Shown here: piece after piece, positions 1 through 4,219 of the stretch | Numbering within the stretch: the stretch's first letter is position 1 | How the letters are laid out: the number at the start of each line of letters is the position of its first letter | Virus record (IMG/VR): IMGVR_UViG_2778261069_000006 | Reading direction: 5' to 3' (one strand) | DNA from: a virus | Taxonomy: Duplodnaviria > Heunggongvirae > Uroviricota > Caudoviricetes | DNA length: 4,219 bases | The notes under the pieces: model-generated | What the model saw: the letters and a program-made list of their open reading frames with translations, nothing else | Databases searched by the model: none | What the model was told of the DNA's origin: nothing | Program-made: the position numbers and the translations under genes

Positions 1-2
1 CG

Positions 3-1382
3 GTATCGTTCAGGATTGCCGCACCGGCAGCGCCGTCTCGGATTGAGCTGACGCCGGGCTATTTTCAGATAACCGCCACGCCGCATCTTGCGGTTTATGA
101 CCCGACGGTACAGTTTGAGTTCTGGTTCTCGGAAAAACGGATTGCGGATATCAGGCAGGTTGAAACCAGCGCGCGTTATCTTGGTACGGCACTGTACTGG
201 ATAGCCGCCAGTATCAATATCAAACCGGGCCATGATTATTATTTTTACGTTCGCAGTGTGAACACCGTTGGCAAATCGGCATTCGTGGAGGCTGTCGGTC
301 AGCCGAGTGATGATGCATCAGGCTATCTGGATTTTTTCAAAGGCGAGATAGGGAAAACCCATCTGGCTCAGGAGCTGTGGACGCAGATTGATAACGGTCA
401 GCTTGCGCCTGACCTGACTGAAATCAGGACGTCCATAACGGATGTCAGCAATGAAATAACACAGACCGTCAATAAGAAACTGGAAGACCAGAGTGCAGCG
501 ATCCAGCAGATACAGAAGGTTCAGGTTGATACAAATAATAACCTGAACAGCATGTGGGCAGTGAAGCTGCAGCAGATGCAGGACGGACGCCTTTATATTG
601 CGGGTATCGGTGCCGGTATTGAGAACACCCCTGACGGCATGCAGAGTCAGGTGCTGCTGGCAGCAGACAGGATTGCGATGATTAATCCTGCGAATGGCAA
701 CACAAAGCCGATGTTTGTTGGTCAGGGCGATCAGATATTCATGAATGAAGTGTTCCTGAAACGCCTGACGGCCCCCACCATTACCAGCGGCGGTAATCCT
801 CCGGCATTTTCCCTGACATCAGACGGGAGACTGACGGCGAAAAATGCGGATATCAGTGGCAGTGTGAATGCGAACTCAGGAACGCTCAACAATGTCACGA
901 TTAACCAGAACTGTACGATTAAGGGCATGCTGGAGGCGACCCAGGTCAGAGGAGATTTCGTTAAAGCTGTATCAAAAGCCTTCCCGAAAAAAGTCGGTAC
1001 GTGGGGTAACACGGAAACACCAAACGGTACGGTTACAGTCACCATCAGCGATGATCATAACTTTGACCGCCAGATTATTATTCCGCCCATTATTTTTAAC
1101 GGTATAGCGTATGACGATCCGGGGAGCGGAAATAACCCAGGAGGCACGCGATACACGGGTTATGGTTTTGAAGTTCGCAAAAACGGCGTATTAATCGCAT
1201 CCAGAGAAACTAAAGGGGCCATTCCCGGTAGTTACAGTGCAGTTATTGATATGCCGAGTGGCAGGGGAAGCGTCACTCTGGAGTTTAAGATTTTCCAGAA
1301 AGGCAATCAGGGGGCAGGCAATATCACCGACTGTACGGTGATTGTGACCAAAAAAGCCGCTTCCGGCATCAGTATTCGTTGA
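3..1382 (+). CDS. J: Host specificity protein J (central tail fibre / tail tip), C-terminal part; 5'-truncated by the window edge
   Basis: The frame is open from position 3 (checked codon by codon, no stops) to TGA at 1380-1382. The track ORF 258..1382 is only the part after an internal GTG. The translation (…[42 protein letters not shown]…[27 protein letters not shown]…[27 protein letters not shown]…[17 protein letters not shown]…) matches my recollection of the lambda gpJ C-terminal region. The gene order J-lom-stf supports the call. Confidence 0.9.
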
Positions 1383-1404
1383 AATATTTATAACCCCAAT
1401 AAAG

Positions 1405-1431
1405 GGCGTCAGGAATGACGCCTTTTTTATT
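1405..1431 (+). terminator. Rho-independent terminator between J and lom
   Basis: Perfect 7-bp stem GGCGTCA (1405-1411) / TGACGCC (1416-1422) with a GGAA loop, followed by TTTTTTATT (1423-1431), 23 bp after the J stop. Confidence 0.7.
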
Positions 1432-1441
1432 GCAGAAAAGC

Positions 1442-1447
1442 GAGAGG
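1442..1447 (+). promoter_or_regulatory. Shine-Dalgarno sequence for lom
   Basis: GAGAGG lies 5 nt upstream of the ATG at 1453. Confidence 0.6.
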
Positions 1448-1452
1448 TAATT

Positions 1453-2052
1453 ATGCGTAAAGTTTGTGCAGCAATTTTGTCCGCAGCCATTTGTCTGGCC
1501 GTATCCGGTGCGCCTGCATGGGCGTCTGAACATCAGTCCACGCTGAGCGCGGGGTATCTTCATGCCTCGACGAACGTCCCCGGCAGTGATGATCTGAACG
1601 GGATTAACGTGAAATACCGTTATGAGTTTACGGACACACTGGGGCTGGTGACGTCATTCAGCTATGCAGGAGACAAGAATCGCCAGCTGACCCGTTACAG
1701 CGATACCCGCTGGCATGAAGATTCCGTTCGTAACCGCTGGTTCAGCGTAATGGCGGGGCCGTCTGTGCGCGTGAATGAATGGTTCAGCGCGTATGCGATG
1801 GCGGGTGTGGCTTACAGCCGTGTGTCGACTTTCTCCGGGGATTATCTCCGCGTAACTGACAACAAGGGGAAAAAGCACGATGTGCTGACCGGAAGTGATG
1901 ACGGTCGCCACAGCAACACGTCTCTGGCGTGGGGGGCTGGCGTGCAGTTTAACCCGACCGAATCCGTGGACATTGATATTGCTTATGAAGGCTCCGGCAG
2001 TGGTGACTGGCGCACTGACGGTTTCATCGTGGGTGTCGGTTATAAATTCTGA
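1453..2052 (+). CDS. lom: Lom outer-membrane protein (Ail/Lom/PagC/Rck family 8-stranded beta-barrel), 199 aa
   Basis: ATG at 1453 with a good SD, TGA at 2050-2052. N-terminal signal peptide MRKVCAAILSAAICLAVSGAPAWA with an AxA-type cleavage site. C-terminus …SGSGDWRTDGFIVGVGYKF ends in the terminal aromatic residue typical of beta-barrel OMPs and matches my recollection of lambda Lom. The position between J and stf is as in lambda. Confidence 0.92.
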   Translation: MRKVCAAILSAAICLAVSGAPAWASEHQSTLSAGYLHASTNVPGSDDLNGINVKYRYEFTDTLGLVTSFSYAGDKNRQLTRYSDTRWHEDSVRNRWFSVMAGPSVRVNEWFSAYAMAGVAYSRVSTFSGDYLRVTDNKGKKHDVLTGSDDGRHSNTSLAWGAGVQFNPTESVDIDIAYEGSGSGDWRTDGFIVGVGYKF

Positions 2053-2078
2053 TTAGCCAGGTAACACAGTGTTATGAC

Positions 2079-2108
2079 AGCCCGCCGGTTCAGGCGGGCT
2101 TTTTTGTG
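2079..2108 (+). terminator. Rho-independent terminator between lom and stf
   Basis: Perfect 8-bp stem AGCCCGCC (2079-2086) / GGCGGGCT (2093-2100) with a 6-nt loop, followed by TTTTTTGT (2101-2108), 27 bp after the lom stop. Confidence 0.75.
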
Positions 2109-2116
2109 GGGTGAAT

Positions 2117-4213
2117 ATGGCAGTAAAGATTTCAGGTGTACTGAAAGACGGCACAGGAAAACCGGTACAGAACTGCACAATCCAGCTGAAAGCAAAACGT
2201 AACAGCACCACGGTGGTGGTGAACACGCTGGCCTCAGAAAATCCGGATGAAGCCGGGCGTTACAGCATGGACGTTGAGTACGGGCAGTACAGCGTTATTC
2301 TGTTGGTGGAGGGATTCCCGCCGTCACATGCCGGGACCATCACCGTGTATGAAGATTCCCGACCCGGTACGCTGAATGATTTTCTCGGTGCCATGACGGA
2401 GGATGATGCCCGTCCTGAGGCACTGCGCCGTTTTGAACTGATGGTGGAAGAGGTGGCGCGTAACGCGTCAGCGGTGGCACAGAACACGGCAGCCGCGAAG
2501 AAGTCAGCCAGCGATGCCAGCACATCAGCCCGTGAGGCGGCAACCCATGCGACTGATGCTGCAGGCTCAGCACGCGCAGCCAGCACGTCAGCCGGACAGG
2601 CCGCGTCGTCGGCTCAGTCAGCATCTTCCAGCGCAGGAACGGCATCAACAAAGGCCAGTGAAGCAGCAAAAAGTGCTGCTGCTGCAGAGTCCTCAAAAAG
2701 CGCGGCAGCTACCAGTGCCGCTGCGGCGAAAACGTCAGAAACGAATGCGGCAGCGTCACAACAATCAGCAGCCACTTCTGCATCCGCCGCGACCACGAAG
2801 GCGTCAGAAGCTGCCACCTCAGCCCGGGATGCGGCGGCCTCAAAAGAGGCAGCGAAATCATCAGAAACGAACGCATCCTCGAGCGCCAGTAGCGCAGCTT
2901 CCTCGGCAACAGCGGCAGGAAATTCCGCGAAGGCGGCAAAAACGTCAGAGACGAACGCCAGGTCTTCTGAAACGGCAGCGGGACAGAGCGCCTCAGCTGC
3001 GGCAGACTCTGAGACAACAGCTGCATCATCGGCCCGTGAGGCGTCCATTAAGGCAGAGGAGGCAGCAGTCAGTGCCACCGCCGCCGGAAAATCGGCAGAA
3101 AGCGCCGCATCATCCGCTTCAACAGCCACAACGAAGGCTGGCGAAGCCACTGAACAGGCCAGCGCAGCAGCGAGGTCTGCTTCCGCAGCGAAGACATCCG
3201 AAACGAACGCGAAAGCGTCGGAAACCAGCGCAGAATCCTCAAAAACGGCTGCCGCATCGTCCGCCAGTTCGGCGGCGTCATCGGCATCATCGGCGTCTGC
3301 TTCAAAAGATGAGGCGACCAGACAGGCGTCAGCAGCGAGGGGCAGCGCCACGACGGCATCCACGAAGGCGACAGAGGCTGCTGGCAGTGCGGCAGCGGCA
3401 GCACAGAGCAAAAGTACGGCAGAATCCGCAGCAACGCGCGCCGAGACAGCAGCAAAACGGGCAGAGGATATTGCATCCGCCGTGGCGCTTGAGGATGCGA
3501 GCACGACGAAAAAGGGGATAGTACAGCTCAGTAGTGCGACTAACAGCACTTCCGAGTCACTGGCGGCAACACCAAAAGCCGTTAAGGCCGCGTATGACCT
3601 GGCTAACGGGAAATACACCGCACAGGATGCAACGACAGCACAGAAAGGGATAATCCAGCTAAGCAGCGCGACCAACAGCACGTCTGAAACGCTTGCCGCG
3701 ACACCAAAGGCAGTAAAAGCAGCCAATGACAATGCTGAGAAACGTCTGCAGAAAGATCAGAACGGTGCGGATATCCCTGGCAAAGATACCTTTACGAAAA
3801 ATATTGGTGCCTGCCGTGCCTTCGGTGGGTCAGTAAGCACAACAACAGGAAACTGGACGACTGCACAGTTTATCGAGTGGCTGGATTCTCAGGGAGCATT
3901 TAACCATCCATACTGGATGTGCAAGGGTTCCTGGTCTTATGGCAATAATAAAATCATTACTGATACTGACTGCGGTAATATTCATCTCGCCGGAGCTGTC
4001 ATTGAAGTAATGGGGATAAAGTCAGCGATGACGATCCGCATTACCACACCGACCACCTCCACTGGTGGTGGAACAACTAACGCCCAGTTTACTGCAAAAT
4101 GGCATCTGAATCGATCGCAGTTTGGCATTCGAATCGATCATGATTTGGCATTCATCTCCGATCACAGTTTGGCATCACAATCGATCACGATTTGGCATGC
4201 TTCCGATCATTGA
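2117..4213 (+). CDS. stf: Side tail fibre protein Stf: conserved N-terminal domain, Ala/Ser/Thr-rich shaft, duplicated tail-fibre motif, divergent distal tip
   Basis: ATG at 2117 is preceded by the SD-like GGGGTGA (2108-2114). The track begins at the in-frame GTG 2111, but MAVKISGVLKDGTGKPVQNCTIQLKAKRNSTTVVVNT… from the ATG matches the lambda Stf N-terminus as I recall it. The frame is open to TGA at 4211-4213. The 3' end is uncertain because the last ~115 bp lie inside a 23-bp tandem DNA repeat, so the true C-terminus may differ. Confidence 0.85.
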   Translation: MAVKISGVLKDGTGKPVQNCTIQLKAKRNSTTVVVNTLASENPDEAGRYSMDVEYGQYSVILLVEGFPPSHAGTITVYEDSRPGTLNDFLGAMTEDDARPEALRRFELMVEEVARNASAVAQNTAAAKKSASDASTSAREAATHATDAAGSARAASTSAGQAASSAQSASSSAGTASTKASEAAKSAAAAESSKSAAATSAAAAKTSETNAAASQQSAATSASAATTKASEAATSARDAAASKEAAKSSETNASSSASSAASSATAAGNSAKAAKTSETNARSSETAAGQSASAAADSETTAASSAREASIKAEEAAVSATAAGKSAESAASSASTATTKAGEATEQASAAARSASAAKTSETNAKASETSAESSKTAAASSASSAASSASSASASKDEATRQASAARGSATTASTKATEAAGSAAAAAQSKSTAESAATRAETAAKRAEDIASAVALEDASTTKKGIVQLSSATNSTSESLAATPKAVKAAYDLANGKYTAQDATTAQKGIIQLSSATNSTSETLAATPKAVKAANDNAEKRLQKDQNGADIPGKDTFTKNIGACRAFGGSVSTTTGNWTTAQFIEWLDSQGAFNHPYWMCKGSWSYGNNKIITDTDCGNIHLAGAVIEVMGIKSAMTIRITTPTTSTGGGTTNAQFTAKWHLNRSQFGIRIDHDLAFISDHSLASQSITIWHASDH
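2462..3508 (+). repeat. Degenerate low-complexity coding repeats (Ala/Ser/Thr-rich shaft of Stf, about aa 116-464)
   Basis: Strong A/S/T/E/K bias in the translation with recurring degenerate motifs: AKTSETNA, AKSSETNA, TKASEAA, TKAGEAT, TKATEAA, SAAASSASSAASSASSASAS. Coding is dominated by GCN, TCN and ACN codons, which leaves the other frames on both strands free of stops. Confidence 0.8.
3509..3598 (+). repeat. Copy 1 of the conserved phage tail-fibre repeat motif (KKGIVQLSSATNSTSESLAATPKAVKAAYD)
   Basis: Direct translation. A motif of the form GIxQLSSATNSTSE…AATPKAVK is, to my knowledge, characteristic of lambdoid/T-even tail-fibre proteins. Confidence 0.8.
3641..3730 (+). repeat. Copy 2 of the conserved phage tail-fibre repeat motif (QKGIIQLSSATNSTSETLAATPKAVKAAND)
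   Basis: Lies 132 bp (44 codons) after copy 1. The protein is nearly identical, but about half the codons differ at synonymous positions. Confidence 0.8.
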
Positions 4214-4219
4214 TTGGCA
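4097..4219. repeat. Tandem array of 23-bp imperfect direct repeats, at least 5.3 units, truncated by the window end
   Basis: GGCAT starts at 4101, 4124, 4147, 4171 and 4194, with GGCA again at 4216 (spacings 23, 23, 24, 23, 22). GATC starts at 4113, 4136, 4160, 4183 and 4205. Units: aaaaTGGCATctgaaTCGATCGcag / TTTGGCATtcgaaTCGATCAtga / TTTGGCATtcatctccGATCAcag / TTTGGCATcacaaTCGATCAcga / TTTGGCATgcttccGATCAttga / TTGGCA…. Confidence 0.85.

Follow-up and report, generated by a model that had tools for sequence, protein, structure and literature searches.

The window analysed here, i.e., the whole stretch of 4219 bp, is the entire draft contig PTRS01000140.1. From position 2117 onward it carries the 5' part of a lambdoid side-tail-fibre gene, stf, whose product matches the Pfam families phage_tail_N and Phage_fiber_2, followed by an array of tandem repeats that reaches the end of the contig. 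The coordinates of these features are collected in Table 1.

Table 1. Features at the right end of the window.
Feature	Coordinates	Strand	Sequence or remark
Lambdoid side-tail-fibre gene stf, 5' 1976 nt	2117..4092	+	truncated within codon 659 of ~1024
Presumed target site GTTTAC	4087..4092	.	presumably duplicated beyond the IS; 5-7 bp duplications in full copies
First 127 bp of the L-TIR of a very probable ISSso4-like IS21-family IS	4093..4219	+	terminal TG first
L1, terminal unit including the cleaved TG end	4093..4120	+	TGCAA-AATGGCAT-CTGAA-TCGATCG-CAG
L2, 23 bp	4121..4143	+	TTTGGCAT-TCGAA-TCGATCA-TGA
L3, 24 bp	4144..4167	+	TTTGGCAT-TCATCT-CCGATCA-CAG
L4, 23 bp	4168..4190	+	TTTGGCAT-CACAA-TCGATCA-CGA
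L5, 23 bp	4191..4213	+	TTTGGCAT-GCTT-CCGATCA-TTGA
L6, beginning	4214..4219	+	TTGGCA..., cut by the contig end
Fortuitous TGA closing the stf frame	4211..4213	+	after ~39 IS-encoded codons

The window DNA is colinear with the intact stf locus L001 as far as position 4092, and the homology to the intact stf genes of E. coli genomes and phages ends exactly at this nucleotide, the inserted sequence starting with TG at 4093. The predicted Stf residues up to 659 share 96% amino acid identity with the intact 1024-aa Stf of L001, and the similarity is absent thereafter. The array at 4093-4219 was not found in the intact stf homologues of E. coli genomes and phages. The first-pass annotation had placed the repeats at the genuine 3' terminus of stf, at the junction between the tail-fibre tip and tfa; they actually interrupt the gene at codon 659 of about 1024. 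In L001, the 3' part of stf comes after CCCAGTTTAC-CTATATTAATCACGG. The sole record found to contain the stf::IS junction is the source contig itself: no place in 5426 complete E. coli genomes covered at least 80% of the window segment 3600-4219, and the exact 34-nt junction had no match in the GTDB species-representative genomes.

The array consists of five complete units of ~23 bp and the beginning of a sixth, with the consensus [A/T]TTGGCAT-N4-6-[T/C]CGATCA. The Tandem Repeats Finder program detected arrays of period 23 at 4109-4198 (3.9 copies, score 92) and at 4135-4219, together with a double unit of period 47 at 4112-4209 (score 136). The pattern TTGGCAT-N4-7-CGATC occurs four times (at 4122, 4145, 4169, and 4192), against 0.00 occurrences expected from 200 dinucleotide-preserving shuffles, and positions 4098-4117 hold a fifth copy, the terminal one (AATGGCAT-CTGAA-TCGATCG). 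These results bear out the original observation of a tandem 23-bp array of at least five units, whose left boundary, however, is at 4093, 4 bp further out than the proposed start at 4097. The array was also correctly regarded as a repeat at the level of DNA and not of protein, the period of 23-24 bp being no multiple of three.

That the units might nevertheless encode a true C-terminal repeat in a variant Stf deserves hardly any credence. It is true that the stf frame stays open across the array up to the TGA at its end. However, besides the period, Stf offers no match to the 39 additional residues, and the RHS, traE, and acyltransferase coding sequences interrupted elsewhere likewise run open into the same IS end, which makes the open frame a property of that end. 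The ORF at 2111/2117-4213 (698-700 aa) is thus a chimera of the truncated stf and 39 IS-encoded codons.

Copies of the array exist elsewhere: the segment 4093-4219 shares 97-99% identity with the left terminus of a 2639-bp element carrying istA and istB. Matches to window positions 4085-4219 were found in 2727 of the 5426 complete E. coli genomes; in 490 of these, a match spanned 80% or more of the query. The left-end sequence occupies as many as 35 sites in a single E. coli genome, both chromosomal and plasmid-borne, within unrelated genes (fimbrial, T6SS, tra, RHS, colicin, acyltransferase, and others). At all five E. coli/Shigella loci with both ends mapped (L003, L004, L005, L014, and L015), the element is complete, with a length of 2638-2639 bp and both istA and istB. 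The full copies have TG...CA termini, the right terminus reading ...GGAATACGCA, and three copies of the left-end unit (R1-R3) lie there in inverted orientation. Target duplications of 5, 6, 6, 6, and 7 bp flank the five full copies; none was found when looked for around a related copy in Edwardsiella. The far side of the window insertion lies outside the contig, and the duplication of GTTTAC is expected from the copies elsewhere.

The proteins encoded by the full copies scored 286 bits with the NCBIfam model transpos_IS21 (cut-off 160) and 258 bits with IS21_help_AAA (cut-off 200), and contain the Pfam domains rve and Mu-transpos_C_2. The IstA protein is homologous to the structurally solved IstA of IS5376 (PDB 8B4H/8Q4D) over residues 74-373 (E = 2e-14), and is 97.5% identical to the S. 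sonnei protein named "IS21-like element ISSso4 family transposase" by PGAP, which also assigns IstB to the ISSso4 family in every full copy; the name ISSso4 used here rests on this annotation. The window shares with ISSso4 an almost identical left end over 127 bp, and the full copies elsewhere agree with ISSso4 in their length of 2638-2639 bp and their TG...CA ends. The left ends differ by a few substitutions, e.g., GGCATTCATC versus GGCATCCATC in L3, and the sixth unit reads TTGGCATCCTGCCAGTCA in the E. coli type and TTGGAATTCGCCAGTCA in the S. sonnei copy. In the papers found to name ISSso4, it figures only as an S. sonnei IS or as an ISSso4-like remnant, and its ends are described in none of them. 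No promoter or terminator was detected when the left end and istA leader of one full copy (L004, 2950-3300) were scanned.

The element thus displays the features by which the IS21 family is recognised: TG...CA ends, direct repeats of ~23 bp at both ends with those of the other end inverted, istA followed by istB downstream of the left end in the full copies, a target duplication within the range of 4-8 bp, and many copies in unrelated genomic contexts. We conclude with high confidence (a probability of roughly 0.96) that an ISSso4-like IS21-family IS has inserted into a lambdoid prophage stf gene and truncated it, that the segment 4093-4219 represents the left end of this IS, and that its units are the multiple terminal repeats, the predicted binding sites of IstA. 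Crossover sites of the invertases Gin, Pin, and Cin had also come into consideration through the position of pinQ, downstream of stf in the reference locus, and were dropped after the multicopy istAB element was found.

An iteron-like origin array, or a phage-repressor operator array native to the stf region, would resemble what is seen here in several respects. Plasmid and phage iterons, too, are helically phased direct repeats of ~20 bp to which a cognate protein binds; the present units, 22-23 bp long, share a conserved core, are phased at roughly two helical turns, and each contain GATC, as in some origins. However, the sequence is missing from intact stf regions and sits in many unrelated genes with target duplications, while inverted copies occupy the opposite end of a 2.6-kb mobile unit. 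The full copies adjoin istA/istB and an interrupted host gene, not a rep gene or an origin, and we regard the iteron proposal of the first-pass annotation, like that of an operator array, as highly improbable.

Scarcely more credible are its two other proposals, a copy-number-variable VNTR and a recombination hot-spot at the host-range junction, where tail-fibre tips would be shuffled, in spite of the tandem layout and the known mosaicism of stf. The number of units (5 + 1) and their spacing are identical in all six aligned copies, i.e., the window, four copies from E. coli/Shigella, and the one from Edwardsiella, whose IstA is only 82% identical. The best matches to window positions 4085-4219 align end to end in one piece, and the copies placed side by side show no indels, which is not the behaviour of a VNTR. 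As for a host-range hot-spot, none of the stf homologues includes the array, and the same 127 bp occur within fimbrial, T6SS, tra, RHS, and acyltransferase genes. The array thus belongs to the IS21-family end and not to the tail-fibre gene.

When followed to the right in the full copies elsewhere, the array gains just one further, degenerate unit, TTGGCATCCTGCCAGTCA, beyond the window edge. Where the Edwardsiella relative has an intact TCGATCA in this L6 unit, the E. coli copies have the degenerate CCAGTCA. The window is a complete short-read contig with its break inside a multicopy element, which is why the array runs past its edge: a stop 127 bp into a multicopy IS is typical of an assembly-graph break at a repeat and is probably one here. 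Accordingly, a full-length element presumably occupies the window site, with istA, istB, and the right end lying outside the window. The 127 bp could instead be a truncated solo left-end remnant and not a complete, potentially active element, as the sequence past 4219 lies outside the window. Remnants of this kind do occur: at L002, other IS debris truncates the left end after ~136 bp, and in L016 the element itself is interrupted by IS100. We consider this improbable at the present site, since all five E. coli/Shigella loci with both ends mapped carry the complete element and the position of the contig stop is consistent with an assembly break. The assignment of the repeats as IS21-family terminal repeats is unchanged either way.

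The array was also compared with the ends of related elements. Relative to the Edwardsiella copy, differences were found at 1 of 61 core positions and at 7 of 61 linker and flank positions (Fisher p = 0.06, not significant at 0.05); this trend is only suggestive of a better conserved core. In six more distant relatives with 42-48% IstA identity (ISPsy40, ISEc12, ISAs29, ISBmu3, and elements of T. lovleyi and A. caldus), units of ~23 bp were again present, 4-6 of them at the left end and 2-4 at the right end, each end being readable in five of the six. Their half-site sequences differ, as would be expected for transposase sites that co-evolve with their own transposase.

The IS21 terminal inverted repeats (TIRs) are described in PMC10122671 as multiple direct repeats with a 23-bp spacing. 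The IstA of IS5376 needs at least two complete repeats per TIR, and in the cryo-EM structures its HTH domains sit on R1 and R2 (PMC10122671, PMC11208146). The present ends are like those of IS21 and IS5376 in having direct repeats spaced by 23 bp, including the terminal sequence, at both ends and in inverted orientation. They are unlike them in the unrelated sequence of the units, and unlike IS5376 in the only distantly homologous IstA, in the number of units (five to six at the left end and three at the right, against two per end in the structural work) and in the target duplication (5-7 bp against 5 bp). By analogy with the IS5376 and IS21 work, and given the homology and the shared architecture, the ISSso4-like units are likely to be bound by IstA. 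The binding-site array for a DNA-binding protein suggested in the first place was therefore right in kind, with the IS21-family transposase IstA as the probable protein, although the end of a mobile element had not been recognised in it.

In the proposed mechanism, each bipartite unit, [A/T]TTGGCAT and [T/C]CGATCA separated by 4-6 variable bases, would serve as the site for the tandem helix-turn-helix domains of IstA. At the outermost repeats of the two ends, the bound IstA would assemble into a tetramer that synapses the ends, and would cut at the terminal CA/TG. The AAA+ helper IstB would then activate IstA on the target DNA, and the element would integrate, generating a short duplication of the target. 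Phage Mu (L1-L3, R1-R3) and Tn7 (TnsB sites) likewise have several asymmetric transposase sites of ~22 bp per end, and common to all three are a DDE transposase whose DNA-binding domains are arranged in tandem and an AAA+ helper (MuB, TnsC, IstB); the analogy of IS21 ends to these ends has been drawn in PMC10122671. Mu and Tn7, however, belong to other families and have other sequences, and the present element is a 2.6-kb IS without an accessory enhancer.

Two properties of the ends go beyond this scheme. The inner units L3-L6 exceed the two repeats per end required for IS5376, and GATC, the Dam site, lies inside the conserved second half-site of every functional unit (L1-L5 and R1-R3), 8 of the 12 GATC sites of the element being located within ~190 bp of its two ends. 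Dam methylation couples transposition to the passage of the replication fork in IS10, IS50, and IS903; to our knowledge, no report describes such coupling in the IS21 family. As GATC is present in every functional unit and clustered at the ends, the Dam state could modulate the binding of IstA and couple ISSso4 transposition to the replication fork, and L3-L6, situated ahead of istA, could form a regulatory sink or an array for autorepression. We consider this doubtful, and the evidence does not favour the coupling to Dam: the half-site GATC is present in ISEc12 and ISBmu3 and absent in ISAs29, ISPsy40, and the elements of T. lovleyi and A. caldus, a distribution that does not evidently follow the occurrence of Dam in the hosts.

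The element is thus a common and already catalogued IS, and repeats of this kind are already established as IstA-binding sites for the IS21 family. Direct repeats of ~23 bp that are phased and start with TG are best recognised as IS21-family ends, which avoids their misreading as iterons, VNTRs, or CRISPR-like features. The end of the contig should be taken not for a biological boundary but for a break in the assembly at a multicopy IS, and the 698-700-aa "Stf" ORF should be recognised as a chimera in annotation. For the prophage itself, the insertion means that the tip of its side tail fibre has probably been lost.

Tandem Repeats Finder detected a period-23 array at 4109-4198 of the window (3.9 copies, score 92) and another at 4135-4219; it also reported a double unit of 47 bp at 4112-4209, with a score of 136. 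The window contains four occurrences of the pattern TTGGCAT-N4-7-CGATC, at 4122, 4145, 4169 and 4192, the number expected from 200 dinucleotide-preserving shuffles being 0, and a fifth, slightly divergent copy, AATGGCAT-CTGAA-TCGATCG, is present at 4098-4117. The repeat unit is bipartite, consisting of [A/T]TTGGCAT, 4-6 variable bases, [T/C]CGATCA and 3-4 further variable bases, and the period of the array is 23-24 bp. The 23-bp repeat described by the first-pass annotation thus lies where it had been placed.

Coordinates of the genes and of the left-end repeat units (L1-L6) in the window
Feature	Position
J gene (lambdoid), 3' part	to 1382
lom	1453-2052
Side-tail-fibre gene (stf)	starts 2117
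L1 unit	4093-4120
L2 unit	4121-4143
L3 unit	4144-4167
L4 unit	4168-4190
L5 unit	4191-4213
L6 unit, initial six bases only	4214-4219

The open reading frame running from 2111/2117 to the TGA at 4211-4213 spans the entire array. When window positions 3600-4219 were compared with 5426 complete E. coli genomes by megablast, hundreds of 100% matches were obtained, all stopping at query position 493 (window position 4092), and in none of these genomes were the stf part and the array part joined. The match to phage side-tail-fibre genes likewise reaches 4092 only. Compared base by base with L001, a reference locus with an intact stf, the window is identical through ...CCCAGTTTAC and unrelated beyond. 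Its product shows 96% amino acid identity to the 1024-aa Stf up to residue 659, while the last 39 residues (KWHLNRSQFGIRIDHD...) have no match anywhere in Stf. As the similarity to stf ends abruptly at 4092, the array is neither the natural 3' end of this gene nor the stf/tfa junction, as had been proposed; it interrupts stf at roughly two thirds of its length.

Relative to L001, the J gene has a mosaic structure: window positions 1-381 are 90% identical and 704-4092 are 96.6% identical, and 382-703 gave no BLASTN alignment in a local comparison with default settings. A 9-bp tandem repeat, CGGCATCAT (2.4 copies, 3273-3294), sits inside a long low-complexity region of Stf that is rich in Ala, Ser and Thr (stf codons ~120-460). 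Beyond this region the Phage_fiber_2 motif, GI[VI]QLSSATNSTSE[ST]LAATPKAVKAA, occurs twice at residues ~462-540.

Searched alone, window positions 4085-4219 matched 2727 of the 5426 E. coli genomes; in 490 of these, the match covered 80% or more of the query. Both chromosomes and plasmids carry matches, with as many as 35 places in one genome, and the best matches are 97-99% identical. The genes under these matches are unrelated (for example fimA/sfaA, tssD, traE, colicin-10 and RHS). In the full copies at the E. coli/Shigella loci L003, L004, L014 and L015, the transposase gene istA lies ~230 bp downstream of the left-end sequence and is followed by the AAA+ helper gene istB, and the interrupted host gene picks up again beyond the element. 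The element is 2639 bp long, starts with TGCAAAATGGCAT... and ends with ...GCGGAATACGCA. Target duplications of 5, 6, 6, 6 and 7 bp were found in five copies (L003, L004, L005, L014 and L015), with the sequences CTTAT (5 bp), GTTAAT, GTAAAG and GTGTAA (6 bp) and CTCAGGC (7 bp); the flanks of the Edwardsiella copy (L006) contain no recognisable target-site duplication.

The element proteins scored 286 bits against NCBIfam transpos_IS21 (cut-off 160) and 258 bits against IS21_help_AAA (cut-off 200). IstA contains the Pfam domains rve and Mu-transpos_C_2, is homologous to the structurally solved IS5376 IstA (8B4H, 8Q4D; E = 2e-14) and is 97.5% identical to a Shigella sonnei plasmid IstA named "ISSso4 family transposase"; IstB was named "ISSso4 family" by PGAP. 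Since the family was identified from the proteins of the full copies, we conclude that the array forms the left end of an insertion sequence of the IS21 family, of the ISSso4-like type. A recombination hot-spot native to the host-range region was rejected, as no intact stf gene contains the sequence and unrelated genes do.

A coding repeat was also rejected, in agreement with the earlier view of a DNA-level repeat: the period is not a multiple of three, homology to Stf is absent, and in PGAP annotation other interrupted genes are likewise lengthened by the frame that stays open across the IS end. The open frames of the array create chimeric C-termini. PGAP annotated as intact an acyltransferase, an RHS core protein and traE whose coding sequences run into the IS left end (L014 1846-3021, L015 1-3127 and L016 2530-3057), as the window stf frame does.

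Only one recorded contig carries the chimeric 698-aa product, the 4219-bp PTRS01000140.1 of the draft assembly GCA_002965725.1, and the window is this complete contig. Its IS-derived part measures exactly 127 bp (4093-4219). The usual largest k-mer of SPAdes is 127, and a contig that abuts a repeat node has k bases in common with it. This suggests that a repeat node of the assembly graph is where the contig stops, and the window end is therefore taken as a break in the assembly at a multicopy element. That the copy in stf is a remnant rather than full-length is improbable, the element being complete in all five E. coli/Shigella loci with both ends mapped (L003, L004, L005, L014 and L015), although an isolated left-end fragment (~136 bp), bordered by debris from other IS elements, occurs in an IS-rich plasmid region (L002 3001-3140) and IS100 is nested inside an ISSso4-like istA (L016 3239-5600).

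In the full copies, the left array comprises the five good units of the window and a sixth, after which the periodicity ends; E. coli has a degenerate form of this last unit (TTGGCATCCTGCCAGTCA), the Edwardsiella relative an intact one (TTGGCATCCTGTCGATCA). The right end carries, reading inward, three units: ATTCCGCT-CTAT-TCGATCA, ATTGGCAT-CGAAGT-CCGATCA and ATTCGCAT-CCAT-TCGATCA. Unit number and spacing are the same in the window, in four E. coli/Shigella copies and in the element from Edwardsiella, whose IstA is 82% identical. The arrays of E. coli and Edwardsiella differ at 1/61 core and 7/61 linker or flank positions, which is only a trend (p = 0.06). A VNTR was rejected on the invariant unit number across the copies compared. 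An iteron or origin was likewise rejected: a rep gene is lacking, the mobile unit bears inverted copies at its other end, and the element is flanked by target duplications.

Six distant elements with 42-48% IstA identity (ISPsy40, ISEc12, ISAs29, ISBmu3 and those of Trichlorobacter lovleyi and Acidithiobacillus caldus) share this layout, with bipartite units at ~23 bp; a left array of 4-6 units could be read in five of them, and a right array of 2-4 units likewise in five. The left end of the A. caldus element is not cleanly readable because a second, divergent IS21-family istA lies directly upstream in its plasmid locus, L010 (1-1375 and 1501-3782). The half-site sequences differ from those of the window element, the units being ATTCCACG-N5-TTGGACA in ISPsy40, ATTCCGG-N6-TGAACAC in ISAs29 and TTCCGAAAC-N3-TGATCA in ISBmu3. 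Kept architecture with diverged sequence is what would be expected for sites co-evolving with their own transposase.

The terminal inverted repeats of IS21-family elements contain multiple direct repeats (L1-L2, R1-R2) ~23 bp apart; integration by IstA requires two complete repeats per pre-cleaved end, and random DNA with the terminal CA alone does not work (PMC10122671). Cryo-EM structures revealed an intertwined IstA tetramer in which R1 is occupied by the HTH domains of the catalytic subunits and R2 by those of the structural ones, with the two ends held as right-handed crossings (PMC10122671). IstA is activated by IstB on bent target DNA, and the multiple terminal repeats were proposed to hold the transposase autoinhibited until IstB binds (PMC11208146). 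From the IstA homology and identical architecture, we infer that the TTTGGCAT-N5-CGATCA units are putative IstA sites of the ISSso4-like element, of which L1 would bear the cleaved end. The binding-site array suggested earlier would thus be right in kind, as protein-binding DNA; its assignment to stf was wrong.

GATC is present in every good unit. The 2639-bp element contains 12 such sites, eight of them in the two ends; its base composition predicts ~10 overall. In a Dam-positive host the end sites will be methylated, and an effect on IstA binding is conceivable, a modestly interesting possibility. Methylation effects at GATC have precedents in IS10 and IS50. As GATC is patchy among the relatives (in the half-sites of ISEc12 and ISBmu3; absent from those of ISAs29, ISPsy40 and the T. 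lovleyi and A. caldus elements), it may be no more than a variant form of the recognition half-site.

The repeat array is an already known feature of a catalogued insertion sequence. For annotation, this means that stf in the window is a pseudogene disrupted by an IS and that the end of the contig is an assembly artefact.

Follow-up and report, generated by a model that had tools for sequence, protein, structure and literature searches.

The ends of IS21-family insertion sequences are built from several direct repeats at a 23-bp spacing, and each of these repeats includes two conserved blocks, CS1 and CS2, lying about 10 bp apart, where HTH-2 and HTH-1 of the transposase IstA contact the major groove (PMC10122671). 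Cryo-EM and biochemical work on the IS5376 IstA established that integration requires two complete repeats per end, and the IstA tetramer synapses both ends as right-handed supercoiled crossings, which are favoured by the 23-bp spacing (PMC10122671). Related DDE enzymes, likewise equipped with tandem helix-turn-helix domains, serve as the transposases of Tn7 and Mu (PMC10122671). GATC, the site of Dam methylation, is relevant to some other elements, as hemimethylated DNA is the preferred substrate for transposition of IS10 and IS50 (review PMC3878927). Hemimethylated GATC clusters are also bound by SeqA, which prefers sites that share one DNA face (PMC2691817). The original prediction for the locus described here was of this last type, namely that a cluster of regularly phased GATC sites serves as a SeqA substrate or as a Dam-dependent switch of the pap/agn43 kind.

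The analysed stretch of DNA, referred to as the window, is 4,219 nucleotides long and represents the tail end of a lambdoid prophage. Its final 127 bp, which include the GATC cluster, are very probably the left end of an ISSso4-like element of the IS21 family located in the prophage stf gene, each unit of the array being a predicted IstA site. The features of the window are as follows:

up to 1382: 3′ part of gene J
1453–2052: lom
2117–4092, + strand: 5′ two-thirds of stf, the lambdoid side-tail-fibre gene (ORF 2111–4213, start at 2111 or 2117)
4093–4219, + strand: left terminal region, very probably of an ISSso4-like IS21-family element, truncated at the window end, with five complete 22–24-bp units and the start of a sixth
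4098–4120, + strand: unit L1, AATGGCATCTGAATCGATCGCAG, the terminal predicted IstA-binding repeat, GATC at 4113, 21 nt from the tip
4121–4143, + strand: unit L2, TTTGGCATTCGAATCGATCATGA, GATC at 4136
4144–4167, + strand: unit L3, TTTGGCATTCATCTCCGATCACAG, GATC at 4160
4168–4190, + strand: unit L4, TTTGGCATCACAATCGATCACGA, GATC at 4183
4191–4212, + strand: unit L5, TTTGGCATGCTTCCGATCATTG, GATC at 4205
4213–4219, + strand: unit L6, start only (ATTGGCA...), the window ending inside the unit

The position of the breakpoint was obtained by comparison with intact stf genes. Alignments with stf in over 2,000 E. coli genomes, as well as in PhiR42_1 and other phages, reach up to 100% identity and extend no further than position 4092, and the 393 bp preceding the junction (3700–4092) are 100% identical to stf of PhiR42_1 and of many prophages. 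The intact stf of PhiR42_1 has 1,025 codons and reads ...CAGTTTAC followed, beyond the breakpoint, by CTATATTAATC (that is, CTATATT comes next), while at the same point the window reads ...CAGTTTAC and then TGCAAAATGGCATC. Since the homology to intact stf stops at 4092 and unrelated sequence follows, the array is foreign to the phage gene. The element sequence begins at 4093 with TGCAAAATGGCAT..., and a TG dinucleotide at the start is typical of transposon tips. Prophage stf is interrupted and truncated after position 4092 by an insertion sequence, and its reading frame enters the element for 40 codons until a stop codon at 4211–4213. The 30-nt junction between stf and the element had no match in IMG/VR or in the JGI metagenomes, and no record spanning it was found in the collections of complete E. 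coli genomes, phages, and plasmids.

The array proved to be mobile and multicopy. The last 127–135 bp of the window alone matched 2,473–2,885 of 5,426 complete E. coli genomes, and copies covering at least 80% of the query were present in 493–532 of these 5,426 genomes. A single E. coli genome contained the array in up to 35 places with unrelated contexts, and it was also detected in 499 plasmids of Escherichia, Salmonella, Shigella, Klebsiella, and other genera. Insertions were seen in vgrG, a fimbrial subunit gene (fimA/sfaA), transfer genes, other insertion sequences, and plasmids. As the window stops 127 bp into the element, the istAB genes, the right end, and the target duplication were read from other copies. 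In all three full copies inspected, istA starts about 230 bp after the array and is followed by istB, and both genes are annotated by NCBI as belonging to the IS21 family and the “ISSso4 family”. One of these three copies, from E. coli 99-3165, matches the window with 100% identity over the 127 bp.

The assignment of these genes is supported by profile searches, in which IstA scored 285.8 bits against NCBIfam NF033546 (IS21 family transposase, cut-off 160) and IstB 257.8 bits against NF038214 (IS21 helper ATPase, cut-off 200). The IS5376 IstA structures 8b4h and 8q4d were detectable as relatives of the IstA of the element, but the similarity to IS5376 IstA is distant (E = 3e-14 over the catalytic part). 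A much closer relationship was found with the elements that bear the NCBI name ISSso4 and occur in Shigella sonnei and E. coli: the IstA proteins of copies having an identical or near-identical array share 98–99% identity with proteins labelled “IS21-like element ISSso4 family transposase”, istB carries the same annotation, and no difference from the ISSso4-named copies was detected over the 127 bp present in the window.

The complete element is 2,639 bp long. Its left tip, TGCAAAATGG (5′-TGCAAAA..., window position 4093), and its right tip, TGCGTATTCC on the other strand (5′-TGCGTAT...), form imperfect inverted repeats reading 5′-TG...CA-3′, and the right-end units have the opposite orientation to those of the left end. 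Reading inward, the right end consists of three inverted units, TGCGTATTCCGCTCTATTCGATCACGG, ATTGGCATCGAAGTCCGATCAGCG, and ATTCGCATCCATTCGATCAACCGGG, each with a GATC, which in the terminal unit lies 20 nt from the tip. At the left end, the successive units are spaced by 23, 23, 24, 23, and 22 bp, and the sixth unit, of which only the beginning is seen in the window, runs on in full copies as TCCTGCCAGTCAC, where AGTC replaces GATC. Each unit contains block A (TTTGGCAT) and block B ((T/C)CGATCA), at a distance of about one helical turn. The two copies checked for target duplications had 6-bp repeats, GTTCAT (L001) and GTTAAT (L002). In case of the stf insertion, the right end would finish as ...AATACGCA, followed by the duplicated GTTTAC and then by stf CTATATTAATC....

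Taken together, the presence of istA and istB, the 5′-TG tips, the 23-bp repeats, the target duplication, and the multicopy occurrence identify the array as an end of an IS21-family element. The same combination is known from IS21 (repeats L1–L3/R1–R2) and IS5376 (L1/L2 and R1/R2; PMC10122671), whose ends also have 5′-TG tips and 23-bp direct repeats with two blocks about one turn apart, and where istA, encoding the DDE transposase, is likewise followed by istB for the AAA+ helper and a short target duplication is formed. However, five to six left and three right units are present here instead of two or three, and block B has a GATC core. The number of left-end units is also higher than the “usually at least two” described for the IS21 family. 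Several transposase sites per end in unequal left and right numbers also characterize Tn7, with its 22-bp TnsB sites, and Mu, with the MuA sites L1–L3/R1–R3, but the site sequences are unrelated to those of the present element and the accessory proteins are different. We concluded that the array is a real but ordinary feature of an already known kind.

The clustering of GATC itself was confirmed. The five sites start at 4113, 4136, 4160, 4183, and 4205, within the final 107 bp of the window, and the start-to-start distances of 23, 24, 23, and 22 bp agree with the phasing of about 23 bp (22–24 bp) that had been predicted. The expectation that three of them lie in the ATCGAT palindrome was also correct, as the context is ATCGATC at 4113, 4136, and 4183, while it is TCCGATC at 4160 and 4205. 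The palindrome is incidental, as it varies even between the units of this single array. The prediction that every unit carries a GATC was right for the five complete units in the window, but not for the sixth unit of the full copies with its AGTC. The suggested comparison with the rest of the window confirmed that the array is dense in GATC: it contains 39 sites per kb (5 in 127 bp) against 1.7 per kb in the remaining sequence (7 in the other 4,092 bp), an approximately 23-fold difference, and if GATC occurred at the background rate, a 96-bp span would contain at least five with a Poisson probability of about 9e-7. For the whole window no overall enrichment was seen (12 sites versus 17.3 expected from shuffled sequences). 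Tandem Repeats Finder called periods of 23 and 47 bp at the array, and the unit consensus is (T)TTGGCAT-N7/8-CGATC-N4. Thus, the local excess and the periodicity of GATC arise because the sites are part of a tandem array. The distribution in the full copy is similar: eight of the 12 GATC sites of the element are located in the two terminal arrays, where they occupy eight of the nine units, while the interior has 1.65 per kb, which is about the background level. The proposal that the sites share one face of the DNA was not supported, since 22–24 bp correspond to 2.1–2.3 helical turns, that is, to a rotation of about 35–100 degrees per step, so the clustered sites spiral around the helix.

To see how far the array is conserved, 80 loci encoding IstA relatives of 42–54% identity were collected from Gammaproteobacteria, Chloroflexota, Acidobacteriota, Desulfuromonadales, and other groups, and closer IstA relatives (55–88%) were also fetched. 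The 23-bp two-block array precedes istA in most relatives that have enough upstream sequence. Among the closer ones, every unit at both ends contains CCGATCA or TCGATCA in Enterobacter ludwigii (80%), in a 73% relative, in Citrobacter (56%), and in Sodalis ISSoEn3 (55%), and a Salmonella relative (88%), of which only the right end is visible, has the same motif there. The 63% relative, on the other hand, has GACGAACA in place of the GATC block. The Citrobacter element is also characterized by eight to nine left-end units. In the wider sample, the periodic core was GATC in 22 of 77 arrays, GAAC in 14, GACC in 11, GGCC and GGAC in five each, GAGC in two, other in three, and unclear in 15. Consequently, conservation of GATC in homologous arrays holds for most of the closer relatives (those of 55–80% identity and the right end of the 88% one), but neither for the 63% relative nor for most of the wider family.

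Block B has at least nine core variants, GATC being one of them, and the core begins with GA in 49 of the 62 classifiable arrays. In the neighbour-joining tree of IstA, the elements with a GATC core are found in at least eight separate clades, and such elements also come from Dehalococcoidia and Methylibium genomes. Conversely, cores other than GATC were found in elements of Alishewanella, Idiomarina, Alteromonas, a Vibrio, and Rahnella, all of which belong to orders that we presume to have Dam. The association between the GATC core and hosts of Dam clades was not significant (Fisher p = 0.40, a rough lineage-level count with Dam status assigned by order from general knowledge). Block B is uniform within an element and different between elements, and this constancy within and variability between elements is the signature of a recognition sequence that co-evolves with its transposase.

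By analogy with IS5376, each 22–24-bp unit would be one IstA-binding site, in which blocks A and B are each read in the major groove by one N-terminal helix-turn-helix domain, as homology with IS5376 IstA suggests. [quoted passage not shown] As GATC forms the core of block B, and the sites follow one another with the family's spacing, it reappears every 23 bp. We infer from homology that IstA of the ISSso4-like element binds the units, and the assignment of a helix-turn-helix domain to the GATC block has the same basis, while IstA probably cleaves at the terminal CA, judging from the structure and biochemistry of IS5376. Of the original prediction, the notion that phased repeats form a platform for protein binding has therefore survived, but the protein is almost certainly IstA and not SeqA or a regulator of the pap/agn43 type.

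The interpretation of the array as an insertion-sequence end can be complemented by a role for Dam. Methylation of the GATC in block B may alter the affinity of IstA, and the ends may be most active when hemimethylated after replication, as in IS10 and IS50; SeqA might in addition transiently cover the eight clustered end sites. We put this forward as a tentative possibility that is rather unlikely on the present evidence. All five GATC sites of the window, and those in eight of the nine units of the full copy, fall within the presumed major-groove recognition block, the GA step is kept in the 49 of 62 cores mentioned above, and the motif is present in every unit of the Enterobacter, Citrobacter, and Sodalis relatives as well as in the Salmonella right end. 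Methylation may plausibly influence the binding of IstA, because the groove read by the helix-turn-helix domains would contain the methylated adenines and the GA step is mostly kept.

However, GATC is only one of the at least nine variants of block B, it is present in the Dehalococcoidia and Methylibium elements and missing from those of Alishewanella, Idiomarina, Alteromonas, Vibrio, and Rahnella, and core and host showed no significant link. Moreover, as many as 35 copies of the element occur in a single genome of E. coli, a Dam-positive host. The region between the array and the start of istA in the full copy contains no GATC, and a crude scan over the left 300 bp of this copy detected no sigma-70-like promoter, which is weak negative evidence; the absence of both from this interval also speaks against Dam control. 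The resemblance to IS10/Tn10 and IS50/Tn5 consists in the location of GATC within a terminal transposase-binding sequence, here a presumed one, and in the Dam-positive enterobacterial hosts. Those elements, however, carry one GATC or two, including one in the transposase promoter, and their response to Dam was demonstrated experimentally, whereas the ISSso4-like element has eight, none seen in a promoter. A search of the literature found nothing that links IS21-family elements to Dam. The most specific form of the proposal, in which the reading of block B by IstA is sensitive to N6-methylation and the eight end sites act jointly as a hemimethylation gate on synapsis, with SeqA perhaps competing, is in our judgement doubtful.

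An epigenetic platform of the phage or the host, that is, a SeqA-bound region or a Dam switch of the pap/agn43 type controlling the neighbouring prophage gene in lysogens, is highly improbable. It shares with the known SeqA substrates (oriC and the dnaA promoter) and with pap/agn43 the clustering of GATC in a Dam-positive host, and this is the sole point in its favour. As the end of a mobile element, the array is missing from the intact versions of the prophage region and moves together with istAB, and its occurrence in hundreds of unrelated sites contrasts with the fixed control regions of phase-variable operons such as pap and agn43, in which the GATC sites lie inside binding sites of host regulators (Lrp, OxyR). 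The 23-bp phasing persists in relatives without GATC, and the rotation of 35–100 degrees between neighbouring sites fits less well with the single face assumed. Furthermore, the only adjacent phage gene is the tail-fibre gene truncated by the insertion. Unlike SeqA substrates and the pap/agn43 regions, the array has no link to a replication origin or to a phase-variable operon, and its spacing follows from the transposase site and does not clearly place the GATC sites on one helical face.

Two further readings, the iterons or centromere of a phage-plasmid and a coding repeat of the tail-fibre protein, are barely credible: short tandem repeats with an internal palindrome do look similar to iterons or parS-type sites, and ORF 2111–4213 spans most of the array, but the former is contradicted by the flanking genes being istA and istB instead of replication or partition genes, by the inverted recurrence of the repeats at the other end, and by the target duplications, and the latter by a 23-bp period that is not divisible by three and by the loss of Stf homology after 4092. 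No Rfam family reached threshold anywhere in the window, so structured RNA was not indicated either.

The array belongs to an insertion sequence and not to the phage or to the control of lysogeny. For annotation, this means that the stretch should be described as an insertion-sequence end that inactivates the stf gene of the prophage, and not as a phage regulatory array. Regarding the transposase family, the core of the recognition block shifts between lineages (GATC, GAAC, GACC, GGCC, GGAC) while the 23-bp architecture remains fixed, a pattern that helps to distinguish which ends are usable by their cognate transposases. If the Dam gate existed, it would be a multi-site counterpart of the Dam control of IS10 and IS50 in a family without a described case, and if Dam modulated IstA binding, the IS21 family would join the elements that time their transposition to replication.

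In the array at 4112–4209 of the window, analysed with Tandem Repeats Finder, 84% matches were obtained at the 47-bp period versus 72% at the 23-bp period, and the 22–24-bp units, the presumed IstA-binding sites, are closer in sequence to the next-but-one unit than to the adjacent one. Two subtypes likewise alternate across eight to nine units in the Citrobacter relative (L087, 1285–1500). Array growth seems to have proceeded by duplicating two units at a time, and a two-unit block is the size engaged by one half of an IstA tetramer.

The terminal units are not the only conserved elements of these ends. At a locus carrying a full ISSso4-like copy (L001), an additional conserved box, CCGGGAAYTTAACTYTTTY, is common to both ends and lies inward of the last unit (4118–4171 and 6554–6607). 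In marine relatives a different, A/T-rich box, TTTTCTCTTTTAAATCAAT, occupies this position and is likewise shared. One possibility is that the shared inward box is a site for a host factor or one related to IstB. In several relatives the left-end direct units are followed by two inverted unit copies (e.g., CCGAAATCGGTGATCGG), located as follows:

L006, L008 and L009: inverted unit copies approximately 95–145 bp upstream of istA
L016: inverted unit copies 70–125 bp upstream of istA

These copies may represent a pseudo-end inside the element or a site of autoregulation. In the ISSso4-like element, no inverted unit copies follow the left-end direct units.

In the prophage part of the window, G+C-rich hairpins followed by T runs were spotted by eye at 1395–1430 (after J) and 2075–2105 (after lom); on this reading, they look like intrinsic terminators on either side of the lom cassette. 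The stf product contains a long Ala/Ser/Thr-rich low-complexity region (2460–3480) with a short 9-bp tandem repeat (3273–3294), and this region gives rise to long spurious ORFs on the other strand, e.g., 2614–3732. A stretch of approximately 75 bp of stf (3701–3777) is shared at 93% identity with P2-like phages (Peduovirus, Yersinia phages), where it lies in tail-fibre genes; such a short common module is typical of tail-fibre mosaicism.

The interrupted stf (2111–4213) retains approximately 660 of 1,025 codons before the cut, and its frame runs through 40 codons inside the insertion sequence to a stop. The insertion displaces the receptor-binding C-terminal part together with the downstream tfa gene; therefore, the prophage with the cut stf probably does not make functional side fibres.

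Follow-up and report, generated by a model that had tools for sequence, protein, structure and literature searches.

The side tail fiber gene stf analyzed here is very probably a mosaic gene cut by an insertion sequence (IS), and the segment behind its second ATPKAVKAA motif, at positions 3731–4092, belongs to an internal, shuffled fiber domain that stands at a recombination joint. The IS junction, the homology of the domain, the joint, and the tip that closes the intact alleles were each observed directly, and the segment is an internal, exchangeable, already known and structurally solved domain, with nothing unexpected for the mosaic fibers of enterobacterial phages. Intact stf consists of six parts, namely the PF08400 domain, a shaft, two Phage_fiber_2 repeats, a Mu S′-type domain, a second central domain, and the tip, the last being a Tfa-dependent collar plus His-rich needle of the T4 gp37/lambda Stf type. 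An IS21-family element would have entered codon 659, inside the Mu S′-type domain, from where the reading frame runs for 39 codons into the IS and stops; the promoter-proximal part would thereby be cut off from the second central domain, from the receptor-binding tip, and from tfa.

Gene Content of the Window and Close Relatives

The window, that is, the whole stretch of 4219 bp that was analyzed, is the entire contig PTRS01000140.1 of the draft assembly GCA_002965725.1, and its source would be an E. coli lambdoid prophage carrying J′, lom, and stf, nearly identical to prophages of the Qin site (Table 1). Gene J is open at the left contig end, with its 5′ part outside the window, and the part that is present matches the Pfam families Ig_J_second, Phage_Tail_Tip, and Ig_GpJ_C. 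The stf ORF runs from an ATG at 2117 to a stop codon ending at 4213, and both its position 3′ of J and lom and the PF08400 domain at its N terminus are those of a lambdoid Stf. Its native part comprises codons 1–658 and two bases of codon 659, out of the 1024 codons of the intact gene.

Table 1. Features located in the 4219-bp window.
Feature	Positions	Strand	Evidence
3′ part of tail-tip host-specificity gene J	1..1382	+	gpJ annotation in the 99.9% identical locus L001
lom (Ail/Lom outer-membrane beta-barrel protein)	1453..2052	+	ORF, annotation, Pfam Ail_Lom
Native part of side tail fiber gene stf	2117..4092	+	homology stops at 4092
Prophage tail fiber N-terminal domain, aa 1–134	2117..2518	+	PF08400, E 7.7e-72
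Ala/Ser/Thr-rich shaft	2519..3499	+	composition, ORF list
Two Phage_fiber_2 repeats, each with ATPKAVKAA at its end	3500..3730	+	PF03406, E 1.7e-37, 2 stretches
Recombination joint between repeat motif and exchangeable central module	3730..3736	.	megablast alignment ends
First 120 residues (aa 539–658) of the ~155-residue Mu S′ (gp52)/P1 Sv′-type internal fiber domain	3731..4092	+	
Left end of IS21-family element, ISSso4-like	4093..4219	+	multicopy matches, junction alignment
IS-encoded read-through tail of the ORF, AKWHLNRSQFGIRIDHDLAFISDHSLASQSITIWHASDH then stop	4093..4213	+	junction alignment, translation

The locus L001, a full-length prophage of E. coli LC-1302-2020 situated at the K-12 Qin site beside ydfK and ydfJ, differs from the window by six mismatches over positions 1–4092. 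Its genes are arranged as J, lom, a 1024-aa “phage tail protein”, tfaQ, pinQ, ydfK, and ydfJ, and it provides the intact stf coding sequence of 3075 nt (WP_016230955.1, 1024 aa). The same arrangement is found in the Escherichia phage PhiR42_1, induced from ECOR13, where a 1025-aa Stf is followed by Tfa and the central module (aa 539–798) is 100% identical.

A Recombination Joint behind the ATPKAVKAA Motif

The region 3400–4092 was compared by megablast with the complete E. coli genomes, giving 3691 matching records, of which only 701 reached a coverage of at least 80%, and the end points of the alignments were taken from an evenly spaced sample of 60 of these 3691 records. In 12 of the 60 the alignment ran through to 4092, meaning that the whole segment is common, and in 16 (about 27%) it ended at 3730–3736, directly after the second ATPKAVKAA. 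The other ends fell at 3575–3598, after the first motif (24 of 60, K-12 StfR among them), at 3681–3709, inside the second repeat (4 of 60), and at 3777, after ...QNGADIP (4 of 60).

The alleles themselves change at the same place. Those of O157:H7 and UTI89 have three and four fiber repeats, respectively, then ATPKAVKAAN(D/N)NANGRVPSARKVNGK, which is a different central module, and the allele of AR89.2B keeps the common sequence through NAEKRLQKDQNGADIP before passing into a third type of central module; one tip family stands at the end of all three. The sequence-only reading had regarded the conserved motif as a module junction, with an exchangeable segment behind it and a breakpoint to be seen in related prophages, and on these points it proved right: the breakpoint is present at 3730–3736, the O157 and UTI89 alleles switch right there, and behind the motif the alleles of O157, UTI89, and AR89 carry alternative central modules. 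The joint is genuine and heavily used; the motif is common to the fibers of lambdoid, P2-like, Mu, and P1 phages, and it offers a measurable joint linking the fiber genes of lambdoid and contractile-tailed phages (Mu, P1, P2-like).

The two Phage_fiber_2 copies share 82% identity as proteins and only 33% at their third codon positions, with a longest common run of 8 nt. Because of this low third-position identity, the repeat search found no DNA direct repeat between the two units, and therefore the two repeats are no substrates for recombination with one another.

Identity of the Segment behind the Joint

The segment 3731–4092 is the first three-quarters of a horizontally shuffled internal fiber domain, which in the intact allele spans approximately aa 539–695. 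The peptide quoted for it in the sequence-only reading is indeed encoded on the + strand in the stf frame (first codon at 3725, with “NAEKRLQ...” starting at 3731), except for its last three residues, A-K-W (4093–4101), which are encoded by the IS. In a search against solved structures, residues 181–334 of PDB 8JU3 matched intact aa 542–695 over 154 residues with E 1.4e-68 and about 80% identity; the homology extends over the whole domain of the intact allele, with the same fold as those residues of 8JU3, and the window holds residues 1–120 of the approximately 155. 8JU3 is the tail fiber S′ of phage Mu (gp52, the G(-) fiber), an identity taken from PMC11821841 and from PMC11915804, which refers to Mori et al. 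2024 (Virology 593:110017), the structural paper on 8JU3. The role of the domain within the Mu fiber we infer from its position.

The same domain was found by tblastn in P1 Sv′ (73% identity, together with the next domain), in Mu S′ (69%), and in P2-like phages (82–84%), as well as in P7 and in the S′ of D108 and, more distantly, in distal fiber subunits of T4-like phages of Vibrio and Aeromonas. In every multi-domain PHROG tail fiber profile that matched, the domain is internal, for instance at 744–872 of 1190, 436–570 of 974, 808–944 of 1385, and 431–574 of 794, with similar positions elsewhere; in a P2-like fiber of 736 aa it lies at aa 335–483, behind four repeats and with about 250 aa after it. 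A word-indexed protein search with the 120-aa segment recovered 45 short, mostly partial proteins of at most 196 aa, in which the domain is joined to various upstream and downstream neighbors, and these sufficed for a small alignment, whereas the architectures given here were read from annotated loci, not from these short fragments. Among Pfam families, none matched the segment at E ≤ 1 apart from Gp34_trimer, which spans the end of the domain with a score below threshold (E 0.035). A resemblance to intramolecular chaperones (endosialidase/Peptidase_S74), which had also been raised, found no support, with no such Pfam match on the segment and none among the fold matches, while the remark that the segment is not recognizable as the lambda Stf tip was borne out, its best match to lambda Stf having E = 1.2.

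An AlphaFold monomer model was made for a fragment named P0001, corresponding to intact aa 535–701, 99% identical to the window and with a 22-sequence alignment. The model is of moderate confidence (pLDDT 66.6, core 74–87), its confident core being P0001 residues 43–143 (intact aa 577–677). The IS cut falls at model residue 125, inside this core, with the predicted loss of one full beta-strand and part of another.

In phage Mu, the homology starts 4 nt past the 35-bp inverted repeat of the G segment (the Gin site), so that the invertible Sv′ part begins with this domain as its first module. In Mu gp52, accordingly, the domain comes immediately behind the Gin site, and the tip after it is of the Mu type and is served by gp51. 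In the lambdoid Stf family described here, the domain stands instead between the Phage_fiber_2 repeats and a tip of the gp37 type, and in the window an IS cuts it. The stf of the window is not part of a recognizable invertible segment: pinQ adjoins tfaQ in the intact relatives, outside the window, and no credible Gin/Cin/Pin crossover site (AAACCnnGGTTT core, up to 2 mismatches) was found in the window stf or in the stf-tfa region of L001, for which reason the pinQ of the intact relatives looks like an orphan.

These relationships leave some room for a direct role of the domain in host recognition. The Mu S′-type domain could itself bind a ligand such as LPS core sugars at a second, lateral site, so that swapping the module would tune host range alongside the tip; in favor of this, the domain is globular and swapped as a unit at a sharp joint, it lies within the invertible, host-range-determining part in Mu and P1, and the Mu gp51/gp52 fiber is reported to recognize the LPS inner core (PMC11821841, citing Mori et al. 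2024). We nonetheless consider this unlikely. Somewhat further from probability is the more specific proposal that the internal Mu S′-type knob is an auxiliary glycan-binding site whose exchange at the ATPKAVKAA joint shifts host range independently of the gp37-type tip.

The IS21-Family Insertion in Codon 659

Among E. coli matches (1134 near-full-length loci), homology to the window ends at 4092, and all of the best ones stop there. What follows, 4093–4219, is a stretch of exactly 127 nt reaching the contig end, and matches to it, both chromosomal and plasmid-borne, occur in 2885 of the 5426 complete E. coli genomes, with as many as 35 sites in a single genome. Two full copies of the element that are independent of each other (L002 and L003), annotated as IS21 family/ISSso4-like, have istA and istB directly 3′ of this end. 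The end begins TGCAAAATGGCAT, with the terminus TG, and contains four to five 23-bp direct repeats with a GATC in each (at 4113, 4136, 4160, 4183, and 4205). It therefore resembles the IS21 family (ISSso4-like) in its TG terminus, in the several short direct repeats inside its end, in its multicopy nature, and in the istA/istB genes of the full copies, and differs in that the window holds merely the first 127 nt and that every repeat carries a GATC.

Aligned base by base, the IS starts at 4093, a point across which the intact allele reads CAGTTTAC|CTATATTAATCAC. The insertion lies within codon 659, where ACC becomes ACT and Thr is kept, and is followed by 39 IS-encoded codons (AKWHLNRSQ...ASDH) up to a stop at 4211–4213. 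The apparent C terminus of the window ORF is therefore IS sequence and not tail fiber. The window covers the left end of the IS only, with the right end and the 3′ part of stf lying outside it.

A chimeric contig end, that is, an assembly artefact in a strain with no real insertion, would place such a junction close to the end of a short draft contig, where it does lie (127 nt away), and would leave it missing elsewhere: none of the 5426 complete E. coli genomes has the same stf::IS junction, and an exact search for it in the species-representative genome set gave 0 hits. Against this, the break coincides to the base with the IS terminus TG, and the first IS base is the same as in two independent insertions. 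The contig end itself, exactly 127 nt into a multicopy repeat, is probably how an assembly by de Bruijn graph stops on meeting a real repeat boundary, 127 being a common largest k for assemblers. Moreover, another strain carries an IS3 in the same gene, so IS hits do occur there. Taken together, an artefact is very improbable, and we continue with a real insertion, which, with its junction at a draft-contig end, could in principle be present in a subpopulation only.

The Tip of the Intact Fiber

The intact alleles continue for 365 residues past the IS cut point and for 329 past the end of the domain (aa 695), through the rest of the Mu S′-type domain, a second central domain (about aa 696–792, common to P1 Sv′ and other fibers), and a collar-plus-needle tip, and then comes tfa. 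In the intact allele, the Collar domain PF07484 lies at aa 798–845, followed by the His-rich needle. The T4 gp37 tip (PDB 2XGF) matches intact aa 794–1024 with E 2e-84 and about 80% identity, and aa 795–1024 match lambda orf-314, the C-terminal portion of lambda Stf, at 70% identity, while aa 1–352 match lambda orf-401 at 80%. L001 and PhiR42_1 have this lambdoid ending, a collar and His-rich needle followed by tfa, which the window lacks owing to the IS that begins at 4093.

The tip has its own history of exchange. In a spread sample of 60 records, 18 share only aa 793–802 onward, i.e., the tip, and about 13 more of the 60 share the repeats and the tip with a different center; judged from these sequences, the tip is a unit that moves on its own, independently of the Mu S′-type module, with the break at aa 793–802.

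Compared with lambda Stf and the T4 gp37 tip, the likeness therefore lies in the J-lom-stf order, the N-terminal 352 aa, the last 230 aa of the intact protein, and the tfa that follows. The difference from lambda Stf is that two fiber repeats and two other domains replace the P2 gpH-like central region of lambda, that the segment 3731–4092 has no counterpart there, and that the window copy has no tip. In the case of the K-12 Qin remnant stfQ/tfaQ/pinQ, the intact relatives of the window likewise carry tfaQ, pinQ, ydfK, and ydfJ downstream, and K-12 matches the 3′ 956 nt of intact stf at 99.8%; the remnant retains only about aa 707 onward, fused beside nohA and lacking the Mu S′-type domain, whereas the window has the 5′ part and no 3′ part.

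The claim that in 3731–4096 one sees the distal, receptor-binding tip of Stf, and with it the likely host-range cassette of the prophage, has in its favor the position after a conserved motif where alleles diverge, the lack of similarity to lambda Stf, and the nearness to the stop codon of the window ORF. It is hardly credible any longer, since the IS supplies that stop codon together with the 39 codons before it in a gene cut at 4092, the intact alleles go on for those 365 residues to a gp37/lambda-type tip so that the domain is internal and not C-terminal in the intact protein, the domain is likewise internal in Mu S′, P1 Sv′, P2-like fibers, and all matching PHROG fiber profiles, and the tip is exchanged separately, at aa 793–802. 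It is the needle of the lambda/T4 gp37 type that forms the host-range tip in this common family of E. coli prophage fibers, and the domain behind the ATPKAVKAA joint is a central module.

Consequences for the Fiber and the Phage

The 698-aa fusion product would presumably form no functional side fiber, because the C-terminal tip, the Tfa-dependent part, and the last beta-strands of its last domain are missing, and the prophage in this strain most likely has no functional side tail fibers. A shortened fiber assembled from the IS-truncated 698-aa product seems to us less likely still than the auxiliary glycan-binding site considered above. Laboratory lambda (lambda PaPa), which has a frameshift in stf, still plates using J alone, and therefore the prophage need not be dead: by analogy with lambda PaPa, J alone would serve for adsorption, provided that the phage is otherwise intact.

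Beyond a correct annotation, the significance of these results is small, and the useful points are practical ones. Where an ORF stops close to a draft-contig end, it may be a fusion of the type gene::IS, and the C terminus that it seems to have is not to be taken as native.

Base Composition across stf

The sequence-only reading had also seen, by eye, a compositional break after the second motif, of which only the fall in total GC stands. Total GC is 0.62 in the shaft (2501–3500), 0.54 in the fiber repeats (3501–3730), and 0.475 in 3731–4092, and the largest step lies near 3490, at the end of the Ala/Ser-rich shaft, rather than at 3731. Synonymous positions give no sign of a boundary: from upstream to 3731–4092, GC3 passes from 0.541 to 0.467, which is not significant (Fisher p = 0.16), the strongest single GC3 change-point of the gene, at 2522, also falls short of significance (permutation p = 0.32), and the segment does not differ from the adjacent 77 codons at any codon position (p = 0.24–0.66; GC3 p = 0.24). 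A foreign base composition was accordingly rejected as the cause of the GC drop, and the “break” is a change in amino-acid composition, with no synonymous-site sign of foreign DNA. The shaft, with a GC2 of about 0.79, accounts for the high GC as well as for the long spurious ORFs that appear in other frames and on the opposite strand, and it is GC2 that carries most of the fall (0.79, then 0.56, then 0.52), with a contribution from GC1; relative to all upstream sequence, 3731–4092 differs at both positions (GC1 p = 0.015; GC2 p = 0.002), the drop in codon positions 1 and 2 being due to the end of the Ala/Ser/Thr-rich sequence, with its C at codon position 2.

Disruption of the stf allele in related prophages

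Insertion sequences have disrupted the stf allele of this window and its relatives on more than one occasion, given that E. coli strain 6409 (H146, a genome match to the intact allele) carries an IS3-family element within the 3' part of the same gene. Of this allele, the cryptic Qin prophage of the K-12 derivatives (H158-H162) has kept nothing but the 3'-terminal 956 nt, which start at about amino acid 707, are 99.8% identical and are adjoined by nohA. The remnant shows the window prophage to be a full-length relative of Qin. In the intact relatives, the serine invertase gene pinQ directly follows tfaQ, and it appears to be orphaned, because neither a Gin/Pin-type crossover site nor an alternative tip/tfa set was found within 6117-9766 of L001, the prophage locus of E. 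coli LC-1302-2020.

Coordinates of the features described in the window and in related genomes
Feature	Sequence	Coordinates	Strand	Product (aa)
Overlapping ORF, another + frame	window	within 2514-3732	+	335
Five overlapping ORFs	window	within 2514-3732	-	372, 135, 118, 108, 106
Two Phage_fiber_2 repeats	window	3509-3739
IS21-family left end	window	4093-4219
GATC (Dam) sites	window	4113, 4136, 4160, 4183, 4205
Equivalent of Qin stf remnant	L001	8236-9191
pinQ	L001	9864-10454
Region of the stf allele with the IS3-family element (H146)	NZ_CP010371.1	1657859-1660711

Repeats and overlapping reading frames

The two Phage_fiber_2 repeats share 82% protein identity, with only 33% identity at third codon positions and no identical stretch longer than 8 nt, and three or four such repeats are present in other alleles (O157:H7, UTI89, and a P2-like phage). 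The Ala/Ser-rich stf shaft is overlapped by long ORFs on both strands, whose products are of low complexity, either Arg/Pro/Gln-rich or Ala/Asp/Phe-rich, and which look like by-products of the periodic GCN/TCN-rich sequence rather than genes.

The IS21-family end and the contig ends

The ends of IS21 typically bear multiple IstA-binding repeats. In the left end present in the window, four to five copies of a ~23-bp unit (consensus AATCGATCACAGTTTGGCAT) lie in tandem, presumably corresponding to such repeats. Each unit holds a GATC site, and these sites are phased at a spacing of 22-24 bp.

The window (1-4219) is the entire draft contig PTRS01000140.1 of GCA_002965725.1, whose right end falls exactly 127 nt inside the multicopy IS, a stretch that looks like an assembler k-mer overlap. 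Its left end interrupts J; this gene is present repeatedly among lambdoid prophages.
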